From: Gammaproteobacteria bacterium
GTDB taxonomy: Bacteria; Pseudomonadota; Gammaproteobacteria; Ga0077536
Assembly (NCBI GenBank): GCA_963662545.2
Contig: CAXXLL010000003.1
Location: 2,784,001-2,848,000 of the forward strand
DNA: 64,000 nt
Reading direction: 5' to 3'
Positions within the stretch are counted from its first letter, which is position 1, and every line of letters starts with the position of its first letter. The notes below the pieces were generated by a model, which was not told the origin of the DNA, searched no databases, and was given only the letters and a program-made list of their open reading frames with translations. Shown piece by piece: positions 1 to 64,000 of this stretch. The translations under genes were made by a program, and so were the position numbers.

Positions 1-898
1 CGCCATCGGTTAGTAAGGTGCCTTTAAAGTCCACCAACGTTTTGTCGATGTGCGACCGCGCCTTGGTTCGCGCAAACGTGAACGCAATCTCATCCGCTTC
101 GCCATAAATTGGCCAATACCACGCCGCGTTCATCTTGCCCTTGCCCGAGCGACCCGCCTTAATCGGCGTTTCATCCATCGCCAGCGTCTTCGATAACAAG
201 ATATGCCGCAACTGCGCCAGATAAATCGGCTTCAACAGGTCACTTGCCTTCTGCACCCAGTGCGTCAGACTCGACCGCGCCACGGTAATGCCGTTCAGCC
301 CCATTCGTTGATGTTGACGGTACAGCGGCAGGTGATAAGCGAACTTATCAACCAGCATCCCCGCAACCACACTCACATCCGCCAATGAGCCGGACCACAG
401 ACCATCGGGCGCCGGGATCGTGAAGATCTGACCGTCGCTTTTGCGCTTCACTACCGGTTGGATGTACTTCAAGACCACATAGGCCGCCGGCCGTTGCGCT
501 AAACGATAGGTGATCTTTTCACTGCTCGCTTCAAACGCATCCGCGACATCTTCAGGTACCGACAATTGGATGCATTCAATCGGCACCGAGTCATCGAAAC
601 GTAACCCTTGATCAGTCACACAATCATCGCCACGGCGCTTTCCTTTGCGCCGCTGATAAGTGATCGTTTCTTTCTCAACCGCCGCCGTCGATGACGACTC
701 ATCCTCGAAGCCATTGAGTAACCGTTGATCGGGATTGGGATCAATCAGCCGCCGTTCAGACTTGCGACCGAACAGTTGGCGTTTGAACCAGTCGAGTTGT
801 TGGGTGAGTGTGGCGACCTGCGTTTTGAGGGCTGTGTTTTCCGCTTGTAACACCGCCGCATCAAGTGATATTTCCGGCGTTGCATAACCCCCATTCAT
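1..898 (-). CDS. tnpC: IS66 transposase TnpC (3' part outside window)
   Basis: Manual translation MNGGY...QQLDWFKRQLFGRKSERR...HLPLYRQ...DETP, paralogous to ORF 2537-4072. Confidence 0.9.
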   Translation of the reverse strand, partial: MNGGYATPEISLDAAVLQAENTALKTQVATLTQQLDWFKRQLFGRKSERRLIDPNPDQRLLNGFEDESSSTAAVEKETITYQRRKGKRRGDDCVTDQGLRFDDSVPIECIQLSVPEDVADAFEASSEKITYRLAQRPAAYVVLKYIQPVVKRKSDGQIFTIPAPDGLWSGSLADVSVVAGMLVDKFAYHLPLYRQHQRMGLNGITVARSSLTHWVQKASDLLKPIYLAQLRHILLSKTLAMDETPIKAGRSGKGKMNAAWYWPIYGEADEIAFTFARTKARSHIDKTLVDFKGTLLTDG

Positions 899-916
899 GG
901 GTACGTATTGTACCGT

Positions 917-1285
917 TTACACTGCTGACCGTCGATCGTTTTCCGGTAATCGAAACCGTTTTAATCGACGCACTGAGCGTAGATCGATCCCTTCAATAAT
1001 GCACTGCCATTCGCTGCGTTGCAGCCGCTGTTTGACCTCGCTATTCCACCGAACCTGGAACTGACCGCGTTCGAGTTTCTTACTCCACAGACAATATCCG
1101 TCCGACTCAAAGTACAGCGCTTTTAATAACGTACGCCGGCGATTGACGAAAACGTACAGTGCCCCATCGAGGGGCTCCTCGTGTAACGCCTGCCGCACCA
1201 ACGCCGATAAACCATGGAACGATTGACGCATATCAGTCGGTGCCCGACATAACCATATACGCAAACCCGATGGGGGCGACCACAT
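917..1285 (-). CDS. tnpB: IS66 accessory protein TnpB (Orf2)
   Basis: PTDMRQSFHGL, LYVFVNRRR, WSKKLERGQF motifs. Confidence 0.92.
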   Translation of the reverse strand: MWSPPSGLRIWLCRAPTDMRQSFHGLSALVRQALHEEPLDGALYVFVNRRRTLLKALYFESDGYCLWSKKLERGQFQVRWNSEVKQRLQRSEWQCIIEGIDLRSVRRLKRFRLPENDRRSAV

Positions 1286-1575
1286 CAGTGCCGTGACACA
1301 CGTAGCACGATGTCATCACCGAGCGCTAACTCGATATCCCATTGTGCATTGGTTAATGGTTGTAACGGGGCCAACTCGACGAAACGTGTTTCCGCCTTCC
1401 CTATCTGAGCGTCCCTCGCTGACCTCGACTTCCTTTTACTGAACGTCGAATATCCAATTCCTCGCTCAGCACAGAATGCGCGGATCGATGAACCGCTTTG
1501 TGCCTGCTCCGCTAATAGGCCACGCCACTCATCCGCACTACGTCGTTTGTTCCGAGGTTTTCCGTGATCATTCAT
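1285..1575 (-). CDS. tnpA: IS66 TnpA (Orf1)
   Basis: W..L...Q..SG.SIRAFC...GI HTH-like segment; position upstream of tnpB. Confidence 0.88.
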   Translation of the reverse strand: MNDHGKPRNKRRSADEWRGLLAEQAQSGSSIRAFCAERGIGYSTFSKRKSRSARDAQIGKAETRFVELAPLQPLTNAQWDIELALGDDIVLRVSRH

Positions 1576-1661
1576 TTACCAAGCTCCCGATTGACTGGGA
1601 AACCTGGCAAACTAAACCATCTGCCCGAGACCGTGAATAACGGCCTGGATTGACCGGTTAC

Positions 1662-1888
1662 TCTCAGACGGCTACGACATGATTCAGTATTCCGTTTATG
1701 GGCGCCTTTTGAACGGTAAAGACGCGCAAGCCAAACATTTTAAACGCTTGATAAATCACTTACCGCCCGAGGGATCGATTCGATGTCTTACGATAACCGA
1801 GAAGCAATTTGCGAGCATGAAGCTGCTTGTGGGTATGCCGCTTTTTCAGGAAAAAGCCGTCACATCCGAGCAAATGCTGCTTTTTTAG
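1662..1888 (+). pseudogene. cas2: Type II-C Cas2, 3' fragment (5' part separated by IS66)
   Basis: [14 protein letters not shown]...[20 protein letters not shown]...QMLLF closely resembles Neisseria-type Cas2; the N-terminal catalytic FDLP segment is absent; lies next to the array. Confidence 0.92.
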
Positions 1889-1948
1889 TGGTTTTAAAGA
1901 AATCGCAACCCCGCCGGCCTATGCCTAGCGGGGCTTCTCGGCAAGTCT
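1889..1948. promoter_or_regulatory. CRISPR leader-like segment with GC hairpin (possible terminator for minus-strand crRNA transcripts)
   Basis: 60 bp between cas2 stop and repeat 1; CCCCGC (1909-1914) pairs with GCGGGG (1928-1933). Confidence 0.5.
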
Positions 1949-2529
1949 ATTGTAGCAATCCGGGGTGAGAGAGGGAGCTACAACAGAGCTGGACGCCAGC
2001 CCCATTCGTTGATGTTGACGGTACAGCGGCAGGTGATAAGCGAACTTATCAACCAGCATCCCCGCAACCACACTCACATCCGCCATTGACAGCGTGAGAT
2101 TGTAGCAATCCGGGGTGAGAGAGGGAGCTACAACCTGTATGAATGCGTGGCGATTGTCCAGACGATTGTAGCAATCCGGGGTGAGAGAGGGAGCTACAAC
2201 TTAGGCTCCTTTTCGGACACGACCTCGATCATTGTAGCAATCCGGGGTGAGAGAGGGAGCTACAACCGCTAATGCTCTGTGCCGCAATCCAAAATAATTG
2301 TAGCAATCCGGGGTGAGAGAGGGAGCTACAACCCATTGTCACGACACAATGAAGCGGCTACAGACAAGATTGTAGCAATCCGGGGTGAGAGAGGGAGCTA
2401 CAACACCTACGCCGTCTGCGCCTGTCGGACCTGTATTGTAGCAATCCGGGGTGAGAGAGGGAGCTACAACCCGGGCTAAGTCAGTGAAAACACCATCAAC
2501 ATTGTAGCAATCCGGGGTGAGAGAGGGAG
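1949..2529 (-). CRISPR. Type II-C CRISPR array: 7 full repeats, 1 truncated repeat, 7 spacers
   Basis: Identical 36-bp repeat ATTGTAGCAATCCGGGGTGAGAGAGGGAGCTACAAC at 1949, 2099, 2165, 2231, 2297, 2369, 2435; cut copy at 2501. Spacers are 114, 30, 30, 30, 36, 30, 30 bp. Reverse complement GTTGTAGCTCCCT...TGCTACAAT resembles the Neisseria II-C repeat. Confidence 0.97.
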
Positions 2530-2536
2530 TAACCGG

Positions 2537-4072
2537 TTAAACGGCGACGTCTTGAATTCGTTTCTGCGGTGTGTTGGTCACGGCCAAATCAGACCGTAGC
2601 GGGTTATCACTGAACATCGATTTCCATACCCGCGGCGTCAACTGCTCCACCGCACTATCCGGATGGATCGCGATCCGTTGCAGCACATCGACCAGGTAGG
2701 TATACGGGTTGATACCGTGCAAGCGACACGTGCAGAGCAAACTCTGGATGATCCCAACATGCTCGGCACCCACCTCCGTCCAGCAAAACAACCACGCCTT
2801 GCGCCCCATCGGGATAGGCCGAAGTGCACGCTCTAAGTGATTGGTATCAATGGCGACACTCGGATCTGATAGATAAATCCGCAATGCGCCCTCACGCTCA
2901 CTCGCATAACCGACAGCTTTAGTAAACGGTTGGCTGGGTAATAAGTCCAGCCGCTGGCGTTGCCCATGCAACCAAGCAAAGAACGCATCCACCGCCGGCA
3001 AAGCATGTAAACCGCGAGTCGCCTGCGTCGCCACTGCCTCCATTTGTTGCTTGCGGATAGTGGCCTCAACCGTATACAGCTGACCTATCAGTTCAAGCGC
3101 GGCATGGGCGCCTGGTGGGTCATCTGACAACGCCCGTTCGAATTGGCGTCTTGTATGGGCCCAGCATTGCGCGTGCACCACATCCTCGTGTTCAATCGCA
3201 TAGCGGGTATAAGCCGCCGCACCATCCGTTAACAGCGTGCCCTTAAAGTCCAACAAGGTCTTCTCGATATGCGTGCGCGCTTTACTCGGCGCAAAGGTAA
3301 ATGCGATTTCATCCGCCTCGCCATAGATCGGCCAATACCAGGCCGTTCTCATCTTGCCTTTACCTGCGCGGCCCGCCTTGACCGGCGTCTCGTCCATCGC
3401 CAGCGTCTTCGATTGCAAGATATGCCGTAACAGCGCCAGATAAATCGGTTGCAGTAAGCCGCTCGCTTTCTTCACCCATTGCGTCAAGCTAGCACGCGAT
3501 ACCGTAATGCCATTCATCGCCAGTCGCTGATGTTGGCGATACAACGGTAAGTGATAGGCGAATTTGTCGACCAGCATCCCAGCGACCACACTCACATCCA
3601 CCATGCTGCCGGGCCACAGACCTTCCGGCGCCGCAAGGGTAACGATTTGACCATCGCGCTTGCGCTTCACCACCGGCCGGATGTACTTCAATACCACATA
3701 CGCCCCCGGCCGTTGCGCTAACCGATAGGTCACCTTCTCGCTAATCGATTCAAAGTCACCCGCCAGGTCTGCCGGTACCGATAAGCGGATGGTTTGGATC
3801 GGCACCGAGTCATCAAACCGCAAGCCTTGCTCGGTCACACAATCCGCATCACGACGCTTACCTTTGCGCCGTTGATACGTAATGGTTTCTTTCTCAACTT
3901 GCGCTGCCTCAGGCCGCGCTACGTTAAAGCCATCCAGTTGCGGTTGGTCCGGATTGGGCTCGATTAAACGCCGTTCAGACTTGCGGCCGAACAGTTGGCG
4001 TTTGAACCAGTCGAGTTGATGGGTGAGTTGTGCGACTTGCGATTTAAGGGCGGTGATTTCTGCTTGTAACAT
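2537..4072 (-). CDS. tnpC: IS66 transposase TnpC
   Basis: HLPLYRQ, DETP, CWAHTRR, DTNHLERALRP, GRKAWLF motifs. Confidence 0.95.
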   Translation of the reverse strand: MLQAEITALKSQVAQLTHQLDWFKRQLFGRKSERRLIEPNPDQPQLDGFNVARPEAAQVEKETITYQRRKGKRRDADCVTEQGLRFDDSVPIQTIRLSVPADLAGDFESISEKVTYRLAQRPGAYVVLKYIRPVVKRKRDGQIVTLAAPEGLWPGSMVDVSVVAGMLVDKFAYHLPLYRQHQRLAMNGITVSRASLTQWVKKASGLLQPIYLALLRHILQSKTLAMDETPVKAGRAGKGKMRTAWYWPIYGEADEIAFTFAPSKARTHIEKTLLDFKGTLLTDGAAAYTRYAIEHEDVVHAQCWAHTRRQFERALSDDPPGAHAALELIGQLYTVEATIRKQQMEAVATQATRGLHALPAVDAFFAWLHGQRQRLDLLPSQPFTKAVGYASEREGALRIYLSDPSVAIDTNHLERALRPIPMGRKAWLFCWTEVGAEHVGIIQSLLCTCRLHGINPYTYLVDVLQRIAIHPDSAVEQLTPRVWKSMFSDNPLRSDLAVTNTPQKRIQDVAV

Positions 4073-4124
4073 CGTCGCATCGAGGGGAGTGCAGTGTGAC
4101 GCAGCCCTCTTTCATGAGCGTGAA

Positions 4125-4502
4125 TTATAACGTTTGCACGCTTGAACGTCGATCGTTTTCAGGTAAATTAAAACGCCTTAATCGACGCACTGAACGTAAG
4201 TCGATGCCTTCAATAATGCATTGCCATTCGCTACGTTGGAGCCGCTGTTTGACGTCGCTGTCCCAACGTACTTGGAACTGACCGCGCTCTAATCGTTTAC
4301 TCCAGATACAATAACCATCTACTTCAAAGTACAACGCCTTCAGCAATGTCCGTCGGCGATTCACAAAAACGTACAACGCACCGTCGAGCGGGTCTTCGTT
4401 TAAGCCTTGGCGGACCAAAGCCGACAAGCCGTGAAAAGATTTACGCATGTCGGTCGGCGACCGGCACAACCAAATGCGCAAACCGCAAGGCGCTGACCAC
4501 AT
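4125..4502 (-). CDS. tnpB: IS66 TnpB
   Basis: PTDMRKSFHGL; paralog of 917-1285; start placed at MWSAP. Confidence 0.92.
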   Translation of the reverse strand: MWSAPCGLRIWLCRSPTDMRKSFHGLSALVRQGLNEDPLDGALYVFVNRRRTLLKALYFEVDGYCIWSKRLERGQFQVRWDSDVKQRLQRSEWQCIIEGIDLRSVRRLRRFNLPENDRRSSVQTL

Positions 4503-4792
4503 CAGCGACGCGCCAACCGCAACACAATATCGGGGCCCAGGGTGACCTCGACATCCCAACCATCATTTGACGATGACCGTGGCGGTGATAACTCAATGAA
4601 GGGGATTGTTTGTGACGCGGTTTGCTCCGCCCCGGATAATGCCGACTTCCAGCGCGCAAAGGTTGAATAACCGATGCCGCGTTGCGCGCAAAAAGCTTTG
4701 ACCGAGAGCCCACTTTGGGCTTGCTCTGCGAACAATGCTCGCCACGCGGCGGGTGTACGGCGCTTCCAGCGGGATTTGCGTTGTGGTGTCAT
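4502..4792 (-). CDS. tnpA: IS66 TnpA
   Basis: Paralog of 1285-1575. Confidence 0.88.
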   Translation of the reverse strand: MTPQRKSRWKRRTPAAWRALFAEQAQSGLSVKAFCAQRGIGYSTFARWKSALSGAEQTASQTIPFIELSPPRSSSNDGWDVEVTLGPDIVLRLARR

Positions 4793-4878
4793 GTGCCAGG
4801 CTCCTAACGGGACGGAAAACCTGGCAAACTAACTCACTGCCATTTAAATCGGAATGACGGTCTGGTTTAACCGCTTAC

Positions 4879-6163
4879 GTTCCTACGACCGGGTCGCCGC
4901 GTTCGCACGAGCTTGGCGGGCGCAGCAGCAAGAAGCAGTAAAAGCGAGCCGCGCCGCGTTTGTCCCGCTGGTGTTTGCACCAGGAGAAGCGTTTCAATTC
5001 GACTGGAGTGACGACTGCACGGATGCAGGAGGTAGAGCAATGCAGGAGCAATTGCCGAAGATTGGGCAGTGATCGGTGGCGAGCGCCGTAAGCTGATGGT
5101 CGCGCATTTCAAGCTGTCTTATAGCCGTGCGTTCATCCTCAGGGCCTACCCGTTGCAGACCCACGAGATGCTCTTCGACGCCCACAACCACGGGTTAGCG
5201 GTGCTCGGCGGTGTGCCGCAGCGCGGCATTTACGACAACATGAAGACGGCGGTGGATCGTGTCGGCCGAGGCAAAGCCCGAGCGGTCAACGCGCGTTTCC
5301 AAGCAATGGCCAGTCACTTCTTATTCGAGGCCACATTTTGTAACCCCGCCGCCGGCTGGGAGAAGGGCCAGGTCGAGAAAGGGGTGAGAGACTCACGGTC
5401 GCGACTGTGGCACGACGCGCCGAAGTTTGCCGACCTGGACGAACTCAACACCTGGTTGAGTGCGCGTTGTCAGACTCTATGGCACGAAGTCCGCCATCCG
5501 GAGCAGCCGACACAGACCATCGCTGAGGTCTGGGCGGATGAACGACCGGCGCTGATGCGGATGCCACCACCGTTTGATGGATTCATCGAACACACCAAAC
5601 GCGTCTCGCCAACGTGTTTGATCGCGTTCGAACGTAATCGTTACAGCGTACCCGCGGCTTTCGCGAACCATGCTGTGAGCTTACGGGTTTACGCGGACCG
5701 CCTCGTCGTTGCCGCCGAAGGTCATCCAGTCGTTGAACATCCTCGATTGTTTGCGCAAGGCCATGACCGTGTGGCGCAAGTGTTATACGACTGGCGTCAT
5801 TATCTGGCGGTGCTACAACGCAAACCGGGTGCATTGCGCAACGGTGCACCATTTGCGGAACTGCCAGCAGCCTTCAAACGCCTCCAGTCAATGCTGCTCA
5901 AACGTCCTGGAGGAGACCGCGAGATGGTCGACATCCTGGCGTTGGTGTTACACCACGACGAACAGACCGTGTTGTGTGCGGTAGAACTCGCGCTTGAAAC
6001 CGGCGCACCATCGAAGCAGCACGTTATAAATATTCTAAACCGGTTGCTCGCAGCAACCGCGCCGGCGCCTATCGACACGCCGGCTGGATTAAGTTTGACT
6101 GCAGAGCCGCAAGCCAATGTCGATCGCTACGATCACTTACGGGAGCGCATGCATGCCAGCTGA
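4879..6163 (+). pseudogene. istA: IS21 transposase IstA, 5'-truncated and frameshifted by a 47-bp insert
   Basis: FQFDWS and [16 protein letters not shown] lie in different frames; compared with the intact paralog at 17360-18883. Confidence 0.9.
5012..5058. repeat. 47-bp insertion within istA
   Basis: CGACTGCACGGATGCAGGAGGTAGAGCAATGCAGGAGCAATTGCCGA interrupts the D-W-S-E-D-W codons seen in the paralog. Confidence 0.8.
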
Positions 6164-6926
6164 GGCCATGGTGACGACCTTAAAATCGTTAAAACTTCAC
6201 GGCATGGCTGACGCTATCGGTGAACTCGCTCAACAACAAGCGCCCGCTTATCACCAAGCCGAGCCGCTGCTAGAGTCACTGCTCAAAGCGGAAGTTGCAG
6301 AGCGTGAAGTGCGCTCGATCAACTATCAAATGAAAGTGGCTCGCTTCCCGGCATACCGTGACTTGGCTGGTTTCAACTGCGCCGAGAGCGCCGTTGACCA
6401 AACGCTGGTGAAGTCTCTCCATGCCGGTGATTTCATCGACGACGCACACCACGTCGTGTTCATCGGCGGACCTGGGACAGGCAAGACCCATTTAGCAACG
6501 GCGATTGGCGTCCATGCGATCAGACATCTTCATCTGCGCGTTCGCTGCTTCTCTACCATCGAACTTGTCAACCTGATCGAGCAAGAAAAGGCAGACGGCA
6601 AACCCGGACAAATGGCTAATCGTCTTGTCCATGCCGATCTCGTCATTCTCGATGAACTCGGTTATTTACCATTCTCGCGAGCGGGCGGCGCATTGCTCTT
6701 CCATTTACTGAGCAAGCTATACGAACGTACCAGCGTCGTCATCACGACGAATCTCAGTTTTTCTGAATGGTCGAGCGTGTTCGTCGACCCGAAAATGACG
6801 ACCGCACTTTTGGACCGATTCACGCATCACTGCCATATCGCTGAGACTGGCAATGATAGCTATCGATTCAAAAACAGTTCAATACGCGAGAAAAAGGAAA
6901 AGAAGACTAGAAAATTATCAAAGTAA
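6153..6926 (+). CDS. istB: IS21 helper ATPase IstB
   Basis: Walker [10 protein letters not shown]; ILDELGYLP; TTALLDR. Confidence 0.95.
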
Positions 6927-7414
6927 CGAGCCATACTGGCTCTTCCGGGTGGGTCAATTTTCAATGCAAATCCCGGATCACTTTTCGATGCAACTCAACA
7001 CATACACAAATGACTTGAGATAATGACAACGATTTAATATTGTTCTGATGCGCATTGGGATTGTTGTTAACCATCTTGTTACTCTCTCAAGTACTATGAT
7101 GATTCTCTTCCCAATGCGCTTCAACTATGCTTTTGTCATTTATCTACCCACAGATTCTGCGGAAGAGCCTTATTGTTTAAGCGGGTAGTCTTAGGTGCTC
7201 AATCCAGTGCCCACTTTTATCCTTCGGGGCGCGCCATTTTTTCGATTGTCACTTCGAGCAGTTGGCGTTTCTTCCGTTGACTGTTTTTTGTTTCAGCAAT
7301 ACCAGTGCCGGAGTATTGCCGGACTTTGTACAGTATTAGAATATTTATTCTAGTTCATTTCCGAATCGTGATATCTATATATTTATGATCATAGATTTCA
7401 TCGATCTATTAAAA

Positions 7415-8623
7415 CTACAGCAACCAATGAGTGGTGGGTTGTTTCAGCCGAACTCGGCCATACACTTCCTTGATGATCTCTTCATTCATGGCCTCGTGCA
7501 TGGTCATGGCGTTGATGTCACGATAGAAGCGTTGCATGGGACTTAGCTCATGCAGTGAAGAACCTCCAGAATCCTGGAACAGGATATTGACCACTTCCCG
7601 GCAGAGATGCATGGCATGTACCCCATATAATCTTATTCGAGCCCGTTCTTCCGCACCTAATACCTTCTCATTGTTTATTGCAGCGTCAAATGACAGATCA
7701 CAGGCATGGTCTGTCATCAATATAGCGGATTCCAGTTTCGCCGTGACATCACCCAAGTTGCGATGGGTTGATGACAAACGCTTTTTGGGAATGTCATCGG
7801 TATAAACCATTGGCCTGGCTGAACGGTTTTGAATCAAGTCCTCATAATGTTCCAATGCGCCGACTGCAGCGCCAACAGTTGTGCCTGAACCTAATGAAAC
7901 TGCAAGTAGTGCCCCGAACGGAGCACGATAGAGTAAAGGTCTTGAGGTACCACATTTGTGCACCAGGGCAGTTTCCGCTTTTAACATCCTGTGCTCAGGT
8001 ACAAAGTATTCGTCCTCCTTTAACCGCACACTGTTACTCCCACTCGCCTTGAGACCAGCCACATACCAATCGTCATTAATCGCGATTTCATCGGGTGGTA
8101 TCAGGAAAAACGCCTTGTTATGTCCCGGTGGCAATCCGGGTAATTGTGCGCCCAAAATAAACCAATCCGCATTATGGGAACCGGAGCAAAACGGCCAGAC
8201 GCTGTTCTTTAATATATAACCACCATTGACTTTAGTCGCCGTGGTTCGGTCGGGAAGAATACCGGATATACCAGCATTTGGATCGGTACCGAACACTTCT
8301 TCCTGAGCCTGTTCCGGAAACATCGCCATCACATAAGTATGACAGGACATCACACTGTAAACCCAACTGGAAGAGGGACAGGCCTTGGCAATTTCAGCTG
8401 CGATGCGCCAAAAATAACGGGGATGCAATTCATATCCACCAAAACGCACTGGCACATAGGCACGAAACAGATCAGCTTCTTTCATGGCTTTGAAAGAATC
8501 TGCATGGACATGTCGCTGTTGCTCTGCCTCTGCGGCACGTTCACGTAAATCCGGTGCCAACGCACTGGCCTTTTCGATAAGCGTTGTCGCTAATTCCCGT
8601 TGATCGCTGGCAGTTGTATTCAT
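7415..8623 (-). CDS. Acyl-CoA-dehydrogenase-fold flavin-dependent monooxygenase (HsaA-like oxygenase component)
   Basis: PVRFGGYE, WPFCSGSHNADW, DDWYVAGLKASGSN, PMQRFYRD motifs. Confidence 0.82.
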   Translation of the reverse strand: MNTTASDQRELATTLIEKASALAPDLRERAAEAEQQRHVHADSFKAMKEADLFRAYVPVRFGGYELHPRYFWRIAAEIAKACPSSSWVYSVMSCHTYVMAMFPEQAQEEVFGTDPNAGISGILPDRTTATKVNGGYILKNSVWPFCSGSHNADWFILGAQLPGLPPGHNKAFFLIPPDEIAINDDWYVAGLKASGSNSVRLKEDEYFVPEHRMLKAETALVHKCGTSRPLLYRAPFGALLAVSLGSGTTVGAAVGALEHYEDLIQNRSARPMVYTDDIPKKRLSSTHRNLGDVTAKLESAILMTDHACDLSFDAAINNEKVLGAEERARIRLYGVHAMHLCREVVNILFQDSGGSSLHELSPMQRFYRDINAMTMHEAMNEEIIKEVYGRVRLKQPTTHWLL

Positions 8624-8633
8624 ACTTTCCTGC

Positions 8634-8870
8634 TCAAGTGTTTTTATGACTGCCGTCACAGAGGAATAATTTGCCACTACGTTTACAGCCACACAACCAT
8701 TTGGATTCCGTTGCCGTGAGTTCAAATTTCACCGGAGTAAAGTCACTACCTTGATGGGAACCATCACAAAAAGGTTGGTTAGAAGAACGACCACAGCTAC
8801 ACCAGAAATAAACACCCGCTTCGAGTTCCACCCCATAGGGACCACTTTGTGGACAATCCGGCTCGCTCAT
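8634..8870 (-). CDS. CDGSH iron-sulfur protein (two CDGSH motifs)
   Basis: WCSCGRS..QPFCDGSH and LCGCKRS...CDGSH. Confidence 0.93.
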   Translation of the reverse strand: MSEPDCPQSGPYGVELEAGVYFWCSCGRSSNQPFCDGSHQGSDFTPVKFELTATESKWLCGCKRSGKLFLCDGSHKNT

Positions 8871-8949
8871 GACGTTTCCACATTAATTAATTTTGTTACT
8901 GCCAAATACTCCCACAGCACCTGAGTTTCGACAAGTTAAATAGAGAATA

Positions 8950-9724
8950 GCGTACTGACAACTTAACTCTCGAAAATGGATAATTCCGGAATGAATATCT
9001 ACAAACGTTACCGGTTCCCACCTGAGATCATCAGCTATGCAGTCTGGCTTTACTGCAGATTCAACCTCAGCCACCGTGATATCGAAGATTTGCTTGCTCA
9101 GCGAGGCATCACCGTCACCTACGAAACCATTCGGCTCTGGTGTATCAAGTTCGGTCCCAGGTTCGCCAGGCGACTGAAGCGAAAGCATCATGGCTACGGC
9201 GATACCTTCTGCATCGATGAAGTCTTCGTGCAGATCAATGGCAAACAGCATTATCTATGGCGGGCAGTCGATCAGGATGGTGAAGGGGTGGACGTGTTTC
9301 TCCAAAGCCGTAGAGATGGCGCGGCTGCAAAGCGTTTCTTCAAGCGCTTACTGAGAAGCCATGGCGGCGAACCCAGGCGGATCGTGACAGACAAATTGCG
9401 GAGTTATTGCGTGGCGCATCGGGAGATTATTCCTGAAGCGATACACGATACAGCGCAATATGCTAATAATCGAGCAGAGCAATCGCACGAACTAACCAGC
9501 GTGAGGGAGCGCGGGATGCGGAGATTCAAGTCACCAAGGCACGCGGGAAGATTCTTGACTGTTCACGCTGCCGTTTACAACTTGTTCAATCTGGGTCGTC
9601 ACTTAGTCAAAGCCGCACATTATCGAAATCTCAGGGAAGATGCGTTTAATAATTGGTCATCGGCAGTGGCGTAAAACTGGAGAGCAAAATTCTGCGGTCC
9701 AGGGACAATAACTTGTCAGTACGC
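8950..9724 (+). mobile_element. IS6-family element
   Basis: TIRs GCGTACTGACAACTT / GCGTACTGACAAGTT flank the transposase. Confidence 0.9.
8976..9674 (+). CDS. IS6-family transposase
   Basis: RFPPEIISYAVWLY, IDEVFV, YLWRAVD, NNRAEQSH. Confidence 0.93.
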   Translation: MDNSGMNIYKRYRFPPEIISYAVWLYCRFNLSHRDIEDLLAQRGITVTYETIRLWCIKFGPRFARRLKRKHHGYGDTFCIDEVFVQINGKQHYLWRAVDQDGEGVDVFLQSRRDGAAAKRFFKRLLRSHGGEPRRIVTDKLRSYCVAHREIIPEAIHDTAQYANNRAEQSHELTSVRERGMRRFKSPRHAGRFLTVHAAVYNLFNLGRHLVKAAHYRNLREDAFNNWSSAVA

Positions 9725-9808
9725 TTGCGGGTGTTCTGCACACCCGCCTTCTTCAGATTGAACCGCTCCGGCTTTACCGGAGGCTCCAAATCTTGAGAGG
9801 ATTGGAGC

Positions 9809-11034
<1,226 letters not shown>

Positions 11035-11328
11035 CTCAAACTAATGAGCCTCCGATATTCCCGGGGCGGTTCAGAGGTGCTCGGAAATATTTCTTTGTAT
11101 GTTATCTCTTTCGTCTTGATCCATCTAAACCGGAGTTTACAATGCGAGGGGGTACCCCCCAAATCAGTATTTGGGACTCCTATATGTACCTTTACATAGC
11201 AACCCGCACGTCCGATGGGGTTCCTTCCGAGTTAGCCCACGCACCGCGCTACGTTGCCTTCGTATGACAATCTAACGGCACGGGGTTTAACTGGCTTAGT
11301 GTGAGGAGTAAGCTGAGCGGGGCCGTTA

Positions 11329-11484
11329 AAGCCTCTGATGAGTGCACCCGAAGTGATCGCTGAAGCGATACTTGAATACGAGCAGGCAGGTATCTCACAT
11401 TTACAAGTGTGCCTGGAACCGACCGAGACCAAAACCATAGAAGCGTTTGCCGCGGTTCTTGAAGCGGTAGATAAAGCAAGTTAG
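11329..11484 (+). pseudogene. C-terminal remnant of an LLM-class flavin-dependent oxidoreductase
   Basis: Manual translation KPLMSAPEVIAEAILEYEQAGISHLQVCLEP...VDKAS*; stop overlaps the next gene's RBS; no N-terminus. Confidence 0.5.
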
Positions 11485-11492
11485 GAGACACC

Positions 11493-12122
11493 ATGGAAAT
11501 CATTCAAGCGACCTCGGCACATGTCGATAAATTTATCGATGACTTACCAGAGCTGATGCATGCGACCGGTCCGGCCGCCTACGACTATCAATTTTTAAGC
11601 CGCAAATATTTGGACCCGATCGTGCGATCCTCCTGGGCCACCGAAGGTAGCTTGTTCGGATTTGACGGCTGTCGACTTGCGATCGAGGGTGACGAACTTC
11701 TCGGCATCGAGGTCGGGTGGCCCGGCCCGGAGTTCGAACTCCGTAAAAAAGCCTTGGCGCCGATATGGGGGACATTGATCGAAGACGGCACCGTACCGCA
11801 GGATGATTTGGCCGAGATGGGTAAGCGTACCTATTTGGCAAGTTATTTGAACGTCGCGATTCCAAAACCGGTGCATTACATTCATGCCTTAGCCGTTAAG
11901 CCCGAACATCGCGGAAAGGGCATCGGTGCAGCGCTAGTGCGCCATGCCATGCAGCTCGGTAAGGACGCGGGGCAACGCGGACTGCATCTGGACGTACTTT
12001 CAGATAATCCCGCGGTCGAATTTTACCGTGCGCTGGGTATGGAGTGTCTTGCGGAAACGCGCGCGCCGATTCCATTCGACCACGGTTGCCCGGTGGAAAT
12101 GCGGATGGCGATTGATTTTTGA
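11493..12122 (+). CDS. GNAT-family N-acetyltransferase
   Basis: LAVKPEHRGKGIGAALV and NPAVEFYRALG; GGAG RBS. Confidence 0.9.
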   Translation: MEIIQATSAHVDKFIDDLPELMHATGPAAYDYQFLSRKYLDPIVRSSWATEGSLFGFDGCRLAIEGDELLGIEVGWPGPEFELRKKALAPIWGTLIEDGTVPQDDLAEMGKRTYLASYLNVAIPKPVHYIHALAVKPEHRGKGIGAALVRHAMQLGKDAGQRGLHLDVLSDNPAVEFYRALGMECLAETRAPIPFDHGCPVEMRMAIDF

Positions 12123-12365
12123 CTGCACGAGCCATTGTCATCGGCAAAGATATTTCTCACGCGTTTCGAACAACAATCATTTCTGCATAGCGTAGCGCTA
12201 CTGCTGGCTTCAAAGGCGCACAAATACGCGCAATGGGGGCGTCAAAATCCCGGTACTTCGGCTGAACAAATAGCCGTATTGTGCGATGCGCGGTATGATG
12301 GGGCCATCATCCTGATGTCGTCGCGCTTAGGCATTGGGCGTTTAGAGTAAACGGGAGAATGCCTC

Positions 12366-14279
12366 ATGAGTTCGGTGCTACCTGATACGGGTGTTGATAG
12401 CCGGCACGGCAGATTTCCACTATCGGCCGACGAGAACATGGACCCCATCACCTTCTCGGTGATCCTGAACCGCTTCAACGCCATCGCCAGGGAGATGACA
12501 CTGACCCTCGAGCGGACGTCGTGGACGTCGATCCTGGCGTTGTCGCGCGATTTCTCCTGTGCCATCTATGATGCCAAGGCGCGCCAAGTGTGCATGATGG
12601 ACGCGCTGCCGGTCCACACCAACTCACTGCACTTGATCCTGAGGTCGATGGTTAATGCGTTCGAAGGCAACGTCTATGATGGCGACGTCATAGTCAGTAA
12701 CGATCCGTATAGCGGCAATACTCACGTTGGTGACTTCGTTACGGCCTGCCCCATATTTTACGAAGGCGAACATCGTTTCTGGGCCGTGACCAAGGGGCAT
12801 CAGCTCGACTGCGGTGCCTACGAGGCTACGAGCGTCGCACCGAGTGCGAAAAACGTTTGGCAAGAAGCGTTGCAATTACCGCCGATCAAATTCTACGAAA
12901 AAGGTGAACCTCGCCAAGACGTGATCAATATGTACCTCGCCAACGTCCGCTACAAGGACTTGCTCTACGGTGATCTCAAAGCGCAATTGGGTTCTATTTG
13001 GACCGGTAAACGGCGTATGATCGAACTCATCGACGAATATGGCCCTGAAGAGCTAAACCACTACGTCGAAGCGATCTTGGATTATGCCGACCGCCGTACT
13101 AGTGAGGAGATCCGCACTATCCCCGATGGCACCTATGTCGGCGAATCGTGGATCGACTCCGACGGGATGGGGAATACCAACCTCACGGTGCACGCGGAAG
13201 TGACGATCAAAGACGACCACGTGCACGTCGATTATGCGGGCAGCTCGCCGCAGGGCGCGGGGGGAGCCAACGGCACGCAGGGCGTTATGGAGGCGTCGTC
13301 CGGCATTCCGATCCTGACTGCAATTGATCCGGAGATACCGCATAACGACGGTTGCCTGCGGCACATCAGTTGTGAGGCGCCGGAAGGTTCGATTGTGAAA
13401 GCCAAATATCCGGCGGCAACCGCGATGGCGACGCTGACACCGGCAACTCAGGAAATGGAAGCGGTATGGAAGGCCCTAGCACAGGCTACCCCCGACCGGA
13501 CGTCAGCAGGTTACGGCAGCTTTCAATGTGCACCCTCGATTTCGGGTATTGATAACCGCGGCGACGAACCGGCCGAGTGGGCTGCAGTGTTCTTCAATGG
13601 CGCGTCTGGCGGGGGTGCTTCGAAAAATGCTGATGGGTGGCCCTTGACGATGCTGTCATCGGCCTTGGGCGGTTTGAAGATTGGGAGCGTTGAGGTTCAT
13701 GAACTCCTCTACCCCTTAATGGTTGACTATTGTCAGATTGAGACCGATTCCATGGGACAAGGCAAGACCATGGGAGGGGCAGGTATTCGTGTTGGCGTGC
13801 AGCCCTATGGAGCGCCCATGCATTGCTACGGGTCGGGCGACGGCGCGGCGAACCCTCCGTTCGGCGTGTTCGGCGGTACCTGCGGGATCGGCGGTGGCAA
13901 CTACCGCGAAACCCTCGACACTGGGCACCGCGATTACTGTTCAGCTAAAGGTTACATGCAGATCGATCCCGGGCAGATCTGGGTGGGTGTATCCTCGGGT
14001 GGCGGCGGGTTCGGCGATCCTCTGGAGCGTCCCGCGGACAAGGTATGTGAGCACGTCCGCGACGAGTTCATCAGCTTCGCGACGGCGCGTGATGTCTACG
14101 GCGTGGTGCTCGATCCCGTGACGTTCCAGTTCGACGAACAGGGCACGGAAAAACTGCGCGCGAAGATCGCACAGGATCGCGGCGAAGTACCGCTGATTCA
14201 ACCGACCGCGCCAGACGCCGCGACCTGGTTGAAGGAAAACATGCGCGAGGGCGACGACTACCTGCTCGATCCGCAATAG
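12366..14279 (+). CDS. Hydantoinase B / oxoprolinase-family subunit
   Basis: DPITFSVI, RDFSCAI, NDPYSGNTH, GGGGFGDPLER. Confidence 0.92.
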   Translation: MSSVLPDTGVDSRHGRFPLSADENMDPITFSVILNRFNAIAREMTLTLERTSWTSILALSRDFSCAIYDAKARQVCMMDALPVHTNSLHLILRSMVNAFEGNVYDGDVIVSNDPYSGNTHVGDFVTACPIFYEGEHRFWAVTKGHQLDCGAYEATSVAPSAKNVWQEALQLPPIKFYEKGEPRQDVINMYLANVRYKDLLYGDLKAQLGSIWTGKRRMIELIDEYGPEELNHYVEAILDYADRRTSEEIRTIPDGTYVGESWIDSDGMGNTNLTVHAEVTIKDDHVHVDYAGSSPQGAGGANGTQGVMEASSGIPILTAIDPEIPHNDGCLRHISCEAPEGSIVKAKYPAATAMATLTPATQEMEAVWKALAQATPDRTSAGYGSFQCAPSISGIDNRGDEPAEWAAVFFNGASGGGASKNADGWPLTMLSSALGGLKIGSVEVHELLYPLMVDYCQIETDSMGQGKTMGGAGIRVGVQPYGAPMHCYGSGDGAANPPFGVFGGTCGIGGGNYRETLDTGHRDYCSAKGYMQIDPGQIWVGVSSGGGGFGDPLERPADKVCEHVRDEFISFATARDVYGVVLDPVTFQFDEQGTEKLRAKIAQDRGEVPLIQPTAPDAATWLKENMREGDDYLLDPQ

Positions 14280-14444
14280 TCTTGTTGACGCCGTCGCCTG
14301 CCCGGGATGGGCTTAATTGCGTCCTGTGGATCCTGAGAACGGGTGCGCGCTGTAACGTGTCTGCTCCAGAGTAACAATTCTTCCTAATTTGGCGACATAT
14401 GAGTTTTTACTCTGACCCCGATTTTTCAAATGGATCGAACAACT

Positions 14445-16397
14445 CTAGATCTCGCATCCCACCTTTAATCCTTCGAGCACAGCCTCTTCGGCCGTGCGCG
14501 GTGACAGCGCATCGCCGATGACATGCACTTCCGTGCCAGAGTCTTCGAGACTGTTGAAGAGATCCATTTCGCTGTCGTGGCCATACGCGAGCACTAAAGT
14601 ATCGCATTCGAAATCCATCATATGCCCGCCACTCGCATGAACGAAATAGGCAGCGCTTTCGTCCGCACCGGCGAGACGGGCGTAATGGGTAAACTGGACA
14701 CCGAGTCGATCGATCTCGGCGATCATCGGATCGCGGGTATAGAATTGAAGGTTTACCCCAGCGCAATTCGCGACCGTCGCCAAGCGAACCTGATGTCCGG
14801 CTTTTATCAGTTTCATGGCTAAACCGAGGCCCACCCAGTCGCCGCGCCAATCGGCAATAACGATCCGAGACCCGCATTCGACTTCATCGTTAATGACTTG
14901 CCACGCGGTAACGACATGTGCGCTGTCGCTGATCTCGATGTCGGGGATATGCGGCGTGGCGCCAGAAGCGATGACTACGACATCAGCGTCGCTCGCACGA
15001 AGGGCTTCACCGGTTATTTTCGAACCGAGTTTTATGTCGACTCCCGCGGTACGTGCTTCGCGCTCGAGGTTAGTAACAATACCGCCAAACTCCCTGCGCT
15101 CGGGTAATAGTTGCGCGAGCAGTACTTGACCACCAAGGCGTTTGCTCTTTTCGTACAAAGTAACTTGGTGTCCGCGTTCCGCTGCAACAGCCGCCGCTTT
15201 TAGTCCTGCCGGGCCACCACCAACCACTAATACTTCACGTGACCTGTCGGCTGTAATGCGGTTACCATACTCCAGCTCGCGCCCAGATTCTGGAAACTGA
15301 ATACATGATATCGGTGCGCCCAAGGCGTAGTGCCCGATGCAGGCCTGGTTGCATGCGATACATACGCGAATATCATCCGCCCGTTGGCTCAATGCTTTGC
15401 GCGCCATCTCAGGATCGCAAATTTGCGCGCGAGTCATACCAACCATATCAACCTGTCCGGCCGCCAGCGCACGCTCGGCATCTTGCGGTTGATTAAAGCG
15501 TCCGGTTGCAAGAATTGTACGGCTGGTCGAACGTTTTACCTCTGCGGCGTAAGGAGCGACATAGGCCGGATCAATCGACATCGGCGGCACGATATGTACT
15601 GCGCCCTCGGTAGTCGACGACGAGCCCAAAGTAATATTGAAATAATCGAAACGGTCGGCTGTATCGAGCGCGGCGAGAACCTCAGAGACTTCATTCTGCG
15701 GGAACCCGCCAGCTTCGAGATCGTCGGCCGAGATACGCAACCCGACAATGGCGTCTTCGCCAACTTTGCCACGAATGCGGTCATGGATTTCGTTTAAAAA
15801 GCGTAACCGATTCTCAAAACTACCGCCGTAGTCGTCGGTGCGATGATTCAATCTTGGGTTACAGAACTGGATCGGCAGATAGCCATGACTTGCGAGTACT
15901 TCGACGCCGTCAAGTCCGGCGGAGATCATTCGCGCCGCAGTATCGGCGAAGCCTTGGATAACGTCTCGAATCATCGCGATCGGCATCGGCCTTGCGGTCA
16001 CTAGATAACGTTCCTGATGATGCGTGGACGGCGCCCACGCCGCCGGGCGACTGCCATCATCTAAGATCGCCGCAACTTCGGCACCGGGATGGAACAGTTG
16101 TCCGATCACCCCGCAGTCATGTGAGTGAAGCGCTTTGGCGAGTTGGCGAAAACCTGCGATCGACTCGTCTAGAAAAGCTGATGGTACGAACTCGTTAAAG
16201 TAGGCCGATTCGTGAGCAGATGCGGCCTCAGTAATGATCAAGCCGGCCCCACCGCGAGCGCGTGCTTCGTGGTAAGCGACGAACCGGTCGGTGATCAAAC
16301 CACCACGAGCAAGTAGGGTCTGATGGCCCGAGGAGAATATCCGGTTACGGAACGTCCGGCTGCGGATCGTGAGTGGCGAGGCGAGATTTTCGAACAT
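14445..16397 (-). CDS. NADH:flavin oxidoreductase (old yellow enzyme barrel, Fe-S motif, FAD domain)
   Basis: RARGGAGLII, HGYL, RTDDYGGSFENRLRF, CIACNQAC, GGGPAG; start uncertain. Confidence 0.9.
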   Translation of the reverse strand: MFENLASPLTIRSRTFRNRIFSSGHQTLLARGGLITDRFVAYHEARARGGAGLIITEAASAHESAYFNEFVPSAFLDESIAGFRQLAKALHSHDCGVIGQLFHPGAEVAAILDDGSRPAAWAPSTHHQERYLVTARPMPIAMIRDVIQGFADTAARMISAGLDGVEVLASHGYLPIQFCNPRLNHRTDDYGGSFENRLRFLNEIHDRIRGKVGEDAIVGLRISADDLEAGGFPQNEVSEVLAALDTADRFDYFNITLGSSSTTEGAVHIVPPMSIDPAYVAPYAAEVKRSTSRTILATGRFNQPQDAERALAAGQVDMVGMTRAQICDPEMARKALSQRADDIRVCIACNQACIGHYALGAPISCIQFPESGRELEYGNRITADRSREVLVVGGGPAGLKAAAVAAERGHQVTLYEKSKRLGGQVLLAQLLPERREFGGIVTNLEREARTAGVDIKLGSKITGEALRASDADVVVIASGATPHIPDIEISDSAHVVTAWQVINDEVECGSRIVIADWRGDWVGLGLAMKLIKAGHQVRLATVANCAGVNLQFYTRDPMIAEIDRLGVQFTHYARLAGADESAAYFVHASGGHMMDFECDTLVLAYGHDSEMDLFNSLEDSGTEVHVIGDALSPRTAEEAVLEGLKVGCEI

Positions 16398-16596
16398 CTG
16401 GTTGGCCTTTTTTGAAGTGCAAGAGTAGATCACGCGAGCCAGTATCGATGGTCAACTTATCATTATCATGGGACAGTGTCGCGGATCAGGCGCTGGATAT
16501 CCGGATGTTAAAGGACGTCAACTGTTGAGTTGCATCGAAAAGTGATCCGGGATTTGCATTGAAAATTGATCCACCCGGAAGAGCCAGTATGGCTCA

Positions 16597-17370
16597 TTAT
16601 TTTGATGATTTTCTAGTCTTCTTTTCCTTTTTGTTTTGCATCGAACTGTTCTTGAAGCGGAAGCTATCATTTCCGGTCTCAGCGATGTGGCAATGATGCG
16701 TGAACCGGTCCAACAGCGCTGTTGTCATTTTTGGATCAACGAACACGCTGGACCACTCCGAGAAACTCAGATTAGTGGTAATGATGACGCTGGTGCGTTC
16801 ATAGAGCTTGCTGAGTAAATGGAAGAGCAACGCACCGCCGGCTTGCGAGAATGGCAGATATCCGAGTTCGTCAAGAATGACGAGGTCCGTATGAACTAAA
16901 CGCTTGGCCATTTTCCCAGGTTTTCTCTCTGCCTTTTCTTGTTCAAGCAGATTGACGAGTTCAATGGTAGAGAAGCAGCGAACCCGTAAATGATGATGCC
17001 TGATGGCATGGACGCCGATCGCGGTTGCCAAATGGGTTTTGCCGGTACCGGGTCCACCGATGAGGACGAGGTTATGTGCATCGTCGATGAAGTCGCCGGC
17101 ATGGAGCGTGCTGATCAAAGCCTGGTCAACGGTACTCTCGGTGAAGTCGAAACCGGCTAAATCGCGGTAAGCAGGGAAGCGAGCAACCTTCATTTGATAG
17201 TTGATCGACCGCACTTCGCGCTCGGCGACTTCGGCTTTAAGCAGTGACGCTAGAAGGGGCTCGGCTTGGCGGTAGGCCGGCGCCTGTTGTAGGGCGAGTT
17301 CACCGATAGCGTCAGCCATGCCGTGGAGTTTCAGCGACTTCAAGGTCGTTACCAGTGCGTCAGTCTGCAT
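16597..17370 (-). CDS. istB: IS21 IstB
   Basis: GGPGTGKTH; close paralog of 6153-6926. Confidence 0.95.
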
Positions 17371-18883
17371 GGGTAACCTCCCGTAAATGATCGTAGCGAT
17401 CAACATTGGCTTGGGGCTCTTCAATCAAGCTCAGTCCGGCCGGTGCGTCGATGCGCGCTGGTGCGGTTGTTTCGAGCAACCGATTGAGGATATTGATAAC
17501 GTGTTGCTTCGAAGGCGCGCCAGTTTCAAGCGCGAGTTCGACGGCACACAGCACCGTCTGCTCGTCGTGGTGCAAGACCAACGCCAAAACCTCGACCATC
17601 TCGCGATCGCCACCAGGGCGCTTGAGTCGTGTTGATTGGAGACGTTTGAACCCGTCAGGGAGCTCGGCAAAGGGAGCCCCATTACGCAACGCGCCCGGCT
17701 TGCGTTGCACCACGGCCAAATAATGACGCCCGTCGTATAAGACTTGCGCGGTGCGGTCATGACCCTGCGAGAACAGCCTGGGATGTTCGACGACTTTGCT
17801 ACCTTCAGCGACAATCACGAGTCGATTCGCATAAACGCGTAGACTCACGGCGTGGTTCGCGAATGCAGCCGGCACACGGTAACGATTGCGCTCGAACGCG
17901 ATCAAACAGGTTGGCGACACCCGTTTAGTGTGCTCGATGAATCCATCGAACGGCGGCGGCATCCGCATCAGTGCTGTTTGCTCATCTACCCAGACCTCGG
18001 CGATGGTCCGCATCGGTTGCTCGGGGTGACGAACCTCATGCCACAGCATCTGACAACGAGCGGCCAACCAGGTATTAAGTTCGTCCAGGTCAACAAACTT
18101 CGGTGCATCGTGCCAGAACCGTGACCGCGAGTCCCTCACGTTCTTCTCGATCTGGCCCTTCTCCCAGCCGGCGGCGGGGCTGCAAAATGTCGCCTCGAGT
18201 AAGAAGTGGCTGGCCATCGCCTGGAAACGCGCGTTGACCTCGCGGATCTTACCCCGACCAACCCGGTTCACGGCCGTCTTCATGTTGTCGTAAATACCCC
18301 GCTGAGGCACACCGCCCAGCACGGCCAACGCGTGGTTGTGCGCATCGAATAACATCTCGTGCGTTTGCAGCGGGTAAGCACGTAGGACGAATGCGCGGCT
18401 GTAGGAGAGTTTGAAATGCGCGATCATGAGCTTGCGGCGCTCGCCGCCGATCACTGCCCAGTCTTCGGACCAATCAAACTGAAAAGCCTCTCCCGGCTCG
18501 AACACCAACGGGACAAACGTCCCACGGGCCGCCTTTACCCCCTCTTGGCGCCGCGTCCGCCACGCGCGCGCGAATGCTGCGACCCGGTCGTAGGAACCGC
18601 GATATCCCAGATGAACCAAGTCGCCGTAGAGTTGGCGTAAATTACGCCGTTGTTTGCGGCTACGACCCGATTCTCGCGTCAGCCACGACGCCAGCGTTTC
18701 CGCATCGTCATCTATTTTGCTGGGGGTCGTGCGCTTGGGATACGCAGGCTCCACCTCGCCGCTCGCCAAATACTTAGCAATCGTGTTCCTGGATAACTTC
18801 GTTCGACGGGATATCTCTCGGATCGACTGGCCTTCCCGAAAATGCCAGCGTCTAATAACACTCAATAAATCCACGTCCATCAC
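17360..18883 (-). CDS. istA: IS21 IstA
   Basis: N-terminal [22 protein letters not shown]. Confidence 0.95.
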
Positions 18884-18989
18884 TCCTTCTGTCTCCTGCT
18901 CGGTTCCGAGCAGGCAAGGGTCTATGAGTGGATCAAATTTGGATGCAAATACCTACCTTAAGTGGATCACTTTTAAGTGCAAATCAACA

Positions 18990-19821
18990 GAAGGATGACA
19001 AAATGCACGGGCAAGGCACCTTTACCTTTGCCGATGGGCGCGTTCAAGAAGGTATCTTTGAGAACGATGAGTTTCTCTATGCACAAAAGGTTAGTCCAAA
19101 GAAATCCCCTCCCGTCATAGAAGATGACGGTAAGGCCATTGCTGCAGCGTCAGGTACAGGATTTGCGGTCACCCGCTCGGGACACATCGTCACCAACCAT
19201 CACGTTATCAATGGCTGCAATGAGGTCAAGGTCCACTACGAAGGGAAAATCATCCCGGCAACGGTCCTGTCAACAGATCCGCTAAACGATTTGGCGGTTC
19301 TAAAAGCTGACTTTAAGCCCACCACGGTTCTCCCGCTCAGCAAGAAAAATCCCGAATTGATGGAAGATGTGTTCGTTGCAGGGTTCCCCTTTGGAAAAAA
19401 CATCAGCTCCTCGGTGAAGATCACCAAAGGGATCATCAGCTCACTCACAGGGCTGGGCGATAACTACTCCAATATTCAGATAGACGCAGCACTCCAACCC
19501 GGCAACAGTGGCGGGCCTATTTTTAACGAGAAAGGCAATGTCGTGGCCGTTGCAGTTGCGAAGTTAGATTTGAAAAAAGTGATAGAGCACTTCGGCGTTA
19601 TCCCAGAGAACACGAACTTCGGTATCAAGGCGAACATCGTCTCCAATCTTCTAGCGAGCAATAACATCACCACGGGTGCACCCAACACCAAGGCTGTATC
19701 TAAATCTAAGTTAGGCAAGGCCGTCTCGAACGCAACGTATTACTTATCTTGTTGGATGACGATGGCACAGATACAGAAGATGCAATCGCAGAAAGTGATC
19801 TTTAGCGATCTGACTCAGTAA
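18990..19821 (+). pseudogene. MORN-repeat trypsin-like serine protease, 5'-truncated by IS21 #2
   Basis: KDDKMHGQGTFTFADG MORN remnant; SGTGF, TNHHV, DLAVL, GNSGGP triad motifs. Confidence 0.82.
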
Positions 19822-19845
19822 CGGATATGAAACACCTCGCGATCT

Positions 19846-20958
19846 GTGCGTAAAGTACGCCGCGTGATGCTGGATCCACCGATTCGAGTTGTCTATGCTC
19901 AAACAATGGGGGGACCGAACATAATTCGAAAAACCTTTCGTGTGCTTGTTTCGCTGATCGCCGTAACAGCATTTAGCAGCACCCCTGCTGAGACCATCCG
20001 TAGCATTCGTACACAAATCGGTGAGGCGTGGCACATACAGGATATGGCCAATTCAGCGTCAGGCTACGTAACCTTGAAAAGTTACAAATTATTTTCGAAG
20101 CCGATAAAAATCCGTTCTGATTTGACGCGAGTAATTCGAGACACTTTTGACAACATATCGAGAGCCGCTGAACTAGACGCCAGACTGTTGTTGATTCGTG
20201 GCAGTGAGCCAAACGCCTTTGCAGGTCCGATTAACGGAGTCAAAACTGTTGGGGTGAACTTCGCGATGGTGACGTTGGTTGGGTACAACTCCGACCAATG
20301 GGCAGCCCTGCTTGGGCACGAACTCGCACACCTCAAGCTTGAGCATGTTACGAAAAACCTCATGCGCAGAATCCCGATAGCGATATTGCAAGAAATCGTG
20401 CGCAGCAATACGGCAGATCCCACTACTCAACTTGGAGTGGATTTGCTTGCGCAGTTAGTCAATACCCATTTCTCTAGGGACCAAGAACGAGAGTCAGACT
20501 ACCTGGGTGCGATCTGGGCGATAGAAGCTGGCTACTCTGCATTTGGTGCTGCTGAGCTTCATCAGCGAATGTACGAAAAGCGTGGTGGTTCCCTCGTCCT
20601 TCCATTCCTCACATCGCATCCAACTGGCCCGGAAAGGATTGAAACGTTAAAAGCGCTCGCGGTACGTCTGACGCCTAGTGATGTTTTGCCCTATATCGAG
20701 CATCAGCCGAGCGCTTCAGACCTATCGAGAGCGGAACTAGTAAAGCTCGGTATGTATCCAGAAACTGCAACAGCATTGTTGGGAGATCCATACCATGTTG
20801 AAACGTTCGCTGGAGGCGAGTTCTGGTACTACTGTGAAGGTGGTGTATATGCGGACAAGATGTTGTCGCTACATTTCGTCGCGGGTCAGCTAGTCGATAA
20901 GCGGATTCACTCAGATGCGGGATCCGACTATTCCCAGAAAATAAATTGCGCTCAATAA
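19846..20958 (+). CDS. M48-family zinc metalloprotease with possible BamE/SmpA-like C-terminus
   Basis: PNAFA, GHELAH, FSRDQERESD, SHP; start uncertain. Confidence 0.85.
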   Translation: MRKVRRVMLDPPIRVVYAQTMGGPNIIRKTFRVLVSLIAVTAFSSTPAETIRSIRTQIGEAWHIQDMANSASGYVTLKSYKLFSKPIKIRSDLTRVIRDTFDNISRAAELDARLLLIRGSEPNAFAGPINGVKTVGVNFAMVTLVGYNSDQWAALLGHELAHLKLEHVTKNLMRRIPIAILQEIVRSNTADPTTQLGVDLLAQLVNTHFSRDQERESDYLGAIWAIEAGYSAFGAAELHQRMYEKRGGSLVLPFLTSHPTGPERIETLKALAVRLTPSDVLPYIEHQPSASDLSRAELVKLGMYPETATALLGDPYHVETFAGGEFWYYCEGGVYADKMLSLHFVAGQLVDKRIHSDAGSDYSQKINCAQ

Positions 20959-21010
20959 ATCCAAACGAATCGCGGATAGCAGGACAGCCTATCCAGCACC
21001 TCCCTACTCT

Positions 21011-21054
21011 AACTCGCCCGAGAGTGTGTTGCGAAGAACTACAAAGGGTGCTGA
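21011..21054 (+). repeat. 44-bp copy of the Sel1 gene 3' end
   Basis: 43/44 identical to 24210-24253; encodes LARECVAKNYKGC*. Confidence 0.9.
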
Positions 21055-21653
21055 TACTGACCGACTTTTGCTTGAACTTCCCCGATTTACCGTCCTGTGA
21101 TAAAACTTAGAATATGAACCGCTTAACGCTAATCCTTGTCCTAACGATGACCGTGCTTCTTGGAAGTTCGGGAGTGTGTTGGAGTGCAGATTTCCAGAAA
21201 GGGGTTGATGCTCACGAGAGAGGAGATTACGCAACTGCTCTCAAGGAGTTTACGCCTCTTGCTGAACAAGGGTATGCATCTGACCAGTACAATCTGGGTT
21301 TGATGTACCGCAAGGGACAAGGAGTTCCACAGGACGATAAGACTGCAGTGAAGTGGTACACCCTTGCTGCTGAACAAGGGCATGCATCTGCCCAGTACAA
21401 TCTGGGTTTTATGTACGTCGAGGGAGAAGGCGTCATACAGGACTATAAGACTGCAGTGAAGTGGTACACCCTTGCTGCTGAACAAGGGTATGCATCTGCC
21501 CAGTACAATCTGGGTTTTATGTACCGCAAGGGACAAGGAGTTCCACAGGACTGTAAATCGGCGTGCAAAAATGACCCACTTACGGGGGTGATCGGCGTGC
21601 AAAATTGACCCACCTTCAACCATGCTGTCTGACCTATTTTAGTCAGGGAGCAT

Positions 21654-23174
21654 ATGAAGGAGATGTTGACGGTGGAGACGATCAGGAAGATTCGATTAGC
21701 AGCACGTGATGGCAAGAAGTCTATTCGCCAGATAACAAAGGATTTCAACGTATCGCGCAATACGGTGCGTAAAGTTCTAAGGAGTGATCAGACGCACTTC
21801 GAGTATCACCGAGATACGGTGCACCGACCCAAGCTCGGTCCGTTTATCGATACATTGACGACGTTGTTGAAGCACGCTCAGCCTCTGCCGTTGAAGCAAC
21901 GGCGTACAGCGCAAGGTTACTACGAGGCACTGCAGGCCGAAGGTTACCGCGGTGCTTACGATAGCGTGCGTCGTTTTGTGAAGAACTGGCGGGCAGAACA
22001 TCAGGGAAGTCCTACCGACGCCTACATCCCACTCGTATTCGAGCCCGGCGAGGCCTTCCAGTTTGACTGGAGCCACGAGAAGATCGTCATTGCCGGGGCC
22101 ATGACCGACGTGAAGATTGCCCACCTCCGCTTGTGTCACAGCCGCCTGTTCCTGACCGTCGCTTATCTTCGCGAGTCACAGGAGATGGTGTTCGATGCCC
22201 ATCGCAGAGCCTTCGAGTTTTTCGGTGGCGTCACCCGGCGCGGCATTTACGACAACATGAAGACGGCCGTGTGCCGCATCCTGCGAGGCAAGGAACGCGA
22301 CTTCAACCGCCGCTTCGAGGAACTGGCCAGTCATTACCTTTTTGAGCCGGTGGCCTGTACGCCGGGCGCGGGCTGGGAGAAAGGTCAGGTGGAGAACCAG
22401 GTGCGCACGGTCCGACGGCGATTGTTCACGCCCACGCGCAAAGCCGCGAGCCTCGATGATCTCAACCACGCACTACGGGCGGAGTGCCTGCAGTGGGCGA
22501 AGAATCAGCGTCACCCAGTCCTCAAGGATCAGACAGTATGGTCCGTCTTTGTGTCTGAACGACCTTCGTTACTGACCTTGCCACGGGCCTTTGACGGTTA
22601 TGCCGAACGTACCGTGCGCGTCAGTTCAACCTCGCTGGTGAGTTTTGACCGCAATCGCTACAGCGTCGATTGCAAAGCGGCCGGTCGGACCGCTGAGCTC
22701 AGAAGCTATGCCGACAAGATCGTGGTGATGCACGGTGGCGAGTGCGTGGCCCAGCATTCACGCTGCTTCCAGCGCGATCAAATGATCTTCGACCCGTGGC
22801 ATTACCTGCCGGTGCTGCAGAAGAAGCCCGGAGCGTTACGCAACGGCGCACCGTTCAAGGACTGGGATCTGCCCCGATCCATTCATCGTACCTGGCAGCG
22901 GCTGAAGCATTATCCCGACTGGGATCGGCAACTGGTCGACATCCTCGCCTGCCTACCAGGCTATGGCCTGGATGCCGTTGCCGATGCTTGCAACGAGGCA
23001 CTGAGCAACGGCTCGGTGAGCCGCGACGTCATCATCAACCTGCTGGCCCGGCAACATGAGGAAGCCAGTCCCGAAATCGTCACCATCCCGGCCCACCTGG
23101 AACTCAACGAACCGCCGGTTGCAGACTGCGCCCGTTATGACCGCTTCAGGAAGGAGGGGGTCCATGTCGCGTGA
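21654..23174 (+). CDS. istA: IS21 IstA
   Basis: [22 protein letters not shown]. Confidence 0.95.
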
Positions 23175-23895
23175 TTATGTGATGGGGCTGATGAAGTCCC
23201 TGAAGTTTGTGGCGATCCCGAAAGCCTATGATGAGGTCCTCGCCACCGCCCGCAAGCGTAAGCAAACGACCGAGACCGTCATCGAGCAACTCTTCGAGAT
23301 CGAGGTCAGTGAGCGTCAGGCACGATCGATTCGTTACCGCATGACGCAGGCACGATTCCCAGTGTCCAAAGATCTGGACAGCTTCGAGTTCGACAAGCTC
23401 TCCGTCGAAGAGACGCAGATCAAGAGCCTCTACGGTGGCGACTTTATCGAGGAACACCGCAACATTGTTTTTGTCGGCGGCACGGGTACCGGTAAAATGC
23501 ATTTGGCAACCGCCATCGCCTCGCAGGCTGTGCGATCCGGCTATCGGGCCAAGTTTTTCAACCGGGTTGATCTGGCCAACCCGCTCGAACAGGAAAAACT
23601 CAACGGCAAAGGCGGTCGTCTTGCCGATCGACTGGCTAAATACACCGAACTGGTGGTGCTCGATGAACTCGGTTATCTGCCATTTTCAAAGAATGGCGGC
23701 CAGCTCGTTTTCCACCGGCTCTCTCATCTTTATCAACGCACCTCGGTCATCATCACCACCCACCTGGCCTTCGGTGAATGGCCAGCGGTCTTTGGCGACA
23801 AGAAAATGACGACCGCACTGCTGGATCGAGTAACACATCACTGCGACATCATCGAAACAGGCAACGACAGTTGGAGAATCAAGCACAGAGATTAA
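23164..23895 (+). CDS. istB: IS21 IstB (degenerate Walker A)
   Basis: GGTGTGKMH; LDELGYLPF. Confidence 0.92.
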
Positions 23896-24267
23896 TGCAA
23901 AAAACCATTTCTGGGTGGGTCAATATTCGACGCCGATAGTGGGTCAGTTTTCGATGCCTATTTACACACAGGACGATAAGACTGCAGTGAAGTGGTACAC
24001 CCTTGCTGCTGAACAAGGGTATGCATCTGCCCAGTACAATCTGGGTTTGATGTACGTCGAGGGAGAAGGCGTCATACAGGACAATGTCTATGCCCATATG
24101 TGGTGGAACATCGCCGCATCATCTGGGGAAAGTGAGAGTGAGAAAGCATCTGCAAACAGAGACATTGTTGCGGAAGAGATGACCCCTGACCAAATCGCAG
24201 AAGCACAGAAACTCGCCCGAGAATGTGTTGCGAAGAACTACAAAGGGTGCTGAGTAGAACTCCCCCT

Positions 24268-24364
24268 ATGAACCGTGTCCTCGCACCCATCCTCCTGCTG
24301 ACCCTCCTGTTTCCCACATTCGCAATCGGGGAGACGATGGACGACTTGGTGGAGCGGGACGGTA
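24268..24364 (+). pseudogene. 5' fragment of a secreted protein (possibly MORN-variant/YwqK-like), cut by IS3 elements
   Basis: Manual translation MNRVLAPILLLTLLFPTFAIGETMDDLVERDG, then an IS end; family assignment is from recollection of similar N-termini. Confidence 0.5.
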
Positions 24365-24421
24365 TGAGAGAAGTGGACCCCGGATCTTGGACACTGTCTT
24401 AAGTGAAATCTCCACTGGGTC

Positions 24422-25261
24422 TTAGGCCGCTTGGGCGACCTCATCGAAGTACACCGCATCCGGGGTGCGTCGGTCCAGCGCCGTGTGGCGGCGCCGAGCA
24501 TTGTAGAAATCGAAATAGCGGGTGAGGCCGACACGCAGCGCGGCCGGCGTGTCATAGGCTCGCAGGTAGATATCCTCGTACTTCACGCTGCGCCACAGTC
24601 GCTCGACGAAAACGTTGTCGAGCCAGCGCCCCTTGCCATCCATGCTGATCGCCACGCCGTGTGTCTTGAGCACATCGGTGAACGCCTCGGAGGTGAATTG
24701 CGCGCCCTGGTCGGTGTTGAAGATCTCCGGCGCCCCGTACCGAGCCAACGCCTCCTCAAGTGCCTCGACACAGAACGCACTGTCCAACGTGTTCGATACC
24801 CGCCACGAGAGCACCCGCCGCGAGTACCAATCCATCGCCGCGACCAGATACATGAACCCCCGGGCCATCGGGATATAGCAGATGTCCGTTGCCCAGACCT
24901 GGTTCGCCCGCGCGACCGAAATGTCCCTGAGCAAGTACGGGTAGACCTTATGGCCACGACCCGCCACGCTTGTGCGAGGCTTCGGATAGAGCGCCGCCAG
25001 CCCCATCTGGCGCATCAGTCGCTGCACCCGCTTGCGATTGACCCAATGCCCGCGGGTCTCCAGTTCGTCGCGCATCCGACGACTGCCGTAGAACGGGCGT
25101 TCGAGATGAATCTCGTCGATCAGACGCATCAGCGCCAAGTCTGCCTCCGACACTGGGCTCGGGCGGTAGTACGCCGTCGAGCGCGCGACCTCGAGCAGCT
25201 CACAGCGCCGGGTGACCGGCAACGAATGTTCGCGCTGGACCATCTGTCTGCGCTCGCTCAT
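24422..25261 (-). CDS. IS3 OrfB transposase
   Basis: PFYGSRR, WATDICY, NTDQGAQF, DNVFVERLWRSVKYE. Confidence 0.94.
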   Translation of the reverse strand: MSERRQMVQREHSLPVTRRCELLEVARSTAYYRPSPVSEADLALMRLIDEIHLERPFYGSRRMRDELETRGHWVNRKRVQRLMRQMGLAALYPKPRTSVAGRGHKVYPYLLRDISVARANQVWATDICYIPMARGFMYLVAAMDWYSRRVLSWRVSNTLDSAFCVEALEEALARYGAPEIFNTDQGAQFTSEAFTDVLKTHGVAISMDGKGRWLDNVFVERLWRSVKYEDIYLRAYDTPAALRVGLTRYFDFYNARRRHTALDRRTPDAVYFDEVAQAA

Positions 25262-25551
25262 CGGTCGCGACCGAGCGCTTTGGATAAAAAATCCTTCTCC
25301 ATTGTCAGTTGACCGATTTTGGCGTGGAGCTTCTCGGTCTCGCGTTCACCGTTCTCGCCTCCGTCCTTAGCGCCATTGCCAAAAAACTCCTCCGCATGCG
25401 ACAACAGCTTCTTCTTCCAGTCCTGGATTTGATTGGGGTGAATATCAAACTGCTCAGCGAGTTCAACCATCGTGCGGTCCTCTCGAACCGCCGCCAGAGC
25501 CACTTTCGCCTTGAAGCTTGCCGAATGATTGCGTCGTTTCCTCTTTGTCAT
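25258..25551 (-). CDS. IS3 OrfA
   Basis: RRNHSASFKAKVAL...HPNQI..WKK; start placed at MTKRK. Confidence 0.9.
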   Translation of the reverse strand: MTKRKRRNHSASFKAKVALAAVREDRTMVELAEQFDIHPNQIQDWKKKLLSHAEEFFGNGAKDGGENGERETEKLHAKIGQLTMEKDFLSKALGRDR

Positions 25552-25639
25552 CTTCTGCTCCTTCTCCGCCGAGTACTTTAATACAGAAGATTTCACTTAG
25601 CTCCGCCGTTCAGCTGTCCAATCGATGGGGTCCACCGCT

Positions 25640-26073
25640 GAGTGGCCCACCTTTTCGGACGATCTAGCGGCTGAGTTAAGGTGTATTCCGGTTGTTTCTC
25701 AGGTCGCCAGAATCCCCTCGGTTCGAGCTTCCTGTTGCTGTTGTTGCGCCTGTGGAGATGTGGGCAAGGCGCGGAGCGGCTTGTCCATCTTATCCACAGG
25801 CGGGTCGCCGCGGCCTGCCTCTGCCGGGGTTCTCCCGTCCAGCGCCGAGTGCGCTCTCTCGAGGTTATAAAAGCGGACCCAATCACCGATCAGGCGCCGG
25901 GCCTGGGAGCCGTCGGCGCTCTCGTGCAGCGTTCGATCCCCGCGAAGCGCCTTCAGCGCCACCTTCGCCTTCAACTCCCCCGAAAACCTGCGTCGCTTGC
26001 TGCTCATTCGCATTCCTCCGTCAGACGGTGGAATACACCTTAACGGCCTGTCCGGTTTTCCGGGGCCACCTTA
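25640..26073 (-). mobile_element. Internally deleted IS3-family derivative
   Basis: OrfA N-terminus (RRRFSGELKAKVAL) fused to OrfB C-terminus (FYNLERAHSALDGRTP); IS3-like end ...GGGGCCACCTTA. Confidence 0.78.
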
Positions 26074-26917
26074 CAGTACGGCGGCGTCAGGGTGTCAAAC
26101 CTTGGCGCCTCGCGCGCAGGCCCCAACAAGTGAGACACCGAGACCCATAGGTACTTAAGCCAAACGCCGACGTGGTTGGAGGACCCCCCTGGTGCTTCAA
26201 GCCAAAGGGTCCCATCGGCGACTCTTTCCACATGCGCGATAAACTTAATTATCGCGTATCGGGAACCTGGTTCAGCCATGATGTGAGCGTCCAGGACGTG
26301 AGCCGGGGCCCGCGTCGACCGAGACCGACAGGGGCCAGCAATACTGCGCACAGGGTGTCATCGAAGGGTCATGAGATTCTGCGCGCCAGGGTCGCCCGGG
26401 CCATCGCATGGGGCTATCGCCCCGCGGCCACCGGCACGCCTTGCTCGCGGATCACGCGCTATCGCCGTCCGCTGCGAGGGCGGCTACTCGTCAAGGCGGC
26501 GCGGGAATTGCGGGGCCGTCTAGCTATGACGGCTTTCAGCGAAGGGGTGTTGTCCGGCGTGTGCATCGACGCGTCGTTGAGAAACAGGAATGCGCGATAC
26601 GTCTTCCAGCTCAAGGCGCGCGACGAGGCGGCTCTCGTGATGGCTACGCGGCTTCACAACCCAAAACATTCATGCCTTGACCGGCCCCCCCACCAGAGGG
26701 CCAGTTTGGATGTGAATTTAAGCGCCAAGGTTTTAAATCTCCGAGATTTGTGTGGAGTACAAGAATCAGCGTGACACGACGGGGCGCGAACAAGAAGCTC
26801 GCGTTAATCGCGCTCAACAACGTTTAATCAATGCGAGTATCTCGACGCAACTACACTGGAATTACACATAGGTGATCCGAATGATTAGCAGGCCATGCTG
26901 TAACGCGCTGAATGAAA

Positions 26918-26993
26918 TGGTGGCCAGGGGCAGAATCGAACTGCCGACACAGGGATTTTCAGTCCCCTGCTCTACCGACTGAGCTACCTGGCC
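26918..26993 (-). tRNA. tRNA-Phe (GAA)
   Basis: GGCCAGGTAGCTCAGTCGGTAGAGCAGGGGACTGAAAATCCCTGTGTCGGCAGTTCGATTCTGCCCCTGGCCACCA; 76 nt with encoded CCA. Confidence 0.98.
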
Positions 26994-27283
26994 ATTGAGA
27001 AGCGGAAAATTAGAGGCGGAAAGCCGAGAGTGGGACTGAAATCCGCCGATGTCGCGCTTGCAAGTGCGGCGGTATTAAATCGGGACTTAAGAGGCGAGTC
27101 AACCCGGTTAGGGCCGGTCGAATAGGCGGCGCCATTAGTGGAAATTATCCTGATTACGGGCGCTTGGAACCGATTGAGCCGGGCAAGGGGAAAGCGAAGA
27201 GTCTGAGGTGATGCCTTGACCTTTGATGCTGTAACGTCAAATATTGCTGGTCTAATTGCCATCATGAATCCGGGAGTCTAGCT

Positions 27284-27910
27284 ATGTCGACGAAGTGGTC
27301 AGCAAAAGGCGAATATATGGAAGCGTGCAGTTGCGATTTCCTCTGCCCCTGCATTGCGAAAAACATGACGACCCCCGCGACGCATGATTTCTGCAAGGTC
27401 GCGCTCGCTTTCGATATCGCATCCGGCCAGTTCGGCGACACCTCGCTCGACGGTGTGCGATTCGTGATGTTCGCCGAGTCCAAGGCCATTATGGGCGCGG
27501 GTGAGTGGATCGGCGGCGTGGTCATCGATTCTTCGGCGAGCGGTGAGCAGGCAGCGGCCGTCGGGGCGATTGCGGGAGGCGACGGCGGTGGGCCCCTGGC
27601 CATGTTCGCGCCCTTGATCAGCGACTTCCGCGGCGTCGAACGTCATTCGATAGAATTTCACAAGGACGGTAAGAACGTCAGCGTAAAAATCGAAGGTTTG
27701 TTGGACCAGGCGGTCGTTGGTGTCGACAGCATGTCGGCCGAGGGCGACTGCATTGCGCTCGACAATACAGCGCATCCGGTCAACAAGCGGCTCAACCTGG
27801 CCAGCGCTACGCGTAATGTCATCAATGCCTTCGGCATCGAGTGGCGGGAAGACTCGGATCGTACCAACGGTCATTTCGCATCGTTCGAATGGCAGGGCGA
27901 GGCGGCGTGA
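27284..27910 (+). CDS. DUF1326-family protein
   Basis: GEYMEACSCDFLCPC N-terminus; paired with the DUF2182-like gene. Confidence 0.85.
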   Translation: MSTKWSAKGEYMEACSCDFLCPCIAKNMTTPATHDFCKVALAFDIASGQFGDTSLDGVRFVMFAESKAIMGAGEWIGGVVIDSSASGEQAAAVGAIAGGDGGGPLAMFAPLISDFRGVERHSIEFHKDGKNVSVKIEGLLDQAVVGVDSMSAEGDCIALDNTAHPVNKRLNLASATRNVINAFGIEWREDSDRTNGHFASFEWQGEAA

Positions 27911-28686
27911 ACTTAGGCCGCGCGCCGACTCTTTATTCAATACAACGAACGTCAAGCATCGCGGCGCTTTTGACCGTCGCGGCGGCGGCATGGTGGTTCC
28001 TGATCGCCAGCGAAGTCGCCATGAACCGCATGGCAGGCGACGGCCCCATCATGGAGCTCATGTGGCTCATGATGACCCCAGTCGATACGGTGCCCTACCT
28101 CTTGGCCGCATCGACGATGTGGATTGCCATGATGATCGCCATGATGATCCCGGCGGCCGTGCCCATGGCCTTGATCTATCGCCGCATGGATCGCGGCGCC
28201 TCATCGAATCTCGATACGTTCATTTTTTCCTGCGGCTATCTCGCGGGTTGGTCATTCTATTCGCTCGGCGCGGCAGGCTTGCAATGGTGGCTGCATTCGC
28301 GGGGAACGCTGCACGGCCATCTGCTCGTCACCGGCGCGAATCTGGCGGCTGCGATCTTGATTGCCGCGGGGGTCTACCAACTCACACCGCTCAAGGAGGC
28401 TTGTCTCAACCGTTGCCGCAGTCCGCTCGGATTTTTCATGGAGAACTGGAAGAACGGACGGCTCGGCGCATTCAAGATGGGCCTCCATCATGGGCTTTAC
28501 TGCGTCGGCTGCTGCTGGGTATTGATGTTGCTCATGTTCGCCGGCGGAGCGATGAGCGTCGCGACCATGGCGGCGCTCAGTATGTTCATACTCGCCGAGC
28601 GTCTGTTGCCGGCCGGGCCGTGGGTCTCGAAGATTCCGGGACTTATGATGATGGGGTGGGGTGGGGTGATATTTTGGAGTGCGTGA
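27907..28686 (+). CDS. DUF2182-family putative metal-binding membrane protein
   Basis: MMIAMMIP, YQLTPLKEACL..CRSP, CVGCCW; GTGA overlap start. Confidence 0.87.
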   Translation: MNLGRAPTLYSIQRTSSIAALLTVAAAAWWFLIASEVAMNRMAGDGPIMELMWLMMTPVDTVPYLLAASTMWIAMMIAMMIPAAVPMALIYRRMDRGASSNLDTFIFSCGYLAGWSFYSLGAAGLQWWLHSRGTLHGHLLVTGANLAAAILIAAGVYQLTPLKEACLNRCRSPLGFFMENWKNGRLGAFKMGLHHGLYCVGCCWVLMLLMFAGGAMSVATMAALSMFILAERLLPAGPWVSKIPGLMMMGWGGVIFWSA

Positions 28687-28809
28687 ACGGGAAGCCGATC
28701 TCGCCCGCAAGCGGGCGAATTAATTTTTCCGCCGAGGCTAACGCAAGCTTCCGACATGCTAAAGGATCGTTCTGATCCGTTTGCATAGTCGCGCTGAGCT
28801 TCATCCGTA

Positions 28810-29082
28810 TCAAGGATCCGGATCGACGTACTCCTTCGGTCTTTCCGATCCTTCACCGAAGAAAAACTTATCCATTTCCCCTTCCAGGAAAGCCCGATCT
28901 TTGGGATCGATGGGCGTCAGCCGATTTTCATTGATCAACATGGTCTGGTGCGCCAGCCACATCTGCCACGCTTCTTTGGAGACCTGTTCGAATATTCGCT
29001 GACCAAGTTCACCGGGATAGGGAGGCATTTGCAGGCCCTCGGCGTCGCGCCCGAGTTTGATGCATTGAACAATTCTCGACAT
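28810..29082 (-). CDS. yggX: Fe(II)-trafficking / oxidative damage protection protein
   Basis: [27 protein letters not shown]. Confidence 0.96.
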
Positions 29083-29092
29083 AGTGACTTTC

Positions 29093-30184
29093 TCAAAGCC
29101 TGTTTGATCGCAGTGTTTTCAGCAGCCGGCTGACCGGTGCGGGGAGTCCGATTTTGATCGAATCCTCGCCCGAATACCAGCACAGATCGTCCGCGTCGGC
29201 GACGTGTTCGAAAGCTGCGCCTGCATCCAGCAACAATGGCTGAATTTCGAGCCTGAAATGCGTGAATTTATGCGTCATCGATCGCAGACGTCCGCGGATG
29301 CAGGCGTTACGAAAACCGAGAGCGGTGACGCGCTCGACCAGCTTCATTTCGTCCGCCGCTTCGGGGAAGCTCCACAGTCCGCCCCATACGCCGGACGGCG
29401 GCCGCCGCTGCAGCAGCACCTGGCCTGCCTCGTTTTCGATGACGAGAAAACAGGTTTTCCGGTGCGGCAAATCGCGTCGGGGGCGCGGTTCCGGATAGGC
29501 CTCCACACGGCCGAGGCGCCGCGCTTTGCAATCATCGCGGAGCGGACAGCATTCGCAATCCGGTTTGCTGCGGGTGCAAACGGTAGCTCCGAGATCCATG
29601 ATCGCCTGCGTATAGTCGCGGGGATTGTCCTCTGGCACATAGCGCGCGGATAAGTCCCACAGCTTTTTCAGTACCGGAGTCCGCCCCGTCCAGCCTTCGA
29701 TAGCGTGGTAACGAGCGAGCACGCGTTTGACGTTGCCATCCAGGATCGCGACTGGGCGGTTGCCGGACAGCGCGAGGATAGCGCCGGCCGTCGAGCGGCC
29801 GATACCCGGCAGACCGATGAGCGCCTCGAGTGATTGGGGAAACCTACCGTCGTATTCGTCAACCAGGATGCGTGCCGCGGCGTGCAGATTACGCGCGCGG
29901 GTGTAATAGCCCAGTCCCGACCATAAGTGCAAGACGCCGTCGATTGATGCCGCCGCCAAGATGCTTACTTCGGGGAAAGCGAATACGAAGCGCTCGAAAT
30001 AGGGAATGACGGTCCTGACCTGGGTCTGCTGCAACATGATTTCCGACAGCCACACGCGATAATCCGTACGCTCCTGTTGCCACGGCAGGTCGTGGCGGCC
30101 GTGTTCCCGGTACCAGATGATGAGGCGTTCGCTGAACGCGTCGTCGTCAGCGCATTTCGCGCCGCCGGCTGGTCCGATGATCAT
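29093..30184 (-). CDS. mutY: A/G-specific adenine glycosylase
   Basis: [37 protein letters not shown], Fe-S cysteines. Confidence 0.97.
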
Positions 30185-30738
30185 GTGCCCTCGTATGCCT
30201 CGGACTGAACGATGCGCTCGATATTGTCACAGGAATCCCGTAATTCCTTGAGAAACACACGTTTTAAAATATAGGGTCCGATCACGGGCGGGATCCAGAA
30301 AGTCGGCGTTTGCCGGGCGCTGATGCTCATACGCGTGCGCCCGCCAGCAACGGTTTCTATGCGCCATTCGGCAACACCGTCTTCAAACGTACTTTCCTCG
30401 GGTACGATCGTGGTCACGATCTTATCGGGCATTTCCTCGACGGTCTCGACGAAATTCAAATCGAAGCAAAATAGGAGAATGCATCGACGCAATCGGAGCA
30501 CGCGTTTGAGGGAATGCGCGCCGTAGCGCTCGATGACGCGGCTTTCGACGATATGACTGTTGATTCGATCCAGACGATCGTAGTCGGTGACGATGGCGCG
30601 AACTGGGGCGGTTGCAGCGTCGATCACGAATATAAACGTATACGAGTAAGTTCCGCGATCAAACTCAATATCCGCGCGTTCTGTCTCGACGGCAGTTGCC
30701 GTCGCTGAAAGCAGGATCAGAGCGGCGGCGAGCTGCAT
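30181..30738 (-). CDS. Secreted SRPBCC/START-like protein
   Basis: Signal peptide; TDYDRL, P.FWIPPVIGP patterns. Confidence 0.6.
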   Translation of the reverse strand: MQLAAALILLSATATAVETERADIEFDRGTYSYTFIFVIDAATAPVRAIVTDYDRLDRINSHIVESRVIERYGAHSLKRVLRLRRCILLFCFDLNFVETVEEMPDKIVTTIVPEESTFEDGVAEWRIETVAGGRTRMSISARQTPTFWIPPVIGPYILKRVFLKELRDSCDNIERIVQSEAYEGT

Positions 30739-30859
30739 CTATCCTGCGATTCCAGCGTGTGAGACCGCTTTATCCAAAAATGCGTTCGTGCGGCGACAGC
30801 CTCTTACGCGAACGATGGATTCCAACAATACCAGCACGGTGTCGGAGCGGAATAAGCCA

Positions 30860-33800
30860 TTAGAACTTGAAGATCTTCTTGAGTGCTTCTCCAGCGTCGC
30901 CGCCGATGGCGTCTTGAAGCTTTTTCCCAATTTCTTTCGTTATTGCGCTCTTCGCAACCTGCTTGATGATGCTGCCGAAGTCGGGTAGACAGCTTGGGTT
31001 CTCAATGGCGCCGCGACATTTGATCGGCACGGAATAACCGCCAAGATTGTAATTGCCACCGTCCGCGCCCTTGCGCGCTTCGGATACGGCGAGCTCGAGA
31101 TTGTACTTAAGGGTGTTGTTGTGCAGATTAGCGAGCATCCCTTTACCGGTAATTGTGAAACCGTCGCCGGACAGCACGAGATCCTCGTTACGGATGACGC
31201 CGTTTTTAGCGGTCAGTGTACCGGCCAGCGTATTGAATCGGGTCTCGCCGCCCTTAGGCACCGACACCGGGCACTTGCATTCGATGATTTGTTCCACCGC
31301 GCGCAGCACGGCGACGGCATCGACGCCGCGGAACACGCCGTTCGTGGTTCCGAACTGGGCGGTTCCGTTCAAGGATTTCTTGATCCGATCGCCGTCACCG
31401 CCGACGGCCTTGAGCGCGGCATTGAAACTCACGATGCCGGACAGCATGTCGTTGCCGACGGTGTCCTTGATCAACGGCTCGACGCTGACGTTCTTGAGAT
31501 TGGTCTTCAGCACGAGCAGCGGTTGTTTGCCGGTCGCGTCGAGATCGATGACCCCGCCGTAGGTACCCTGATACAGCTCCGCGCCCAGGGGAGATAGCCT
31601 GATCTTGCCACCGTCGGCGCGAATGGAGAACTTGATGTTCTTCATTTTTGCACCGGACAGCACCAGGTCACCGATCAGCAGGTCGCCTTTGATCTTGAGC
31701 GCGCGCAGCATCTCCACCGGCAGTTCGCTGGCGGCGCCTGCTGCCGCGGCTTCCGGCGTTACGGGCCTGGATCTGCCCTTGGACGTCGGTTCCAGGTAAC
31801 GGTCGGCATTGATCTGATCGACGCCGATGGCGAAAGTGAGATCAGGACCTTCGAAGTTGGCGACATTCACGTTGCCTTGGATAGTGGTCTCATCGAGCGC
31901 GATCTCTAGGCCATCCAGCTTGATGCTGCCCGTGGTGCCGCTGAACCGGGTCTTCAGCCCGAGCCTGGTCAGGGCGCTGGGATCGGCAGTCTTCGGTACC
32001 GGTTTGTTGAGTCTCGCGAGGAGCTGTTTGAGGTTGAACGCCGGAACATCGAGTTTACCTTCGAAGGTCGGCTCGCTCATGATTTTCTCGGCATCGACGT
32101 TGGCTTTAACGTTGAGGCCGAGGCCGGTCACCGAAAGGTCATCCAGCACGAGAGTTTCTTTGTCGAGATTGGCCCGCGCGGAACCCGCGGCGACCCTGAG
32201 TTCGACGGGTTTCTTGACGCCCGCGCCGGCAACGGTGGTGGTCAAGGTGAGCGGACTTAAGATTAGATCCGAAAGGCTGCCCTTGACGCCCGCATCGATC
32301 TTTACGCTGTGCATTGATTTGGCGAGGTCGGCCTGTCCGACGCTGCGCAACAGGGGACCGAGATTCTTGCCTTCCACGCTGAGCCTGCCATCCAGGGTGC
32401 CATCGCCCTCTTCGAAGTCGACGTCCTCGCCCTTCATGTTGCCGCGAATCTCGAGCCCGATCAGATCCGCCGAGAGTTTGGGTAATGAAATACGTCCGGA
32501 CTTCAAATCGATGTCGAAATTCGCTTCAACTTTGAAGCCCTTCGCCTTTTCCTTGGCCAGCGATTTGGCCATGTCGGTTAGCGCCTTGCCGTCGGCTTGA
32601 AACTGCGCCGCAACGGCGAGCATGGACGGGAGATCCGGTCCCGAGGCCTTGAGCGTTCCCTTGATGGCGGGCTTGTCCGTGTCGGCATGGGTGGCGAAGA
32701 CTTCGCCCGTGATCGTGTTGCCGAGTAGCTTGACGTTGAGCTTCGGTAGCGAGGCCAGGCCTGCGCCCAGGTCGGCGTCGAGATCGGCGTCGATGGCGAA
32801 CGATTTATCCTTGGCACTGCGCAGCGCCTGGTTGAGGCTCTTGAGCGTCTCCGCGTCCGCACCCTGGATCTGGCCGAGTACGGCCAGCAGGGTCGGCAGG
32901 TCGGGGCCGCGCGCATTGAGGCTACCCTTGGCGACGGGCTTGTCGGTATTCGCCTCGGTGGCCTTGAAGCTGCCGCTCAGCCTGGCGCCCAGCATGTTGC
33001 CTTCGAACTTGCTGAGCGTTGCGTCGCCCGTCTCCATGTTGGCGTCGAAGGCCGCGGCAAAATTGAAAGCACGGTTCGAGATACCGGCGAGCTGTTTGCC
33101 GACCGGTAGTTCAAAGGCGTTGAAGATCAGTGCGAGGTCCTTGCCATCGACGTTCAGAAACCCTTTTGCGCTCGGGATCTCGTCTTCGATATCCGTGGCG
33201 GTGAACTCCCCTTCGACCGTCGTGCCGAGGCCGCTCAACTTGAGCCCGGTGATCCTGGCGATTTCATCGGCGAGATTGACGTCGATTTCCGCGCCGGCTT
33301 CGATCGTCGCCGCGCCGCCCGGCAGGTGCTTGCCGCGCAAGATGGCCTTAAACGCGAGCGGATTTACCTGGTAGCGCTCGTCATCGAGATTGTAAGACAC
33401 CGTGCCGGTCAGGCTGACATCACCGTCCAGCGCCGGCTTGTTGGCCACGACGGTCAACGAGGCATTGAAGTCGATCGGATCACCAAAGGTCAGTTCGCCC
33501 GTTGCGGCGTTGATTTTGGAGATCGTGATCTTCTGGTCGGTCGCGGCGTCGCTCCAGGTGAAGCGTGCATCCTTGATGTCGACACCGCCGAGCACGAACG
33601 AGGCCAGGCCGCCGCCATGCGGTTCCGTTTCGCCATCGCCGCCCGCGAGATCCTGCCAGTTGGTTACGCCGTCGGCGTTTCTCGCCAGGTTTACGACCAC
33701 GCCGTGAAGCTTGATGGTGTCCATCTCGATGCGCTCGCGCAGCAAGGGCAGGGTCGCGACGGCAACCTGGATTTCGTCCGCGGCGAACATGGGCTCATCG

Positions 33801-34039
33801 CCGAACCCGGGTGCGTTGCTCAACGACAGCGGTCCGGCTTTAAGCCTGAGCTTGGGCCAGAAGGCCCACTCCAGTGGGCCCTCGAGCGTGAGTTCCCGGC
33901 CCGTCTGATCGCGGACTTTTTCGGCGATGAGCTCCTTGAAGTCGTTGGGATCGGAAAAGGCAACGAATGCCGCAGCGCCGCCGACCACGATGATGACGGC
34001 TGCGATGAGCAACAGGACGAGTATTTTTAGTGCTTTCAT
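30860..34039 (-). CDS. AsmA-family protein (extended, 1059 aa)
   Basis: N-terminal TM, DPNDFK..I..KV...TGREL, AsmA-like C-terminus; synteny with mutY. Confidence 0.9.
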   Translation of the reverse strand: MKALKILVLLLIAAVIIVVGGAAAFVAFSDPNDFKELIAEKVRDQTGRELTLEGPLEWAFWPKLRLKAGPLSLSNAPGFGDEPMFAADEIQVAVATLPLLRERIEMDTIKLHGVVVNLARNADGVTNWQDLAGGDGETEPHGGGLASFVLGGVDIKDARFTWSDAATDQKITISKINAATGELTFGDPIDFNASLTVVANKPALDGDVSLTGTVSYNLDDERYQVNPLAFKAILRGKHLPGGAATIEAGAEIDVNLADEIARITGLKLSGLGTTVEGEFTATDIEDEIPSAKGFLNVDGKDLALIFNAFELPVGKQLAGISNRAFNFAAAFDANMETGDATLSKFEGNMLGARLSGSFKATEANTDKPVAKGSLNARGPDLPTLLAVLGQIQGADAETLKSLNQALRSAKDKSFAIDADLDADLGAGLASLPKLNVKLLGNTITGEVFATHADTDKPAIKGTLKASGPDLPSMLAVAAQFQADGKALTDMAKSLAKEKAKGFKVEANFDIDLKSGRISLPKLSADLIGLEIRGNMKGEDVDFEEGDGTLDGRLSVEGKNLGPLLRSVGQADLAKSMHSVKIDAGVKGSLSDLILSPLTLTTTVAGAGVKKPVELRVAAGSARANLDKETLVLDDLSVTGLGLNVKANVDAEKIMSEPTFEGKLDVPAFNLKQLLARLNKPVPKTADPSALTRLGLKTRFSGTTGSIKLDGLEIALDETTIQGNVNVANFEGPDLTFAIGVDQINADRYLEPTSKGRSRPVTPEAAAAGAASELPVEMLRALKIKGDLLIGDLVLSGAKMKNIKFSIRADGGKIRLSPLGAELYQGTYGGVIDLDATGKQPLLVLKTNLKNVSVEPLIKDTVGNDMLSGIVSFNAALKAVGGDGDRIKKSLNGTAQFGTTNGVFRGVDAVAVLRAVEQIIECKCPVSVPKGGETRFNTLAGTLTAKNGVIRNEDLVLSGDGFTITGKGMLANLHNNTLKYNLELAVSEARKGADGGNYNLGGYSVPIKCRGAIENPSCLPDFGSIIKQVAKSAITKEIGKKLQDAIGGDAGEALKKIFKF

Positions 34040-34059
34040 AGCAAGCTCCAGAGGATGGA

Positions 34060-35463
34060 TCAGGGTAGCGCCCGGGCGATGCGCTCGCGGGCGCGATCAC
34101 ACGCCGCCCGCACCTGGTCGGGCGCCGTCGCACCGAAATGCGCACGCGCCTTGAGGGCATTGTCCAGGTCGAGCACGTCGTAAATCGAATCATCGAGATC
34201 CGGATCAATGGCCTTGAAATCTTCGAGTGAGAGATCCTTCAACTCGCAGCCGCGTTCGATGGCCAGCTGGACGGCGCGGCCGACCGCTCCATGCGCGTCT
34301 CGGAACGGACGGCCGAGCCGAACGAGATGGTCTGCCAGATCCGTGGCCGCAAGGTAGCCGCTTGCCGCCGCTTCGCGCATACGCGCCCGGTTGAGCTTGA
34401 TCGACGGCACCAATTCGGTTAACGCACGGATACAGGCGCTGGTGGTATCGACGGTGTCAAACACGGGCTCCTTATCCTCCTGGTTATCCTTGTTATAGGC
34501 CAGCGGCTGCGATTTCATGAGCGTCAACAGGGCCATCAGGTGACCGATCACGCGACCTGATTTCCCGCGCACGAGTTCGGGCACGTCCGGGTTCTTCTTC
34601 TGCGGCATCATCGAAGAGCCCGTACAGAACGCGTCATCCAGTTCGATGAAACCAAAAGCCTGAGAGTTCCACAGCACGAGTTCTTCGGCCATGCGCGAGA
34701 AATGCACCATGAGTAGCGCAGCGGCCGCCGTGAACTCAATGGCAAAATCACGATCGCTGACGGCGTCCAGCGAATTCTCGGCAACGGCATCGAAGCCCAG
34801 CAATTCCGCCGCGCGAGCTCGGTCGATGGGAAAAGTCGTGCCCGCCAGCGCGCCCGCCCCGAGCGGCAGCGTGTTGACGCGGCGTCTGCAGTCGAGGAGC
34901 CTGCCGGCATCGCGCATCAGCATTTCGAACCACGCCAGCATGTGGTGTCCGAAGGAAATCGGTTGCGCGGCTTGCAGGTGCGTGTAACCCGGCAGGAGCG
35001 TCCCGGTTTCCTGTACGGCCACATCGACCAGCGCGGTCATCAGGTCGCGCAGGCCGCCGAGTAGCGCATCGATCTCGTCGCGCAGGTAAAGCCGCAGATC
35101 GGTTGCGACCTGGTCGTTGCGTGAACGCGCGGTGTGCAGTTTCTTGCCGGCTTCCCCGATCCGATCGACCAGCGCACGCTCGATATTCATGTGCACGTCT
35201 TCGAGTTCGACCGACCAGATGAATCGATCGCCCGCAATATCTTCGCCGATCGCCCGCAGACCCTGTTCGATCCGGTTGAATTCGTCGTCAGACAGCACGC
35301 CGTTCTCGGCCAGCATGCGTGCGTGCGCGATCGACGCCTCGATATCATAGGGTGCGAGCCGTTTGTCGAAGACAACGGAGGCCGTAAACGCCTCGACGAA
35401 GGCGTCGATGGGTGCGGTGAAACGCCCGCCCCACGGCTTTTTGCTTTCGTGTCGTGCTGACAT
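34060..35463 (-). CDS. argH: Argininosuccinate lyase
   Basis: [26 protein letters not shown]. Confidence 0.98.
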
Positions 35464-35618
35464 TTTCGGTGGCCGAAAAGGCGCTCGCGCGCCGGATGAG
35501 GGAATGTGCGAGTATATCGCAGGAAGACTCACCGGCGGTTGCCTGAATAGTGGGGATCGACGGGCAAGAGGCTGACGACACCAACCGAAGCTTTACCTGG
35601 CGACGCTTTCAGCTTCTC

Positions 35619-36689
35619 ATGCAGAAAATTTCAACGGCGACGAACGACGACACAGCGGATACGGTTTTTCTGCCGGATCTGTGCGGCGTTACGGCCCTAT
35701 TTGTCGTCGTCGTTGTCGGGGAACTCGTCGCGTTGGTCATCGTCATCACGGGGACAGGGTTCTCGCGTGCGTTTTTCGACGAGCTGGCCCTCGTATCGTT
35801 TTACACGCAGTGGCTCGGGTTGTCCTCGTCGGCGGTGCTTTGCGCTGCGCGTAAACCGCTTAATGGCTTCGACGAACGGAGCATCGCGGTGATTTGCTAC
35901 CTGCTCATTCTCATCGTCGCGTACACGGTTGCGGAACTGGCGTGGTGGGTGGTCAATCCGGTCGATGACGCAGGTGCGCTGATCGAACTCTCACGCGGGG
36001 AGTTGATCCTGCGCACGCTCAGTGTCAGTGCCATTGTCGGCGCGCTGGTGCTGCGCTATTTCTACGTCCAGTTTCACTGGAAACAACGCATTGCTTCGGA
36101 GGCATCTGCACGGCTCGAAGCACTGCAGGCGCGTATCCGGCCGCATTTCTTTTTTAATTGCATGAATACAATCGCGAGCCTGACGCGATCGGATCCGCAA
36201 CTCGCCGAGCGCGCCGTAGAAGATCTCGCCGACTTGTTCCGCGCCAATCTCGCCGATGCCCGTGCGCCGGTCCCGATCGACGAGGAAATAGCCTTTGTCG
36301 AGCGCTACTTGAACATCGAACGCCTTCGACTCGGCGATCGTCTCGCAGTCGATTGGTAGATCGACGAAATGCCGGATGGTGCTCGCTTGCCGCTGTTGAG
36401 TCTCCAACCTATCGTCGAAAACGCCATTTATCACGGTATCGAGCCGTCGAGTGCCGGGGGAACTGTGGAGATCAGAGCACGCGTCGTCGGCGGTCAACTG
36501 GAAGTCACGGTAGCGAATCCGTTCAACGAGAAAGCCGATTCCGGTCGACGCGGTAATCGGATCGCGCTGGATAACGTCAAACAGCGATTGCGGGCCCATT
36601 TCGGTGAGGCCGCCGACGTACGGACGAAAATTGGTGGTGCGCGTTACGAGGTGCGGCTTGTGGTGCCGCTGACGGGCAGCGGGGCATGA
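35619..36689 (+). pseudogene. algZ: AlgZ/FimS LytS-family sensor kinase with in-frame TAG at 36357-36359
   Basis: LQARIRPHFFFN and LQPIVENAIYHG in the same frame, separated by one stop; argH/algR synteny. Confidence 0.85.
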
Positions 36690-37420
36690 GGATCCTCATC
36701 GTCGATGACGAACCCCTCGCGCGCAAGCGCCTGTCGTCGCAGGTGCGCGACCTCGGGATGGGGGAGGTCGTAGGCGAAGCGGAAAATGGATTCGGCGCGC
36801 TGGAAATGGTGGCGTCGTTACGACCGGACGTGGTGCTGCTCGATGTCCGCATGCCGGAGATGGATGGCCTGGAAGCAGCCCGGCACATAGGTGGACTGTC
36901 GTCGCCACCGGCGGTCGTCTTTACAACCGCCTATGACGAGCACGCCCTGGCCGCCTTTGAGACGCAAGCCCTCGATTACCTGCTCAAACCGGTGCGTAGC
37001 GAACGATTGCGCGATGCGCTTAACCGAGCCGAAATGCTCGTTGCCGGCCGCAACCTGCTGCAATTCGATTCGGAGACTGCGGTCGGCCGGCGCCGCCATG
37101 TCAGCGCGATTGTCAGCGGCGGTCTGCGCTTACTCCCGATCAAAGAAGTCATTTACCTGCAGGCTGATCAGGGTTACGTCAGTGCCGTATCCGCCGATTC
37201 GCGGCTTTTGATCGAAGACTCTCTCCGCTCACTCGAAGCGGAGTTTGGCGACTGTTTCGTGCGTATTCACCGCAACGCACTCGTTCAGCCGCAGCACGTA
37301 CGCGGTCTCGAAAAGGACCGCAGCGGCAACTCGGTCATCGTATTCGAGGCATTGAGCGATGGTCTGGTCGTGAGCCGTCGTCTGCTCGGGCAGGTGCGAA
37401 AACGCCTGCGTTATGTCTAA
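36686..37420 (+). CDS. algR: LytTR response regulator
   Basis: REC domain (VDDE, LDVRMP, FTTAYD, YLLKP) plus FVRIHRNALV. Confidence 0.9.
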   Translation: MRILIVDDEPLARKRLSSQVRDLGMGEVVGEAENGFGALEMVASLRPDVVLLDVRMPEMDGLEAARHIGGLSSPPAVVFTTAYDEHALAAFETQALDYLLKPVRSERLRDALNRAEMLVAGRNLLQFDSETAVGRRRHVSAIVSGGLRLLPIKEVIYLQADQGYVSAVSADSRLLIEDSLRSLEAEFGDCFVRIHRNALVQPQHVRGLEKDRSGNSVIVFEALSDGLVVSRRLLGQVRKRLRYV

Positions 37421-37506
37421 GAAACCTCTGAATAAGTCATGACACATGTGCCTTGCGCCTTAAATCGCGCGGCTCTGCGTTACGAATCTTAGCCCTAGTC
37501 CCTGCT

Positions 37507-38929
37507 CATAGGTTAGTTCTTAAGCGGCCGCATGAACATGCTGAAGGCCGAGCTTGAGTCGTCCCGAAATGCAATCGCGGTCAGGTTTTGCGCGCTGAGC
37601 GTTGCTGGCCAAATAGCGCAACGCGTGTTCGAGCGGTCGGTGTAAAGAGCGGGGCCGATGGATAAGCGTATGGAGAATGGGACCGAGCACGTGATGAATG
37701 CACTTGGCCGCGGTATGAGTCGAGATGGCGACGTTCAACCAGCGCTCGGTGACATGAGCGCAATAGCGCTGCAGCGTTGCGGCGCATAGTGCGGCCCAGA
37801 TAAGCCCTTCGGCGATGTGCGGGTTGGCGGTATCAAAGGCGTGTAGATTGGCGTAAGACTTCCACTCTTTGAATAGCAGCTCGACCTGCCAGCGTAATCG
37901 ATACGCGTCGCTAATATGCTCGGGCGTAAAGGTGGTGGCGTCGAGATTGGTGATGAGATAACGAGGTGCTGCACCTTTTTTAAGGTTGGGGTGCACGACT
38001 AAACGACAGGTCCAGGGTCCCTGCACGCCGTCGAATTGCACGGCCATGTCGAGGCAATCGAAGCGCTTTAAGGTCGATGCCACCGCTTTCAATCGCTGCT
38101 TGTCAAAGCGTTTGACCCGCCGCCCATCGGCGCGACGAGCGGCAACGATCAGCGGATTGATACCTTGACCCGCGCGCACGATGAAATAGCCGCCGGCGGT
38201 GTCGAGCGCTTCAAAGTAAGGCCGCGCGAAGTAGCCACGGTCGGCCAGCAGCAAACCACCAGCGACCTCTTCAACGGCCGGCAAGAACTGCCGCTCTGCT
38301 GAGCTGTCAGGGCTGAGTACGACCTCGTTCAGGGTCTCACTGAGCAGGTCGAGATCGGCATGGAGCTCTACCGCGGCGGGACTCACGGTCGTGAAGCGAC
38401 CGGGAAAGCTGTCCTTCAGCGCCGGTTTTAACGCAAACGAGGTGCCGTCCTGGATGCGGATGTGGTCAAACTGCGCAAATGGGCTGTTGGGTTCGAATCG
38501 GAGGACATCGCAGGCCAGGCCATTGAGCAATTCGCTTAGCAGCGCTTGCATAAACATCGGAAACTGTTTTTTGGCGAGCTGATTATGAAACGGTTTGTAG
38601 CGCACCGTGGTCGAGCACAGCGCATTGAAAGCGCGTTGAATATCAGCGATACAGCTCGCTGAGTGCCCGGCGAAGCTTTCGATTAGGCTTACCGCTAAAC
38701 GGAACGGCGTGACCTCCCTTTCTCGGCGACAGAATCGCGTTGCACGCCCCAAGTCGTTGAGCGTACGCTCGCCTAGCGTGCGTTTTAACTGCCGGCTCAC
38801 TGTGCTAATTTCGCTGTGCTTCATCCGATACTCCCAGATCACGAAGTCGATTGGTGTTGATTTCATGATCTGATCGGATGGAGCGCTTTTGGTTCCCTCT
38901 TTTCAACGGCTTATAAGATCCGACCTATG
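37507..38929 (-). mobile_element. IS4-family element with 10-bp target duplication
   Basis: TIRs begin CATAGGT; AGTCCCTGCT at 37497-37506 and 38930-38939. Confidence 0.94.
37520..38866 (-). CDS. IS4-family transposase
   Basis: IQDGT, LADRGY, YRLRWQVELLFKEWK (YREK motif). Confidence 0.94.
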   Translation of the reverse strand: MKSTPIDFVIWEYRMKHSEISTVSRQLKRTLGERTLNDLGRATRFCRREREVTPFRLAVSLIESFAGHSASCIADIQRAFNALCSTTVRYKPFHNQLAKKQFPMFMQALLSELLNGLACDVLRFEPNSPFAQFDHIRIQDGTSFALKPALKDSFPGRFTTVSPAAVELHADLDLLSETLNEVVLSPDSSAERQFLPAVEEVAGGLLLADRGYFARPYFEALDTAGGYFIVRAGQGINPLIVAARRADGRRVKRFDKQRLKAVASTLKRFDCLDMAVQFDGVQGPWTCRLVVHPNLKKGAAPRYLITNLDATTFTPEHISDAYRLRWQVELLFKEWKSYANLHAFDTANPHIAEGLIWAALCAATLQRYCAHVTERWLNVAISTHTAAKCIHHVLGPILHTLIHRPRSLHRPLEHALRYLASNAQRAKPDRDCISGRLKLGLQHVHAAA

Positions 38930-39076
38930 AGTCCCTGCTATTACCTGCGATTCGTGCCTTGATATGCACGATTTCATGCACTATTCACACGCACCATGAC
39001 TAATTCAGTGGTTCCCTAAGACAGGGGTCATGCCGCACCCTTGAACCGCCTCGACGGCGCTGATGAAACATGTAGG

Positions 39077-39802
39077 TTATTTGAGATCACCCCACAAAGC
39101 CTGCACGATCGACAAGGCGGTGACGGCGGCCGTTTCGGTTCGCAGCGTGCGGGGACCGAGATGGACGGGGGTCACGCCGGCATTTTCAAGTGCTTCGATC
39201 TCACGTTCGTCGAAGCCACCTTCGGGTCCGGCGACAATGGTGATATCGGGCGTCGGCGGTGACTGTTGCGCGAGGCCCTGAGGTGCTTTCGCGTTGAGAA
39301 GAAAGCGATGGCCCGACGCAGTTTCGGTGAGCCACTGATCGAGATGGGCGGCAGCATGCACATCGGGCAGCCGAGTGCGGCCGCTTTGCTCAGCGGCGTG
39401 GCGCGCGATGCCGCACCAGTGTGCGAGGCGCTTCTCGGCGCGATCGCCGTCAAGACGCACCGCGGTCCGGCGGCTGATCACCGGTACGATGTGCCGTATC
39501 CCGAGCTCGACCGCTTTCTGAATGGTGTAGTCCATCCGTTCGCCGCGAGAAATCGACTGTACCAGCGTCAGGTCGAGCAGCGATTCTGTATCAACCGGGC
39601 GGAAGCCGTTGATAATCGCGCGTACTTCACTGCGCGCGACCTTGGTCAACCGCGCGTCGTACTCGCCGCCTGCGCCATTGAACAGGATGACTTCAGCATC
39701 CCGTGCGAGTCGCAACACGGTGCGGACGCGGTGACCCACGTCCACGGGGAGTTCGCGTTCTTCCCCCACCTGGATCTCGCCTTCTATGTAGAGTCGCGCC
39801 AT
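39077..39802 (-). CDS. rsmE: 16S rRNA m3U1498 methyltransferase
   Basis: QKAVELG, AEQSGR, GPEGGF, LGPRTLRTETA. Confidence 0.96.
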   Translation of the reverse strand: MARLYIEGEIQVGEERELPVDVGHRVRTVLRLARDAEVILFNGAGGEYDARLTKVARSEVRAIINGFRPVDTESLLDLTLVQSISRGERMDYTIQKAVELGIRHIVPVISRRTAVRLDGDRAEKRLAHWCGIARHAAEQSGRTRLPDVHAAAHLDQWLTETASGHRFLLNAKAPQGLAQQSPPTPDITIVAGPEGGFDEREIEALENAGVTPVHLGPRTLRTETAAVTALSIVQALWGDLK

Positions 39803-40025
39803 ATCCCCGCAATCCGGATGGTCGGAATATGGACATAACGACGTCCATCAAGCAGGTTTGTACTTGATGAATAGAACTCGGCGCCAGATCTATTTCGATG
39901 GTATGTCGTCGTCGAAGCGAGTCGGCAAGCGATAGAAAATCGTTTTTTCAACATGCTGTTAGTTGATCGCCTATGACCATCATACCGCGCTAACATAGCG
40001 GGACTCCCGTGGCGGATAGACAGAC

Positions 40026-40472
40026 ATGTTTCGCACTCTCAAAGCATTATTCGACGACCGAATAGCAAGTTATGCCACAGCCGATGACGAGGTCGACGCC
40101 TTGCCGCTTGCGGTTGCCGCGTTACTGTTCGAGATTTCGAGGGCAGACCACGAGGTCCATGAGGACGAACGCAAGGAAATGGTGCGCGCCATCGGTACCG
40201 TGTGTGAACTTGAAGAGAGCGATATCGCAAGCTTGCTCGAGACGGCGGACACGGCGGTCGAGGAGGCGGTATCGCTTTTTGATTTCACCTCGGTCGTCAA
40301 CGAGCATTTGAATCGTGAGAAAAAGTACGAACTGTTGCTGGTGCTCTGGCGTATCGCCTATGCCGACGGGAGGCTCGACCGCTACGAGGAATACTACATT
40401 CGGAAGATCGCGGATCTACTGCACCTCTCGCACGCGGATTTTATCCGCGCCAAGCACGCGGCGGCGGATTGA
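40026..40472 (+). CDS. TerB-family protein
   Basis: AALLFEISRAD, LWRIAYADG, IRKIADLL. Confidence 0.85.
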   Translation: MFRTLKALFDDRIASYATADDEVDALPLAVAALLFEISRADHEVHEDERKEMVRAIGTVCELEESDIASLLETADTAVEEAVSLFDFTSVVNEHLNREKKYELLLVLWRIAYADGRLDRYEEYYIRKIADLLHLSHADFIRAKHAAAD

Positions 40473-40632
40473 CAAACGGACGAAGTCTGACGAGCGCCCG
40501 CAAGCGGACTCCTACGATAACCGTCAACCTACGCTCATTGGCAAGATCTTCGTGGCTCATTGCGATCGTATTTAGGAACTGGAATCTTAAAAACTTACCT
40601 CTGAATCTACGCTAGCAAGAGAACGCCTTTCT

Positions 40633-41115
40633 TCAAGCTGCCGATCCGTGCGCCGGGATTATGTATTCGGTGCCTAGCATTGCCAGGATCAAGCGATCTT
40701 CGAGCTCGATTCGGGTGGCGATCTCTTCGGCCAGAGTCGACAGATCGGTCGTCAATCGCGCCTCGATCACGGGCGCATCGAGTGCTTCGTACTTGTCCGT
40801 GAATTCCACCGCTACATCGGTCGTCTTCGCAATCCGCGGATATATTTCGCGCGCGGTTTCGAGCACGCTCTGCCGCCGCTCTGTACCCTCCGAGATTCGC
40901 TGGTAGAGACCAAAATGTCCAGTGGCGATGTAATCGACGAGAATCTCCTGAAACTCTTCAAGCGTCTCGCGAATGTTCTGGTCGATCTTTGCGAAATCAA
41001 GCTTTGAAAGCTCCCACAACAGCACCAGCATCTGCTGCCGTTGCTGCAACATGTCTTCGATCAGTTTGCGAGAGCGTGGGCGCTCGCTAGTGCTTGCTGA
41101 AACGTGTTCGGGCAT
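40633..41115 (-). CDS. Rsd/AlgQ anti-sigma70 factor
   Basis: F.EILVDYIATGHFGLY, RIELEDRLI. Confidence 0.85.
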   Translation of the reverse strand: MPEHVSASTSERPRSRKLIEDMLQQRQQMLVLLWELSKLDFAKIDQNIRETLEEFQEILVDYIATGHFGLYQRISEGTERRQSVLETAREIYPRIAKTTDVAVEFTDKYEALDAPVIEARLTTDLSTLAEEIATRIELEDRLILAMLGTEYIIPAHGSAA

Positions 41116-41244
41116 TTGTTGTGAACCAGTCGTTTTTTTTGCGCGCCTAATGTAACCCGTCGATGGTGCAAAAGCACCTATGGCCCCGCCGGATACGCAC
41201 CGGAATCGTGCGATTTTGCCACCGCCCGGCGCTATAATCCGCGC

Positions 41245-42705
41245 ATGGAAATTTCGGGGTACGACATTAAAAGTGTTATCGGCCAGGGCGGCATGGCAAT
41301 CGCGTACCTTGCCGAGCAGAAATCGCTTAAGCGCCAGATCGTCCTCAAAATCGTCGATTCCACCGTCAACGAATCGCCCGAAACCGTCAAGCGATTCCTG
41401 AATGAGGCGCGCATCATCGCCTCGCTGAACCATCCCCATATCATCACTATTTTTGACATCGGCCAGAGCGAGGACAAAGTTTATATTTCGATGGAGTTTG
41501 TCGAGGGCGGTGATCTCAAGCAGCGCATGATGCACAAGGTATTTGCTCCCGTGGAGGCCATCGACGTAGTCGAAAAAGTTGCAGCAGCGCTCGCGGCTGC
41601 CCACGAAAACGGGATCGTTCACCGTGATGTCAAACCCGGAAACATTCTATTCCGCAAAGACGGAACGCCCCTGCTCAGCGATTTTGGGATCGCCAAGCGA
41701 TTGAGCGGCGATTCGGATCTCACGTCGACCGGAATGTTCCTCGGCAGCCCCAATTACATGGCGCCCGAACAGTCGGAAGCAGGGCCGATTGACGGCCGCG
41801 CCGACATTTATGCGTTGGGCATCATCCTCTACGAAATGCTGACGGGCGAACGGGCATATACCGCCGATTCCGTCATTGACGTCATCGTCATGCACAAGAA
41901 GTCACCGATACCGACCTTGCCCGCGGGACTAGAGGCATTCCAGGAACTGCTCAACCTGATGATGGCGAAAGATCGCAATGATCGATTCCGCGATGCGCAG
42001 AGTCTCATCCATTACATCGAACAGATGCGCAAAGTCGGGACGATCAAGTCCAAGGCGGAAATGGCGGGTCACCCGGACTTCGATATCACCCGTGAAGATG
42101 ATATCGAAGGAGAGACGACGACACCGGTAACGCGGATCACCCTCGAGCAACGCAGGTCACCGCTACGGGCGTTGTCGCTGGGGAAACTCGCGATGGTCGG
42201 CATGTTGGTGATATGCGGAATCGGCTGGGGAATACTCCTGACCATCGAACGGGGCATGGAACCGCAGGCGATACCACGTGACGTAATGCCGGCCACGTTC
42301 GATAAGATATCCCTGCCGCCGCCGGATGAGCTGCCTGCCCAAAGCGCCGCAGCGGCAACGGACGATGAAAAGATCGCCCGGGCGCTGCTATGGCTCGGGC
42401 GTCACAGCCTGGACGATTTCCGGCTGACGGCGCCGCTGCGCGATAACGCTTACTATTACTTTACGCGCCTGTTGCAAATCGATCCGGAAGACTCGCAGGC
42501 CCGTGACGGCATTCTCGAAATCGCTGGCCGGTACGCCATGCTGGCCGAGCGCGAAATCGCGCAGGACCATTTCGAAGCGGCGCGCGGCTATATCGGGATC
42601 GGACTGCAGATCGATCCACACAATGAATCACTACGGTTGTTGCAGGAACTTGCGGTGCCGAGTCAGGGGGGCTTTTTCGACGCGCTCGCGAGCTTTTTCA
42701 AGTAA
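41245..42705 (+). CDS. Membrane-anchored Hanks-type Ser/Thr kinase
   Basis: GQGGMA, HRDVKPGN, DFG, YMAPE; TM segment; TPR-like tail. Confidence 0.94.
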   Translation: MEISGYDIKSVIGQGGMAIAYLAEQKSLKRQIVLKIVDSTVNESPETVKRFLNEARIIASLNHPHIITIFDIGQSEDKVYISMEFVEGGDLKQRMMHKVFAPVEAIDVVEKVAAALAAAHENGIVHRDVKPGNILFRKDGTPLLSDFGIAKRLSGDSDLTSTGMFLGSPNYMAPEQSEAGPIDGRADIYALGIILYEMLTGERAYTADSVIDVIVMHKKSPIPTLPAGLEAFQELLNLMMAKDRNDRFRDAQSLIHYIEQMRKVGTIKSKAEMAGHPDFDITREDDIEGETTTPVTRITLEQRRSPLRALSLGKLAMVGMLVICGIGWGILLTIERGMEPQAIPRDVMPATFDKISLPPPDELPAQSAAAATDDEKIARALLWLGRHSLDDFRLTAPLRDNAYYYFTRLLQIDPEDSQARDGILEIAGRYAMLAEREIAQDHFEAARGYIGIGLQIDPHNESLRLLQELAVPSQGGFFDALASFFK

Positions 42706-42716
42706 CCGCTCGTGAG

Positions 42717-43262
42717 TTAGTACGCTTGCCGCTCCGCAGGTTCCGCCTGCTGTGGGAGAAGGTCGATCAAGGATCGCGCTTGTTCCAACTGGCGTTGGTC
42801 CCAGGCATCGATGAGCGCCCTCAGCGCCGTTGCTTTATCGCTGAATTCGGCTGCGATGTCTTCGGATGACGATGCGCTAGCAACCTGTTCTTCGGCGAAG
42901 TCGCTTGCGACCGCACCGACATCGACGCCGAACTCGGTCGCTTTCTCCATTGCGGCGTGCAGTTCCTTTGCATTTTTTTCGGCCTCTTCTTCCATCGATA
43001 TACTGCCGCCGTCGTATTCAAAGGCTTCGGAACGCAATCGGAGGCGTTGGGTTTCCGCTACTTGAACGGCGGTATCGTCGACCAACTCACTGTTTTCGAA
43101 CACGAAAACGCGCGGCCCTTTCTCGAAGCTTCGATACCATGACGGTGCTGTACCGGATAGCTGTACGGTACCGGAGGCTGGGTTCGTCCACTGGTACATC
43201 CGGGCCTGCGCGGCACCGGTTAGAATCAGAACTGATACCAAGGTGATCAGGAGCGTGCGCAT
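42717..43262 (-). CDS. Secreted hypothetical protein
   Basis: Signal peptide followed by MYQWTNP..G (DUF4124-like start). Confidence 0.65.
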   Translation of the reverse strand: MRTLLITLVSVLILTGAAQARMYQWTNPASGTVQLSGTAPSWYRSFEKGPRVFVFENSELVDDTAVQVAETQRLRLRSEAFEYDGGSISMEEEAEKNAKELHAAMEKATEFGVDVGAVASDFAEEQVASASSSEDIAAEFSDKATALRALIDAWDQRQLEQARSLIDLLPQQAEPAERQAY

Positions 43263-43330
43263 GGTATTTGCAACCGAGTTTGACATCCTCCACCGAGTAT
43301 AACAGCGGACTGCGGGAAATTCGTCAGCGC

Positions 43331-45955
43331 ATGCACTTTCATCCGCTCAGCGAATTGGCTGCGCACCGCGGCACAATCGTCGTGCCCGATGCTGCGGGTG
43401 CACGTCTGTTACGCGCGGTACTCGATTACCTAGCGCGTGCACACGGTGAGAAAACCTGGCACTCGGCGGACATTCTCGCATGGCCAAGCTATCTGGCACG
43501 CGCGTTCGAGCAGTTATCAATGAACGGCGACTCGAACGCGAAAATCGACGTGGAATTCGTATTGTCTGCCGATCAGGAACTCGCGATCTGGGAAAGCGTC
43601 ATCGCTGCGGACTCCGCAGTTTCCCTTGCGGCGCCGGATCAGGCGGCGGTTCTCGCCCGGGAAGCCTCGCGCATCGTCCATCTTTGGGCGCTACCGCAGG
43701 ACCGGCTGTTGGAGGCCCCCGTCTCGGACGACGTCGCGGTATTCGGGCGCTGGAGCCACGCTTACCGGGAACGCACCGCGGCGCTTCGCGTGATCGAACA
43801 AGCTCGATTGGCTACACAACTTGCTCCGAGCGCGGTTCGCAGTAAATCTCCGCCGCTGGCACATGGATTCCTTGAGACTGCGCCCGCCATTACGCGTGTA
43901 ATGGAATCCGCCGGGATCGAAGCGCGGCGACTCCCGGATCGAACGGATGGCGATCGATCATTCGACTGCCGCGTGTTTCCCGATCGTGAAGCGGAGATCT
44001 ATGCCGCCGTACAGTGGGCGGCCGACCTTGTCTCAGCCGAACCGCAGGCGCGCGTCGTGATCGCCTGCGAAAACCTGGCGGCCGACGATATCCTCGTGCG
44101 ACGCTGCCTGACCGACGTGCTGGGAACGGACACGGCGAGCCCACCCGACCTGCACTTCTACCTGTCCGTGGAAACACCGCTTCTACGCTGTCCGCTCGTC
44201 CGCGACGCCGTGTCCATTCTCGAATTTTCATCCGTGCGGCCATGGGACGCTGTCAGCGGGTTCATCCGCAGCCCGCATATCCGCGCCGCCGCCGCCGAAC
44301 GTTGCGCGCGCGCAGCATTCGACTGTGAGTTACGCAGTTTGGGCCGCTATGAGTTGCCCGCTGCGTTCGTTGCCAATTACCTCGCAGACCGTGGCGCCGA
44401 TTGCCCAGAGTTCACAAACCTCTGGGTCGGATTGACGCGACTAACCGAACACGCCCCGCGCCGCCAGCGGATGGTGCAGTGGTTGGAACACTTCGATCGG
44501 TGTCTGAAGGTGGTGGGGTGGCCCGGCGACCGTGAGCCGGATCAGTCCACGGTGAGCATTCAGCGCCAATGGGGGGACGCCTGTGACCGGCTGCATCGCC
44601 TCGACGCGGTTTTGACGCCCGTCTCCAGGGGTGAAGCGTTGAATCGCTTGCGGCGTCTTTTGATGGACACGGCGGTGCGCGAGACGCCGTGGGCGTCGCG
44701 GATCTTCGTCGTCACGGCAGTCCAGGCTTGCATGCTCGAAGCTTCCCATCTATGGATTACCGGGTGCCGGAGTGATGCATTCGTCACCATGGCACGACCT
44801 TCAGGGCTCCTGCCTTTCGAGTTGCAGCGCAGGGCGGGTGTCCCCGGCGCGGAGTCGAACCGCGATCTATTCCGGGCGCGCGTCCTCATCGATGCGCTGG
44901 CTTGCAGTCCCGGCGTTCGCATCGCGAGCTATTCCGCAAGTGAAGGAGATATCAGGTACGCGGCGTCACCCTTGATCAGCGGTCTCGGCGCGGCCGCAAT
45001 GCGGGTGTCGCGGCCTTACGTGCCAGCGGCCTGGCGGCGGGCGCGCGAAGCCGCGCTCATGTCGAGCTTCGTCGATGTCCGCGGCCCGCCGCTGCCTCCC
45101 GGCGCCCGCGTCGTCGGCGGGGTCTCGATACTCGCGGCCGAGGCCGCTTGTCCGTTCCAGGCATTTGCTCGTCATCGCTTGTTGGCAACGTCGATCGAGG
45201 AACCGCGGCCGGGCATCGATGCGCGGGAAAAGGGTACGCTGGTTCATCGGACGCTGGCCGCCCTGTGGACGCAGATTCGCGATCAGCACACGCTCGCCAG
45301 CCTCGAACCGGACGAGCGCCGCCAGCTGGTGCGCGCTACGATCTCGAAAATTTTTAAGCCGTTGCCGTTCGAAACCCCCTTGGAGCGCGAAGTCTATTTC
45401 GTCGAACGCGATCGGCTCGCCGCGCTGATCGATGCATGGCTTGAGTTCGAAATTCAACTCGAGCGCCCCCCATATTCGGTGATTGCGGCAGAGCAGTCCG
45501 ACGCGGTGAAGTTCGGAGGTCTTGAATTTCGCGTCCGGGTCGACCGGGTCGACCGGATTGAAGGGGGTTCCGAAACCGTCGTCGATTACAAGACCGGGCA
45601 GTGCCGGCAAGCCGACTGGGCGCCGCCGCGGATGAACCAACCCCAACTGCCTTTCTACGCGCTGACCTATCCGTCAGAGAAAATCGACGCCATTGCTTTC
45701 GCCCGGATCGATCAGGTGAAACCGGCCTGGCTCCGGGTCCCGAGCGAAAAAGACACGGGCGGGGAATCGTTTGCCGAACTAAGTCGGGCCTGGCGGGCCG
45801 ATCTGGAAGATCTGGCACGCGGCATTCGGGAGGGGGATGCGAGCTTGGATCCAAAGCTCGGCGTTCAGACGTGCCGGTATTGCGAATTCGACTTGTTATG
45901 CCGCATCACCGAAGCCCGTGCACGGTCCGACCCTGGCAGTGAACAAGATGACTGA
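43331..45955 (+). CDS. AddB-like PD-(D/E)XK nuclease
   Basis: CPFQAFA, RVDRVD, DYKTG, CRYCEFDLLC. Confidence 0.87.
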   Translation: MHFHPLSELAAHRGTIVVPDAAGARLLRAVLDYLARAHGEKTWHSADILAWPSYLARAFEQLSMNGDSNAKIDVEFVLSADQELAIWESVIAADSAVSLAAPDQAAVLAREASRIVHLWALPQDRLLEAPVSDDVAVFGRWSHAYRERTAALRVIEQARLATQLAPSAVRSKSPPLAHGFLETAPAITRVMESAGIEARRLPDRTDGDRSFDCRVFPDREAEIYAAVQWAADLVSAEPQARVVIACENLAADDILVRRCLTDVLGTDTASPPDLHFYLSVETPLLRCPLVRDAVSILEFSSVRPWDAVSGFIRSPHIRAAAAERCARAAFDCELRSLGRYELPAAFVANYLADRGADCPEFTNLWVGLTRLTEHAPRRQRMVQWLEHFDRCLKVVGWPGDREPDQSTVSIQRQWGDACDRLHRLDAVLTPVSRGEALNRLRRLLMDTAVRETPWASRIFVVTAVQACMLEASHLWITGCRSDAFVTMARPSGLLPFELQRRAGVPGAESNRDLFRARVLIDALACSPGVRIASYSASEGDIRYAASPLISGLGAAAMRVSRPYVPAAWRRAREAALMSSFVDVRGPPLPPGARVVGGVSILAAEAACPFQAFARHRLLATSIEEPRPGIDAREKGTLVHRTLAALWTQIRDQHTLASLEPDERRQLVRATISKIFKPLPFETPLEREVYFVERDRLAALIDAWLEFEIQLERPPYSVIAAEQSDAVKFGGLEFRVRVDRVDRIEGGSETVVDYKTGQCRQADWAPPRMNQPQLPFYALTYPSEKIDAIAFARIDQVKPAWLRVPSEKDTGGESFAELSRAWRADLEDLARGIREGDASLDPKLGVQTCRYCEFDLLCRITEARARSDPGSEQDD

Positions 45956-48900
45956 CGAGCGCCCGGTCTGGGTCCGTGCACTGGATCCTGCACGTTCCTT
46001 TATCGTCCAGGCGCCGGCGGGATCCGGCAAGACGACACTGTTGACGAAGCGACTGTTGCGCCTGCTGACGACCGTCGAGCTGCCCGAGCAGGTCGTTGCG
46101 GTAACTTTTTCGCGCAAGGCGGCGGAGGAGATGCGTGCGCGTATCGTCGAGGCGCTCGAACTCGCGAGTGGGCCGGAGCCGGTAGACGCGTTTACCCGCG
46201 AGACTTACACGCTGGCCGCCGCGGTCCTCGAGCACGACCAGCGATTGGAATGGCACCTCACGGCGCAACCCTCGCGCCTGCGCATCATGACTATCGACGC
46301 GCTGTGTCTGAGTCTCGTGCGCCAAATGCCGGTCGCCGCTGGTATGACGAGTGCGCGGCCTGGCGAAGAAGACGCGCGGCAGCTCTACACCGATGCCGCA
46401 CGCGATGCTGTGAGCTCGATCGCCGACGGCGGCGCGTGGAGCAAATCCATCGCCCGGGCGCTCAGGCATGTCGACAACGACTGGGGCAAACTGGAGCGGC
46501 TGGTCGCCGATATGCTGGCGCGCCGCGACCAGTGGCTGCGCTTGATCACACCGGGCTCAGACCGCGAGGTTCTCGAAGCATCTTTCGCTCGCGTTATCAA
46601 CGGTGAATTGAAGCGTGCCGCCGATGTCATTCCGGACGATTTGAAGACGGCATTGGCCGCGATCGGCCGCTATGCCGGCGAGCATGCTGCGCGCGATAAG
46701 CCGGCATCGCGGGTCGCCGCGCTCGCCGGCCTCAAGGCCGCTCCGCCGGCCGAACTCGAACATCTCGCATGTTGGCAAGGTTTGACGGAACTCCTTTTGA
46801 CCCGCCAGGGTAACTGGCGCAAACGCATCGATAAGGGCATCGGATTTCCGAGTGATTCTCAAGATTGTGCCGCGCGAAAAGCCGAGCTGGCCAGCCTTAT
46901 CGAGGCTTTATCCGGGATTGCCGGGGCACGGCGGGCGTTCGGCGCCGTCGCCCGCCTGCCGGCACGCGCGTTCTCCGGTGAACAATGGGAAATCTGCCTG
47001 GCCCTGCTCGGGTTGCTGAAGGCCGCGACGGCCCACCTGATGGTATCGAACGCCCGCAGCGGCAAGACCGATTTCGTGGCGATCGCTTTGGCGGCGATCG
47101 AGGCGCTCGGGGGAAGTGAATCTCCGAGTGAGCTGGCGCTGCGTCTGGACTATCGGATCCAGCATTTATTGGTGGACGAGTTTCAGGACACCTCCGTGAC
47201 CCAGTTCCGATTGATCGAACGACTGACGGCGGGATGGACCGGCGAGGATGGCCGGAGCCTGTTCCTGGTCGGCGATCCGATGCAATCCATCTACCGCTTC
47301 CGGCAGGCGGACGTGCGCCTGTTTACGAATGTCCTGGACTGCGGGTTCCTCGGGAGCGTGCCGCTCGAACATTTGCAATTGACGGAGAACTTTCGTTCGC
47401 AGGCGCGTCTTGTGAAGTGGGTGAATGAAGCGGTACCGCTCGCGCTAGCCATGCTCGAAGCCGGCGAGATCCCCTTCGTCCAGCAACGGCCGGTCGCGGC
47501 GGAGACGGGTGTGCCCTTTAAATTTCACCCATTCGAGGCCTATGACGGTCCGGCGGAGACGGCCCGCGTTCTCGAGATCGTCAGCGATATTCGTGCCAGT
47601 GCGCCGCAAGCGAGTATTGCGGTCCTCGTGCGCAGCCGCTCTCACCTGGCCGGCATTACCGCGCGCCTGATGGAAAGCGGGTTCGCCGTGGCCGCCCGCG
47701 AGATCCAGCCGTTTGCGGAAATCCCGATCGTCGGCGACCTATTCGCCTTAACGCGTGCACTGCTGCACCTGGCCGATCGCGTTGCCTGGTTCGCGATCTT
47801 GCGCGCACCCTGGTGCGGATTGACCCTGGCGTCGCTGCATCGGGTGTCGCTTGAAAACCGTATGGTGTTCGAAGCGATGCATGCCGATGCGTGTGAGGCA
47901 TCGTTGGAGCCTGAGGAGCGGGTGCGCCTGGTGCGCACGCGAGGGGTGATGGCGCGCGCTTTGAACGCCGTGGGCACTATGGCGTTCGCCGAGCTTGTCG
48001 AGTGCACTTGGTTCGCGCTCGGCGGCGCCGCCTGCGTAGAACGCGAAGAGCAGTTCAGCGATGCCCGCGCCTACTTCGAGTTGCTCGCACAGTTGGAACG
48101 CGATGAAGTGGTGTTGACCGCGGAACGCATCGAGCTTCGGATTAGCGAGCTTTTCTCGGTGGCGCCGGGCGCGCACGCTAATGCGGTAGAGGTCATGACG
48201 GTCCATCGCGCCAAAGGCCTCGAGTTCGATTACGTCATCGTTCCGGGCGTGGGACGTAAGCCCCGCGCCGATCAAAAGCCTCTGCTGCTGTGGCGCGAGG
48301 ACGTCGACCACAGCGGGCATTCGACGCTTTTAATGGCGCCGCTGCCGAGCGGCGAGAGCGGTACGCTCTACGATTTCCTGCGCGAACGCGAGGCCGAGGA
48401 GACGGCGGCCGAAACGGTGCGACTGCTCTACGTGGCCGTCACCCGGGCTCGTCACGCCGTACATATGCTGGGACACGTCAAACGCGATCGAGACGGAGAA
48501 GCCCAACCCGCCAAGGGCACATTTCTGGAATTACTGTGGCCCGTCCTCGAGCGGGACTACGGAGCCGAGCGTGCTTTGGTCGCGCAGGGCATTGAACCCC
48601 GAGGCGGTCGACTCGCTGGTGGATCGACGCTGCGCCGGCTCGAGTCCGGCGCCGCCGCGCCCGATCGGGGTATAGATTTTAGGACGATCGATCCTCTACC
48701 AGCGATCATCGAATTCGACTGGGCCGGCGCCACCGCAAAACACCTCGGCACGGTCTCGCACCGGCTTCTGCAGGAACTCGGCAGCCGGGGTGCTGCGGAT
48801 CTACCGCCCTCGTGGATGCAGACGGCGAAACGGTTTGCGCGCGGCCAGTTGCGTGCGCTCGGCGTTCCCGGCGATGAGCTTGACGACGCTGTCGCGCAAC

Positions 48901-49259
48901 TCGGCGCATCGCTCGAGACGACCTTGGCCAGCGAACGGGGCCGCTGGCTTTTTTCCGCCGCGCAAAGAGAAACAGCCGCCGAACTGCCCTTGACTGCGCT
49001 TGACCAGGGCCAGACGGTGCACGTCATCATCGATCGCACGTTCGTCGATGCTGAAGGACGGCGCTGGATCGTCGATTTTAAGACCGGCCTGCACAGCGGC
49101 GGCTCCCTGGACGCCTATCTCGACTCCGAGGTACAGCGCTACCGTGCGCAGCTCGAACGCTACGGACGCATCATGTCGGCCATCGACGATCGCCCCATCA
49201 TGCTGGGGCTTTATTTTCCTCTCCTTGACGCCTGGCGGGAGTGGCCTTACGAAACTTGA
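45948..49259 (+). CDS. AddA-like UvrD helicase-nuclease
   Basis: APAGSGKT, VDEFQDTS, GDPMQSIYRFR, HRAKGLEFD, DFKT. Confidence 0.92.
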   Translation: MTDERPVWVRALDPARSFIVQAPAGSGKTTLLTKRLLRLLTTVELPEQVVAVTFSRKAAEEMRARIVEALELASGPEPVDAFTRETYTLAAAVLEHDQRLEWHLTAQPSRLRIMTIDALCLSLVRQMPVAAGMTSARPGEEDARQLYTDAARDAVSSIADGGAWSKSIARALRHVDNDWGKLERLVADMLARRDQWLRLITPGSDREVLEASFARVINGELKRAADVIPDDLKTALAAIGRYAGEHAARDKPASRVAALAGLKAAPPAELEHLACWQGLTELLLTRQGNWRKRIDKGIGFPSDSQDCAARKAELASLIEALSGIAGARRAFGAVARLPARAFSGEQWEICLALLGLLKAATAHLMVSNARSGKTDFVAIALAAIEALGGSESPSELALRLDYRIQHLLVDEFQDTSVTQFRLIERLTAGWTGEDGRSLFLVGDPMQSIYRFRQADVRLFTNVLDCGFLGSVPLEHLQLTENFRSQARLVKWVNEAVPLALAMLEAGEIPFVQQRPVAAETGVPFKFHPFEAYDGPAETARVLEIVSDIRASAPQASIAVLVRSRSHLAGITARLMESGFAVAAREIQPFAEIPIVGDLFALTRALLHLADRVAWFAILRAPWCGLTLASLHRVSLENRMVFEAMHADACEASLEPEERVRLVRTRGVMARALNAVGTMAFAELVECTWFALGGAACVEREEQFSDARAYFELLAQLERDEVVLTAERIELRISELFSVAPGAHANAVEVMTVHRAKGLEFDYVIVPGVGRKPRADQKPLLLWREDVDHSGHSTLLMAPLPSGESGTLYDFLREREAEETAAETVRLLYVAVTRARHAVHMLGHVKRDRDGEAQPAKGTFLELLWPVLERDYGAERALVAQGIEPRGGRLAGGSTLRRLESGAAAPDRGIDFRTIDPLPAIIEFDWAGATAKHLGTVSHRLLQELGSRGAADLPPSWMQTAKRFARGQLRALGVPGDELDDAVAQLGASLETTLASERGRWLFSAAQRETAAELPLTALDQGQTVHVIIDRTFVDAEGRRWIVDFKTGLHSGGSLDAYLDSEVQRYRAQLERYGRIMSAIDDRPIMLGLYFPLLDAWREWPYET

Positions 49260-49909
49260 ACCCGTGCGCAGTCCCGACCCTGGCGATAGCGCTCGCCGAT
49301 TCGGTTCAAGGCCAGGCCAACCAGCGGCGTCGCGAACAGATAAAAACCCGGCGGCAACGCGATCGCCGACACGTTGCCGGTCAGAACGACGTTGTCGAGG
49401 CGCAGTGTGCCGGCCGACGACGTCGCCCCTGCGGCTTCGAAGTCGATAACGAATCCTGCTGAAATCGGCGCCAGTGCGATCACAGTATCGACGGTTTCGA
49501 AGGCGGTCGTGACGACGCCGGACGCGAGGACTGCGCCGTTTACTAATACCTGCCACGAGCTGGGTCCGCTGGGCGAAGCGCGCAGATCGAAGTGCATGCC
49601 TTCGAGCGCGATCGCGAGATTCGGGTGAAAGGATAGTGCCAGATGGAAGGCGTTGCCGTTGGTAAAACCGCTCGTGGCCAATGCGCGGCCGGGATTGCCC
49701 GCGAATTCGGTCAGCAGGCCGAAATCGTCGCTCCACTCGGCTGTGGAGATCGCCGGATCGGCGAACTCGGGGACGAGCTCGAATTCACCTACGCCGTCTT
49801 CAAAGTCATAGACCAGCAACAAGGCACCGCTTGCCCCATCGATGTTGGACGCCAGCAGGGTGAAAAGTAGTAGGCAGGCGCGAACGCGCCGGTAGAAACG
49901 GATATCCAT
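49247..49909 (-). CDS. Secreted protein with VPLPA/PEP-CTERM-like sorting tail
   Basis: Signal peptide; C-terminal IALPPGFYLFATPLVGLAL followed by basic residues. Confidence 0.6.
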   Translation of the reverse strand: MDIRFYRRVRACLLLFTLLASNIDGASGALLLVYDFEDGVGEFELVPEFADPAISTAEWSDDFGLLTEFAGNPGRALATSGFTNGNAFHLALSFHPNLAIALEGMHFDLRASPSGPSSWQVLVNGAVLASGVVTTAFETVDTVIALAPISAGFVIDFEAAGATSSAGTLRLDNVVLTGNVSAIALPPGFYLFATPLVGLALNRIGERYRQGRDCARVQVS

Positions 49910-50057
49910 ATCCAAACTCCATTTTGTGATCATCCATGTTCGGGCGCGTCCGCGCGCCCGTGATCGACATTATTTCACACCCTTCGAAGTGATTCGAGCG
50001 TCGGATAGAGCAATGAGTTGGTTACGGGGTGCCGTCGATTCGCCCGCGAGCGGGCTC

Positions 50058-51470
50058 CTAGTCGTCCGGTTCGAGCTGCAGCAGCATCGCAGCTGGACCC
50101 GTCTCCACTTGGTGGATGAGTTCCGATTGCCGCTTGGCGCCGGTTTTGTGAAAGATGTGCTTGAGGTGCGTACGCGCCGTATTGACAGAAATGCCGAGCT
50201 GGCGCGCGCCTTCGTCGAGGCTCGCGCCACCGGCGAGCGACTGCACGAGCCTCGCTTCGGACCGTGTCAGACTAAATAATTGGCGCAGCACCGGGGCGGA
50301 CAATTCGCGATATCCGGGTATATCGAACAGCAGCAATACGACGTAAGGCGGCTCCCCCGACGCCGGGGTGCCCGTCGGTGATACAGTAACGACGACGACG
50401 ACACTGTGCTCCGCTTTAGCGTCCGTCAGGGTCAACATTTCACTGCTGGCGACGCCACGTGATTCGCCACGATCGGCGGCGCGCCGAACGAGCAAATGGA
50501 GTTCAGCGTGATTCTCGTCGTCGATCGCCATCACGTGGCTGCGCATCGCGAGAACGCCGGGACTCGCTTCGAGGATTTGCTCGGCGCTGGTATTGCTATG
50601 CACAACTTTCAGATTGCGGTCCACGAGAATGATACCGACGGGAAGCTGATCGATGACGAAGCGAAACGCCTCGACAAATCGCCGCAATGACGCCACGCTC
50701 ATGTGAGATGTATCAGGTCCGAAACGAAGCGCGACGCCGAAGTGGTTTCCCTGTGCGTCGCGCAACGGCGTCAGTATGTCCGTCACGCGGCCCCGTAATG
50801 CGCCATGTTTTCTGACCAGAGCATGTTCTTTCCCGCTGCTTAAAACGTCGCCGATGATCGCCTCCGCGTCCTGTGCTTCGATCCCGTACAGCGTCGTCAG
50901 AGCGTGGTCCAGGGGCTGCCCGACGATTGAATCCCGCGACCAGCCGGTGAGTTGCTCGGCGCCGCGATTGATGAAGCTGACATGGCCTTCGAGATCAGTA
51001 GTCAAGACGGCATCAGCGGTAGAAGGGATCTCCTCCAACGGAGCCGGGGTGGTCGATGTGGTGCTATCGTGGTCCAGGGCGAGATTGATCGTGGTCAAGA
51101 GGTCCTTGGTCGTAAACGGCTTATTGATAAACCCTGCTGGATGTGTCGCGCGAGCGCGGTCCAGAAGTTCGCGGTCCGCGTAGGCGGAGACGTAGACGAC
51201 CGGGATATCGAACTGCGCGCGAATACGGTGGGCGGCTTCGATACCGTCCATCCCATCGCCGAGCTTGATGTCCATCAAGATTAGATCTGGTTTGAGTTCA
51301 GCGGCTTTCTCGATCGCCTCAGTGGCGTCGGTGGCGATCGCCATGACGTCATAACCGAGGCCCCGCAGCCGCATGCGCAATGCACCCGCGACCGCCCGCT
51401 GATCTTCAACGACGAGGATGTTCGTTCCTGCCACGAGTATCGCTGCCAAGTTCGCAGATGCCGCCCGCAT
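50058..51470 (-). CDS. REC-PAS-PAS-LuxR HTH response regulator
   Basis: VVED, LMDI, KPF; PAS-like segments; LTRSE...TARTHLKHIF.KTG..RQ. Confidence 0.88.
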   Translation of the reverse strand: MRAASANLAAILVAGTNILVVEDQRAVAGALRMRLRGLGYDVMAIATDATEAIEKAAELKPDLILMDIKLGDGMDGIEAAHRIRAQFDIPVVYVSAYADRELLDRARATHPAGFINKPFTTKDLLTTINLALDHDSTTSTTPAPLEEIPSTADAVLTTDLEGHVSFINRGAEQLTGWSRDSIVGQPLDHALTTLYGIEAQDAEAIIGDVLSSGKEHALVRKHGALRGRVTDILTPLRDAQGNHFGVALRFGPDTSHMSVASLRRFVEAFRFVIDQLPVGIILVDRNLKVVHSNTSAEQILEASPGVLAMRSHVMAIDDENHAELHLLVRRAADRGESRGVASSEMLTLTDAKAEHSVVVVVTVSPTGTPASGEPPYVVLLLFDIPGYRELSAPVLRQLFSLTRSEARLVQSLAGGASLDEGARQLGISVNTARTHLKHIFHKTGAKRQSELIHQVETGPAAMLLQLEPDD

Positions 51471-51539
51471 CTGTCACTACTATACCGAACAGGGCGTTTA
51501 AAAGTCGCGTTTTTTCGACATTCCACTAAGCTCTAGGCG

Positions 51540-51564
51540 GATGTTAGATGTTAGATGTTAGATG
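51540..51564 (+). repeat. 7-bp tandem repeat (GATGTTA)x3.6
   Basis: GATGTTAGATGTTAGATGTTAGATG. Confidence 0.85.
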
Positions 51565-51746
51565 AACGGTTTCGAATTAGATGCGATACGGAATAAGCAT
51601 ATTCCATTTAATCATAAACGGAATTTGATAAAAATATGCGGCGAAAAAAGAGTTATATCGAGCAGCCCTGCGTGGCGCCTGAATTAATTCCGGCGACCAT
51701 ACCTGGAGACTGACGGCTCCGGGCTAGCCGATAGAGCTTCGACGGA

Positions 51747-52607
51747 TTAGCGGTCGTCCCGGAATTGGCGTTGGAACAGTTCGCGACGCTCCTGCGCATC
51801 GACGGTCAAGGTTGCGATGGGCCGCGCCTGAAGGCGGTCAATGCCTATCTCTTCGCCCGTTTCCTCGCAAAAGCCATATGATCCGTCGTCGATTCGCTTC
51901 ATCGCTTCATCAATTTTCTTGAGCAGTTTTCGGTAACGATCGCGAGTTCTAAGCTCGAGAATGTTGTCACTTTCGCGGCTGGCGCGTTCGGCTTCATCGC
52001 CGACATCGCGTATTTCGGATTTCAGATGTTCGAGCGTTTCCTGGGATTCGATGATGAGTTCTTCACGCCAGTGCTGCAGCTTGTTGCGAAAGTACAGCAT
52101 GTGCTTTGGGCCCATGTATTTATCTTTGGGCGAGGGTTTATAGCTCTTCGATAACTTCACTTTGTCGAGGTTGAAAGTGCGCGTGCGAATCACCCGCGTT
52201 ACCGCCGACACAGGCTTGGCCGCAGCGATTTTCGCGACCGCCGTATTCCGCCTGGTCGCAGCGCTACGCTTTTTCTTGGTAGGGGCTTTTTCTGCACGCG
52301 CGCTCGAGGTCTTCGTTTTTGCGACTTGCTTCTTTTTAGCTGCCTTTTTAGCCGCCGGTCTCCTTTTTGCCGGCGTCTTGCGCGACATGGCCTTTTTCTT
52401 GGCTACTTTCTTCTTTAGCGTTTTTTTCCTGGCTTTCTTTACTACCGCCTTCTTCCTGGCCGGCGTCTTCTTCTTAGCGGTTTTCCTGGTCACTTTTTTC
52501 TTGGCTGACGCCTTCTTTTTCACGGTCTTTGACCGTATCGCCTTCTTTTTCGTCCCTGTGCGAGAATTCGTCTTCTTCGCAGAGGATTTCTTTGTTGCTT
52601 TCGCCAC
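51747..52607 (-). CDS. dksA: RNA polymerase-binding factor DksA with Lys/Ala-rich extension
   Basis: ELRTRDRYRKLLKKID, YGFCEETGEEIG..RL.ARP; GTG start with GAGG RBS. Confidence 0.92.
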   Translation of the reverse strand: MAKATKKSSAKKTNSRTGTKKKAIRSKTVKKKASAKKKVTRKTAKKKTPARKKAVVKKARKKTLKKKVAKKKAMSRKTPAKRRPAAKKAAKKKQVAKTKTSSARAEKAPTKKKRSAATRRNTAVAKIAAAKPVSAVTRVIRTRTFNLDKVKLSKSYKPSPKDKYMGPKHMLYFRNKLQHWREELIIESQETLEHLKSEIRDVGDEAERASRESDNILELRTRDRYRKLLKKIDEAMKRIDDGSYGFCEETGEEIGIDRLQARPIATLTVDAQERRELFQRQFRDDR

Positions 52608-52858
52608 GGTTGTTACCTCTCGTGGGCCTTGATTCGCCGTTAAATTGGCATACGGTGGCCGCCATTCGCTTGATTTGCAGCTTGGGTCCCGAAAACCGGG
52701 GCGCAACATTAATCATTTTCACTGATGAGCGCAATATTGCTCCCGCCGGGAATCTTCTAGCCGGCGGCTATGTGTTTCGAGTGAGCTACCGCGGAGCAGA
52801 ATATCGAAACCGTTTGCCGTGCGGCAAACCTGTACATATGGGATATTCAAAGCGCCTT

Positions 52859-53584
52859 TCACTGGGTCCACCACCGGTCGAGTTCCATGCGAAGTGCGCC
52901 ATAATTCAAGGCATCAGATGTGCTGCGTTCGGTACGTTCCAAACGGACGAGACCGATATGCGGTGCAAACCATTCCTTGCTTGTGACTTCAATGTCGGTA
53001 CGGCCGATGGTATTCCCGACGTCGGTATTGGTCGTACCGCGCCCAGACACCAACAGGCAGCCAGTGAAGCGGCCGGCGGGTGTCTGCACGGTTTCGGTCA
53101 GCGAGTCGATCCGATACTCGACCTCGACCGGGACGTTGATTCTAAATAGGGTTTCCCAAGGCGGTCCCTTGCTCTCGAGCACGGATGTCGTTGTGATGCT
53201 GCGCCATCGCTGCGCCAACGTGGGTGCATGCGGGAGGATCAGTCTCTTTTCCTGATGATACGTAACGGCGCCATCCCTGCGGCGACGCTCGCCGATCCTG
53301 TAAACGCCGTCGGCGTTCAGCACATAATAATAGCGGCGTCCGTCCATCGTTTCTCGTACCGCCGTGCCCTGCTTTGCGCCGACATCGGGGGACACCGTGT
53401 AGATCGCGTAGCGCAATTCGCTGACCCCGTCCATCGTGGTGCGTTCGATGCGATATTGCCAGTGCGATCCTGGAGTAAGGGGAAAGAACGCATGTTCTGG
53501 GGGCGAGGGCGACGACCCGCACCCCCCCAGCAATGTCCAGAGCCCAATGCAGGCCAGGATGCGGCAGGCATTACTCAAACTCAC
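52859..53584 (-). CDS. Putative lipoprotein
   Basis: LGGC lipobox; FFPL.PG..W.Y, TPAG.F, WFAP.IGLV. Confidence 0.7.
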   Translation of the reverse strand: MSLSNACRILACIGLWTLLGGCGSSPSPPEHAFFPLTPGSHWQYRIERTTMDGVSELRYAIYTVSPDVGAKQGTAVRETMDGRRYYYVLNADGVYRIGERRRRDGAVTYHQEKRLILPHAPTLAQRWRSITTTSVLESKGPPWETLFRINVPVEVEYRIDSLTETVQTPAGRFTGCLLVSGRGTTNTDVGNTIGRTDIEVTSKEWFAPHIGLVRLERTERSTSDALNYGALRMELDRWWTQ

Positions 53585-53597
53585 GGCTTAGACCTAA

Positions 53598-53759
53598 GAA
53601 ACCTCTGAATAAGTAATGGCACGCCTGCCTTGCGCCTGAAATCGCGGAGCCTTACGTTACGAATCTTGCCCATAGTCCCCGCTATGGCCTGCAATTCGTG
53701 CCTTGATCTGCACGATTGCATGCACCGTTCACCCGCACCATAACTTATTCAGAGGTTTC
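53598..53759. mobile_element. 162-bp MITE copy 2 (intact)
   Basis: Perfect 17-bp TIR GAAACCTCTGAATAAGT / ACTTATTCAGAGGTTTC; CTAA on both flanks. Confidence 0.9.
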
Positions 53760-54199
53760 CTAAAGAACCGGGTGCCCAAAACCATTCGTAATGAACCACG
53801 CATCAGTTCAACCGGTAAGATCCTGGCTAGGTACTCGACCGAGGCAGATTGTGGTCGCCGATCACGCACATGGCGTCACGCGATCATAATGTTCCAGTGA
53901 GCAAGATTTTCGGCGGCGTTTAGGGACCGGGGAGCCGACGGAATCAGCAACGCGGATCCGATAACCCGGCGGCGGGGTGCGATTGCTTCCCCTATGCAAA
54001 TGGGTCTAGTAAACTCTGCGCAGCGCGGATCCGGGCGAAAAACACAAGCCGATTTTGCTCCGCGGGAACTCGAAATGAGAGGGTCCCCAGGGTTTAGGGG
54101 GTAGCGAAAATCGAGCCGCAACCGCCCGGGGAAAGACTTCGAATCATATCTAACGTGGATGACCGGCTGCCGATTCGCCGATGTAGTAAGGGGATACGC

Positions 54200-54523
54200 A
54201 TGTGCAGTCGAATAATCTCGGTTCTGCTGGCGGCAACGCTCGGGATACTGGCGACTCCGGTTTTCGCGGACGGCGATGCTGGCGCGGGTCGTCAAAAGGC
54301 CGAAACCTGCATGGGATGCCACGGAGTCAAGGGCTATTTCAACGTCTACCCGACCTACCACGTGCCGAAACTCGGCGGGCAGGGTGCTCAGTACATTGCA
54401 AGCGCGCTAAAGGCTTATCAACAGGGCACGCGCACGCATGGCACGATGCACGCCAATGCCGAAAGCCTGAACGATCAGGACATCGCCGATATCGCGGCAT
54501 TCCTGGAAAACTACGAAGACTGA
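54200..54523 (+). CDS. Monoheme cytochrome c (c553/c4-like)
   Basis: Signal peptide; CMGCH; PKLGGQ; distal Met. Confidence 0.93.
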   Translation: MCSRIISVLLAATLGILATPVFADGDAGAGRQKAETCMGCHGVKGYFNVYPTYHVPKLGGQGAQYIASALKAYQQGTRTHGTMHANAESLNDQDIADIAAFLENYED

Positions 54524-54563
54524 TCTTCAAGCGGCGTCCGGCGGCGCTGTGGGGGTATGTTGT

Positions 54564-54923
54564 ATGAAGCTTAAAAGGTTCATGGGAATTCTCGTGTCGT
54601 TGGGACTGGCGTTCTCCACCGGTGCGGCCATGGCCGCTGAGGAAGCGAGCGACGAGAACGGCATGAGCTTCGATGCCAAACTGCAGTCGTGTTTCGCCTG
54701 CCACGGGGAAAATGGGGATAAACCGCTGCTGCCGGATTATCCGATCCTCTCCGGGCAATACGCCGATTACCTCGCCCAGGCACTCAAATCCTATCGCTCC
54801 GGCCGTTGGCAGCATCCGATCATGAACGCCCAGGTCATGGCGCTCGGCTTGACTGATGCCGACATCGAGGCGTTGGCCGCGTATTTCGCCTCAAAGAAAG
54901 GCTTGATCAACCTCGGCAAATAG
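54564..54923 (+). CDS. Monoheme cytochrome c (c553/c4-like)
   Basis: Signal peptide; CFACH; PILSGQ. Confidence 0.93.
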   Translation: MKLKRFMGILVSLGLAFSTGAAMAAEEASDENGMSFDAKLQSCFACHGENGDKPLLPDYPILSGQYADYLAQALKSYRSGRWQHPIMNAQVMALGLTDADIEALAAYFASKKGLINLGK

Positions 54924-55055
54924 GCGCTCGCTGCCCCAAATCAACGGAAAAAAGAATAAATATCTAATTTTTAATTCCATTCTCTCATAAGACGGTCCTG
55001 CCCGATTAGGATCTGCTTTATAATCTCTACTCAGCAGATACCCCAATTTGACACT

Positions 55056-55165
55056 ACGCCAGGCCGTCACCCCGGTGACTGTCTAATCGGCCGGCCTCGG
55101 AGGGGGGCCGAAAGAGGATGAGCGTCGGGTCGATGCTGCGAGACCTGGCGTCACCCGGCCAGGTC
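55056..55165 (+). ncRNA. Candidate structured cis-regulatory leader RNA
   Basis: Closing stem ACGCCAGG/CCTGGCGT around three hairpins; alternative stem GACCTGGC/GCCAGGTC. Confidence 0.45.
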
Positions 55166-55177
55166 CACCACGACATA

Positions 55178-55215
55178 TAAAAGAATAATGAGCACGTAAA
55201 AGAATAATGAGCACG
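55178..55215 (+). repeat. 19-bp tandem duplication spanning the start codon
   Basis: TAAAAGAATAATGAGCACG twice. Confidence 0.92.
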
Positions 55216-56577
55216 CGATCTTCAATCACCCCGGCACTGTCCTCGCGTAGCGGATTTCTCCCACGTAAATTCCGCGTCTACACCGAGCGGCAGATGGATC
55301 AAATCGAACCCGTATCCAGGCTCGATCCCGAGCAGCGTTTCGCCATGCACGTCGTGGCCAACGTCCTCCCATTTCGGGTCAACCAGTACGTCATCGAGGA
55401 GCTGATTGACTGGGGCAATATCCCGGAAGATCCGGTCTTTCAGCTCACCTTTCCGCAGCGCGGGATGCTGGACGAGGAATCGTATTCCCGCATGTCATCG
55501 CTCCTCTCCGATGAACCGGATGCCCGGGAAATTCGCGAATTAGCGACCGAATTGAGGCAAGCGCTGAATCCGCACCCGGCGGGACAGAAAACCCTCAATG
55601 TGCCGCATATTGACGGCAAGGCGCTCCCGGGTATGCAGCACAAATATGACGAAACGGTGCTGTTTTTTCCGAGCCAGGGGCAGGTTTGCCACGCTTACTG
55701 CACGTTCTGCTTCCGTTGGGCTCAGTTTGTCGGCGACAAAGCGCTGCGCTTCGCCGCCGCAGAAGCCGGTGAGTTGAAGCGTTATCTCGCCGAGCACCGC
55801 GAGGTCAGCGATGTCCTCGTCACCGGGGGCGACCCGATGGTGATGAAAGCCAGTAATCTCCGGACCTATCTCGAAGCGCTCCTGGCACCCGAACTGGAAC
55901 ACGTACAGACCATCCGAATAGGTACCAAGGCGCTGAGCTATTGGCCGTACCGCTTCGTCACCGACGAAGACGCTGACGATTTGCTACGCCTTTTGGAGAA
56001 TTTGGCGGAGCGCGGTAAACACGTTGCCATCATGGCTCACATCAACCACTGGCGAGAGCTCGAACCGCCGATCGTCGCCGAGGCCGTTCGGCGGCTACGC
56101 GACGCCGGGGCAGTTATTAGGGCGCAAGCGCCGCTGCTGGCACACATCAACGACGATGCATCGGTCTGGGCGCGCCTCTGGCGTGAAGAGGTCAAACTAG
56201 GTATCCACCCCTATTACATGTTCGTCGAGCGCGATACCGGCGCCAGGCGCTATTTCGAGGTACCGCTCGTCGACGCCTGGCACATCTACCGGAATGCGAT
56301 GAAGGGTGTCTCGGGGCTTGCCCGCACCGCGAGGGGGCCGTCGATGAGCGCGGGGCCGGGTAAAGTCGAGATCCAGGGCGTGACCGAAATTCAGGGGGAG
56401 CGGGTATTCGCGATGCGGTTTATCCAAGGGCGGAATCCTGACTGGGTACAGCGCCCGTTTTTTGCCCACTACGACGACACGGCGACCTGGCTCGACGATC
56501 TCAAACCCGCGTTCGGGGATCGCGAATTCTTCTTTGAAGCCGAATACCGGAGCATGCTCGAACTCGTCGCTCATTGA
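55207..56577 (+). CDS. KamA-family radical SAM protein (lysine 2,3-aminomutase-like)
   Basis: HKYDETVL, CHAYCTFCFR, TGGDP, RIGTK. Confidence 0.88.
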   Translation: MSTRSSITPALSSRSGFLPRKFRVYTERQMDQIEPVSRLDPEQRFAMHVVANVLPFRVNQYVIEELIDWGNIPEDPVFQLTFPQRGMLDEESYSRMSSLLSDEPDAREIRELATELRQALNPHPAGQKTLNVPHIDGKALPGMQHKYDETVLFFPSQGQVCHAYCTFCFRWAQFVGDKALRFAAAEAGELKRYLAEHREVSDVLVTGGDPMVMKASNLRTYLEALLAPELEHVQTIRIGTKALSYWPYRFVTDEDADDLLRLLENLAERGKHVAIMAHINHWRELEPPIVAEAVRRLRDAGAVIRAQAPLLAHINDDASVWARLWREEVKLGIHPYYMFVERDTGARRYFEVPLVDAWHIYRNAMKGVSGLARTARGPSMSAGPGKVEIQGVTEIQGERVFAMRFIQGRNPDWVQRPFFAHYDDTATWLDDLKPAFGDREFFFEAEYRSMLELVAH

Positions 56578-56686
56578 CTGACGCCGGATACGGCGCCGAA
56601 TCTCCGAATTTTCTACAAGTTTACGTGGTCCAATGACTTGATCCGCGGCGCGGGCATGCGAGGATGCGCGTCATAATCGAGTACTA

Positions 56687-57958
56687 ATGGCCCCGAAATT
56701 GCGCAAATTCAAACAAGCTTCTGTTCCCGTCCTCATTCTGGTCGTCGGGCTGGCTTTGGCCGCGTACTTCGTGGGCTCACGTCCGCGCGCGCTGCCGAAA
56801 TCCCCGGAAGAGAAGGTATGGCCGATCGCTGTGACCGAGGTCGCGCGTCGGGACGTACAGCCCGACATTCGTGTTTTCGGTGAGATCCAGGCAGGCCGCG
56901 AGGCGGAGATCCGGGCCATGGTGGCGGGGCAGTTGGTGGAGCTGAACCCGGAATTCCGTGATGGCGCGCTCATCCGGGCCGGGACGCAACTCGCCATAAT
57001 CGATCCCGTTGACTACGAAATCCACCTGGCCGAGCAGCGCGCCGAACTCGCGCAGGCCCAGTCGCTGCTGCACGAATACGAACGCGAACGTGTTTGGGAA
57101 TCGAAACTCCTGACGAATGCCAAACGGCAGGTCGAACTCGCCCGGCGGGGCTTGGAGCGTGCTACTAAACTCGCGAGCACCGGGCGCGATAGCAAGAAAG
57201 CCCGGGACGACGCCGAAATACAGCTCGCCACAGCCAAGCAGACTGAGCTGCAAAAAGCACAGGCGGCGGCGCGGATGGCCGCACGGATCGAGCAGCAGCG
57301 GGCGGCCTTGCAACGCGTGCAAGCGACGCTCGCTTCGGCCGAACGTGATCTCGCACATACCCGGGTCGTTGCACCCTTCGACGGCCATATCGCCGACGTA
57401 CGGCTCGCGCTGGGGCAGCGCGTTGCCGTGGGCGAGAGTCTGGGGCGGCTGCTCGCCGCAGACGAACTCGAAGCACGGTTCGAAATTCCGGAAGCAGATT
57501 TCTCGCGTTTGCTGAACACCGATGCGGGTGGGAATGCACTACGGGCGGTGATCGGTCGTAAAGTCGAAATTGCCTGGCGGCTCGGCGACGAAACGCTGCG
57601 CTTCGACGCCCAGATCTCCCGCATTGGAGCGGAGATCGACGCCGCCATGGGCGGCATCGAGATGTTCGCCATTCTGCGCGGAAATGCGACCGATTCCGGC
57701 CTGCGTGCCGGGGCGTTCATCGAAGTTAAAGTGGCCGACGTCGAATATCGTTCGGTATTTGTCGTGCCCGCGAAAGCGGTCTCCGATGAAGGCCTCGCCT
57801 ATGTATTTGATGGTGATCGACTGCAGCAGGTCGAAGTACGCGTGTTACGGAAAATGGGCGACGAACTGATCATCGACGGGCCACTCGATGACGGTGCAAA
57901 AGTAGTCGCCAAGCAGTTCGCGGGCATCGGTCCAGGACTCAAAGCGCGGGCCTTATGA
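56687..57958 (+). CDS. RND efflux periplasmic adaptor (MFP)
   Basis: N-terminal TM, coiled coil, APFDG. Confidence 0.9.
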   Translation: MAPKLRKFKQASVPVLILVVGLALAAYFVGSRPRALPKSPEEKVWPIAVTEVARRDVQPDIRVFGEIQAGREAEIRAMVAGQLVELNPEFRDGALIRAGTQLAIIDPVDYEIHLAEQRAELAQAQSLLHEYERERVWESKLLTNAKRQVELARRGLERATKLASTGRDSKKARDDAEIQLATAKQTELQKAQAAARMAARIEQQRAALQRVQATLASAERDLAHTRVVAPFDGHIADVRLALGQRVAVGESLGRLLAADELEARFEIPEADFSRLLNTDAGGNALRAVIGRKVEIAWRLGDETLRFDAQISRIGAEIDAAMGGIEMFAILRGNATDSGLRAGAFIEVKVADVEYRSVFVVPAKAVSDEGLAYVFDGDRLQQVEVRVLRKMGDELIIDGPLDDGAKVVAKQFAGIGPGLKARAL

Positions 57959-57961
57959 ACA

Positions 57962-58217
57962 CTAGCCCGCATATCTCACCAGCCTTCTGCTGCGGCGGCC
58001 CAATGGCACGCCCTGACTGGCGTTCGCTCGGTCGGAATGCTCAACGTAGTTTCACCTACGCCTAGGCGTTCCTCGGTCGCGACAAGTCCGCCGGGAGCGG
58101 ACTTGAACAGCCGCCAGGCTGGCCCGAAGGGCGGAGGGCAGGACGCCCGGAGTTACGCCAGCCATGCCGCACCCTTGAACCACCTCGCGACGAACGCTGG
58201 TGAGATATGCGAGCTAG
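57962..58217. mobile_element. MITE inserted at CTAG in the start of the RND gene
   Basis: CTAGCCCGCATATCTCACCAGC ... GCTGGTGAGATATGCGAGCTAG (21/22 inverted match); palindromic interior. Confidence 0.88.
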
Positions 58218-61200
58218 CAGCCGCGGCCCGATAGCACTTTTTGCGGAACATCGCACGGCGGCCAACCTGTTGCTGGCGCTGATGTTCGTCTGCGGTTTGT
58301 TCGCACTGACCCAGATCAACCGCCAGTTCTTCCCCGATTTCGGCATCGACATGGTAACCGTAACGGTCAGCTGGCCGGGTGCCACGGCGGCAGATGTCGA
58401 CGCCAACATCGTGCAGGGCATCGAGCCGGAAGTTCGCTTTCTCAGCGGCGTCAAAAAGGTGATCTCGTCGTCATACGAAGGCGTTGCCAGCATTACCATC
58501 GAATTTGAACCGGGCTACGACATGCAGGAAGGGCTGTCGGACGTCGAATCGGCGGTCGGCCAGGTACGGACCCTGCCGGAGGATTCGGAGCGGCCGGAGG
58601 TTCGGCACATCGTGCGCTACGAGACCGTCTCGCGGCTGGTTCTATCCGGGCCCTTCCCAGAGCATTCACTGAAACAATACGCCAAACGGATTCGTAACGA
58701 ATTGCTGAGCCGCGGTATCGATCGGATTGATTTCTATGGTGCCCGCGATGAGGAAATCTGGGTTGAAATCCGACCCGAGGTACTGCGCAAACTCGATCTA
58801 AAGCTCGGCGACATCGCTGAGAGGATTCGAGAGACATCGCAGGATCTGCCATCCGGTGAACTCGCGGGTGGCGAACGCCAGGTCAGAAGCCTCGGGCTCA
58901 TGCGCGAAGCCGGCGAGATTCGCGAGGTCGAAATCAAGTCCCTGGCAGACGGCCGCAAGATCCTGCTTGGCGACGTCGCGCGCGTAACCGAGGCATTCGA
59001 AGAGGGGGGGAAGAAGGCGATACGGCTTGGCAATCCTGCGATCGAGCTTCGCATCCTCCGCTCCATCAACACCGACGCGCTGACCGTGTCGGAAACCGTC
59101 AGGGACTACGTCGAGGAAGTCGCTGCAAGCCTACCACCCCAGCTGAGCGTGGAGGAATTCGACGTGCGCGCCAAGTCGATTCGCCAACGCATCGATCTGC
59201 TCGTGGGTAATGGCTTGGGAGGCTTGGTCCTGATCCTCGCCGTCCTGTTCCTGTTCCTGAACGTACGGGTTGCGATCTGGATTGCCGTCGGGATCCCTGC
59301 ATCATTGCTGGCGGCGGTCGCGATCATGTGGTTGAGCGGTCAGACCATCAACATGATCAGCATGTTCGGCATGATCATGGCCATCGGCATCGTCGTCGAC
59401 GATGCGATCGTCGTCGGCGAACACGCCGAGCAAAAATTCCGGGAGGGCATGCCGGCGATGGATGCAGCGATCGCAGGCGCGCGGCGCATGGCGGCACCAG
59501 TATCGAGCTCGACCCTGACGACCGTCGCCGCGTTCATGCCGCTGTTCCTGATCTCCGGCATCATGGGTCAGATCATCTCGGCGATTCCCTTCGTCGTCGT
59601 CGCGGTCCTGCTGGCGAGCCTGCTCGAATGCTTTTTCGTGCTACCCGGTCACTTGAGCCATGCCTTGAAGCCGATGTCGACAGCAACGCGCGCCGGTCGC
59701 CTACGCGAACGCTTCGACACTGCGTTCGCACGATTTCGCAATCATCGCTTTCGCCGCATCGCCGAGCACGCGATACGCAATCGATATACTACGGTGGCGT
59801 TCGCCGTCTCCGCATTTATCATCGCCGTCGCCGTCGTGGTCGGCGGCCGCGTCGGTTATCAATTCTTCCCATCGCCCGAACCCGACAAGATCTACGCGAA
59901 CCTCGAGATGGTCGCCGGTACCTCGCGCGACGATACGCGGCGCGCGATTCTGGAAGTCGAGGACGCTCTGTATCGCGCGGTCGGCGCTCTGGTGGAAGAT
60001 CCGGAAGATCTCATCGTCATGTCACTCGGCAAGATCGGAACGACCATGGGCGGGAGTTCGTCCGCGGCCTCGATCGGTAATACCGACACCATCGGCGGGA
60101 TCATCGTCGAACTCGTCTCGTCGGATGCGAGAGGCATTCCTGCCTCACTGGTCATGCGAAACTGGCGCGAAGCGGTCGACAAACCGGCAGGACTCGAATC
60201 ATTGACTTTTACGGGGCAGCGAACCGGTCCGCCCGGGGGCGACTTGGACATTCGCCTCAAGGGGGGATCGATCGAGGATCTAAAGCAGGCAGCGGGCGAT
60301 CTTGCCGAATTATTGTCGCGTTATCCGGGCTTGGCCGACATCGACGACAACCTCCCTTACAGCAAGCCGGAGGTCGTGCTGAAAGTCAATGCGCGCGGCC
60401 GCGCGATGGGATTTACCACCGCCGACGTCGCCCGGCAGGTACGCAACGCCATCGACGGCGCGATAGCAAAGCGCTTCCCCCGCGGCAATGAGGAAATCTG
60501 GGTGCGTGTGCAGTATCCGCGCGAGGTCGTCGATAACGCCTTACTCGATAACTTTTATCTGCGTTCTCCCGCGGGGAGACATGTCGCCCTCAAGGAAGTC
60601 GTGGATTTTCGCGAGTCTATAGGCTTCGCCAGGATTCGGCGCGAAGACGGGCAGCGCGAGGTCTCCGTCAAGGCCGAGGTCGATATGCTTGTCACGCGAC
60701 CCGATCGGATCATAGAGGCGGTGCAGCGCGACGGCTTGATCGATATCGCCGAACGTTACGGTCTCGATTATTCTTTCGCGGGCCGCGCGGAAGACCAACG
60801 TGAAACGACCTCCGACATGTTCATCGGTGCCGTGCTCGGTCTCATCTTCATCTACATCATTCTCGCGTGGGTATTCTCGAGCTACCTGCGTCCACTGGTG
60901 GTCATGGCGGTGATTCCGATTGGATTCGTCGGCGCCGTGATCGGCCATGGACTGTGGGGTTTCGACCTGACGATCTTAAGTTTTTTCGCCGTCCTCGGAC
61001 TGTCAGGCATCGTCATTAACGATTCCATAGTGCTGGTCACGACCATCGATGATCGACTGCGCGTCGAACCGTTGCTGGACGCGCTGGTCAATGGTACCTG
61101 CGACCGCCTGCGAGCGGTGCTGCTGACCTCGGCGACGACGATCGGCGGACTCAGTCCGATCTTGTTCGAGAAAAGCCTGCAGGCCCAGTTCCTGATCCCA

Positions 61201-61347
61201 ATGGCCCTGACCCTGGTGTTCGGTCTGGCGGTGACGACCTTCGTCGTGCTGCTGCTGGTGCCGGCCCTGATCATGGTCCAGGCAGACCTCACCGAGATGG
61301 TTCGGCGGCGCTTTGCTACGACCGCGACGGCTCCTTCGGCGGTCTAG
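58207..61347 (+). CDS. RND efflux permease (AcrB/AcrD/AcrF family)
   Basis: GIVVDDAIVVGE, RLRAVLLTS; multiple TM segments. Confidence 0.94.
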   Translation: MRASSRGPIALFAEHRTAANLLLALMFVCGLFALTQINRQFFPDFGIDMVTVTVSWPGATAADVDANIVQGIEPEVRFLSGVKKVISSSYEGVASITIEFEPGYDMQEGLSDVESAVGQVRTLPEDSERPEVRHIVRYETVSRLVLSGPFPEHSLKQYAKRIRNELLSRGIDRIDFYGARDEEIWVEIRPEVLRKLDLKLGDIAERIRETSQDLPSGELAGGERQVRSLGLMREAGEIREVEIKSLADGRKILLGDVARVTEAFEEGGKKAIRLGNPAIELRILRSINTDALTVSETVRDYVEEVAASLPPQLSVEEFDVRAKSIRQRIDLLVGNGLGGLVLILAVLFLFLNVRVAIWIAVGIPASLLAAVAIMWLSGQTINMISMFGMIMAIGIVVDDAIVVGEHAEQKFREGMPAMDAAIAGARRMAAPVSSSTLTTVAAFMPLFLISGIMGQIISAIPFVVVAVLLASLLECFFVLPGHLSHALKPMSTATRAGRLRERFDTAFARFRNHRFRRIAEHAIRNRYTTVAFAVSAFIIAVAVVVGGRVGYQFFPSPEPDKIYANLEMVAGTSRDDTRRAILEVEDALYRAVGALVEDPEDLIVMSLGKIGTTMGGSSSAASIGNTDTIGGIIVELVSSDARGIPASLVMRNWREAVDKPAGLESLTFTGQRTGPPGGDLDIRLKGGSIEDLKQAAGDLAELLSRYPGLADIDDNLPYSKPEVVLKVNARGRAMGFTTADVARQVRNAIDGAIAKRFPRGNEEIWVRVQYPREVVDNALLDNFYLRSPAGRHVALKEVVDFRESIGFARIRREDGQREVSVKAEVDMLVTRPDRIIEAVQRDGLIDIAERYGLDYSFAGRAEDQRETTSDMFIGAVLGLIFIYIILAWVFSSYLRPLVVMAVIPIGFVGAVIGHGLWGFDLTILSFFAVLGLSGIVINDSIVLVTTIDDRLRVEPLLDALVNGTCDRLRAVLLTSATTIGGLSPILFEKSLQAQFLIPMALTLVFGLAVTTFVVLLLVPALIMVQADLTEMVRRRFATTATAPSAV

Positions 61348-62442
61348 CTAAAGCGCCTCCGCCACCGCCCGGTGGATCTCGAGCAAGTGCCCTATCGTAT
61401 CCCGCGGCCGCCTTCCGAACCCGCATTCAGTCGCGACACCGAAATTCTTCGCGTGGCGCTTGGCGACGTCCAGGCGTGCGAGCGATCCTTTAATGCCGTC
61501 TGTGTGATGCACCAGTCCGATATACAGCCGTCCGTCGCCGATCTCCAAACCACTAAGCGGCTCGAAATAGGCATCGTCGGCGCGGTCCTTGGGCACCGGT
61601 ACGTGGTAGAAATCGATCGGCCGTGTGATAGCGGCGCAGGCGGCATTCGCCATGCTGACGCAGGTCGATAGATCGGGCGGTTCGATGAGGTGCCGGTGGC
61701 CGAGATCGCCGTAGCATAGGTGCAGTCCCATCGCGACCTCGTCAGGCACAAATCCGGCCGCGCACGTAACGGCTTCTAGATATCGATCGAAGGGCGTCGC
61801 CACCGGGCGCCAAGGGAAGATACCTTCGTGCGCGTCGTCGCACTCGATCGCCAGCACCTCCATGCAGATGTCCCACTGGATGGCCAGCTCACTCGCCGGG
61901 ATGTCGTTCAGCATGCATTCAATTTCCCGGGCCGCCGCGTCCTCGTACGCCGCCATCATTACGGGAAAATCGTCAGGGCTGGCCGTAAACGGGCGGGTCG
62001 CGCTTTCCGCCAGCGGCATTGCGACCATGAAGCGGACTTCAGGGCCCAGCAGACCTTCGGCCTTGAGCTGGGTGAAGCTGCCATACGATAGCCTGGCTTC
62101 TTTCGCATAGCCGAGCTCGGAAAAGTGGAGATCTGCGCCGTCTTTAATGCGGAACTGCCAGTGGTCGTCGTAACCGCGCGGTACCCAGTCGTCGCCCGGC
62201 GCACGCCATTCGTTCGGATCGGATGAATCAACCGGATGCGGGCGGTTCAGGGTTTCGAGTGCCGGATTGCCGTCGTAGGTATGTGTTGCGAGAAAATTGA
62301 TCCAGATCTTTCGAAAACCGGTTTCGCCGTCCGGAATGCACGGCAGGTGATCGCCAATCCCTTGTGCGCAAAGGCGCATCGCATCCTCTGCGTCGGACCC
62401 GGGAATACTCCCCACCAGTAATACGTCGCCGTTTATTCTCAT
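61348..62442 (-). CDS. Cobalamin-independent methionine synthase-like / UROD-fold protein
   Basis: LLVGSIP, PDGETG, HLCYGD, ECGFGR. Confidence 0.6.
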   Translation of the reverse strand: MRINGDVLLVGSIPGSDAEDAMRLCAQGIGDHLPCIPDGETGFRKIWINFLATHTYDGNPALETLNRPHPVDSSDPNEWRAPGDDWVPRGYDDHWQFRIKDGADLHFSELGYAKEARLSYGSFTQLKAEGLLGPEVRFMVAMPLAESATRPFTASPDDFPVMMAAYEDAAAREIECMLNDIPASELAIQWDICMEVLAIECDDAHEGIFPWRPVATPFDRYLEAVTCAAGFVPDEVAMGLHLCYGDLGHRHLIEPPDLSTCVSMANAACAAITRPIDFYHVPVPKDRADDAYFEPLSGLEIGDGRLYIGLVHHTDGIKGSLARLDVAKRHAKNFGVATECGFGRRPRDTIGHLLEIHRAVAEAL

Positions 62443-62527
62443 GGCGCTAACCTCCGGTCATTCGGGAGGCGGACGAATCAAGTCCGTTGTCGCATGCAAC
62501 AAAGGGCGCATCACTCAGTAGATCAGA

Positions 62528-63892
62528 TCAGGCGGGCACCGCCGGCAGGCCGGCGAGGGCCAGACCGAGATCTTCCTCGTTGTAATGCTGGTCGTGCAGT
62601 TTACCGGCGGAGAAGTCCATATAGGCCGGCATGTCGAAGTGTCCGTGACCGCACAGGTTGAACAGAATGGCGCGGCTGCGGCCTTCTGCTTTGCATTTGC
62701 GGGCTTCGTCTAAGGCGGCCGCGACCGCGTGGTTTGCTTCCGGCGCCGGAAGAATACCCTCGGCGCGGGCGAATTCGATGCCGGCCTCGAAACAGGCTTT
62801 TTGATCGTAGGCGCGCGGCGTCACATAACCCATGTCGGTGCATTGACTCACCAGCGGCGCCATGCCGTGATACCGCAGACCTCCGGCATGGAAACCCGGT
62901 GGGACGAAGTTCGAGCCGAGGGTGTGCATTTTGACCAGGGGCGTCAGGTGCGCAGTGTCGCCGAAGTCGTAAGCGTATTTTCCCTTGGTCAAGGTGGGGC
63001 AGTTCACCGGTTCCACGGCGATGATTTCGACCGCTTCTTCGCCTCGCAACTGTCGCCCGAGGAAAGGAAAGACGATGCCGCCGAAATTGCTGCCGCCCCC
63101 GGTGCAGGCGATGATGAGGTCGGGATAATCGTCCGCCATGTCGAATTGTTTCATCGCTTCGAGCCCGACCACGGTCTGATGCAAGAGCACGTGGTTGAGT
63201 ACGCTGCCCAGCGCGTACTTGGTATCGTCGCGTTCGAGGGTGCGTTCGACCGCTTCGCTGATCGCGATGCCGAGACTGCCGCGACATTCCGGATCGTCGG
63301 CGAGTATGGAGCGCCCGGCCGTCGTCATCTCGCTCGGGCTCGCGATGCAGGTCGCGCCGTAGCTCTCCATGAACGCGCGGCGATACGGCTTTTGATCAAA
63401 ACTGACTTTAACCATGAAGACCTCGATTTCGAGGCCGAACATCGCGCCCGCGATGGCGAGCGCCGAGCCCCATTGGCCCGCGCCCGTTTCTGTCGAGATG
63501 CGTTTGACGCCCTCTTCCTTTGAATAAAAGGCCTGCGCGATGGCGGTGTTCGGTTTGTGGCTGCCGGCAGGGCTCACCCCCTCGTACTTGTAATAAATGC
63601 GGGCGGGCGTTCCAAGCGCTTGTTCCAGGCGCCGTGCCCGGAAGAGTGGGCTCGGGCGCCACTGGCGGTAGATGTTCCGCACCGGTTCCGGGATCGGGAT
63701 TTCGCGCTCGATGCTCACCTCCTGCTCGATGACGGCGCGCGGGAACAGCGGTTCGAGTGCTTCGGGGCCGAGCGGTTCGCAGGTCGCCGGGTTCAGGTGT
63801 GGCGCAGGGGGCTCGGGTAGATCGGCCGCGATGTTGTACCAGCTAGATGGCAGATCACGTTCGTCCAGTACGTATTTAACGGTATCAGTCAC
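62528..63892 (-). CDS. TrpB-like PLP enzyme (TrpB2)
   Basis: WYNI.ADLP, GSHKPNTA, ETGAGQWG, GGLRYHG. Confidence 0.94.
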   Translation of the reverse strand: MTDTVKYVLDERDLPSSWYNIAADLPEPPAPHLNPATCEPLGPEALEPLFPRAVIEQEVSIEREIPIPEPVRNIYRQWRPSPLFRARRLEQALGTPARIYYKYEGVSPAGSHKPNTAIAQAFYSKEEGVKRISTETGAGQWGSALAIAGAMFGLEIEVFMVKVSFDQKPYRRAFMESYGATCIASPSEMTTAGRSILADDPECRGSLGIAISEAVERTLERDDTKYALGSVLNHVLLHQTVVGLEAMKQFDMADDYPDLIIACTGGGSNFGGIVFPFLGRQLRGEEAVEIIAVEPVNCPTLTKGKYAYDFGDTAHLTPLVKMHTLGSNFVPPGFHAGGLRYHGMAPLVSQCTDMGYVTPRAYDQKACFEAGIEFARAEGILPAPEANHAVAAALDEARKCKAEGRSRAILFNLCGHGHFDMPAYMDFSAGKLHDQHYNEEDLGLALAGLPAVPA

Positions 63893-64000
63893 AACGGATC
63901 TCTCTATCGGCAATTAAGTAATCATCGAGGTGTTAATAGAACCATAGCGTGCAGGGAGATCACAGCCTGGTATCTTTCGGGAACGGGCGTGCCGGCGGCG

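Follow-up and report, generated by a model that had tools for sequence, protein, structure and literature searches.

The leader-proximal spacer of a decaying type II-C CRISPR array is 114 nt long and contains 89 nt that are identical to an internal part of tnpC in an IS66-family element resident in the same genome, with short unrelated stretches on either side. We regard this patch as most likely a one-off accident of repair or replication and not as a new kind of immune memory. The mechanism that we favour, with roughly even confidence, is a Cas-independent, microhomology-guided templated insertion, by a double template switch, into a normal spacer. The analysis concerns a window of 64,000 nucleotides (C3:2784001-2848000) from a host genome of 5.58 Mb, which is assembled in 3 contigs and is 96.85% complete.

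The CRISPR locus and the IS66 elements that interrupt it

The locus begins upstream of the window and extends into it, in the order tracrRNA-like anti-repeat and terminator (minus strand), cas9, cas1, a cas2 split by an IS66 element, and the array. Cas9 is a 1128-aa ORF with Pfam matches to RuvC_III, HNH_4 and Cas9_RuvC, that is, to both the RuvC and the HNH nuclease. On the minus strand, at a distance of 24 nt upstream from cas9, there is a partial match to the repeat, followed by a hairpin and a T-run; judged by its sequence, this is a predicted tracrRNA with its anti-repeat beside cas9, as is characteristic of type II-C. The cas1 gene is intact, and the genome holds one cas1 and one cas2 in total. 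By ORFs and Pfam matches, the interval from cas1 to the array contains IS66 genes only, besides the split cas2. The features of this part of the window are as follows.

1..1661, tnpA, tnpB and tnpC on the minus strand: IS66-family element #1 (Pfam DDE_Tnp_IS66, TnpB_IS66 and LZ_Tnp_IS66; copies and ends by BLAST)
1662..1669, no strand assigned: target-site duplication of IS66 #1, 8 bp, TCTCAGAC; its counterpart adjoins the left end of the element and is not within the window
1670..1888, plus strand: cas2 3' remnant, 72 codons and a stop, Pfam CRISPR_Cas2 profile positions 27-74
1889..1948, minus strand: inferred leader, 60 nt from the cas2 stop to repeat 1, on the downstream side with respect to crRNA transcription
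1949..2529, minus strand: type II-C CRISPR array, seven full 36-nt repeats and an eighth truncated at its 29th base
2333..2368, minus strand: spacer 5, 36 nt, the second length outlier
2529..4878, minus strand: IS66-family element #2, ~76% identical to #1, 2 genome copies, truncating repeat 8

IS66 #1, the element that splits cas2, has a total length of 2355 bp and begins 693 bp before the window does. The 5' piece of that gene, upstream of the element, covers CRISPR_Cas2 profile positions 1-24, which places the split at about position 25. The ends of the element read GTAACCGG... and ...CCGGTTAC, and the target sequence flanks it on both sides; with the gene order tnpA-tnpB-tnpC, the DDE_Tnp_IS66 domain, the 8-bp duplication and terminal inverted repeats, it has the hallmarks of the IS66 family. 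Since the single cas2 is split, adaptation should be dead. BLAST against the 5.58-Mb genome returned 13 copies of IS66 #1 at 99.96-100% identity, one of which is interrupted. The interrupted copy (C2:1057759-1061508) has its first 220 bp ~1.4 kb away from its other 2143 bp and was presumably split by another insertion.

At the other end of the array, the right flank of IS66 #2 (4878-4900) shows neither an 8-bp target duplication nor a continuation of the array, and continues into a gene that encodes a Mu-transposase C-terminal domain; an IS-associated rearrangement probably removed the distal array. Transposition of IS elements into cas genes is a known pattern of CRISPR-Cas inactivation, as set out in the available part of PMC10359306. 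The insertion of IS66 #1 in cas2, with its 8-bp duplication, and the cutting of the array by IS66 #2 both follow this pattern, whereas the fragment in the spacer does not: it is internal tnpC sequence with no IS ends and no duplication, and is not a product of transposition. The CRISPR locus is an ordinary type II-C system in decay, dismantled by IS66 elements. Upstream of the tracrRNA and cas9 (L017 2928-6690) lie a tyrosine integrase, a DUF772 transposase and an IS240-type DDE transposase, so that the CRISPR locus as a whole may be part of a mobile island.

The array is the only one in the 5.58-Mb genome. Its repeats start at 1949, 2099, 2165, 2231, 2297, 2369, 2435 and 2501, the last being truncated and the seven full copies perfect, and its spacers measure, in order, 114, 30, 30, 30, 36, 30 and 30 nt. 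Because the anti-repeat and terminator are on the minus strand, the crRNAs are read on that strand, so that repeat 1, adjoining cas2, is the last repeat transcribed. We take the end of the repeat on the minus strand, TGCTACAAT, which resembles an extended -10 box, to be a candidate promoter inside the repeat. The leader and the end with the newest spacers were placed by the polarity of type II-C arrays, as described in the available parts of PMC12080349 and PMC12477760 (the latter for the Neisseria meningitidis model). From the orientation of the tracrRNA and this polarity it follows that the 114-nt spacer is the newest, leader-proximal one, in agreement with the initial annotation, which had placed the newest spacers at the cas2-proximal end.

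The length of this spacer was compared with those in 57 public loci with an identical 36-nt repeat (40 metagenome and 17 genome loci). All 478 of their spacers measure 29-32 nt, and 464 of the 478 are exactly 30 nt; none exceeds 32 nt and none is shorter than 29 nt. By this yardstick both the 114-nt spacer 1 and the 36-nt spacer 5 are length outliers. The exact repeat recurs unchanged throughout these loci (L020-L076), which include MAGs labelled Burkholderiales, Betaproteobacteria, Halothiobacillus, Azonexus and others as well as many metagenomes, making the II-C repeat of this array unusually widespread across lineages.

Anatomy of spacer 1

The features of the spacer and of its counterpart in IS66 #1 are given below.

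1985..2098, minus strand: leader-proximal spacer 1, 114 nt
1985..1996, no strand assigned: left non-IS flank, 12 nt, or 14 nt if CA at 1997-1998 is ancestral
1997..2085, plus strand: IS66-identical patch, 89 nt, exactly equal to IS66 #1 296-384 on the same strand
2086..2098, no strand assigned: right non-IS flank, 13 nt, or 18 nt if CGCCA at 2081-2085 is ancestral
296..384, plus strand: tnpC donor-type stretch equal to the patch, 1701 bp upstream of it in direct orientation

The donor-type stretch corresponds, by arithmetic from the ORF coordinates, to about residues 172-201 of the 527-aa TnpC. Beyond the exact patch the match runs on to 93 nt (1997-2089 versus 296-388) with one mismatch, T2086 in the spacer against A385 in the element. 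An exact match of 89 nt cannot, on the sequence evidence, be due to chance. The corresponding stretch of IS66 #2 (3515-3607) is just 78% identical to the patch, and both flanks proved unrelated to IS66 #1 and #2 on either side when the sequences were compared. Sharp borders, 89/89 identity and unrelated flanks fit copying and not divergence. A mutated repeat hidden inside a long spacer was considered and excluded, since the core of the spacer is IS66 sequence. Spacer 1 also has neither the ruler-set length (29-32 nt) nor the single contiguous source of a canonical Cas1-Cas2 spacer. The initial annotation had thus described the spacer correctly (114 bp, an 89-bp exact piece, flanks of 12 and 13 nt, CGCCA at both junctions), and it was also right that the patch clearly differs from IS66 #2.

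The pentamer CGCCA is present at 1994-1998 and at 2081-2085. We estimate the chance of finding it at both junctions as ~6 registers x 4^-5 = 0.006. At the right junction the resemblance goes further, with 8/9 bases matching between 2081-2089 and IS66 380-388; as words, CGCCATTGA in the spacer and CGCCAATGA in IS66 are identical at 8/9 bases under either way of parsing the spacer. The homology between recipient and donor, as it can be inferred from the product, would consist of these matches, CGCCA on both sides and 8/9 bases on the right.

Two parses are compatible with the junctions, and the copied part amounts to 84-89 nt depending on how many junction bases the spacer already had. In parse A, 1985-1998 and 2086-2098 were once contiguous, giving an ancestor of 27 nt (14+13) into which 87 nt were copied, with CA as the homology at the left junction and CGCCA at the right one. 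In parse B, 1985-1996 was contiguous with 2081-2098, giving an ancestor of 30 nt (12+18), which is the canonical length, and a copied segment of 84 nt; the homology is then CGCCA on the right only, and the left CGCCA is a coincidence. A 27-nt ancestor is about as unlikely as a chance CGCCA, given that 0/478 spacers in the identical-repeat loci are shorter than 29 nt. The proposal in the initial annotation that removing the piece leaves a 27-bp spacer therefore holds as one possible parse (14+13) but not as the sole one, the 12+18 arrangement of 30 nt being available too.

A full IS66 element that once sat in spacer 1, followed by two deletions that left 89 nt of its interior, is a further possible history. 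The locus does draw IS66-family elements, with one in cas2 and one in repeat 8. Such a history, however, needs three events, and its deletions must end a few bases beyond the IS termini and yet spare 12 and 13 nt of spacer. The spacer retains neither an IS end nor an 8-bp duplication, and recombination between two direct copies 2 kb apart, with loss of the cas2 remnant, the leader and repeat 1, would have been the easier outcome. We consider it highly improbable.

The spacer was also sought in four public runs, examined as assembled contigs. These represent other strains; the best run shares at most 0.46 of the sampled words. The junction of IS66 with cas2 is identical in contigs of runs X18 and X20, and the junction of repeat 8 with IS66 #2 is covered in X18, X20 and X1. 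The contigs listed for the four runs nowhere cover 1985-1996 or 2090-2098 and nowhere join across the patch, which is uninformative either way. Depth arithmetic likewise places no X20 or X1 contig over 1985-1996 or 2090-2098, and X18 has no junction contig that reaches into the patch. This silence carries no information because the strains are others, with different spacers, and because short links of low depth between repeats are lost when contigs are built. Contig depth in X18 over 1668-2520 is ~20 on the cas2 remnant, ~10.6 on spacer 7 and ~5.3 on spacer 2, with none on spacers 3-4, and the sample may hold a mixture of array variants.

Run X18 also contains an 86-nt contig in which spacer 5 is six bases shorter near its 3' end and carries one substitution. 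Spacer 5 may have been altered after acquisition, or two strains may hold different captures of one site. The short spacer 5 occurs in a run that also has the shared IS66::cas2 junction, which suggests that spacers in this lineage change after the loss of Cas2.

No independent molecule supports either junction of the patch, and the sequence rests on one assembly, so an artefact of assembly, polishing or library preparation, with a true spacer of ~30 nt, has to be weighed. The genome in 3 contigs nevertheless resolves 13 identical IS copies of 2.36 kb, which implies long reads, and a long-read consensus would need the insert to be present in most reads. An artefact would also have to make two precise switches and come back to the same base of the same spacer. 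On balance we think that an artefact is improbable.

Neither the same spacer nor an insert-free form was present in either of 2 other genomes of the genus, and both junction strings had 0 matches in metagenome and genome contigs. The 57 identical-repeat loci, with their 478 spacers, have no spacer in common with this array. The search for this spacer or a ~30-bp version of it in related genomes, an idea of the initial annotation, returned neither, in a very thin sampling of close relatives.

The flanks have no meaningful match elsewhere in the genome that would make them self-targeting, the left 12-mer having one other exact copy, as expected by chance. A protospacer joining both halves was not found in the viral, genome, phage and plasmid searches that were run. 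Searched as a whole, the array had no match in the phage collection, and in the plasmid collection it matched only repeats and IS66 relatives at ~72-78% identity. The 18-mer at 2081-2098 had 0 matches in 80 other genomes of the order and one viral match, where ~1 is expected by chance; the bases upstream of that match differ from the left flank, and it was set aside.

The 14-mer at 1985-1998 occurs at at least 118 viral loci. Among the matches listed, the best continuation agrees with 10/13 bases of the right flank with no gap, or 24/27 overall, and falls in a small gene that neighbours the major head gene in a group of phages with ~97% identity to Klebsiella phages (L175 6912-6938; relatives L197-L204). 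No other look-alike of the two joined flanks turned up. Had this been the source of the spacer, it would favour parse A. We rejected it as a probable chance match, with an estimated family-wise chance of ~0.1: the same three or more mismatches are kept in 9/9 relatives examined, the other spacers of the array match none of five phage records, and the phage protein is absent from 81/81 genomes of the order of the host.

Origin of the patch

All 13 copies of IS66 #1 equal the patch at 89/89 positions, and all 13 carry A where the spacer has T2086. The insert is thus identical to a donor elsewhere in the genome, as a templated insertion requires, and the copies are equally good donors. The initial annotation had singled out the element that disrupts cas2 as the specific donor, which 13 copies identical over the patch do not support. 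That copy is the nearest of the 13, lying in cis at 1701 bp and in direct orientation, and we consider it the most likely donor. If it was the donor, the event postdates the loss of Cas2. The anatomy of the spacer, the number of IS66 copies, the fact that the fragment is unique and the orientation are all shown directly by the analysis, whereas the donor, the order of events and the template-switch mechanism set out below are inferred.

Spacer 1 would first have been acquired normally, as a short foreign-derived spacer, and the halves of the original would persist as 1985-1996/1998 and 2081/2086-2098. Later, 84-89 nt from the tnpC of a resident IS66 would have been copied into its middle. A 3' end made during replication or repair of the spacer would leave its template, re-anneal at the IS66 word that matches the spacer at 8/9 bases, be extended on IS66 for ~85 nt and then rejoin the array by 0-2 nt of homology. 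Such a switch would not require Cas1-Cas2. GC skew suggests that the plus strand is leading at the locus, and it may be, though this is speculative, that a lagging-strand 3' end in the spacer slips to IS66 on the same template and returns. The position and orientation of the nearest donor support this mechanism, as do the sharp borders of the patch, the homology at its junctions and flanks that resemble an ordinary foreign spacer and sum to 27 or 30 nt. The decay of the locus, with adaptation gone, and acquisition errors that are known to span a few nt only (see below) also speak for it.

The closest known processes are replication template switches, such as the slipped-strand and quasipalindrome switches of E. 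coli, and microhomology-mediated templated insertions, such as those of synthesis-dependent microhomology end joining. Our case shares with template-switch and microhomology insertions an exact nearby copy, sharp borders, short homology at the junctions and independence from a dedicated enzyme. It differs from them in the 84-89-nt size of the patch, in a donor 1.7 kb off and in having a CRISPR spacer as recipient, and here the mechanism is read from the product.

Neither Ku nor a reverse transcriptase (RVT_1) was found in the genome, which is 96.85% complete, and hence blunt-joining and cDNA routes look unavailable; Ku-type end joining and insertion by a reverse transcriptase are disfavoured on these grounds. 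We also discarded a cut by Cas9 in its own array, since it would fall 3 nt from the repeat-adjacent end, and the patch sits 12-14 nt in.

The searches described above, which returned no insert-free allele, no protospacer joining the halves and no contig over either junction, count against the templated insertion that we favour, and so do three further observations. The return switch would have used just 0-2 nt of homology. Taking CGCCA as true microhomology implies the 27-nt ancestor, for which there is no parallel among the 478 related spacers; under parse B this objection disappears. Finally, a sensitive BLAST of the element against the 5.58-Mb genome found no other orphan fragment of IS66 #1 at high identity, which makes the one in the leader-proximal spacer the sole such fragment. 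If the process took no account of CRISPR, the odds of this are 1/7 within the array and far lower genome-wide. Its location speaks for a cause peculiar to the array or to adaptation. Such a cause may have supplied the initiating break, through integration nicks at the leader-proximal repeat or fork stalling in the array, or may even have produced the chimera itself.

This observation bears most directly on the possibility that the chimera is linked to adaptation and arose at or during Cas1-Cas2 integration, either through the integration of a prespacer that was looped or chimeric (phage DNA carrying an IS66 insert) or through the repair, on an IS66 template, of an integration nick or break at the leader-proximal repeat. 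The abnormal spacer is exactly where type II-C systems add spacers, it holds the only orphan IS66 fragment in the genome, and its flanks sum to 27 and not 30 nt, which could mean that the substrate was distorted when the ruler was applied to it. None of the 478 same-repeat spacers, however, is longer than 32 nt, and the IS66 part is central and not at a spacer end. Both flanking repeats are perfect, with no partial duplication of a repeat, and cas2 is broken, the integrase being already gone if the copy in cas2 was the donor. Known acquisition errors amount to a few nt, the variant lengths seen at high throughput in type I-F resulting from slipped cuts, as far as the available part of PMC5059440 describes them. 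In the titles and abstract openings of papers on long or chimeric spacers and on template switching in arrays, we found neither a published case of this kind nor any internal IS fragment inside a spacer.

Compared with canonical II-C acquisition (the Neisseria meningitidis model, in the part of PMC12477760 available), spacer 1 is alike in lying beside the leader-adjacent repeat between perfect repeats and unlike in its 114 nt versus ~30, in its two sources of content and in the broken cas2. On this evidence we hold a link to adaptation to be unlikely, though it is the foremost of the alternatives. That the patch was actually made in adaptation appears slightly less likely again; in this reading, transposon DNA would have been joined to a phage-derived prespacer by a II-C integrase with a failing or already damaged Cas2 ruler, or in the repair of its integration intermediate at the leader-proximal repeat.

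The initial annotation had offered two biological routes, an aberrant acquisition of transposon DNA and a Cas-independent, microhomology-mediated capture into an existing spacer. It is the second that we prefer, as an even bet, and the first that we place lower, as unlikely. Its further claim, that either route would record a direct encounter between IS and CRISPR, is not supported: a templated patch from replication or repair tells no more than that a repeat present in many copies served as a convenient template.

Consequences for the guide and meaning of the patch

Because the crRNAs are read on the minus strand, the non-IS bases 1985-1996 stand at the repeat-adjacent, seed end of the guide. 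The guide of spacer 1 would be dead. At its 5' end the crRNA would be considerably longer than usual, and just 12-14 of the 24 repeat-adjacent nt would still match the original target. With 24 repeat-adjacent nt that have no IS66 match at the seed end, IS66 is not targeted, and self-targeting of the element by spacer 1 is, to judge from its sequence, unlikely. Doubts about self-targeting had already been raised in the initial annotation, with the same argument from the 12 repeat-adjacent non-IS bases, and they stand. Spacer 1 has in common with the self-targeting spacers in the available part of PMC6990116 that host sequence occurs in a spacer next to damaged cas genes; it differs in that the host part is an insert, away from the repeat-adjacent end, and that IS66 would not be cut.

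The patch is one unverified event in a locus that is degenerating, and alone it opens no long-standing question. It does call for caution in the mining of spacer targets, where a pipeline would score spacer 1 as targeting IS66 or self. If real, it would be a clean case, from nature, of a bacterial templated insertion of great length in which the donor, the recipient and the homology at the junction can all be seen, and internal patching would be a little-noticed form of spacer death, beside deletion and point mutation. The position at the leader end leaves a possible link to adaptation, which would be more interesting. A patch made in adaptation would be a natural record of a chimeric spacer, and would hint that CRISPR integration sites are hotspots for the templated capture of mobile elements.
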